The notes beneath the pieces were generated by a model. The model was not told the origin of the DNA. It made no database searches and was given only the letters and a program-made list of their open reading frames with translations. A DNA stretch of 25,088 nt from positions 1 through 25,088 of the forward strand of contig JBHLON010000043.1 in NCBI GenBank assembly GCA_048940445.1, in the 5' to 3' direction. Positions 1 through 25,088 of the stretch are shown here, in pieces (positions within the stretch are counted from its first letter, which is position 1; every line of letters starts with the position of its first letter). The DNA comes from Promethearchaeota archaeon (GTDB lineage: Archaea; Asgardarchaeota; Lokiarchaeia; Sigyniarchaeales; SOKP01). Made by a program: the position numbers and the translations under genes.

Positions 1-593
1 TGATATCCAGAAGCTGCATCTCTTTCACGAGAACTAGAGATTGCTGTTTTGATTAATTCAATTCCGGCATTTGGAGTTATATTAGGTTTCCAATCTGCTT
101 CTAAAACACCTAGTGAAAAAGGACCTCCAGAACCAAAAGCAATGAAATTTTCTTCTTCAAAAAGGGTTCCTAGTAAATCTACTCCATATAATTTACCTTT
201 TTTTTCTTTTAATGAAAATCCACCAATAATCATCATCGCGAGATAAAATGATCTTCCACTAAACAAAATGTTTCGAGTTACACTAGCGATATATTTAGGT
301 TCAGGAATTTTCTCTTCTTCTACTTGTTTTAATCTTGAAAATGCCTTTAATTGATTAACAATATATTGACAATCAGCAACACCACCAGATATAGTAGCAC
401 AAGTATAATCATTTATTTTAAATAGTTTTTGGGCAGTTTTTGTGGCTACGGTATAACCCGCAGTAGCTTGAGACTCAGTTCCAACTATTACGCCATCTTT
501 TACAATAATTCCAACAGTTGTAGTGCTCGATTTTATTATTCTTTTTAAAGAATCCTTATCTATATCTAATTTATTTGAAATATTTTCCATCAT
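1..593 (-). CDS. psmB: Proteasome beta subunit (3' end runs off the window; not in the ORF track)
   Basis: Manual translation gives MMENISNKLDIDKDSLKRIIKSS/TTTVGIIVKDGVIVGTESQATAGYTVATKTAQKLFKINDYTCATISGGVADCQ...FGSGGPFSLGVLE...RERDAASGY. Thr1, Glu17, Lys33, GSG and RDxxSG are present. An alternative in-frame GTG start lies at 620. Confidence 0.95.
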   Translation of the reverse strand, partial: MMENISNKLDIDKDSLKRIIKSSTTTVGIIVKDGVIVGTESQATAGYTVATKTAQKLFKINDYTCATISGGVADCQYIVNQLKAFSRLKQVEEEKIPEPKYIASVTRNILFSGRSFYLAMMIIGGFSLKEKKGKLYGVDLLGTLFEEENFIAFGSGGPFSLGVLEADWKPNITPNAGIELIKTAISSSRERDAASGY

Positions 594-756
594 TTTTTTA
601 ACAGAAATATTTTGATTCACTGATAAACTAAAGATTATATTTTATAAATTAATTTTGTGTATATTTATTTTTCTTTTACAGATTATAAACATTTAAACAC
701 AAAAATTTTAAAGAAAGCATTTACTTTACAACTTACTAATCTAATTATGGTTTAGT

Positions 757-1134
757 ATGGCTCGATCTCAAGCAAGATCAAAAAGAAGATATACCGGAAA
801 AAAATATAAATATTTTAAAAAGAAGAGAAAAAGAGAATTAGAACGTCCTCCTATTGAAACCTATATTGGAGATGAAAAAAAGAAAAATCAAAGAACATTG
901 GGAGGTAATCAAAAATTGAAACTATTCTCATCCCTATATATAAATGTTACAAATCCCAATGATAATAAAACCTCCAAAGTAAGAATTTTAAGATTTGATA
1001 GTAACAATGCCTCAAAAGATTACAATCGTAGGCATATTTTGACAAAAGGTGCGGTTGTTGAAACCGAATTAGGAAAAGTGAAAATCACTTCTCGACCTGG
1101 TCAACATGGAGTTTTAAATGGAGTAATAGTCTAA
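757..1134 (+). CDS. rps8e: 30S ribosomal protein S8e
   Basis: RSKRRYTG, RKRELER, RTLGGNQK, ILTKGAVVET and ITSRPGQHGVLNG motifs of eS8. Confidence 0.97.
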   Translation: MARSQARSKRRYTGKKYKYFKKKRKRELERPPIETYIGDEKKKNQRTLGGNQKLKLFSSLYINVTNPNDNKTSKVRILRFDSNNASKDYNRRHILTKGAVVETELGKVKITSRPGQHGVLNGVIV

Positions 1135-1158
1135 TTTGGATGTAATAATTAAATTTTA

Positions 1159-1536
1159 TTAGATCATAGCCTCATTTTTCAAAAGTTTTGATTGATAATA
1201 TTACAATCCATCAAGGAAGTTATCAGAAGGTAATTTTCGTAAGGTTTCAATCGAGAACCATTTTAAGTCTCCTTCCCATTCATTTATCAGATGGAAAAGT
1301 CTCATTTGGACTAAAAATATAATACTAGCTTACAGTTGCAAAAATAAGAAACACAATTGATATGATCTCCCATCCCCTTAATATTGTCATTAGAAAAACT
1401 TGACTTTAGTGATATTCAGATTTCTTCAAATAACTTATGTCTGAAGACGATTAAAGGCAGTTCATTTAAATCATCAAATTCTAATATTCCACTTGAAATA
1501 TTTATCGTTCCAGGAAATAACTCTGCATCAAAAGCT
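1159..1536 (-). pseudogene. Probable degraded Nudix hydrolase remnant
   Basis: Minus-strand fragments AFDAELFPGTINISSGILEFDDLNELPLIVFRHKLFEEI*I (Nudix-box-like, with TGA where Gly is expected) and NEWEGDLKWFSIETLRKLP, separated by stops and frameshifts. Confidence 0.4.
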
Positions 1537-1604
1537 TATTGCTAATTAAGATGCAGGAAAATTAAAGTTTCTCTTATTATCACTCCTATTTATTCTTGTT
1601 AAAG

Positions 1605-2009
1605 TTAGATTCCCAATATTTTTTTTGTCCATGAAGATTTAAGAAACATGGTTGCTATGCCAAAATAATCCTTAAGTGTTATCTCTTGAGAATTACCCTC
1701 TAAAAATAATAAGGTTTTTCCTTTATCATCTCGTATTTCTCCCTTTTCCATGAAGAATTCAAATATTGGACCGCTATCGACACATAGTTTCGAATCTAGA
1801 ATAAATGCTGCTTGATCACCGCTATATATAAAAATATCATTATGTTCATCAAGTCTTAATAATGTAAAATTATCTGCTCTTTTAACTGTTTGATTTTCCA
1901 TATAACCTATGATTTTTTTATTTTTACTTAAAAAGTTTTTTCCATCAAAATATCCTATTAATCTATGTCTTTTATTAAAAATTTTCATCATTGTTTTAAT
2001 CAACTCCAT
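1605..2009 (-). CDS. Hypothetical protein with short beta-hairpin repeats (beta-flower/LURP-like)
   Basis: Repeated units IFNKRHRLIGYF, FLSKNKKIIGYM, IFIYSGDQAAFI and IRDDKGKTLLFL, followed by a C-terminal helix. Confidence 0.6.
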   Translation of the reverse strand: MELIKTMMKIFNKRHRLIGYFDGKNFLSKNKKIIGYMENQTVKRADNFTLLRLDEHNDIFIYSGDQAAFILDSKLCVDSGPIFEFFMEKGEIRDDKGKTLLFLEGNSQEITLKDYFGIATMFLKSSWTKKILGI

Positions 2010-2334
2010 TAAAAATTAAATATTAACACTTTTAATTAGAAATTTATAAATTTCATATAATATCTTCTTATAATTTACCCTATTCTATAGAAAAAACAAT
2101 AAGTCTCAAATTTTTGATTCTAAAGTAAAATATTTAAATGTAAATCCTAGCTTTCATAAATAAATCCACTAAATTACAAAATGGGATTTATATGGGATAC
2201 AAAACTATTTAATGAGATTGATTTTAAGAATTTTTCATAAAAAACTCCTTCAAGCACATCTAAGAGGGTTCGAATAGATAATAAAAAAGTATTTTTAACA
2301 TAGACTTTAAATCAAAATTACTTGATAAATTTTT

Positions 2335-2706
2335 TTAATCCTGAATTTTTATATTTTTAACATTTGCTTTCTTGCCCTCAATTATTTCTGTGTTTTTACT
2401 TTTACAATATTTACATTGAAATAACTGAAGTCCAGTTAGTTGAGCTTCTTCATTCAGAGTTACGGTTGATATTTTACCACACTCTCTACATTTAATTTGT
2501 CCGGGTATAATTTCTATCTTTAATTCAGCTCCTTCTGCGATTGAACCAGAGGTCGCCATCTTAAAAGACTGCTTAAGTAATTCTGGTACAATTAATGTTA
2601 GTTCTCCTATTTCCAAGTATACTTCTGTTATTTTTTTTGCATTATATTTAAAAGCAGTATTTTCAGCTATTTTGAAAATATTGTAGGCAAATGCGAATTC
2701 GTGCAT
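2335..2706 (-). CDS. hypA: Hydrogenase nickel metallochaperone HypA
   Basis: N-terminal MHE, IGELT, two CxxC motifs (CREC, CKYC) and IIEG. Confidence 0.95.
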   Translation of the reverse strand: MHEFAFAYNIFKIAENTAFKYNAKKITEVYLEIGELTLIVPELLKQSFKMATSGSIAEGAELKIEIIPGQIKCRECGKISTVTLNEEAQLTGLQLFQCKYCKSKNTEIIEGKKANVKNIKIQD

Positions 2707-2715
2707 AATATCGCT

Positions 2716-3012
2716 TTATCTTTTTGATTCTCTCCTTTTCAATTCCTTTGCTAGCTCAATTAACACTTTCGATTTTTTCTTTCCCATTGTGTTTATTAAA
2801 ATCCTTCCAGGTTCCTCCCACCATGCTCTCGAATACTTATATTGTTTCTCATGTTGAGCGTCATATCCTAAATTCTTTGCAGCATTATATAGATCATTGG
2901 AATGTACTTTTTCTATAGCAAATTTTCGAGGTACACGCCTTCCTTCTGCTCTAGTTTTCTTTAAATCAAAATATTGTGGCCAAAAAATTGTATAAGGTTT
3001 TCGAGAACGCAT
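2716..3012 (-). CDS. srp19: Signal recognition particle protein Srp19
   Basis: IFWPQYFD..KTRAEGRRVP, KYSRAWW..GRI and KSKVL motifs. Confidence 0.95.
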   Translation of the reverse strand: MRSRKPYTIFWPQYFDLKKTRAEGRRVPRKFAIEKVHSNDLYNAAKNLGYDAQHEKQYKYSRAWWEEPGRILINTMGKKKSKVLIELAKELKRRESKR

Positions 3013-3201
3013 GAAAAAATCAATATTGGTTTATGTTAAAAAACTTACTAAATTTAAAAACCCTCTAAAGAATTTAAAAATTATTAGTACTAATTATAAA
3101 GATAATTAAACATAAATAGAATTTAAGATTTTTACTTATAACAAGTTAATTTGAAGCTAATATACACTATAAATCCTGGAAATTAAAGTCCTTTTAATGA
3201 T

Positions 3202-3304
3202 GGGAGGGTGGTCTAGCTTGGTATGATACTCGGCTGGGGCTTGTTCTGCATTTGCAGACTTTTCGGAAGCCGAGTGGTCGGGGGTTCAATTCCCCCCTCT
3301 CCCA
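3202..3304 (+). tRNA. tRNA-Pro(GGG) with a 29-nt intron at 37/38 (3240-3268)
   Basis: Acceptor GGGAGGG/CTCTCCC, anticodon stem CTCGG/CCGAG, anticodon GGG at 3236-3238, T arm GGGGG-TTCAATT-CCCCC and discriminator A. CCA is not encoded. BHB-like junctions GG^C and AA^G. Confidence 0.93.
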
Positions 3305-3441
3305 TTTATGAGAGAGAAATTAATCATAAGTACTTCTACTAAAATTGATTTTTATTAAATAAAGGATTCTCAAAATAAATTTTTAAATAAATTTTCTAGT
3401 TATATCATAGAATTCAATTATAAAAAAGAGGGAGGAAAAGA

Positions 3442-3736
3442 ATGAGGAAATTTAAAGAAACTGAAAAAACTACTAGAATTTCATCTATTATTAGAGGTAT
3501 TGTAGCATTTTATAAATTCCGTTGTATTAGTTATAGGAGTACAAGTTTTCGATTTATGATTTATTATGTTTAACATTACTTTTGTACTATCTACGTTGGC
3601 AATTTTTTTAGGGATTAAATCAATTAGATATACTTCTGTGTATTTATATACTATTGGAGTAGCAATATTTTTACTAATTATATTTCGGGGGGTATAATAA
3701 TAATGGGTACTACAATTGGATATTATTGGGGCATGA
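3442..3736 (+). pseudogene. Frameshifted/nonsense paralog of the downstream 99-aa membrane protein
   Basis: GGAGG precedes ATG3442. MRKFKETEKTTRISSIIRGIVA aligns to MSEIQESDVGMRVFAIIGGIVS. After a frameshift and TGA (3557-3559), LAIFLGIKSIRY aligns to LAIILGIRPIQY. Confidence 0.8.
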
Positions 3737-3918
3737 TAATAGACAGCAACCCATAATTAGAAATTAATAATTTAATATTAGTTGTAAGAGAGGTTTATAT
3801 GCCTTAATAATTATATTTTTAATAATTTAAAATTTTAATTTATTGATTGCTATAATTTTTTAAATGCATTTATTTTATTGTTTAATTAAAAGCATTATTT
3901 TGAGAAAGTGAAATTGTT

Positions 3919-4218
3919 ATGAGTGAAATTCAAGAATCCGATGTTGGTATGCGAGTTTTTGCTATAATTGGGGGAATTGTCTCAATTATCGAGTCAATTT
4001 TAATATTTATGGGAATTGGTTTAATGCCTTATAACTTTGGTATAATCGGAGGTATTTTATCATTGATTTTTGCTATTTTAGCAATAATTTTGGGTATAAG
4101 ACCAATTCAATACGCACCTACCTTCATCGCGGTGTTAGGAATTGGTCTAATTATATGTGCAGCTTTAATTGGAGGTATTCTTGTATTGCTTTCCGCCTTT
4201 TTGGGAGCTATAAGTTAA
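3919..4218 (+). CDS. Small hydrophobic membrane protein (3-4 TM)
   Basis: Almost entirely hydrophobic and Gly-rich; has a degraded copy upstream. Confidence 0.8.
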   Translation: MSEIQESDVGMRVFAIIGGIVSIIESILIFMGIGLMPYNFGIIGGILSLIFAILAIILGIRPIQYAPTFIAVLGIGLIICAALIGGILVLLSAFLGAIS

Positions 4219-4330
4219 TGTTTTAAATTAAATTTTTTTTAATTTTTAAACGGTTATTTTATTATAGCTCAATAATTGAGTTAAAATAAGATAGAGAAAA
4301 AAATTAGCATATATTTACTTAAGTATCTTT

Positions 4331-5167
4331 ATGAGGAAGCCAAGAGAGTTGAAAATAAATTCGAAGGTCAAATTAAATAATGAAACCGAGATACCTATTT
4401 TAGGTTTGGGAACTTGGAGTTTGTTAGGAAAACAGGTAAAGAAAGCTATCTTATGGGCTTTAGATACTGGATATAGATTATTTGACACAGCTACTATTTA
4501 TGAAAATGAAAAGGAGATAGGTGAAGCTCTTAAAATTTCAGAAATCCCTAGAGAAGAAATATTTATAACTACAAAGGTTTGGAAAAGTGATCATGGATAT
4601 ACTAACACTTTAAGGGCATTCGAAAAAAGTCTTAAAAGTCTAGGTCTTGATTATATTGACTTGTATCTAATACATTGGCCTGATTCTGAACTTCGAAATG
4701 AAACATGGAAGGCTCTTGAGAAAATTTACAGTGAAGGGAAAGCAAGAGCAATTGGAGTTAGTAATTATACAATTCGGCATTTAAAGGAGCTTTTAGAAAT
4801 TGCTTCTTATATTCCTGTTGTAAATCAAGTGGAGTTTTCACCTTTTTTATATCAAAAAGATTTGTTTAATTTTTGCAAAGGACATAAAATTGTGATTGAA
4901 GCGTATTCTCCCCTTACAAGAAGGAGGCGATTTGATAATAATATTTTGATTGAGCTTGCTCAAAAATATAGTAAAACAGTTCCACAGATTTTAATTCGAT
5001 GGGGATTACAACATGAAGTTATTGAGATTCCGAAATCAGGTAATAAAGAGCATATTCAACAGAATACAGAAATATTTGATTTTGAAATAAGTGATGATGA
5101 TATGTCCCAACTTGATAATTTAAACGATCAGTTTCGTATTGGGGATGACCCACATTTTATGGATTAG
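4331..5167 (+). CDS. Aldo/keto reductase
   Basis: LGLGTW, FDTATIY, ITTKVW, YLIHWP, IGVSNY, NQVEFSP and IPKS motifs; catalytic D/Y/K/H tetrad present. Confidence 0.95.
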   Translation: MRKPRELKINSKVKLNNETEIPILGLGTWSLLGKQVKKAILWALDTGYRLFDTATIYENEKEIGEALKISEIPREEIFITTKVWKSDHGYTNTLRAFEKSLKSLGLDYIDLYLIHWPDSELRNETWKALEKIYSEGKARAIGVSNYTIRHLKELLEIASYIPVVNQVEFSPFLYQKDLFNFCKGHKIVIEAYSPLTRRRRFDNNILIELAQKYSKTVPQILIRWGLQHEVIEIPKSGNKEHIQQNTEIFDFEISDDDMSQLDNLNDQFRIGDDPHFMD

Positions 5168-5175
5168 ACCTATAA

Positions 5176-6030
5176 TTATCTTACTTGACTGAAAGCCATA
5201 TTTAAAGCACCAATTATTTCTGAAAGTTTTCCTACTCTGGAGGTATCTACAATGATATAATCTAAACCCATATAGATGGCCCCATAAGCGTTTCCTCCAC
5301 CTAAATGGACTAATGTTCGATATATTAAATTCCCCGATATTCCATCTGGAGCAATAATTAAATTTGATTGATTTTTAATAGCAAGTTCTATTAATATTTG
5401 ATTATGTTCGATAACCAAATGAGAATATTTTTTTTTAAAATATTGTACTATTTTTTCAGCCGTTTCGATTGTTTTGTCAACATAATCATCGCGTCCAACA
5501 TCATTTAGCCTTCCTCCACTTAAAACACTAATCCTTGGTTCAATATTTAGAGACTTAAAGTAAGTAATTGCATTTTCAATAAAGTGGCGTTTACTTTGAA
5601 AGTCATTACATTCATCAATTCCTACAGGTCCAAAAAAAAATTGTTTTTGATCGAAAGTCTCCAGTAAGGCTAATCGATTAATTTCTCCAATGTGTAACTG
5701 ACTTTTTACATTCTTTAAAAAGTTATTTGAACTAAGATTTCCCCTTATTACGGCATTGATGTAATTTTTCTTTAAATATTCTATTATTATTTTTTCAGGT
5801 TCAATACTTTCAATAAATTTACAAACACTCGTTGAAATTGATTTTTCTTTTAAGAGATACGAAATTGCGCTCTTCGTACCAAACAAATAAATTGTACATT
5901 GATTCTTGATCGAAAAATCTTCAATAGCCGATAAAATTTTTAAATTGTGAAGCAGGTCATTTCCGAGACCAATTCCGAGATTGGCTATTTTCCCCTCGGT
6001 TTTTGATTTAAACAAATCCAAAAAATTCAT
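5176..6030 (-). CDS. MtxX/Mmp4-like protein (phosphate acyltransferase-like fold)
   Basis: AVIRGNL, RLALLE, GPVGIDE, VLSGGR..DVGR, APDGISGNLIYRTL and VDTSR motifs typical of the MtxX family. ATG6030 is preferred over the overlapping 6063 start. Confidence 0.8.
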   Translation of the reverse strand: MNFLDLFKSKTEGKIANLGIGLGNDLLHNLKILSAIEDFSIKNQCTIYLFGTKSAISYLLKEKSISTSVCKFIESIEPEKIIIEYLKKNYINAVIRGNLSSNNFLKNVKSQLHIGEINRLALLETFDQKQFFFGPVGIDECNDFQSKRHFIENAITYFKSLNIEPRISVLSGGRLNDVGRDDYVDKTIETAEKIVQYFKKKYSHLVIEHNQILIELAIKNQSNLIIAPDGISGNLIYRTLVHLGGGNAYGAIYMGLDYIIVDTSRVGKLSEIIGALNMAFSQVR

Positions 6031-6034
6031 GCAA

Positions 6035-7102
6035 CTAACCAATACTAAAGTAAATATAAGCAATTATTATTGTTAATGCATTATAAAATCCATGTGTTAT
6101 AACTACCGCAATTAAATTCTCTTTTCTCCAATAAAACAATAAGCCTAAGAGAAGTGAAATGGCAAAATAAGGGAAGAAATTAAGTAAGAAAGATATTAAG
6201 TACTCGATTGGAGCACTATAAGCTGTTACAAATATACCAATTAGGTGGATAAATGAAAAGACAATTGCTGTTATAATAATCCCACCTACTTTTCCAATAC
6301 TCCTTACCAATCCTTTTTGCATAAATCCTCTAAACAGTATTTCTTCAGATGGACCTATTATTACTATCATTGTTATGATTAGCAATATTATAGCTAATAC
6401 GTCTGAATTAGCAATAATTACATCTACTTCATTTAATGAACCTCCAGCAGAGTATACGATGTCTATTCCAAAAATTAATTCTAAAAAGAGTTGAATAAGT
6501 ATTGAAACAAAAAAGACTAAAAAGAAAGCTACAATAGCGAACCCTAAACCAATAAAAACTTCTTTCATAATTCTGGAGGTACTATAGCCTCTAGTAGTAA
6601 ATCCCAAAAGAGCAAAGCGGTTGCTTATTTTAGAATTTTGAAGATATTTTCCAATATACAAAATTGGTACCAACATAAATATTAATTCAATAAATGAAGA
6701 AAAAATTACAAAATATGGATTTAAGATAATATTAACTAGATCATCTAAGTTTGCTACTGATAACATAAAGAAAAATGTAATAATTAAAGCTATGAAATTC
6801 ATTAGAATAAAAGCAGCTATTGGAATTCCTATTGATACTAGACTACTCCAAAGTTTCTTTTCACCCAGATCCAATATTTCAATTTCAGATATTTTTATAA
6901 AATCTCGTCTTTTATAATAAAAAGGTTGAACTATTTGCGTATTGGATAATTTTGAACTCATTGTATACTTAAAGGTTTCAAAATTAAAACCGCACTTCAT
7001 ACAAAATTTCTGTTTATTTATTTCGGGTAATCTTGTCCCGCATGAAGGGCAATATATCCACTTTTTTTTATTATCTGAATTTTCTTTATTTTCTCCATTC
7101 AT
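6035..7102 (-). CDS. Zn-ribbon-fused CPBP (Rce1/CAAX protease-like) intramembrane glutamic protease
   Basis: N-terminal CPSC...CMKC; multiple TM helices; EEILFRG, FSFIH and HGFYN motifs. Confidence 0.9.
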   Translation of the reverse strand: MNGENKENSDNKKKWIYCPSCGTRLPEINKQKFCMKCGFNFETFKYTMSSKLSNTQIVQPFYYKRRDFIKISEIEILDLGEKKLWSSLVSIGIPIAAFILMNFIALIITFFFMLSVANLDDLVNIILNPYFVIFSSFIELIFMLVPILYIGKYLQNSKISNRFALLGFTTRGYSTSRIMKEVFIGLGFAIVAFFLVFFVSILIQLFLELIFGIDIVYSAGGSLNEVDVIIANSDVLAIILLIITMIVIIGPSEEILFRGFMQKGLVRSIGKVGGIIITAIVFSFIHLIGIFVTAYSAPIEYLISFLLNFFPYFAISLLLGLLFYWRKENLIAVVITHGFYNALTIIIAYIYFSIG

Positions 7103-7137
7103 ATTTATTCGATATCATTAATTCCGTATCATTATAA

Positions 7138-8898
7138 TTAATGTGTAAAATAGCAAAATAATTTGCTATTTACTCTTTTTGTTGGATTTACAAATCCATA
7201 TCTCTCAAATTGGATGGTTTTATTTAAAGGAATATCTAATAAGTTGATTTCTCCATAACCTTTTGAGATTAAACCATCTGGTTTTAAGATCGATACATCC
7301 ACATGTTCCTCTTTAGGGACCCATTGGATAATGGGATAGTCTCTATTTAATTTCAAACTATGATATTGACATTTAATTTTCATACGATCTAAATGGAGAG
7401 ATTTAATTCTAATATTCATTAAATCTTTTAATCGAATTATATCTTTTGGTAATAAATTTTTAGCATCATTTAGTGATATGTAGATAAAAAGTTTTCCATT
7501 TTTGGCTTTACCTCTAACTTGTCTTGTACCTTTTTCTGGATTTGAAGGTAATAGTAAAGGTTCAGCACAATATTCTAAGAAAGGAACCTCTGAAATCTCC
7601 ATCAAAACTGGAGTTTCTACATAAAAGTATCTATCTGAAATTTCATCAATAATATCTTTATTTTTCGAGTATAGCCAATCAACGTCGAATGTGATACCCG
7701 ATAATGACATCCCTAAATCAAATAATGCTTCTCGTAACGCTTCTGGTCTAATTCCTCTTTTCGCAAGAGATTGGAGACTCCATGTTCTTGGATCATCCCA
7801 CCCATCAAATATTCCCTTTTCTATATTATTTCTTGCTTCTGTTTTACTTAATTTCATGTCAGGAAATCTTATCTTACCATAATGCAAGAATTCTGCTTTC
7901 TTCCATTTGAACTGATCCCAAATGAAATTCTCGATAAAATCCTCTTTTACTAAATCTACTCCTCTGAGAACATGTGTAATTCCGATAAGATAATCATCAA
8001 TCGCCCAAGAGAATTCCAGCATGGGCCATACTACATACTTTTTTCCTACTCTAGGATGTTCTGCTTCAGAAATTCTCATTATAATTTGATCTCTTAGGGC
8101 TGGATCTTTTTGCTCCATACCCGTTTTTAATCTTACTACGGCTTCGCCTTCCTTGTACTCTTTTTGGAGCATTTTATTCCATTCTTTTAAATTCTTTTCT
8201 GGAGTTTGATTTCTGTGGGGGCATGGAATTTTTCGATTCTTATATTTTTGTTTAAAAACGTCTGCTAGGCAAAAGCAAACATAAGCAAGGTTATGTTTTA
8301 TTAATTTTTCACAATATTCATAAAAGATTTCAAGTCTTTCACTTTTATAATAAACTTTTGAATAATTGACTCCCAACCATTTTAATCCTTCTTCAATTAA
8401 GTTGTATGCTTCAGGAATTACAAATTTTGCCTTTGGACTTTCTCTCAACGATTTAGGACTTCCTATTGTGTCATCAAAAACTAATATTAATTCACCTTGA
8501 TATCTTTTAACATATTCATCATTTAAAACAACCATTCTAGCATTTCCAATATGTAATGCTCCACTGGGATATGGTGCTAGACGCATAATCACTTTACGAT
8601 AACTATTTACATTTGGTAATTCTGGTAATTCTTTTTCCTTCTCTTTTGATTCCTTTTTATCTAACGCATTAGGATCCAATTTTAATAATTCTTTTATTTG
8701 TTGCTCAATACTTATACTCGATATTTTTTCAATAACTTCATCTAAAATAGGATTTATCTCCTTTGCTTTGGGTCTTAAATCCTCTCTTTGTGCCATTAAT
8801 TTTCCCATAACTGCCTTTTTATTGGGTTTACCGTCAAATTCAACGGCATTTTTAAGGGCGTTTAACCATAAAATTTTTCTTATTTCATTATTATTCAT
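7138..8898 (-). CDS. gltX: Glutamate--tRNA ligase (archaeal type)
   Basis: RLAPYPSGALHIGN, ITHVLRG, KLSKT, GWDDPR and QFERYGF motifs. Confidence 0.97.
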   Translation of the reverse strand: MNNNEIRKILWLNALKNAVEFDGKPNKKAVMGKLMAQREDLRPKAKEINPILDEVIEKISSISIEQQIKELLKLDPNALDKKESKEKEKELPELPNVNSYRKVIMRLAPYPSGALHIGNARMVVLNDEYVKRYQGELILVFDDTIGSPKSLRESPKAKFVIPEAYNLIEEGLKWLGVNYSKVYYKSERLEIFYEYCEKLIKHNLAYVCFCLADVFKQKYKNRKIPCPHRNQTPEKNLKEWNKMLQKEYKEGEAVVRLKTGMEQKDPALRDQIIMRISEAEHPRVGKKYVVWPMLEFSWAIDDYLIGITHVLRGVDLVKEDFIENFIWDQFKWKKAEFLHYGKIRFPDMKLSKTEARNNIEKGIFDGWDDPRTWSLQSLAKRGIRPEALREALFDLGMSLSGITFDVDWLYSKNKDIIDEISDRYFYVETPVLMEISEVPFLEYCAEPLLLPSNPEKGTRQVRGKAKNGKLFIYISLNDAKNLLPKDIIRLKDLMNIRIKSLHLDRMKIKCQYHSLKLNRDYPIIQWVPKEEHVDVSILKPDGLISKGYGEINLLDIPLNKTIQFERYGFVNPTKRVNSKLFCYFTH

Positions 8899-9035
8899 GA
8901 ATAAAGATCATCTAAACAATGCATTAACAATTTTAATTATATCAAATTATATAATTTTCAAAGAAATAATTCTTTTAACAATTTTTAAATAATATTAATA
9001 AAATATTTGAGCATTTTAAAATACTATTTTAAGTT

Positions 9036-9317
9036 ATGTGCTTCAGAGGATACATCTTAATTAGGATTAAGACAATAGGAACAGAATGGAAAGTAGCAGA
9101 AAAACTTTCTAGACTTAAATCTGCCAATAATGAAGAAAAATGGAGTGTGACATATGTTACTCCTGTATATGGGAATTGGGATATAATAGTGGAATGTTCC
9201 TTCTCTAAGCTAAAGGAGCTGAACAAGATCGAAACTTTTATAAGGCTAGACGAAGATCTTTCCCAATGGATTGAAGAAACCACAACATTAATTGGAACAA
9301 ACGCAAATTTTAAATAA
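9036..9317 (+). CDS. Stand-alone Lrp/AsnC ligand-binding (RAM) domain protein
   Basis: GYILI, VAEKL, VYGNWDIIVE and ETTTLI pattern; no HTH. Confidence 0.8.
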   Translation: MCFRGYILIRIKTIGTEWKVAEKLSRLKSANNEEKWSVTYVTPVYGNWDIIVECSFSKLKELNKIETFIRLDEDLSQWIEETTTLIGTNANFK

Positions 9318-9345
9318 TTTTTAAAATATTTTGATTTAATTTTAA

Positions 9346-9792
9346 TTAAAACCTGAAATAAAAACCAAGATAAGACATTATTGTAAAAGCTAATAATATA
9401 AATACAACTAAACCAATAACTAAGATTAAAACTTCATTTATAGAATCTTCTTTTGTTGTCATTTTCAAATTTGATATATCTTTCATTAACCATTTTTTAT
9501 AAGATTTTGTTAGTTTTCCATTATCTGTAGCTTTAATACCTGTTTCTTCAGTATATTGCCTTTGATTACCTATACTATCAAGTGTTCTATATAAAGTATT
9601 CTTAGACATCCTACTATATGTAATTTTTAGAATAACAAGGATAGAAACAAAAATAGGGAATGAAATATACCAATAGAAAGCAAAATATCTAAAGAAATCC
9701 ATAACTAATGGTACTAGAAAAAAAATAGTAAAAGCTACAACCGAGAAACAGCAAAGAATTATCCAAAGATCCCTATTTCTATCAAATGCCAT
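9346..9792 (-). CDS. Hypothetical membrane protein
   Basis: Two N-terminal and one C-terminal hydrophobic segments around a soluble loop. Confidence 0.7.
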   Translation of the reverse strand: MAFDRNRDLWIILCCFSVVAFTIFFLVPLVMDFFRYFAFYWYISFPIFVSILVILKITYSRMSKNTLYRTLDSIGNQRQYTEETGIKATDNGKLTKSYKKWLMKDISNLKMTTKEDSINEVLILVIGLVVFILLAFTIMSYLGFYFRF

Positions 9793-9939
9793 AAGTCTTA
9801 TTCAATTTTTTATTTTTTTTTATTAGAATTAATTTTTCAGCGGAGATTAAACTTATTATATTATCCGTAATTATTAATTTAAAGATCCTATTAAAGATTT
9901 TTATGTAATATGATTAATAAGGTTATCATTATCTCATTT

Positions 9940-10605
9940 TTATTTTGACATATCTAGCAATTGAATAATGTTATTGATATCAATATCTGATAAATCTTTA
10001 ATGATTAAATCTGCATTCAGAAGTTCACTTTCCTTGTGCGTGGTTGTTAACGCTATAGTTTTCATCTCTGCTCGTTTTGCTGCTGTAATGCCTACGGGAG
10101 CATCTTCAATAACAATACAATTCTTAGGATCAATATTTAACTTTTTAGAAACAGAAAGAAAGATATCTGGAGCTGGCTTTCCAGATTTTACATCATCACC
10201 AGAAACAATACAATCAAAAACACTCTTTATATTTAGAACATCTAACAATAAATCTATATTTGCTATTGGACCACTTGATCCAACTGCTAATTTAAATTTT
10301 TTCAATTTAAGACTATTTATTAAATCTAAAACTCCTGGTAATAGCTTTAATTTGTCCTTGACCATTTCACGATAATATTTTTCCTTTAATTTTGCCCATT
10401 TTTTAATTCTTTCCGAATTCAAATCAGACCCAACCAATTTTTTTATAATGTCCGGACTTGTCTGACCAAAAGTGTTCGCAAAAAAATCTTTTGTAAAATT
10501 TTTGCCGATTTCATTCGCTAATTTTACCCAACTTTCGAAATGAATTGACCCAGTATTTGCTAATACACCATCCATATCAAAAATAACACAATATTGATCA
10601 TACAT
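9940..10605 (-). CDS. HAD family phosphatase (beta-PGM/CbbY-like)
   Basis: FDMDGVL, GSSG, GKPAPDIF and IEDAPVG motifs. Confidence 0.93.
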   Translation of the reverse strand: MYDQYCVIFDMDGVLANTGSIHFESWVKLANEIGKNFTKDFFANTFGQTSPDIIKKLVGSDLNSERIKKWAKLKEKYYREMVKDKLKLLPGVLDLINSLKLKKFKLAVGSSGPIANIDLLLDVLNIKSVFDCIVSGDDVKSGKPAPDIFLSVSKKLNIDPKNCIVIEDAPVGITAAKRAEMKTIALTTTHKESELLNADLIIKDLSDIDINNIIQLLDMSK

Positions 10606-10687
10606 TATTATCAGCTGAAAAAATGATTGAGAAAAGTATTATAGTTAATCAATAATTATTAAAAGTTATAAATAAATTATTTCAAAA

Positions 10688-10821
10688 GGCCTGGTAGTCT
10701 AGCTTGGATTGCGATACTAGGTTATATAGCGACGCATAAATAGGGCGCTGGCTTGCGGAGCCAGATATATTTTATCAAAAAATAATACTGGATATCGAGG
10801 GTTCAAATCCCCCCCAGGCCA
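10688..10821 (+). tRNA. tRNA-Arg(GCG) with two non-canonical introns (D-loop ~10710-10741; variable loop 10767-10793)
   Basis: Acceptor GGCCTGG/CCAGGCC, anticodon arm CTGGC-TTGCGGA-GCCAG and T arm GAGGG-TTCAAAT-CCCCC. Removing the two inserts gives a normal cloverleaf with A20. Confidence 0.88.
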
Positions 10822-10902
10822 CTTATTAAGATTTATGATTTTTTAACATCATTTAAATTAGAAAATTGTTCGTTTTTTAAAAGGAAAGATTAGGGGATTA
10901 TT

Positions 10903-11847
10903 TTGGCTGATGCACTTGTAGCTAGAACCTTCGGTATGGATTTTATATATTTTGATTTAATTTTTATATCAATTTGGATATATTTACTAATAAAAAAAAA
11001 GTACTGGGTTCCTATTATCTGGGGATTATTAGGTTGGTTCGCTTATATAATTGCTGATTATGTTATATGGTATATTATAACCCATACAAGACATTATAGT
11101 GGACCATTGGATCCTCTTCTATTCTTTATGTGGTTTTGCTTCTCACCCGGATTTGTTCAATTTTCTTACGTTATTGTTATGTTTGAGAAAAGAAATCGAA
11201 ATGAATTGATACTCTGGACTTTAGTATATTATATAGGATGGACATTAGTAGCTTGTGGATCTCAATTAATTCCTTTAGATGATAGAATCATTATGGTGGC
11301 TAGAGATATGAATGTTCAAAATCAGAGAATTATCGAATTTTCGATGGTAATTGTAAATATAATTGTAGCAATTTTCTTGTATTTAAAAAAAATATTAAGA
11401 TTGGAAGATATCCTTTATCTTTTTATTATTGGGACGTTGGTAGAATTTGCATTAGAGTTTACTTTATCAATATCTAATATACGACAAGAACAAGGATCTT
11501 GGAGTTTGATATTATTACTTATAAATACGCTAATTGAATTTAATTTAGGCATTGTATTAATGTATTTACTATGGCTTGTTATTAAAGTTAAAAGATATAA
11601 GCATTATTATTTCCAAATGAGCTATAAAGATCTAAATTATATTAAAACTGACTTTGATGGAATCGCAGCTATTTGCAGAAACCGAGAAATTAATAAACGA
11701 TATATAAAGAATTATATGAAATTATATACTCTTAATGATTTTTTATCAGATATTCAATATTATAATAGGAATTACCTTCAAGATTCTAATATAGATGAGT
11801 TGATTTTTGAAATAAAGAAGATCTGGTCTAAATCTATTAAATCTTAA
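10903..11847 (+). CDS. Polytopic membrane protein of unknown function with a soluble C-terminal tail
   Basis: About 7 hydrophobic segments then a polar tail; TTG start after GGGG. Confidence 0.75.
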   Translation: MADALVARTFGMDFIYFDLIFISIWIYLLIKKKYWVPIIWGLLGWFAYIIADYVIWYIITHTRHYSGPLDPLLFFMWFCFSPGFVQFSYVIVMFEKRNRNELILWTLVYYIGWTLVACGSQLIPLDDRIIMVARDMNVQNQRIIEFSMVIVNIIVAIFLYLKKILRLEDILYLFIIGTLVEFALEFTLSISNIRQEQGSWSLILLLINTLIEFNLGIVLMYLLWLVIKVKRYKHYYFQMSYKDLNYIKTDFDGIAAICRNREINKRYIKNYMKLYTLNDFLSDIQYYNRNYLQDSNIDELIFEIKKIWSKSIKS

Positions 11848-12598
11848 TCAATATATCTATAATTTCTGAAATATCATTCACTTTTATATAATCATGAGTT
11901 TCTATTTCTTTTTCAAAAGGAAACTTAAACATTCTTTTGCATAGTATTGTTTGTAGACCTGCTCTGTTTCCGCCAATTATATCAACATGTTCGTCTCCAC
12001 AAATAAAGCATGACTTTGGTGAGTCTAATCCCATTTTCTCGATAGTATATAGAAAGATGTCTGGATCTGGCTTTCTTTTTCCAAATTGAGCAGATGTGAC
12101 TACAGCATCAAAAAAATCTATTAGATTATGTTTCTTTAGCAAATTGGTTATTGTTGAATGATTTGGATGGTTTGATAAAACTGCTAATTTAAGATTTTCA
12201 AATTTTGATAATTTCTCTATAGTGTCTTTTGTTTTTTCAAAGGGAACCCATTCTTCTTCCTCATAAGAATGATATAAATCGGCTAATTCTAAATATAATT
12301 CTTCCCTTACTTTTTTAAGATTCAATTCTTCCCATATTAATTTAAATATATAAGACGTGGGGAATTCTGTTTTTGTTTTTAGACTCTGGGTAAAAAAGAA
12401 GGATTTTTTCTTTTTAAATAATTTAGAAAATTGGTTTAAACCTTCGGCATCAGTTAGAATTTTTGTAGATCTTAACTTTTCAATCGCTTTCTTGAGTCCT
12501 TTTCTATAACACTCGAAATATTTTTCAACCGATGCATCTTTGAATTCAAACAAAGTAAAACCAAAATCAAAAATTAAACCTTCTACTTTCATCTTCAT
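11837..12598 (-). CDS. HAD family hydrolase (subfamily IA)
   Basis: IFDFGFTL, VLSN, RKPDPDIF and GDEHVDIIGG motifs. Confidence 0.9.
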   Translation of the reverse strand: MKMKVEGLIFDFGFTLFEFKDASVEKYFECYRKGLKKAIEKLRSTKILTDAEGLNQFSKLFKKKKSFFFTQSLKTKTEFPTSYIFKLIWEELNLKKVREELYLELADLYHSYEEEEWVPFEKTKDTIEKLSKFENLKLAVLSNHPNHSTITNLLKKHNLIDFFDAVVTSAQFGKRKPDPDIFLYTIEKMGLDSPKSCFICGDEHVDIIGGNRAGLQTILCKRMFKFPFEKEIETHDYIKVNDISEIIDILIKI

Positions 12599-12726
12599 TC
12601 TTATTATGAATATTTCTGAATTTTAATCTATCTCTCTCTTTTTATAAGTTAAGTCTGATTTTGATTTATTACTCTATTAATAGTAAACAACTTTTTCAAT
12701 AGGGTTATTAATTTATTTAATGAGTT

Positions 12727-13245
12727 ATGTCAATTAAAAAATGGTTAGAAGATGAAAAGATAGGGGAAGCGAAGAAACGAAGGGAAGAAAAATACAATAA
12801 ACTATCTAAGACAGACCAGAATCAGTTAAAAAAGAAAAAAGTACAAGACTTAGTTAAGAGAGATGATAAGGATAAGAATAATAGTCCAAAATCAGACTTT
12901 TTAAATGATATTATTAAATTTAATGATTGGTTAAATCAAAGGAACTATATAAAGGGAGATATAGACAAGATTGAAATATGGATTAGAAATTTATACAGTA
13001 AGCTTGCTTTAGATATTGAAAGTACATTACAAGGAACTGAAGATAAGAAATTAAAAGAACAATATAAACAAATTCCACCAACCTTCTTGGATGAAAAAAC
13101 CCGAATTGCAATAAGTAAAAAATTAAGAAATGTTAGTAGAACATCATCTGATAGTTATTACCTAAGAAAATTAAACCAAATTATAAAAGAAAAATTAAAA
13201 GAAGCGGAATATTATGAGATTTTAAGAAAAATTTTAGAAGATTGA
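12727..13245 (+). CDS. Hypothetical charged helical protein
   Basis: 172-aa Lys/Glu-rich ORF with no recognised motif. Confidence 0.7.
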   Translation: MSIKKWLEDEKIGEAKKRREEKYNKLSKTDQNQLKKKKVQDLVKRDDKDKNNSPKSDFLNDIIKFNDWLNQRNYIKGDIDKIEIWIRNLYSKLALDIESTLQGTEDKKLKEQYKQIPPTFLDEKTRIAISKKLRNVSRTSSDSYYLRKLNQIIKEKLKEAEYYEILRKILED

Positions 13246-13290
13246 TCTTAAGAAAGTGTTTTAAAAAAATTACAAGAAAAAGATAACAGA

Positions 13291-14367
13291 ATGTGGTTAA
13301 TTTGCCCTATTGCTGGAGTCGGAACACGTCTTCAACCATTTACTTATTCGAAGCCTAAGGCTTTTTTAAAGGTTGCAGGCAAGAGATTAATTGATCATAT
13401 CTTAATTAAGTTAAAAAAAACTTTTCCCAAAAAAACAAATATTTGTTTTGTTTTAGGATATAAAAAAAGACAGATTGCTGAGTACTTAAAGAGCAATTAT
13501 TCTGATTATTTTAAGCTAAAGTTTGTTGAGCAAATTCCTCTAGGATATGAAGCAGACACTCCTTTTTTTAGTGGTTTGGGAGATGCTATTCTTTTGAGTA
13601 AACAGTATGCTATTAATGACGACTGTTTTATCTTTCTCAGTGATCGTTTGCCTTTAGATGATTATTCATCTGTTTTGTTGACCTATCATCAAGGAGATTG
13701 TGATGGTGTAATAAATATAAAAAAAGTAAAGAATCCTCAATTCTATGGTGTAACAGTTTTGGATGATAAGGGTTATGTTAAGCAGATAGTGGAAAAACCA
13801 AAAGATTTTATTACAAATTATGCTGTATCTGGAGCATACTTATTTGGAAAAAAAATAACACCAAAGCTTTTTGAGTTGTTAGAAGAACAAAGTCAGTTCA
13901 AACTCGAGGATGGAAAAGAACACCAATTGACTCCAATAATTCAGAAGCTCATTGATGAGGACGTAAGGTTTAAATGTAATGAGATGCAAAGGGATGTATT
14001 AGATTTTGGTCATCCTGAGAGATTATTAGATGGAAATCGTAATTTACTTTCTGAAATGAAAATAGATGATCCATTATATGAAAAACAGTTCCATACTGGA
14101 AATATAATTGATTCAAAAATTGTTCCTCCTGTATTTATTGGGGATGATGTTAAAATATCTAATTCTGTGATAGGTCCCAACGTATCAATTGGGGATGATT
14201 TAACTATCGAAAAATGCATACTTTCTGAGTGTGTGATTGGAGACGGCGTTATCATGAAGAAAATAATTTCAGCACATAGCATCATTGGAGACTATTCAAT
14301 TTTAGAAGATTTGATAAAAAATGATATTACAATTGGAGATTCAACAGTTATAACTACTTCAAAATAA
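13291..14367 (+). CDS. Sugar-1-phosphate nucleotidyltransferase with C-terminal left-handed beta-helix (G1P thymidylyltransferase-like)
   Basis: AGVGTRLQPFT..KPK, GLGDAI, VEKP and DFG motifs; hexapeptide repeats IGPNVSIGDD. Confidence 0.9.
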   Translation: MWLICPIAGVGTRLQPFTYSKPKAFLKVAGKRLIDHILIKLKKTFPKKTNICFVLGYKKRQIAEYLKSNYSDYFKLKFVEQIPLGYEADTPFFSGLGDAILLSKQYAINDDCFIFLSDRLPLDDYSSVLLTYHQGDCDGVINIKKVKNPQFYGVTVLDDKGYVKQIVEKPKDFITNYAVSGAYLFGKKITPKLFELLEEQSQFKLEDGKEHQLTPIIQKLIDEDVRFKCNEMQRDVLDFGHPERLLDGNRNLLSEMKIDDPLYEKQFHTGNIIDSKIVPPVFIGDDVKISNSVIGPNVSIGDDLTIEKCILSECVIGDGVIMKKIISAHSIIGDYSILEDLIKNDITIGDSTVITTSK

Positions 14368-14379
14368 AAAAAGGATAAA

Positions 14380-15810
14380 TCAATCAAATTTCGGACGTTT
14401 ATCTTGCCAAGGTGCTATTTCTTCAAAAGCTTTAGAAACTTGAAGGACAGTTTTCTCATCATAACGTTTTCCAACAATTTGCATTCCAATTGGTAAACCA
14501 GAATTACTCCAACCAGAAGGAATTGATGCTGCCGGTAATCCAGACATATTAAACGGATACGTGAAAATCATCCAAGTCATAATACTTAACGCTTTTTTAC
14601 CTATTGATGGAAATACTGTCCCAGTTTCTAGCCATTTCGGCTTGAATGCTGTAATCGGAAGTGTTGGTGTAACTAATAGATCGAAAACCTTAAAATATTG
14701 GTATAATACTTCATTCAATCTTTTTCTCAGTTCTAAAGCCTTTCCATAAGCCATAGAATCAATATCTGAGCCCAATCTAATAGAACCGATTAGATCTGGA
14801 GTAAAATCTTCAGGTTTTTTATTAAAATCCTTTTTTAGATCATAAGCGTACCCAACACTCACCAATGCTTTAAATGCTAATTCAGGATTTCTTATTTTTA
14901 AATTCGCTTCTTCCACGTCCCAATCAAATTGCTTAAACTTTTGAACATTTTCAAGGACATTTTTCTCAACTTCGTTATCAAGAGCTTTTCCGAATCCTAA
15001 ATCCATAGAATACCCAATTTTCAACTTTTTTGGTTTATCATCAATAATTTTAAGATAATCAATATCATTATTGGGTAAGGAATCGTTATCTCCAGGGTGA
15101 TATCCTTTCATTACGTTCAACATTAATGCCGCGTCTTTTACATATCGCACAATTGGACCATAATGATCCATAGACTTAAACACTATACCAATACGAGGAT
15201 AACTTGGAATGCGCCCAAAATTTGGTTTTAAACCATACACTCCACAACAGCTGCTGGGAACTCTTATTGAACCTCCACCATCAGATCCTAAAGCTAATGG
15301 TCCTAGACCGCTAGCAACGGATGATGCCGCTCCACCGCTAGACCCTCCAGAGTTTGTTTCAAGATTCCAAGGATTTTTCGTTTCTCCAAATAACTTATTG
15401 TTAGTAAGAGCTATACTTCCAAACTCAGGGGTGTTTGTCTTTCCCATTATTACGCATCCAGCATCAATCAACCTTTGTACTGCAATATCATTTTGATCTG
15501 GAATAAAATTTTCATATAATTTCGATCCGTATGTAGTTAACAATCCTTTAGTTTGCATTAAATCCTTTATTGAAATAGGAATCCCATTCAAAAGTCCTAA
15601 TTTTTCAGACTTTTTTACTTTTGCATCAGCTATTTTCGCCATTTCCCTTGCCAAATCAAAACTAGTGGTACAATAGGCATTTACTAGTGGATTTATCTTT
15701 TGAATCCTTTCAATGATAGTTTCAGTTATTTCTACGGAGCTCAATTCTTGTCTTTTTATCATATCAACCATCTCCCAGGCTGACATGAAACAAATATCTT
15801 CTTTATTCAT
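14380..15810 (-). CDS. Amidase signature family enzyme
   Basis: GIPISIKD, GKTNTPEF, GGSSGG and GSDGGGSIRVP (Lys-cisSer-Ser triad). Confidence 0.93.
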   Translation of the reverse strand: MNKEDICFMSAWEMVDMIKRQELSSVEITETIIERIQKINPLVNAYCTTSFDLAREMAKIADAKVKKSEKLGLLNGIPISIKDLMQTKGLLTTYGSKLYENFIPDQNDIAVQRLIDAGCVIMGKTNTPEFGSIALTNNKLFGETKNPWNLETNSGGSSGGAASSVASGLGPLALGSDGGGSIRVPSSCCGVYGLKPNFGRIPSYPRIGIVFKSMDHYGPIVRYVKDAALMLNVMKGYHPGDNDSLPNNDIDYLKIIDDKPKKLKIGYSMDLGFGKALDNEVEKNVLENVQKFKQFDWDVEEANLKIRNPELAFKALVSVGYAYDLKKDFNKKPEDFTPDLIGSIRLGSDIDSMAYGKALELRKRLNEVLYQYFKVFDLLVTPTLPITAFKPKWLETGTVFPSIGKKALSIMTWMIFTYPFNMSGLPAASIPSGWSNSGLPIGMQIVGKRYDEKTVLQVSKAFEEIAPWQDKRPKFD

Positions 15811-16073
15811 AACTACAATTAGTCTTGTTTTATATTTGAATATTTTATAATTAACAAATTAAAATCATTCTTTTATTTGATTTAAAATATGATAATTGGT
15901 TTTCCTTTGGGATTTAATTCAAAGCTCTCTTTTTCTCGTTGATTATGGCTAACTATCGAATTATTTATAATAAACAATAGATAAAATAATAGTAGAACTT
16001 AATATCGTAAAAAAATGGGAATACTATTATCCCAATACTATTTCAATAAAAAAGTAGAACTAAAAAAAATATA

Positions 16074-16574
16074 TTATAGATGAAAATCCATTTCAATGTG
16101 GCATATTTCTGCTGTTTGAAGCCGATTTTTGGAAATATGAGGATCAATTCCTCGAGCGTATGAGATTGCTCCTGTTAATATACCACCAACGGGACAGGCT
16201 GTATTTCCCTCGAGATCATACCCTCCAATTCTTTTAGGGCAAATTAAGCATTTTTGCACAACTACTTTTACATTTTCATTAGATACTTCTACATCTAAAT
16301 CTTCAGCGAGATTAATAACTGTCATTAAAGAATTAATTAATTGCTCATCGCTGTCTTTAACATTCACAACTTTATTATCTAACATTGCCTTCATAAGCTC
16401 TCTTCCTATCCAAATGCTTAATGAATCCATAGCATCCTGAGTGGAAACACCAAAATCTTTATTTAAAATAAAGTCTCTTGTTCTTATTAAACCATAACCT
16501 AATCCAATTATTGTTCTATTTAGATAATGTGACTCATTTTTCTTATCTTTTCTTAAACTTTTAAATATTCTCAA
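16074..16574 (-). CDS. V4R/MetOD1-like (Bet3-related fold) Cys-containing domain protein
   Basis: WIGREL helix, VVVQKCLIC, TACPVGGILTGAI and terminal EICHIEMDF strand. The TTG start overlaps the upstream stop (TTGA) and follows GAGGAG. Confidence 0.7.
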   Translation of the reverse strand: MRIFKSLRKDKKNESHYLNRTIIGLGYGLIRTRDFILNKDFGVSTQDAMDSLSIWIGRELMKAMLDNKVVNVKDSDEQLINSLMTVINLAEDLDVEVSNENVKVVVQKCLICPKRIGGYDLEGNTACPVGGILTGAISYARGIDPHISKNRLQTAEICHIEMDFHL

Positions 16575-17158
16575 TAGATATCTCCTCTTAAGTTAATATT
16601 TAAATCATTAAAATTAGATTTCTCCTTCTCATATCTTATCTTTTCTTTACTTATAATGCCTCTTTCAACGTATTTATCAGTTATCTTTAAAAGAGAATCT
16701 TGATCGATTTTTCTGTTTAAAGCTTTTTCTAAACCACTGAGTTTTTGCAATAATACTGCTACACTAATTCTATTAAATTTTGCTATTTGAAGTATTATCT
16801 GTTTCTCAAGGACATTAGGAAATTGTTGCTCCTTTATATAATCTAAATCATAATTGGAACTCAATATTAATTTTTCTTCTGAAGACATTTTGTCAAAGAA
16901 ATCAGAATTTATTGGTTCTCCAGGAATATGGTTGTTTTGCGTCTTATACTCTCTTCTTTCTAATATATTGTCAATCGATTCTATTCCCTTTACTTCGTAA
17001 TTTCTATCTACATATATAATTAATGATTGGTTACAATGTTCTATCAAAAATTGAACTGGAAACCTTTCAGATTGTTCTATAAAATCCCTATTCAAATCAA
17101 GAACTATCTGTTGATTACATATTGGACAAATAGCTTTTGAAGTAATGTTCTGAGGCAT
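16571..17158 (-). CDS. Zn-ribbon-like N-terminal domain + winged-helix-like C-terminal domain shared with the adjacent GTPase
   Basis: CPIC...FP...HC...IYVDRNYEVKG N-terminus; residues 82-167 align without gaps to residues 335-420 of the 451-aa protein. Confidence 0.8.
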   Translation of the reverse strand: MPQNITSKAICPICNQQIVLDLNRDFIEQSERFPVQFLIEHCNQSLIIYVDRNYEVKGIESIDNILERREYKTQNNHIPGEPINSDFFDKMSSEEKLILSSNYDLDYIKEQQFPNVLEKQIILQIAKFNRISVAVLLQKLSGLEKALNRKIDQDSLLKITDKYVERGIISKEKIRYEKEKSNFNDLNINLRGDIY

Positions 17159-17249
17159 TTACGACACTATTAATTATATAACTATTTGATTATTAATTTA
17201 AATAGTATAGAAACTGTTAAAGGAATAGTGAGAATACTTATATTTAAAT

Positions 17250-18605
17250 CTAATATTTTGAATAATTATCTTTTTTCTGTATTATTTTTAAGTTTTTAAA
17301 GGATTCAAGATCTCTATCAAACTTTAAATATTGCTGTTTCACTTGACCTTTGTGAACATATTTTTCAATTATTTTTAAAATAATATTTCTATCAATAGTT
17401 CGATTTAATGCTTTTTCTAAAGGAGTTAGTTTGCTGATTAATACTGCTAAACTAATTTCCTTATATTTAGCAATACTATTAATTATACTTTTCTCTAATA
17501 CATTTGGAAAATCATCATCTTTTATAGATTTACAATCATTATTGCATATAAATATTATTCTCTCATCTTCAGTTAGATCCTTAAGAAAATTGTCAGTTAT
17601 AGGCACAGCGGTTATTCTCTTGCCATAATCGCGAAAAAGTTGATCAGTTAGATATCGTAAAACTACTTCTATACCTTCTCCTGTCAATATGGAGGTTTCA
17701 AAGAAGGTACACTCATATTCTAAAGCTAATTTTTCTGCTTTTTCTTTTATGTGTTCTCTACTTCTTCCAAGATCAATTTTATTACCTACAATTAGATAGA
17801 GAATATCTTTGTTATCAATGAATTGACGTGCTTCTGCTATCCAATCTTCGATTTTGTCCAGAGTTTCTTCTCTTGAGTAATCGAACATAATTAATATAGC
17901 ACTAGCATAATTAAAAAAGTACTTTCGCACTTTACCAAAACTTTTAAGACTTGACAAATCAAAAAAGTTGATTATACATTTATCCCCACTTTCTATTTCA
18001 ACTTGTTTTTCTATTAAAGACACACCTATGGTAGGATAATAGTATTCGATGAAATCATTACTACAAATCTTACGTACAAAAGCAGATTTTCCTACAGCTT
18101 CAGACCCAATTATCAATACATTTTTGCTTTCTGAGTTTAAAATTAATTTAGCTTCTTCATCTATTTTTGGAAAACTGCATGGAACTTCATGTTGACTTAA
18201 AATTAAAGATATTTTATCTGCGATGATATGAGTATATGGTACGTACAAATCTAAATTAGAATAATTATTCATGATTAACACTAACAAAGCAGCTGTATTT
18301 TCACCTAATTGAATATAGAATAATCGGAAATTATCCATATTGAAAGATCCACTTCCAATTTCTGACTGGGTTAGTCTTTTTATCCTATTTAGAGTTTGAT
18401 CTAAGAGACTTGTTATTCCACCGATTAACTCATCATCAAATTTCTTTACTGATTTTTTAGCAATTATAAAACCATCAAAATCAATAACTAGAACTGCTAA
18501 TAAATCTGGTATTGTTTGTATGAAATCATCTAATATCGTTTGTATATTGGTCGATGTACTCATAATCCCCGTTACCTCGAGTATTGATCTTATATAAATA
18601 TTCAT
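17250..18605 (-). CDS. Roadblock/LC7 + Rab-like small GTPase + winged-helix-like fusion protein
   Basis: Roadblock pattern LLAVLVIDFDGFIIA; G1 GSEAVGKS, G2 YPTIGV, degenerate G3 DLSSL, G4 GNKID and G5 ETSIL. The true start may be ATG18563. Confidence 0.88.
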   Translation of the reverse strand: MNIYIRSILEVTGIMSTSTNIQTILDDFIQTIPDLLAVLVIDFDGFIIAKKSVKKFDDELIGGITSLLDQTLNRIKRLTQSEIGSGSFNMDNFRLFYIQLGENTAALLVLIMNNYSNLDLYVPYTHIIADKISLILSQHEVPCSFPKIDEEAKLILNSESKNVLIIGSEAVGKSAFVRKICSNDFIEYYYPTIGVSLIEKQVEIESGDKCIINFFDLSSLKSFGKVRKYFFNYASAILIMFDYSREETLDKIEDWIAEARQFIDNKDILYLIVGNKIDLGRSREHIKEKAEKLALEYECTFFETSILTGEGIEVVLRYLTDQLFRDYGKRITAVPITDNFLKDLTEDERIIFICNNDCKSIKDDDFPNVLEKSIINSIAKYKEISLAVLISKLTPLEKALNRTIDRNIILKIIEKYVHKGQVKQQYLKFDRDLESFKNLKIIQKKDNYSKY

Positions 18606-18911
18606 AATGCTATTTATTAAATTTTAACATTTTATTATATTTATTTCATAAAATAAAGATGAAGAATTTACTTATTAATCGATTTTCACTAATAATATTG
18701 CCACAGATGCTTTATTTATTAAATTTAATTTAGATTTAATACTATATATTCACATTTTTTATGAAATAGATTAAAATCAAATGTTTCATTTTGCGCTGAT
18801 TAATAGTAAAAATGTCAAATTATTATGATAATTCATCTTAAATTAAAAAAAAATATAAAAATCTCAATATACTACTATCGAATATAATACAAATTAAAAG
18901 TAGACAGGAAA

Positions 18912-19601
18912 TTGAAAAAAAAATATAAAATAATCCTTGTAATAGCACTGATAAATCTTACTTTGTTTTCTATAAACACAAACATTAATGTTAAGGCACA
19001 AACTACCACTTATTCTATAGCTATCCATAATAATGAAGAGTATATCTGGGAAATCACTCTATTAGATGCGAGTACTTTTACGAGGGTTTTGGGATATGAA
19101 CCTAATTACCAAGTTGGAGATAGAATTCGGGTTATTATCGATACTGTAGAAGATCATGATTATTTTTGGTTCGTATCTGCATACTTTTGGGATTATGGTG
19201 CTGATTGGAGCCAGCAAGGTACGTTTAAACAAATGGCTGTTAGAAAAACTGCATATGAATATAATGATTCTATTTTTCTTCCCGTTCCTATTGCGGATTA
19301 CCTTGCAGCTGTACAGACTTATTTCGAACCAGAATACACTGCTGACGGTAATAAACTTTCAACAATTCAAAGAGCTCAAACAGATAGGGATTATTTACAT
19401 GAAAGAATATATAACGACAAAGGTGTTCTTATTACAGAAATTCTTTATGAATATCCTATTTTAAGACCATTCATAAAGGTGGAAGCAACTTTTGGTACGA
19501 TTCCAATGGGAATCTACTTTATTGGATTTATGATTGTTGCAATTGCATCCATAGCGGTTGTAATTTCGAAAAGAAAGAAGCTATCTATAAATAATTTTTA
19601 A
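18912..19601 (+). CDS. Secreted/surface protein with signal peptide and C-terminal membrane anchor
   Basis: MKKKYK + hydrophobic stretch + VKA; C-terminal IPMG + TM helix + KRKK. Confidence 0.85.
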   Translation: MKKKYKIILVIALINLTLFSINTNINVKAQTTTYSIAIHNNEEYIWEITLLDASTFTRVLGYEPNYQVGDRIRVIIDTVEDHDYFWFVSAYFWDYGADWSQQGTFKQMAVRKTAYEYNDSIFLPVPIADYLAAVQTYFEPEYTADGNKLSTIQRAQTDRDYLHERIYNDKGVLITEILYEYPILRPFIKVEATFGTIPMGIYFIGFMIVAIASIAVVISKRKKLSINNF

Positions 19602-19653
19602 GTTTTATCATCTAGAAATTGATATTAATTTCTATCAATTAATTATTGATAGG

Positions 19654-21147
19654 TTATTTTATCTTCTCTAAGTATTTTGAAGTTCCATCGTAAATATACT
19701 TCGGGAAGACCAATTCTTGAGGATAATACTTACAACCAGGAGGATATGCAGAATCCTTTATCCCACCTAAAGCTACCGTGATATCTGTAAGCATGGGTCG
19801 TGCGTTGATGTAAATATTTGCTGCTTCGAGTTGATTTTTAAAAATTTCAACGTTTTCTGAATTTGATGTATACGCAACAGCTCTCATACCATAATTACTA
19901 GCGTTAGCTAATTTAATTGCATCTTTTAAATCTTTAGCTTTCGTTATGGATCGTACTGGGCCAAAAGCTTCTTCTCTCCATAAAAAGGGAGCTTTAGTTA
20001 AATCTTCACATAATTCCGATCTTATTTCCACTAATGTGGGTTTATAAAATAGGCCATAATCCTCTCCAGTATCAATTTTTTCACCACCGGTAAATATCTT
20101 AACATTGTATTTCTTTGCATCTGCAACCATCACCTCCATCATCATTAATATTTTCCGACTACCTAAAGGCCCAATATCTACGTCAGGATCTTTCGGATCT
20201 CCATATTTCAACTTCTCAATTTCTTTTACTAAGCATTCGACATAATCCTCATAAATATTTGAGTGCACAATAATCCTTTTCATTGAAAAACATTGTTGCC
20301 CAGAATTTGTATAACTTGCCATAGCATTCCATTTTGCTACTTGTTCTAAGTTAACATCATCCATGACAATACCTGCATCATTACCAGCACATTCAAAGAA
20401 AAAATTCTTAAAAGGCTGAGTATACATAGTAACACCCATTGATTTATCTACTGTCCTTTTCAAGATATTTGCATAACGAACAAGGATATCTTTCGCTGTG
20501 TGAGAGGATGTGATTGTCATTATCGTTTTGACAAATGGAGAACGAAGGAATTCGTTAACAGCCCATTCTCCAGGTGCAATAACTATATCTAGAGCTTCAA
20601 GAGCGGGGAGATTAGTCTCTTCCATCATAGAATACGCTTCTAACATAGTTAGAGGACAAGCAGTGGATGGCTTAACGATAGCTCCATTTCCAACTAAATA
20701 ATTTGCTCCTAATTGATAAAGTGGAAGACTTATAGGAGTATTACGGGGAGATATACATGCTGCAATCCCATGTGGAATATATCTTATTCGTACAAATTTC
20801 TCTCCTTCTATACTAGTTAGCTGTTTTTCCTCTAGAAATTGATAATACCAGTCACAAAATCGAAATCCATTGGTAACAATGTTCAACTCCCATTCCGAAT
20901 ACTTAATTGGTAAACCTCCCTCCGCTACAATCAATTCTTTTAATTGATTTTTTTTAAATCGCATTTTACCTGCAAATTGTGAAAGGAGTCGAGCGCGTTC
21001 AAAGAAATCCATTTCCTTTAGTCGATCTTGATTTTTATTTATAATTTTAATTTTTTCTCGGACTGTTTCTGGTGTATCTGCTGCGACAGTCCTAATAACT
21101 TCTCCTGTATATTTATTTGTTATCTTAAGTTCTTGAACTTTTGACAT
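19654..21147 (-). CDS. Aldehyde dehydrogenase family protein (divergent)
   Basis: PRNTP, VKPS, ECAGND, SGQQC, YGDP.D...DIGPL and EEAFGPV motifs. Confidence 0.92.
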   Translation of the reverse strand: MSKVQELKITNKYTGEVIRTVAADTPETVREKIKIINKNQDRLKEMDFFERARLLSQFAGKMRFKKNQLKELIVAEGGLPIKYSEWELNIVTNGFRFCDWYYQFLEEKQLTSIEGEKFVRIRYIPHGIAACISPRNTPISLPLYQLGANYLVGNGAIVKPSTACPLTMLEAYSMMEETNLPALEALDIVIAPGEWAVNEFLRSPFVKTIMTITSSHTAKDILVRYANILKRTVDKSMGVTMYTQPFKNFFFECAGNDAGIVMDDVNLEQVAKWNAMASYTNSGQQCFSMKRIIVHSNIYEDYVECLVKEIEKLKYGDPKDPDVDIGPLGSRKILMMMEVMVADAKKYNVKIFTGGEKIDTGEDYGLFYKPTLVEIRSELCEDLTKAPFLWREEAFGPVRSITKAKDLKDAIKLANASNYGMRAVAYTSNSENVEIFKNQLEAANIYINARPMLTDITVALGGIKDSAYPPGCKYYPQELVFPKYIYDGTSKYLEKIK

Positions 21148-21194
21148 ATTCTTTTACCTTAGTAAAATTTGAAAATGAAAATTAAAAAACGTTT

Positions 21195-21662
21195 TTAAAT
21201 ATCATCATTCTCGAGAATACCAGCAGTTTGAGCAAATTTTCCATAACCCATCTGAATTAAAGTCAGGGTCCTTTTTTGTAAAAAAAAGTCAATCCATCCT
21301 TTTTCCTCATCTGGATTATTATAAAAGCTCCCGAGGAGTTTAACATATTCTTTTTTCGTTGTGGTTTGGATTAACCTATTGACAGCTTCTACTGAGAGTG
21401 CCAATTCTATATCAGGATTCTTGGCTCTACCTGGATTTATTTCAATTTCATGATCATTGCGATATACATTAAAAACATCCATGGGTGAACGCTTATCATA
21501 AGCTTCAATTGATTTATAAATAGCAAAATCAAAATTTGATCCAGAACACAAGTCTGAAAATATCTCAGGAAATTTAGACAGAAAATTGGTATATTTTTTC
21601 ACAATTTCTGTTTTATATGCATTTTTACCTAGTATTTGACTTGTTAATTCTTTATCTAACAT
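21195..21662 (-). CDS. Hypothetical protein, possibly SCP2-like lipid-binding fold
   Basis: EIEINPGRAKNPDIELALSVEAVNRLI resembles the SCP2 'G...PD' strand-helix motif. Confidence 0.45.
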   Translation of the reverse strand: MLDKELTSQILGKNAYKTEIVKKYTNFLSKFPEIFSDLCSGSNFDFAIYKSIEAYDKRSPMDVFNVYRNDHEIEINPGRAKNPDIELALSVEAVNRLIQTTTKKEYVKLLGSFYNNPDEEKGWIDFFLQKRTLTLIQMGYGKFAQTAGILENDDI

Positions 21663-21674
21663 ATATAAACCACC

Positions 21675-22667
21675 TTATTTCTTCTCTTTAAGATAATTTT
21701 TATACCAATTAATAGTCTGCTTTAAACCTTCTCTTAAGGGTGTGATTTTATAATCTAACCTTTCAATGGCTTTTTTTGATGAGTAAGACCAGTTATAATT
21801 AATCATTTTAATTGTTGGTCGATTTATATGGGGCATTTTTTTTGTGATTTTTGTCTTAATTTCATATAACCAACCATATAAAAGTGCTAAACTCATAGGA
21901 AAATGTCTAATCTTTTTTTTTACTTCAGCAATTTCCGCGATGAGATCAAGCCACTCACTAAAAACTGTATTTATTCCCCCAAGGATAAATTCTTCTCCCT
22001 TTAAATCATCTCTTCCGATCACACTAATTAATCCATTTACTATATCGTTTACGTAGACAAAACTACCAATATTCTTCCCTTTTCCTGGACATCCCAGAAA
22101 ATCTTCCGCGGTGATATCTAATATAGTTTGCCCAAAAATATTAAAATCTCTTGGTCCATAAGCTATTCCGGGGTAAAATATCGTTACATCAAGACCTTTC
22201 TTGATATAATCTTTTACTATTTTTTTAGCTTGAAATTTAGTTTTACCATAATCAAGAAACAAACCTTCTTCACTTTCAAAAGATTCATCCACAGGCTCAA
22301 TAGGAGTAGCTCCAAGCGCAATAAATGAGCTAACATAATTTAATTTTAATCCTTTTTCCAATGCTATTTTAGCAATATTTTCAGTTGCTTTAATATTCAC
22401 TTCTTCAAAAATGGATGAATCTCTTGCCCACATACGTGTATAAGCAGCAAGATGATATATAATGTCGATCCCTTCTACTGCCTTATCTAAAATACTTTCA
22501 TCTCGAATATCACCAAAAATATATTCAATGTTATTCAGTTGTTGAAAAGGAGAAATGTCGCTTGTTTCTCGTACTAATAGGTGTACTTGGTGCTCTAATT
22601 GATGTAATTTCTCTACTAATGGAATGCCAATAAACCCAGTGCCACCAGTAATCAATATATTAGCCAT
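21675..22667 (-). CDS. Extended SDR, NAD-dependent epimerase/dehydratase (HpnA/DFR-like)
   Basis: ITGGTGFIG, GDIRD, HLAA, VSS and YGKTK (YxxxK) motifs. Confidence 0.93.
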   Translation of the reverse strand: MANILITGGTGFIGIPLVEKLHQLEHQVHLLVRETSDISPFQQLNNIEYIFGDIRDESILDKAVEGIDIIYHLAAYTRMWARDSSIFEEVNIKATENIAKIALEKGLKLNYVSSFIALGATPIEPVDESFESEEGLFLDYGKTKFQAKKIVKDYIKKGLDVTIFYPGIAYGPRDFNIFGQTILDITAEDFLGCPGKGKNIGSFVYVNDIVNGLISVIGRDDLKGEEFILGGINTVFSEWLDLIAEIAEVKKKIRHFPMSLALLYGWLYEIKTKITKKMPHINRPTIKMINYNWSYSSKKAIERLDYKITPLREGLKQTINWYKNYLKEKK

Positions 22668-22804
22668 GATTAAGAATGAAACTAATAGGATTTAAAAACT
22701 AATATTAGAAATTATTTTAGTTTTAAAAGGTTAATAATACTAATCCTATTTGTAACGATTAAAAGTTTTAAAATTAGGAAAGTAAAGAGGAAGAATTTAC
22801 ATTT

Positions 22805-23374
22805 ATGGGTAATTTCTTTGAAATATTAATGAAGAAATCATCATTTGTTAATGTTAGTTCTCAACTAGATTTACCCTTTTTAGAAACAGATGAAGATCAT
22901 ATTACTAGCATTTTTAAAACTCTTAAACAAGAATATGGATTAAGAGAGCATTCTAAGCAACAGTTAATAGATTTAGGGGCCGGGAATGGAAAAGTAATTA
23001 TTTATTCTGCCATAAATTATGATATAAAGTCTCTAGGAATTGAAATTAACCTTGATTTAATTAATGAAGCGAAAGGGTATCTTAAATCCTTAAGAAAGGA
23101 AAAAGCTCTCCAGAAGAAGATATCAAAAAAAATTAAATTCATTCATGGAGATTTATATGATATTAATCTAGAGAATTTTGACTTTATATATATCTATTCA
23201 TTCCCTCCTATGCATAAATATCTCCCACATCTGTTACTAACAGCCAAAAGAGGTTCAATTCTTATTTCTTATAAGTATGCATTAAATGGTTTTGAAAATT
23301 TGAAATTTGATTATGAATTGAGAAATACGATAAAGGAACAAACTATTTCCAGCTTCTTTTATATAGTGTTATAA
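22805..23374 (+). CDS. Class I SAM-dependent methyltransferase (aKMT/FAM173-like lysine methyltransferase candidate)
   Basis: LPFLET, IDLGAGNGKV, GIEIN, HGDL and DFIYIY motifs. Confidence 0.85.
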   Translation: MGNFFEILMKKSSFVNVSSQLDLPFLETDEDHITSIFKTLKQEYGLREHSKQQLIDLGAGNGKVIIYSAINYDIKSLGIEINLDLINEAKGYLKSLRKEKALQKKISKKIKFIHGDLYDINLENFDFIYIYSFPPMHKYLPHLLLTAKRGSILISYKYALNGFENLKFDYELRNTIKEQTISSFFYIVL

Positions 23375-23387
23375 TATAATAAAAAAA

Positions 23388-23407
23388 CGTGAAATGAGTG
23401 TTTCACG
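23388..23407. repeat. Perfect 7-bp inverted repeat CGTGAAA-N6-TTTCACG
   Basis: Read directly; lies 13 nt after the methyltransferase stop and ~100 nt before the Zn-ribbon ORF. Confidence 0.6.
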
Positions 23408-23505
23408 AATTTAATGAAAAAAAGCAATAAATCAATTAAGTCTTAAATAGTAAGCATTCTTCTATTTATTGACTCTAGATATTCAAGATATAAGAGGTAA
23501 ATATA

Positions 23506-23760
23506 ATTCCTGAAATAGAAGAAATAGCGTATAAATGTAGGAATTGTGGAGCGAAAATATCTCCTGGTTATGATTTCTGCCTTACATGTGGAACAAAATA
23601 TAGTGAAATGCCCCCAAAAAAAGTAGGAAGAGATATTTATGGTGATGCTAGCAAAGGATCTAGATTCTTATATGGTTGTATTGGAACGATTATTATTGGA
23701 ATTATTATTTTTCTGATTCTAATCTTTGTTTATCTTCCAGGAATAATAAAACAGTTTTAG
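23506..23760 (+). CDS. Small Zn-ribbon membrane protein (84 aa; non-canonical ATT/ATA start; not in the ORF track)
   Basis: (M)PEIEEIAYKCRNCGAKISPGYDFCLTCGTK...FLYGCIGTIIIGIIIFLILIFVYLPGIIKQF*; GAGGT at 23494-23498. Confidence 0.75.
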   Translation: MPEIEEIAYKCRNCGAKISPGYDFCLTCGTKYSEMPPKKVGRDIYGDASKGSRFLYGCIGTIIIGIIIFLILIFVYLPGIIKQF

Positions 23761-23767
23761 TATCTTT

Positions 23768-24631
23768 TTATGCGCCAATCCATGATATTGTATATTTTAA
23801 ACCCTCAGGGATATTACTATTTGGTTTAATGAAATCCCACTTTCCAGAAATTCCCAATTGCTCAGCTGAAAGATCAAAATGACAGATTGCTATTCCTATA
23901 TCAAGTCGCACGAATTTATTGTAAGCAGATACTCTCTTAGAGTTGGAATATTTTACAAAAAAGTGAAATATATCTCTATTATCTTCTTTAAATATTCTCC
24001 ATGGTTGATTATTACCTGCTGATGGACTAATTCTGACCATTTCGAGGATCTTATTGTACGCTCCAATACTCTCTTGATTAATTGGGGTATTGAAGTCTCC
24101 ATTATAAAAAATCTCGTCCCAAGATTTTCTTACTTTTGCTTTTACTAATGATCTGATGATTCGCTCTTTTACTCTTCTTGTGGCAGCGTATCCAACTGGA
24201 GTTATAGCGGGAATTATTTCATTATCTTTAAGTTCTATCATTTCAGAGAATTGAGAACGACTGAATGTACCTCCAAGCCAGCATGTCTTTAAATTCATAT
24301 CTGTTAATGCTAATATGATAGTTTCAAATATATACCCATAATTTTCCAGATCATACTGAGATTTCTCAGTTGCTCCTGCTATGAATTGTTGGGCTCCTTT
24401 AATCATTCCATAAGTACCAATCTTAATATTCTCATTTGGATTGAACTCTGGTACACTTATTAATTGAAATCGAGAACTAGCAGATTTATTTTTGAAAGGG
24501 CTCTCAATATCCTCTATTTTTAAAATATTATCAACTCTATTTCTTAGATCTTGTTCTATCAGTTTATTTGCATAAGTTCTCCAAGAAGTACGTTCTTTAA
24601 TGATTTCAATTATTGATTTTGAAAATTTCAT
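23768..24631 (-). CDS. Nitroreductase family protein (tandem domain)
   Basis: IKERTSWRTY, TCWLGGTF, SPSAGNNQPW and LDIGIAICHF motifs. Confidence 0.92.
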   Translation of the reverse strand: MKFSKSIIEIIKERTSWRTYANKLIEQDLRNRVDNILKIEDIESPFKNKSASSRFQLISVPEFNPNENIKIGTYGMIKGAQQFIAGATEKSQYDLENYGYIFETIILALTDMNLKTCWLGGTFSRSQFSEMIELKDNEIIPAITPVGYAATRRVKERIIRSLVKAKVRKSWDEIFYNGDFNTPINQESIGAYNKILEMVRISPSAGNNQPWRIFKEDNRDIFHFFVKYSNSKRVSAYNKFVRLDIGIAICHFDLSAEQLGISGKWDFIKPNSNIPEGLKYTISWIGA

Positions 24632-24701
24632 AGTTTTGTGTTCAATATTAATATGATTAGGCTTTCTAAGAATTGAAATTTAATAACTTTAATTTTTATA
24701 A

Positions 24702-25048
24702 TTAATCAGGAAAACAATTATTAACTTTGATTAAAGTGTACTTAAGATATTGCCTCATAAAGTATCGTTCACTATTGCAATATTTTAATTTTTGATTACT
24801 ATCCAAATTCTCACAACTTTCAAGTAGCTTATGAACATCTAAAGCCATTGTTAGATATTCTTTTTTCGCTAAATCACATTTGTATATGAGATTTTGATTA
24901 TTTGATATAGAAGAAGTATCTCCTTGAAATTCTCCTATTTCTAGAAGAGAAGTATTTTCTAAGGATTTGGTTTCTTTAGAGAGTTTTTCTATTGCTGAAT
25001 TATTAATAGAACCTTTTGAAATGAATACTCATCTCGGAGAATTTTCAT
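24702..25048 (-). pseudogene. Possible frameshifted hypothetical gene
   Basis: A 108-codon stop-free frame (25028-24702) has no early start. ATG25048 (MKILRDEYSF) is one base out of frame. Confidence 0.35.
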
Positions 25049-25088
25049 ATTAATGAAAATAAGAGAAAAAACTTATTTAAAAAGGAAG

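Follow-up and report, generated by a model that had tools for sequence, protein, structure and literature searches.

The window analysed here is a 25,088-nucleotide stretch of DNA from a Promethearchaeota archaeon (contig JBHLON010000043.1). On its reverse strand it carries three neighbouring genes, hereafter A, B and C, with the following features:

17250–18605, reverse strand: gene A, a Roadblock–Rab-like GTPase–winged helix fusion of 451 aa
18189–18563, reverse strand: Roadblock/LC7 domain of A, linked by profiles to Pfam-verified Robl_LC7 proteins, with a weak direct Pfam match
17640–18119, reverse strand: Ras/Rab-like G domain of A, with a Pfam Ras match (E 3.8e-29) and G motifs
17949–17960, reverse strand: degenerate G3 motif of A (DLSS), lacking the Gly and the catalytic Gln after it
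17325–17573, reverse strand: winged helix of A, copied once from the winged helix of Loki B proteins, with PN-x-x-EK and EKALN kept
16571–17158, reverse strand: gene B, composed of a zinc domain, a linker and a winged helix, 195 aa, a candidate adaptor
16973–17149, reverse strand: zinc domain of B (C11, C14, H41, C42), a mobile Asgard module
16637–16885, reverse strand: winged helix of B, with residues 114–127 and 142–150 as predicted contacts to the C dimer
16571–16587, reverse strand: B/C junction, with a GAGGAG ribosome-binding-like site and a TTGA stop/start overlap
16074–16574, reverse strand: gene C, encoding a four-Cys V4R/Bet3-fold protein of 166 aa with a TTG start codon

The three reading frames are co-oriented, A and B are 91 nt apart in the window sequence and B and C overlap by the 4 nt TTGA, all of which had been described correctly in an earlier note on this DNA. 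The GAGGAG motif is located 7 nt upstream of the start codon of C, and overlaps of the B/C type or gaps of 0–1 nt also occur in several relatives. The true start of A is probably at position 18563, where the A orthologs begin, which would give a protein of 437 aa. Scans with sigma-70 promoter and terminator models, which do not apply to archaea, revealed nothing clearly exceeding chance. In the one MK-D1 RNA run, a 12-kb contig spans genes on both strands and, therefore, co-transcription cannot be read from it. The module in the window contains no kinase gene. Pfam and NCBIfam searches yielded no family name for B or C, and PDB sequence searches with profiles of the A N-terminus, of B and of C gave nothing significant.

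Residues 163–322 of A match the Pfam family Ras (PF00071) with 101.8 bits at a cut-off of 21.6. A direct Pfam match of the Roadblock domain was obtained for three of nine orthologs and stayed under the cut-off (best E 0.063). A profile of the A N-terminus found a standalone roadblock-type protein in the first round (E 1.2e-5) and, upon iteration, arrived at Pfam-verified Robl_LC7 (PF03259) proteins; a single-sequence profile comparison of the A N-terminus with one Roadblock gave no match. The combination of Roadblock and small GTPase that had been proposed for A is thus supported, by Pfam for the GTPase and by iterated profile links for the Roadblock. The G domain keeps G1 (GSEAVGKS), the Thr of G2 (YPTIG) and G4 (NKID). 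In the window, G3 reads DLSS(L) and G5 reads ETSI, which depart from DxxG(Q) and SA(K/L), respectively. The DLSS version of G3 is common to the five genomes with the gene order A-B-C, and G5 is degenerate there too; four A orthologs have DLGG or DLSG and the partner GTPases of Thor have DFGGQ. This degeneration of G3 and G5 is not mentioned in the earlier note. Because the Gly of G3 and the Ala of G5 are lost, the A protein of the window may hydrolyse GTP poorly, exchange nucleotides fast or be a pseudo-GTPase. A C-terminal Cys prenylation motif of the eukaryotic Rab type is absent, the last 12 residues being free of Cys in every A protein.

The C-terminal domains of A and B are 42% identical along some 120 aa (E 3.6e-25) and are the only copies of this domain in the window genome. 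The domain was modelled as a winged helix (helices 116–128, 133–147 and 153–165; strands 130–132 and 169–173), and its structural match list is filled by winged-helix proteins. The winged helix of A nests within those of the Loki B proteins (tree support 100/99). A arose once, in the Lokiarchaeia, by copying of the winged helix of B onto a Roadblock-Rab protein. The two contact motifs PN-x-x-EK and EKALN, the latter at residues 144–148 of B, are invariant across the A proteins. Moreover, small Heimdall members consist of the winged helix alone (81–97 aa), and a fusion to a longin domain is found only in Borrarchaeum; a longin-C fusion exists as well. The N-terminus of a 259-aa Heimdall winged-helix protein looks uDENN/longin-like by eye, for which profiles gave no support.

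The N-terminal domain of B had been described as a zinc ribbon. A classic ribbon requires two CxxC-type knuckles and was rejected since one CxxC and the adjacent pair H41-C42 were found; the model instead predicts a module of five strands and one helix. The His/Cys positions differ between lineages, and Foldseek retrieved nothing at E 0.001 with the B model. The B-type zinc domain is mobile among Asgard genomes and is encoded next to a small-GTPase gene in some lineages; of the 11 zinc-domain genes in the window genome, only about 2 are direct neighbours of a GTPase gene. Furthermore, the Hodarchaeal GTPase and zinc domain both match a GTPase-zinc pair that occurs elsewhere without winged helix or V4R (E 3e-25). 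Longer fusions of B were not found in a search that provides weak evidence.

The model of C (pLDDT 83.8) shows a helical layer and a four-strand sheet that superpose on V4R/TRAPP structures. The best match is Bet3 (2CFH_A; Z 12.1, rmsd 3.1, 141 residues), followed by a further TRAPP/Bet3 subunit (Z 11.8), the Thor TRAPPC3 (7YH2; Z 11.6, rmsd 3.9, 142 residues), PoxR (Z 10.6) and MJ1460 (Z 9.1), which bears out the V4R/Bet3 fold assigned to C in the earlier note. The specific link to TRAPP that had been drawn there does not hold at the sequence level. None of the 26 C-family members matches Pfam TRAPP (PF04051) or V4R at E 0.05, and the Asgard PF04051 matches belong to other genes. C is far closer to archaeal V4R proteins of the MJ0207 type, which were not part of the profile (E 1e-23 to 1e-32), than to Asgard TRAPPC3-like proteins, for which the best value is E 7e-5. 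C was therefore rejected as a TRAPPC3 ortholog, the closest proteins being V4R proteins of the MJ0207/MetOD1 type. The nearest sequence relatives carry Pfam MJ0207, and the MK-D1 member of the family (WP_147665075.1; DSAG12_03938) is named methanogen output domain protein in UniRef. C109, C112, C127 and C158 are invariant in the 26 C sequences and make up a conserved Cys cluster, a putative zinc site. The N-terminal tail of C is basic, aromatic and disordered.

The gene immediately upstream of C encodes the winged helix in 39 of the 40 loci, which come from four Asgard classes (Loki, Thor, Heimdall, Hodarchaeal, Borrarchaeum and the cultured MK-D1 were sampled); in the single exception, an IS605-type transposase gene breaks the neighbourhood. 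The two are separate genes in all loci examined. Three genomes (99, 88 and 81% complete) have an intact B, and no C was found in them. All three genes A, B and C are present in nine Lokiarchaeia genomes belonging to two genera, in two gene orders, and A is intact and conserved. The trio, which had been regarded as a unit, is thus syntenic in the Lokiarchaeia, but the conserved core is the pair of winged helix and V4R, and the GTPase is an optional member. GTPase genes belong to the module in 24 loci of four lineages and are lacking in the other 16, including MK-D1. The module GTPases of the four lineages were rejected as one clade (AU test, p-AU 0.0013), the careful tree and the AU test being based on 45 chosen rows and a 175-row tree being a quick tree only. 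The chance of finding a GTPase in four of seven lineages is roughly 3e-5 to 4e-4, a post hoc estimate for lineages that are not fully independent. Since an Asgard genome has 30–65 small GTPases, part of this adjacency is due to chance. A Roc-LRR-TIR gene beside a broken B (genome G199) and a convergent GTPase gene (G047) were left out of the module. A simple FAD-motif scan for a neighbouring prenyl-reductase gene was positive at only 2 of the 40 loci and negative in the window, and such a neighbour is therefore no characteristic of the family as sampled. No description of a winged helix-V4R(-GTPase) system was found in the searchable literature.

The complex that was modelled joins the winged helix of B and C as C2:wH2, with four chains and own alignments. 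The model scored 0.77 (runs 0.77, 0.70 and 0.80), compared to 0.38 for the best control. Among solved pairs, 58 of 80 attain this mark, and among mismatched pairs 2 of 110 do; these counts apply only roughly to a four-chain model with own alignments. The runs have at least 84% of the contacts in common, and the pLDDT of the partner is at least 81. No solved structures with a sequence similar to either chain were found. In the model, the H2-H3 turn of the winged helix is buried against C. A euryarchaeal relative, for which no winged-helix neighbour was found, lacks most of the C patch 31–42. The predicted interface columns show no excess conservation over the other columns (p 0.23 for the winged helix, p 0.94 for C). 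The winged helix of B is predicted to dock on the C dimer, and that of A may bind C in the same way. The idea that the shared domain couples the proteins is thus retained in the form of a predicted coupling element, and the modelled partner of this element is C.

Based on these results, we lean towards a C dimer acting as a hub on which A and B dock and thereby meet. C would form a homodimer of V4R/Bet3 fold that is stabilised by zinc, and two equivalent sites at the dimer seam would each take one winged-helix "plug" via the PN-x-x-EK and EKAL(N/G) motifs. The plug would carry its fused cargo onto the hub, namely the zinc domain (B), the Roadblock-GTPase (A) or the longin domain (Borrarchaeum), and in some Heimdallarchaeota it would come without cargo. 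A and B could either occupy the same C dimer or exclude each other from it. Joint occupation would set the zinc domain of B beside the G domain of A, and the trio would therefore constitute a scaffolded small-GTPase switch. The zinc domain may then contact the GTPase, and GEF or GAP action might take place in the module. C may sense a ligand, with its cavity or Cys site receiving a small ligand, metal or redox input, and the basic/aromatic N-terminal tail may anchor the protein at the membrane. A broader version, which strikes us as doubtful, would make this a general Asgard "plug and socket", in which a non-DNA-binding winged helix on a Bet3/V4R dimer wires GTPases and Roadblock, longin or zinc regulators to a ligand-sensing, membrane-attached hub, the zinc domain of B being an undescribed GEF, GAP or effector module. 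It would imply a prokaryotic scaffolded GTPase-regulator complex that joins modules of TRAPP (Bet3 fold) and GATOR1 (longin-winged helix).

Alternatively, the module could be a split MsvR-like transcription regulator, in which the winged helix binds DNA, C serves as a ligand or redox sensor and the GTPase of A tunes binding. Indeed, MsvR of methanogens ties DNA binding to the Cys residues of its V4R domain (PMC3729527), and an HTH-type domain together with a Cys-containing V4R is common to the module, MsvR and MetOD1/MJ0207 V4R (PMC5847659). The winged-helix model is about as close to PerR, Fur and MarR domains (Z 8.3, 8.0) as to anything, weak HTH_24 matches occur in 6 of 36 members (best E 4e-4), the Loki winged helices are net basic (mostly +3 to +6), and the complex model is also compatible with a regulator. 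However, in contrast to MsvR, winged helix and V4R are encoded separately. The helix that would have to recognise DNA has a neutral or acidic character (0 to -4 in most non-Loki members), and its exposed positions vary. Moreover, the chains of about 20 members end once the first wing strand is complete, the H2-H3 turn is predicted to be hidden in the contact with C, and the winged helix is fused to Roadblock-Rab and longin modules. A simple scan of the AT-rich regions upstream of 26 loci found shared palindromes no more often than in shuffles (3 versus 2–4). We regard a transcription regulator as unlikely. The view that winged helix and V4R form a real unit with a GTPase-independent job, next to which GTPases and the A fusion are incidental and the A of the window is a decaying pseudo-GTPase, appears less probable still. 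It agrees with the 16 loci lacking a GTPase, with the large pool of Asgard GTPases available for shuffling and with the degenerate G3 and G5 motifs in five genomes, but A has remained intact in nine genomes and retains G1, G2 and G4, and unrelated GTPases have joined the module in four lineages, at the low chance given above.

The eukaryotic TRAPP core consists of Bet3/TRAPPC3, C5 and C6 together with longin subunits and is a GEF for Rab1/Rab11. Like TRAPP, the module would use a Bet3-fold dimer as a scaffold that is tied to longin/Roadblock domains and a Rab-like GTPase. C could thus be a Bet3 ancestor that acts, with its Roadblock or longin partners, as a GEF for the Rab-like GTPase in membrane traffic, a proposal to which we assign the lowest probability among those considered. 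In its favour are the top structural matches of C, which rank above PoxR, the longin-winged helix and longin-C fusions, the basic, aromatic tail of C and the top match of the winged helix, a GATOR1 chain (8FW5_C; Z 8.8, rmsd 2.4, 72 residues). As this match is tied with PerR and Fur, it is a structural lead only, although Borrarchaeum proteins share a longin domain and a C-terminal winged helix with GATOR1 NPRL2/NPRL3 and the Asgard NPRL2-like family (bioRxiv 10.1101/2020.10.19.343400). Against the proposal, C is not a TRAPP member by sequence, retains its zinc Cys residues, would be linked by winged-helix plugs and is nearest to MJ0207/MetOD1-type V4R proteins, one of which is located in a euryarchaeal Roadblock-GTPase cluster. 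TRAPP is not known to have a winged-helix adaptor. Moreover, the partner GTPases are not orthologous, and the GTPase of A is fused to the Roadblock. A separate Asgard TRAPPC3-like family barely matches C and has its own longin/Roadblock-winged helix partners, to which the module winged helix shows no sequence match. The domain types are all known already, and membrane traffic is not shown by any result.

Asgard archaea possess dozens of Rab-like GTPases, Roadblocks and V4R/TRAPPC3 proteins. Their gene layout hinders matching of GTPases with regulators, and in MK-D1 the GTPase genes generally do not share an operon with genes for Roadblock, longin or TRAPPC3 proteins (Tran et al. 2024, PMC10933270). 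This study described Asgard V4R/TRAPPC3 proteins as zinc-bound homodimers with cavities (PDB 7YH2), and both the Roadblock-GTPase architecture and the four-Cys V4R/TRAPPC3 fold recur in the module. Its text describes no winged-helix partner, and WP_147665075.1 differs from both MK-D1 proteins modelled in it. In four lineages, the module offers small soluble proteins that belong together as sets, and it adds a predicted interface resolved to residues, a member pair in MK-D1, DSAG12_03938 and DSAG12_03939, and testable partners for archaeal GTPases. If the proposed docking is true, a Bet3-fold protein would scaffold a GTPase switch in a prokaryote; if the GTPase scaffolding is false, the winged helix would still be a new partner for archaeal V4R sensors. 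A comparable arrangement is the actinobacterial Mfp operon or conservon, with the GTPase MfpB, the HTH-type DUF742 GEF MfpC, the Roadblock GAP MfpD and the kinase MfpE (PMC11343762, PMC4316618). In both systems, a single operon would unite a Roadblock and a small GTPase with a sensor and with a protein of HTH fold that serves protein contacts. In contrast to the conservon, the sensor of the module would be a V4R dimer rather than a histidine kinase, the GTPase is Rab-like rather than MglA-like and the Roadblock is fused; DUF742 did not appear in the family listings of 36 B proteins. In the window genome, both remaining V4R-like genes are also neighbours of GTPase genes (background 6%). Furthermore, the V4R in the euryarchaeal cluster Roadblock-DUF2226-V4R-GTPase-MinD is of the MJ0207/MetOD1 type, and the link between V4R and GTPases is therefore not specific to Asgard archaea.

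The window comprises the entire 25-kb contig of a source genome of 3.64 Mb and 30% GC, relatives of which carry the label Promethearchaeota, corresponding to Lokiarchaeia. The three co-oriented reading frames described in an earlier note were recovered, including the 91-nt spacing between A and B and the TTGA overlap between B and C, which is preceded by GAGGAG:

17250-18605, minus strand: open reading frame A (probable start at 18563, judged from orthologs)
16571-17158, minus strand: open reading frame B
16074-16574, minus strand: open reading frame C

The flanking genes, encoding an amidase, an unnamed protein and an aldehyde dehydrogenase, are not retained beside the module in relatives. 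The window also encodes a beta-flower family protein (PF21785; 1605-2009) and a zinc-ribbon, Rce1-like membrane protease (PF02517; 6035-7102), neither of which bears on the module.

The domain compositions put forward in the earlier note held for A and C and in part for B. Protein A indeed consists of a Roadblock domain, recognised through indirect profile evidence with weak direct Pfam support, a Ras-family GTPase domain (E 3.8e-29) and a C-terminal winged helix (wH) in common with B, the two tails being 42% identical. For B, the common tail was confirmed, whereas the supposed Zn-ribbon was modelled as a small beta-rich domain (C11, C14, H41, C42; hereafter zinc domain), which is followed by a disordered linker and the wH. 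The confident model of C (pLDDT 83.8) has the expected V4R/Bet3 fold, with structural matches to Bet3/TRAPP subunits (Z 12.1), Thor TRAPPC3 (11.6) and PoxR (10.6). By sequence, C belongs with the MJ0207/MetOD1-type archaeal V4R proteins and not with PF04051. C opens with a disordered basic, aromatic tail (window 16541-16574), a candidate membrane anchor, which is found in most Loki-, Thor- and Heimdallarchaeal members of the C family and is not basic in the genus of the cultured strain MK-D1.

A search of 400 Asgard genomes revealed C-family genes in 39 genomes (16 Lokiarchaeia including MK-D1, 12 Thorarchaeota, 7 Heimdallarchaeota, 1 Hodarchaeota and 3 Borrarchaeum), and a contig filed under another phylum provided the 40th locus. 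In 39 of the 40 loci a wH gene, one copy being split by a stop, lies immediately upstream of C on the same strand; in the remaining locus an IS605-type gene intervenes. An IS605/TnpB-like gene precedes a truncated C gene at L146:2601-3863 (G092). The wH is preceded by the zinc domain in Loki-, Thor- and Hodarchaeota, by a longin domain in Borrarchaeum and by a short Cys-rich piece or nothing in Heimdallarchaeota. The module includes a GTPase at 24 of the 40 loci, either fused as A (9 Lokiarchaeia), encoded directly upstream (11 Thorarchaeota, 1 Hodarchaeota) or separated by one intervening zinc-domain gene (Borrarchaeum, n=3). These GTPases fall at four places in the tree, and a single grouping was rejected (p-AU 0.0013). 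The trio proposed as a self-contained unit exists with the A fusion in nine Lokiarchaeia, but the wH gene and C are the part that is generally kept. Three Lokiarchaeal genomes carry B, and no C was found in them. The patchy distribution (4 of 42 genomes of the window's genus) suggests loss or transfer. A Roc-LRR-TIR protein adjoins a broken B gene at L074:5388-6905 (G199).

The module is real and conserved, and it is apparently undescribed so far. The earlier note did not recognise the three-part architecture as described; in the literature searched, the main texts of largely open-access papers, neither the trio nor the more widely kept wH-V4R pair is described. The module resembles conservons and TRAPP in its arrangement of GTPase, Roadblock/longin and scaffold or sensor, but membership tests failed for both. 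It represents a variation on a known kind of GTPase-regulator module, with one predicted new interaction, that of the wH with C.

This interaction was modelled with two copies each of C and B 86-178. A complex was predicted, with a score of 0.77 (0.77, 0.70, 0.80) compared with 0.38 for the best control. Among solved complexes 58 of 80 attained this mark, and among mismatched pairs 2 of 110, figures only roughly applicable to such a job. The runs have at least 84% of contacts in common, with a partner pLDDT of at least 81. The prediction supports binding of the wH to a C dimer, in which each wH would touch both subunits through B 114-127 and 142-150, which would face residues 31-36 in one C subunit and residues 46-58 in its partner. 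The interface motifs of B are invariant in A. The C 31-42 segment is largely absent from a euryarchaeal relative, beside which no wH neighbour was found. A conservation test speaks against this interface, as its columns were not more conserved than the remaining ones.

The wH occurs exactly twice in the window's genome, in A and in B, and its structural neighbours (a GATOR1 chain, PerR, Fur and a SEA-complex chain) lie within about one Z unit of each other. The B profile matches 287 of the 400 Asgard genomes, mostly through the zinc domain, which is thus a mobile module. The Hodarchaeal module has a GTPase and a zinc domain of a distinct subfamily, and adjacent gene pairs of this type, without wH or V4R, occur in a Thorarchaeal genome (E 3e-25) and on another contig of the window's genome; Borrarchaeum carries duplicated GTPase-zinc pairs. 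These pairs suggest that B is an adaptor, turned towards the GTPase with its zinc domain and towards C with its wH. Such linkage is not general, as most zinc-domain genes in the window's genome lie far from GTPases. At L256:3770-6651 (G000:C48), a GTPase grouping with the Hodarchaeal module GTPase and with a Thorarchaeal one that has a similar zinc-domain neighbour is followed by a 739-aa protein starting with a B-type zinc domain.

Since the wHs of A form a single clade nested inside the Lokiarchaeal B wHs, A has a single origin, in a duplication that placed the wH on a Roadblock-Rab protein. Its G1, G2 and G4 motifs are intact, while G3 reads DLSS and G5 ETSI. DLSS and a bulky G5 residue occur in all five genomes with the order A-B-C; the four with the order B-C-A have DLGG or DLSG and ETSC or ETSA. 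In Ras, the Gly and Gln of G3 function in sensing the gamma-phosphate and in hydrolysis, and replacing the G5 Ala speeds exchange. From these motifs we infer that the copy of A in the window hydrolyses poorly or is a pseudo-GTPase. Roadblock-Rab fusions by themselves are ordinary: five more are present in this genome, and the class has been published (PMC10933270). Tandem Roadblock-Rab proteins of 522 and 521 aa, extended at the C-terminus by about 190 aa (L150:2598-5858, G000:C32), possibly form a heterodimer.

We slightly favour a reading in which C acts as a hub, its dimer offering two sockets for the wH. A and B would either be united at these sockets or compete for them, and an input at the C cavity or Cys site would alter assembly and hence the GTPase state. 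G023 carries an additional, diverged copy of C after A (L012:8293-8784) and G070 an additional wH gene after C (L156:4831-5241), both of them compatible with a hub that has multiple plugs or sockets. At L080:5240-6136 (P0018), a longin domain, closest to the Borrarchaeum longin-wH, runs straight into a V4R domain of the C family in one fused protein, and no wH gene was found nearby, as if a covalent link had taken the place of the wH plug.

A split MsvR-like regulator is improbable, though the foremost of the rivals, because the wH recognition helix is neutral or acidic, the wing is truncated, the H2-H3 turn is buried in the predicted complex and a simple scan upstream of 26 loci gave no operator signal. 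That C is a proto-TRAPP GEF is the least probable reading: a distinct TRAPPC3-like family exists in Asgard archaea, and a euryarchaeal C relative already lies within a Roadblock-GTPase-MinD cluster. A Hydrothermarchaeota-type cluster (L259:1355-4697; Roadblock, DUF2226, a 165-aa protein, MJ0207-type V4R, MglA-like GTPase, MinD/ParA) is one example of a V4R-GTPase link outside Asgard archaea. TRAPPC3-like (PF04051) genes in Thorarchaeota and Borrarchaeum (L250, L251, L252) each adjoin a gene for a longin/Roadblock protein whose tail looks like a wH, a pairing parallel to wH-C; these tails gave no sequence match to the module wH. Hardly better placed than the GEF is the view that the GTPase neighbours are incidental, against which stand the repeated recruitment of GTPases into the module and the other two V4R-like genes of the window's genome, which also adjoin GTPases. 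The second GTPase-V4R cluster of this genome (L253:252-1653, G000:C59) comprises co-oriented genes for a Rab-like GTPase, a thioredoxin-like protein of 97 aa and a V4R-like protein of 159 aa; a TBP-like and a further Rab-like gene occupy the opposite strand. The third (L254:790-3114, G000:C3) encodes, co-oriented, a protein of 336 aa that combines a longin/uDENN-looking N-terminus with an Arf/Rag-like GTPase, a V4R-like protein of 198 aa and a Rab-like GTPase.

Follow-up and report, generated by a model that had tools for sequence, protein, structure and literature searches.

The locus described here raises the question of why two adjacent genes of an Asgard archaeon, whose products are otherwise unrelated, should end in the same domain, and what that domain does for them. 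The window, i.e. the whole stretch of DNA that was analysed, comprises 25,088 nucleotides of contig JBHLON010000043.1 from a Promethearchaeota archaeon (assembly GCA_048940445.1); the features discussed are collected in Table 1. Residues 335-420 of a 451-aa ORF (17603-17346, minus strand) and residues 82-167 of a 195-aa ORF (16915-16658, minus strand) were found to align without gaps and with 44/86 identities, and a recount reproduced exactly the figure given in the first-pass annotation. Shuffled controls for an alignment of 86 residues averaged 6.7 identities (s.d. 2.5), and the highest count reached in 20,000 trials was 20. Full-length BLASTP of the two proteins returned an E value of 4e-29, and profile-profile comparison of their orthologue families with hhalign a probability of 99.9% (E 5e-34). 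The shared domain had been put at ~86 aa; the homology holds, but the length does not, as the full homologous unit is ~118 aa with no internal gap, covering residues 331-451 of one protein and 79-195 of the other. The residue numbers first given for the copy on the GTPase are right for the 451-aa ORF but 14 too high if translation starts at Met15. BLASTP and hhalign also extended the match N-terminally of the module, to helix alpha5 of the GTPase and the last strand of the zinc domain; this was rejected as over-extension because the two models differ in secondary structure there.

Table 1. Features of the three-gene cassette, in coordinates of the window
Feature	Coordinates	Strand	Remarks
Third gene, 166-aa Cys4 protein	16074..16574	-	probably V4R/TRAPPC3-like fold
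Zn-ribbon+winged-helix (Zn-wH) protein gene, 195 aa	16571..17158	-	ORF; 13 orthologues of 166-195 aa
N-terminal zinc domain, residues 1-78	16925..17158	-	five strands and one helix (model); family alignment
wH module copy 2, residues 79-195	16574..16924	-	core ~16634-16819, tail ~16574-16639
GTPase fusion gene	17250..18605	-	451-aa ORF; order Roadblock-like N-domain, Ras-family GTPase, wH module
N-terminal Roadblock-like region, residues 15-150	18156..18563	-	weakly supported identity, sub-threshold profile matches
Ras-family GTPase domain	17640..18119	-	Pfam Ras and G motifs
wH module copy 1, residues 331-451	17253..17615	-	core ~17322-17507, conserved C-terminal tail ~17253-17327
Stretch missing from closest relatives	15811..18911	.	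three-gene cassette and two AT-rich spacers

At the DNA level the two 86-codon stretches are identical at 172/258 positions (67%), with just 49/86 identities at third codon positions, and both paralogues have orthologues in further genomes. The duplication is thus old and not an assembly artefact, in agreement with what had been claimed from the sequence at the outset. Comparison of the two paralogue groups revealed 24 positions that are conserved and identical in both and just one that is conserved but different, and the motifs PNVLEK, LEKALNRxID and KYVxxG are retained in both copies. Because the same conserved motifs have been kept, the two copies probably bind the same thing. No further copies of the module were found in the host genome, and the GTPase is its only Pfam-detectable fusion partner anywhere.

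The remainder of the two proteins is as dissimilar as the first-pass annotation held, a Ras-family GTPase with a Roadblock-like region in one and a Cys/His zinc domain in the other. The true start of the GTPase is probably Met15 at 18563, giving 437 aa, since the database form is of that length and the orthologues begin there; the 11 fusion orthologues in the database have 420-433 aa. Pfam Ras matched residues 163-322 (E 3.8e-29). The domain has G1 (GSEAVGKS), the Thr of G2 and G4 (NKID), all of them invariant in 13 orthologues. G3 reads DLSS rather than DxxG in the window and nine other orthologues, DLSG in one (L042) and DLGG in two (L011, L043). The domain is assigned to the Ras family by profile, as a putative nucleotide-binding domain whose G3 departs from DxxG. 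The N-terminal Roadblock-like region is highly conserved among the fusion orthologues; its profile matches are all sub-threshold (MAPKK1_Int E 0.062; Robl_LC7 E 0.2 in an orthologue) and no PDB sequence relatives of it were found. In the Zn-wH protein (AF2 model m463f25159e9a, pLDDT 82.5, pTM 0.71) the family alignment shows Cys11, Cys14 and His41 of the zinc domain to be invariant; Cys42 is kept within the window's order, with a second His instead in family f31. An ESM Atlas search with this protein gave whole-protein matches scoring <=0.81 with TM <=0.42, which is chance level.

The TTG start of the third gene and the TGA that ends the Zn-wH gene overlap, and Cys109, Cys112, Cys127 and Cys158 of its product are invariant in 25 orthologues. 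A structure search of the ESM Atlas matched the protein to V4R/4VR/MJ0207 clusters with TM 0.57-0.66, and a Thor cluster annotated as TRAPP had a feature score of 0.92; these Atlas matches together were taken as a lead only. Judged by the Atlas lead and the Cys4 pattern, which are its only basis, the protein probably has a V4R/TRAPPC3-like fold. Neither Pfam V4R (PF02830) nor TRAPP (PF04051) matched any of 25 family members at E values up to 5, genome-wide scans with V4R and TRAPP profiles did not pick up the gene, and the family profile found no meaningful PDB chain. In hhalign comparisons of the family with the two other V4R-like proteins of the genome the probabilities were 0.2% and 6%, which is not significant, so that membership of the V4R superfamily is not established by sequence.

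The suggestion that the shared module looks like a winged helix was supported by two independent AF2 models, which agree on the core topology helix-strand-helix-helix-helix-strand. In copy 1 (model m4d5586e98ea3) the core has pLDDT >90 and the C-terminal tail <50; the elements above 90 are H39-51, E53-55, H56-62/64-70, H76-88 and E92-96, and the same elements recur in copy 2. From its N- to its C-terminus, the modelled module consists of a strand/helix extension, the wH core and a tail that is conserved but poorly modelled. The leading structural matches to both models are all winged helices, as are most of the best 50, at Z 5.3-8.9, all below 9, where values may reflect a common arrangement only. 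The best match of both copies is the GATOR1 Nprl-type chain 8fw5_C (Z 7.8 and 8.9 over 71-72 residues including the N-terminal extension), and 8adl_S, of GATOR1/SEACIT type, has Z 6.7 and 7.5. This top match of the predicted models is not decisive; unrelated wH domains lie only 0.5-0.9 Z below it and the DNA-binding proteins PerR, Fur and Zur within about 1 Z. Foldseek against the PDB gave nothing with E <0.05 for either model; winged helices are nevertheless among its best rows. The first-pass annotation had put forward three functions with no preference among them, namely heterodimerisation, DNA binding and an ESCRT-II-like protein-binding wH, and nothing singles out the last: 1u5t_B ranked 36 for one model (Z 6.4) and was not listed for the other, and the ESCRT-II wH Pfam family did not match the window's proteins. 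The module is not covered by any Pfam, NCBIfam or PADLOC family, the zinc domain and the third protein are likewise unmatched, a PDB sequence search with the module's profile found nothing meaningful, and Pfam NPR2/NPR3 did not match the two window proteins or 10 Zn-wH homologues at E values up to 1. Neither of the two outcomes named beforehand as fatal to the winged-helix suggestion, another fold or a well-known Pfam family, was observed.

The family to which the module belongs is small, with 54 representatives among 1.84 billion proteins, and every match with a named source is from Asgard archaea. Its ancestral architecture is Zn-ribbon+wH, and the wH gene lies directly upstream of the V4R-like gene in 33/33 genomes holding both. 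The seven GTPase-fused copies all group together (98/97) within the Zn-wH clade of the window's order, hence one old duplication: in an ancestor of two genera of the window's family, the module was copied once onto the C-terminus of the cassette's Roadblock-like/Ras-like GTPase. The GTPase gene itself is variously placed. In the window's family the fusion gene may be upstream or downstream of the Zn-wH/V4R-like pair, and in nine f31 loci a plain small GTPase gene stands directly upstream of it. Several genomes of the window's order have the pair with no GTPase gene within about 5 kb, so the pair must be able to function with no GTPase gene beside it. Orthology of the fusion GTPase with the plain GTPase of f31 was rejected, as the window's GTPase ranked only 34th of 50 in its own genome when the cassette GTPases of the families were compared.

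The cassette was found in 4/42 genomes of the genus, many of the others being 99-100% complete, and in roughly 10% of the sampled Asgard genomes only. Against the closest relatives (G248, G250, G268) the cassette stands out as a precise three-gene insertion or deletion; in these genomes the amidase gene and the homologue of 18912-19601 are about 210 bp apart and synteny is conserved on both sides. In three other genomes (G234, G217, G270) the genes occur in unrelated contexts, making four with the window. The three genes thus behave as one mobile unit which is inherited, lost and relocated together. No clean target-site duplication was found flanking the cassette, only an imperfect 37-nt repeat.

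What the module does is suggested mainly by the company it keeps. A role in heterodimerisation or complex assembly is favoured by context, and a tentative reading, which could well be correct, is that the module is a putative assembly unit joining the GTPase to its Zn-wH and V4R-like partners. The original home of the wH module is an Asgard-specific Zn-ribbon+wH protein, and the gene for this protein invariably accompanies the downstream gene for the Cys4 protein of probable V4R/TRAPPC3-like fold. That a GTPase acquired its neighbour's module points to physical association. All three proteins might then be held in one complex. Two geometries can be envisaged: the two wH modules may pair with each other, by analogy with the paralogous C-lobes of Npr2/Npr3, or each may dock on one protomer of a V4R-like dimer. 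In either case the Zn-wH and V4R-like partners would act on the GTPase, as a regulator (GEF or GAP) or as an effector. Against assembly, DNA-binding wH proteins tie in Z and the basic core also suits nucleic-acid binding. The occurrence of the Zn-wH/V4R-like pair without a GTPase gene nearby also speaks against it, as do Z values that all stay under 9 and a V4R/TRAPPC3 assignment that Pfam, PDB sequences and hhalign do not back.

Other functions of a winged helix were weighed as well. As a less probable but serious alternative, the module may be a DNA- or RNA-binding output, with the Zn-wH protein a transcription factor, the V4R-like protein its small-molecule sensor subunit and the copy on the GTPase making DNA binding dependent on GTP or GDP. 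Many of the structural matches are DNA-binding wH domains (PerR Z 7.3/7.6, Fur, Zur, MecI, TFE-alpha), and the Zn-ribbon + wH pairing is that of archaeal TFE-alpha, which combines the two. The occurrence of the pair with no GTPase gene nearby would also suit it, as would the role of V4R domains as ligand sensors in bacterial regulators, e.g. PoxR (PMC10933270). The core is basic in the window's family (pI 9-10; most copies of genera g1 and g12 have a net charge of +4 to +8), but cores of f31 are only weakly so at net +1 to +3. The recognition-position helix, model residues 76-88, consists mostly of conserved hydrophobics (I, L, I, KYV) and carries Asp/Glu at exposed positions in the Zn-wH copies. 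In place of a beta-hairpin wing, a single strand follows the last helix; f31 proteins terminate directly after this strand, and the sheet takes its third strand from the N-terminal extension (E20-24). Upstream of the operon there are short AT-rich inverted repeats only and no regulatory palindrome, and the recruitment of GTPase genes beside the pair in several forms is a better fit to a GTPase partner.

Membrane binding is a property of some wH variants, e.g. DEP domains, and the wH or the tail could send both proteins to the same place, a membrane or another structure, without mutual contact, the tail replacing the lipid anchor of eukaryotic small GTPases. The basic core would be in keeping with this, as would the tail of ~25 aa, a low-confidence helix in the model, which ends in GD[IV] and is conserved in both paralogues of the window's family. 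Members of f3 and f31 have no tail, yet keep the wH core and the gene linkage, and no DEP domain was among the best 50 structural matches, a result of little weight either way; such a localisation role is quite improbable. The patchy distribution and the precise three-gene indel in four unrelated contexts are what might be expected of an accessory module of conflict or defence type, in which the wH modules would recognise foreign nucleic acid or a shared effector. This is very improbable; none of the three proteins matched a PADLOC model, domain searches turned up no nuclease, toxin or other effector among them, and the neighbours of the cassette in the window are ordinary metabolic genes.

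Among the closest known systems is NPRL2/NPRL3 (Npr2/Npr3; GATOR1/SEACIT), the best structural match of both wH copies, N-terminal extension included. These proteins, which work on small GTPases, combine a longin/Roadblock-type domain with C-terminal wH units; their C-termini were predicted to be repeated winged HTH domains (PMC3747258) and the C-lobes of Npr2 and Npr3 heterodimerise (PMC9646525), i.e. two paralogous C-lobes pair with each other. However, the sequences show no similarity, unrelated wH proteins come within about 1 Z unit, the wH of the cassette is carried by the GTPase itself and a Zn-ribbon protein rather than by two longin proteins, and no arginine finger or GAP activity is known for the cassette. 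The third protein recalls TRAPPC3/Bet3 and prokaryotic V4R proteins, with 160-170 aa and four invariant Cys like those of the Zn sites of PoxR and of Thor-TRAPPC3, whose crystal structure is a Zn-binding homodimer (PMC10933270). The Cys4 gene is linked to small-GTPase genes much as TRAPP is functionally linked to Rab1, but the Pfam V4R/TRAPP models miss the protein and the cassette is without longin subunits. The link of the cassette to eukaryotic TRAPP or GATOR is a weak, structural one. MglA/MglB-type operons and Rag GTPases likewise combine a small Ras-like GTPase with a Roadblock-type domain, encoded next to it or in the same protein, and with partner genes of their own, although in the cassette the Roadblock match is sub-threshold, the Zn-wH and V4R-like partners bear no relation to MglB and RomRX, and the order is RB-GTPase-wH as opposed to GTPase-RB in Rags. 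Protein-binding wH domains (cullin WHB, APC2 WHB, Stn1/RPA32 wH, ESCRT-II) share the core fold (Z 6.2-7.3, rmsd 1.5-2.6 Å over 56-62 residues), but these matches omit the N-terminal extension, share no sequence and have another domain context.

Asgard genomes carry dozens of small GTPases, with at least 50 in the host genome, and we know of no regulators for them. According to Tran et al. (2024, PMC10933270), Roadblock, longin or TRAPPC3 genes do not as a rule share an operon with the GTPase genes in MK-D1, and the partners of Asgard GTPases are hard to predict for that reason. The cassette is an exception in that GTPase, Zn-wH and V4R/TRAPPC3-fold-like genes are linked, which names likely partners for an orphan Asgard GTPase. 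In a bolder and improbable form of the assembly interpretation the cassette would be a self-contained, horizontally mobile Asgard GTPase switch, with the V4R/TRAPPC3-fold and Zn-wH proteins as a dedicated GEF or GAP and the paired wH modules as an archaeal counterpart, possibly the forerunner, of the Npr2/Npr3 C-lobe heterodimer; if true, it would be the first gene-linked GTPase-regulator pairing of TRAPP/GATOR type in Asgard archaea. The three proteins, at 437, 195 and 166 aa, are a concrete small set for the biochemistry of Asgard GTPase regulation.

The window carries an undescribed family of predicted winged-helix (wH) modules within a mobile three-gene GTPase unit of putative function. 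The three genes lie head to tail (see table). In the first-pass annotation the C-termini of the GTPase fusion and the Zn-wH protein were said to share a gapless segment of ~86 residues, and this duplication is real: a recount gave 44/86 identities, whereas shuffling the second segment in 20,000 trials gave 6.7 ± 2.5 (maximum 20). Full-length BLASTP between the two proteins gave E 4e-29, and profile-profile comparison of their orthologue families a probability of 99.9% (E 5e-34). The pairing is gapless as claimed, but the unit is longer, running over residues 331-451 of the fusion (copy 1) and 79-195 of the Zn-wH protein (copy 2) with no internal gap. Identity between the two segments at the DNA level is 67% overall and 57% at third codon positions, so the duplication is old. 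A search of the window's own genome found no third copy. The true start of the fusion gene is most likely Met15 of the 451-aa ORF, since the database form has 437 aa and the orthologues also begin there.

Coordinates of the three cassette genes in the window
Feature	Position	Strand	Basis and order
GTPase fusion, 451-aa ORF	17250-18605	-	ORF reading; first gene
Zn-wH protein, 195-aa ORF	16571-17158	-	ORF reading; second gene
Cys4 protein, 166-aa ORF	16074-16574	-	ORF reading; third gene

The wH module matched no family in Pfam, NCBIfam or PADLOC, and its 33-sequence profile found no PDB chain. Copy 1 was modelled alone from the 33-sequence alignment (mean pLDDT 78, core above 90) and the full Zn-wH protein from 32 homologues (pLDDT 82.5, pTM 0.71). 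Both models show an N-terminal extension (two short helices, a strand and a helix), a core in the order helix, short strand, helix, helix, long helix, strand, and a poorly modelled tail of ~25 residues. The extension supplies the third strand of the modelled sheet, and in place of a hairpin wing there is a single strand after the last helix, directly behind which the proteins of family f31 end. Foldseek found no significant PDB match for either model. In an exhaustive VIA search the leading matches of both were all winged helices, the top one being chain C of the GATOR1 complex (8fw5_C; rmsd 2.4-2.6 Å over 71-72 residues, N-terminal extension included), whose 400 residues fit NPRL2 or NPRL3; its Z scores are 7.8 and 8.9 and, since unrelated arrangements commonly reach Z below 8, it is taken as the closest analogue only and the fold as winged helix. 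A yeast SEA complex chain (8adl_S) reached Z 6.7 and 7.5, and PerR, Fur, Zur, cullin WHB, APC2 WHB, Stn1, RPA32, TFE-alpha and Cdc6/Orc followed at Z 6-7.6. The earlier suggestion of a winged helix is thus supported by the predicted structures. The tails (17253-17327 and 16574-16639) have in common a pattern of basic-F/Y ... F ... I ... basic-GD-I/V at or near the C-terminus, which suggests a short docking peptide or amphipathic helix.

Among 1.84 billion representative proteins a profile search found only 54 matches to the module, nearly all of 130-230 aa with the module C-terminal, and those with a named source were all Asgard (Hermod-, Thor-, Prometh- and Hodarchaeota MAGs). The survey of partner domains proposed at first pass identified the GTPase as the recognisable partner (one full-length fusion of 433 aa, one fragment of 270 aa); in the few longer module-bearing proteins no additional domain could be recognised. 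Of 400 genomes of the phylum 41 have the module, most commonly behind an N-terminal zinc domain with invariant Cys11, Cys14 and His41. A ~360-aa variant (L039, L040 and L041, from G137, G135 and G138) has the same two domains separated by a ~170-aa insert with a weak histone-fold-like match (Bromo_TP_like, E 0.002, below cut-off), and no V4R-like gene adjoins it. In two genomes without the GTPase, a second protein, of 281-296 aa, that has only the N-terminal zinc domain in common is encoded ~0.3-1.3 kb away from the Zn-wH/V4R-like pair (L033 7439-8329; L034 6674-7519).

The Cys4 family, with four invariant cysteines in its alignment, is found in 41 of the same 400 genomes. Both families are present in 33, and every one of these genomes has the Cys4 gene immediately downstream of the wH gene; in the window, the TGA stop of the wH gene and the TTG start of the Cys4 gene overlap. 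In the ESM Atlas the Cys4 protein falls close to V4R, 4-vinyl-reductase and MJ0207 clusters (TM 0.57-0.66) and, by feature search, near a Thor cluster partly annotated TRAPP. A V4R/TRAPPC3-like fold is only probable because the Pfam V4R and TRAPP models give no match, the family profile finds nothing in the PDB and an hhalign comparison with two further V4R-like proteins from the same genome fails. Two other genes of the window's genome (L044, contig C59; L045, contig C3), which match V4R below threshold at E 7e-6 and 4e-5, also adjoin small-GTPase genes: the neighbours of one are two Rab-like GTPases and a thioredoxin-like gene, while the other has a 336-aa GTPase fusion on one side and a 179-aa GTPase on the other. 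A link between V4R and GTPase genes may be general here. In G271 the GTPase fusion is followed by another V4R-like paralogue, of greater divergence (L043 5293-5784), the order being Zn-wH, V4R-like, GTPase-wH, V4R-like.

The GTPase varies in form and position. The Roadblock-like/GTPase/wH fusion lies upstream of the pair in the window, G217, G234, G211 and G197 and downstream in G191, G218, G270 and G271; nine f31 loci have a plain 170-180-aa small GTPase gene directly upstream, and several genomes of the window's order have the pair with no GTPase within ~5 kb. Orthology of the f31 and fusion GTPases was rejected, the window GTPase ranking 34th of 50 in its own genome with the f31 query. At least 50 small-GTPase paralogues in that genome match an f31 cassette GTPase (E below 1e-5), and several belong to larger fusion proteins of 330-645 aa. 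Across the fusion orthologues G1, G2 and G4 are invariant. The G3 motif (window 17946-17960) reads DLSS in the window and nine other orthologues, DLSG in L042 and DLGG in L011 and L043, a distribution indicating that the DxxG glycine was lost within the fusion clade.

In a maximum-likelihood tree of the module rooted on f31, the GTPase-fused copies, seven in all, group together as a single clade (98/97) nested inside the Zn-wH clade of the window's order, which shows that duplication and fusion happened once and that the product was then long retained. Twenty-four positions, including PN.LEK, IS, KA.NR.ID, KY and G, are conserved and identical in both paralogue groups and only one is conserved but different; having kept its ancestral conserved positions, the duplicated module most likely kept its ancestral ligand. 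The simplest reading of the copy on the GTPase of this mobile cassette, tentative but quite possible, is that the module is an assembly device that would hold the GTPase in a complex formed by the closely linked Zn-wH and V4R-like proteins. One wH module might pair with the other; the C-lobes of Npr2 and Npr3 heterodimerise (PMC9646525) and repeated winged HTH domains have been predicted in the NPRL2/3 C-termini (PMC3747258). Alternatively, the two protomers of a V4R-like dimer might receive one module each. As a further published precedent, Thor-TRAPPC3 crystallised as a homodimer that binds zinc (PMC10933270).

The main competing explanation, that the modules bind nucleic acid, draws on the basic wH core, the many DNA-binding proteins among the structural matches and the bacterial regulators in which V4R domains sense ligands. 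It is rather unlikely, as the helix at the recognition position is hydrophobic or acidic, the wing is missing and f31 cores are weakly charged. The low-confidence tail ending GD[IV] is conserved in both paralogues, and a role for it in localising the proteins is improbable; that the cassette is a defence-type accessory module is slightly more doubtful still. An assembly role remains the preferred reading.

Liu et al. (bioRxiv 10.1101/2020.10.19.343400) reported NPRL2-like proteins in Asgard archaea as well as a Roadblock/Rab-like GTPase/DENN operon. RB-GTPase fusions and TRAPPC3-like proteins were described by Tran et al., who noted MK-D1 GTPase genes generally outside operons with such partners (PMC10933270). 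A literature search found no description of the wH module, the RB-GTPase-wH architecture or the cassette, which is not proof of absence.

The closest relatives (G248, G250 and G268; amidase identity 76-77%) conserve the window's gene order on either flank, the G268 contig ending soon past the junction. Only ~210 bp separate their amidase gene from the homologue of 18912-19601, and the three cassette genes are absent; relative to these loci (L046, L047 and L048) the cassette at 15811-18911 is a precise insertion or deletion. Its neighbours in G234, G217 and G270 (L049, L050 and L051) match neither those in the window nor one another, indicating that it was relocated or transferred as a unit. 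Of 42 genomes of the genus just 4 have the cassette and, taken with the empty sites and unrelated contexts, this indicates that the three genes have been acquired, lost and relocated as one. The cassette is flanked by an imperfect direct repeat of 37 nt (73% identity; 15831-15867 and 18743-18779), which may be due to chance in such AT-rich DNA; the left copy of the repeat is similar to the relatives' intergenic sequence at the empty site.
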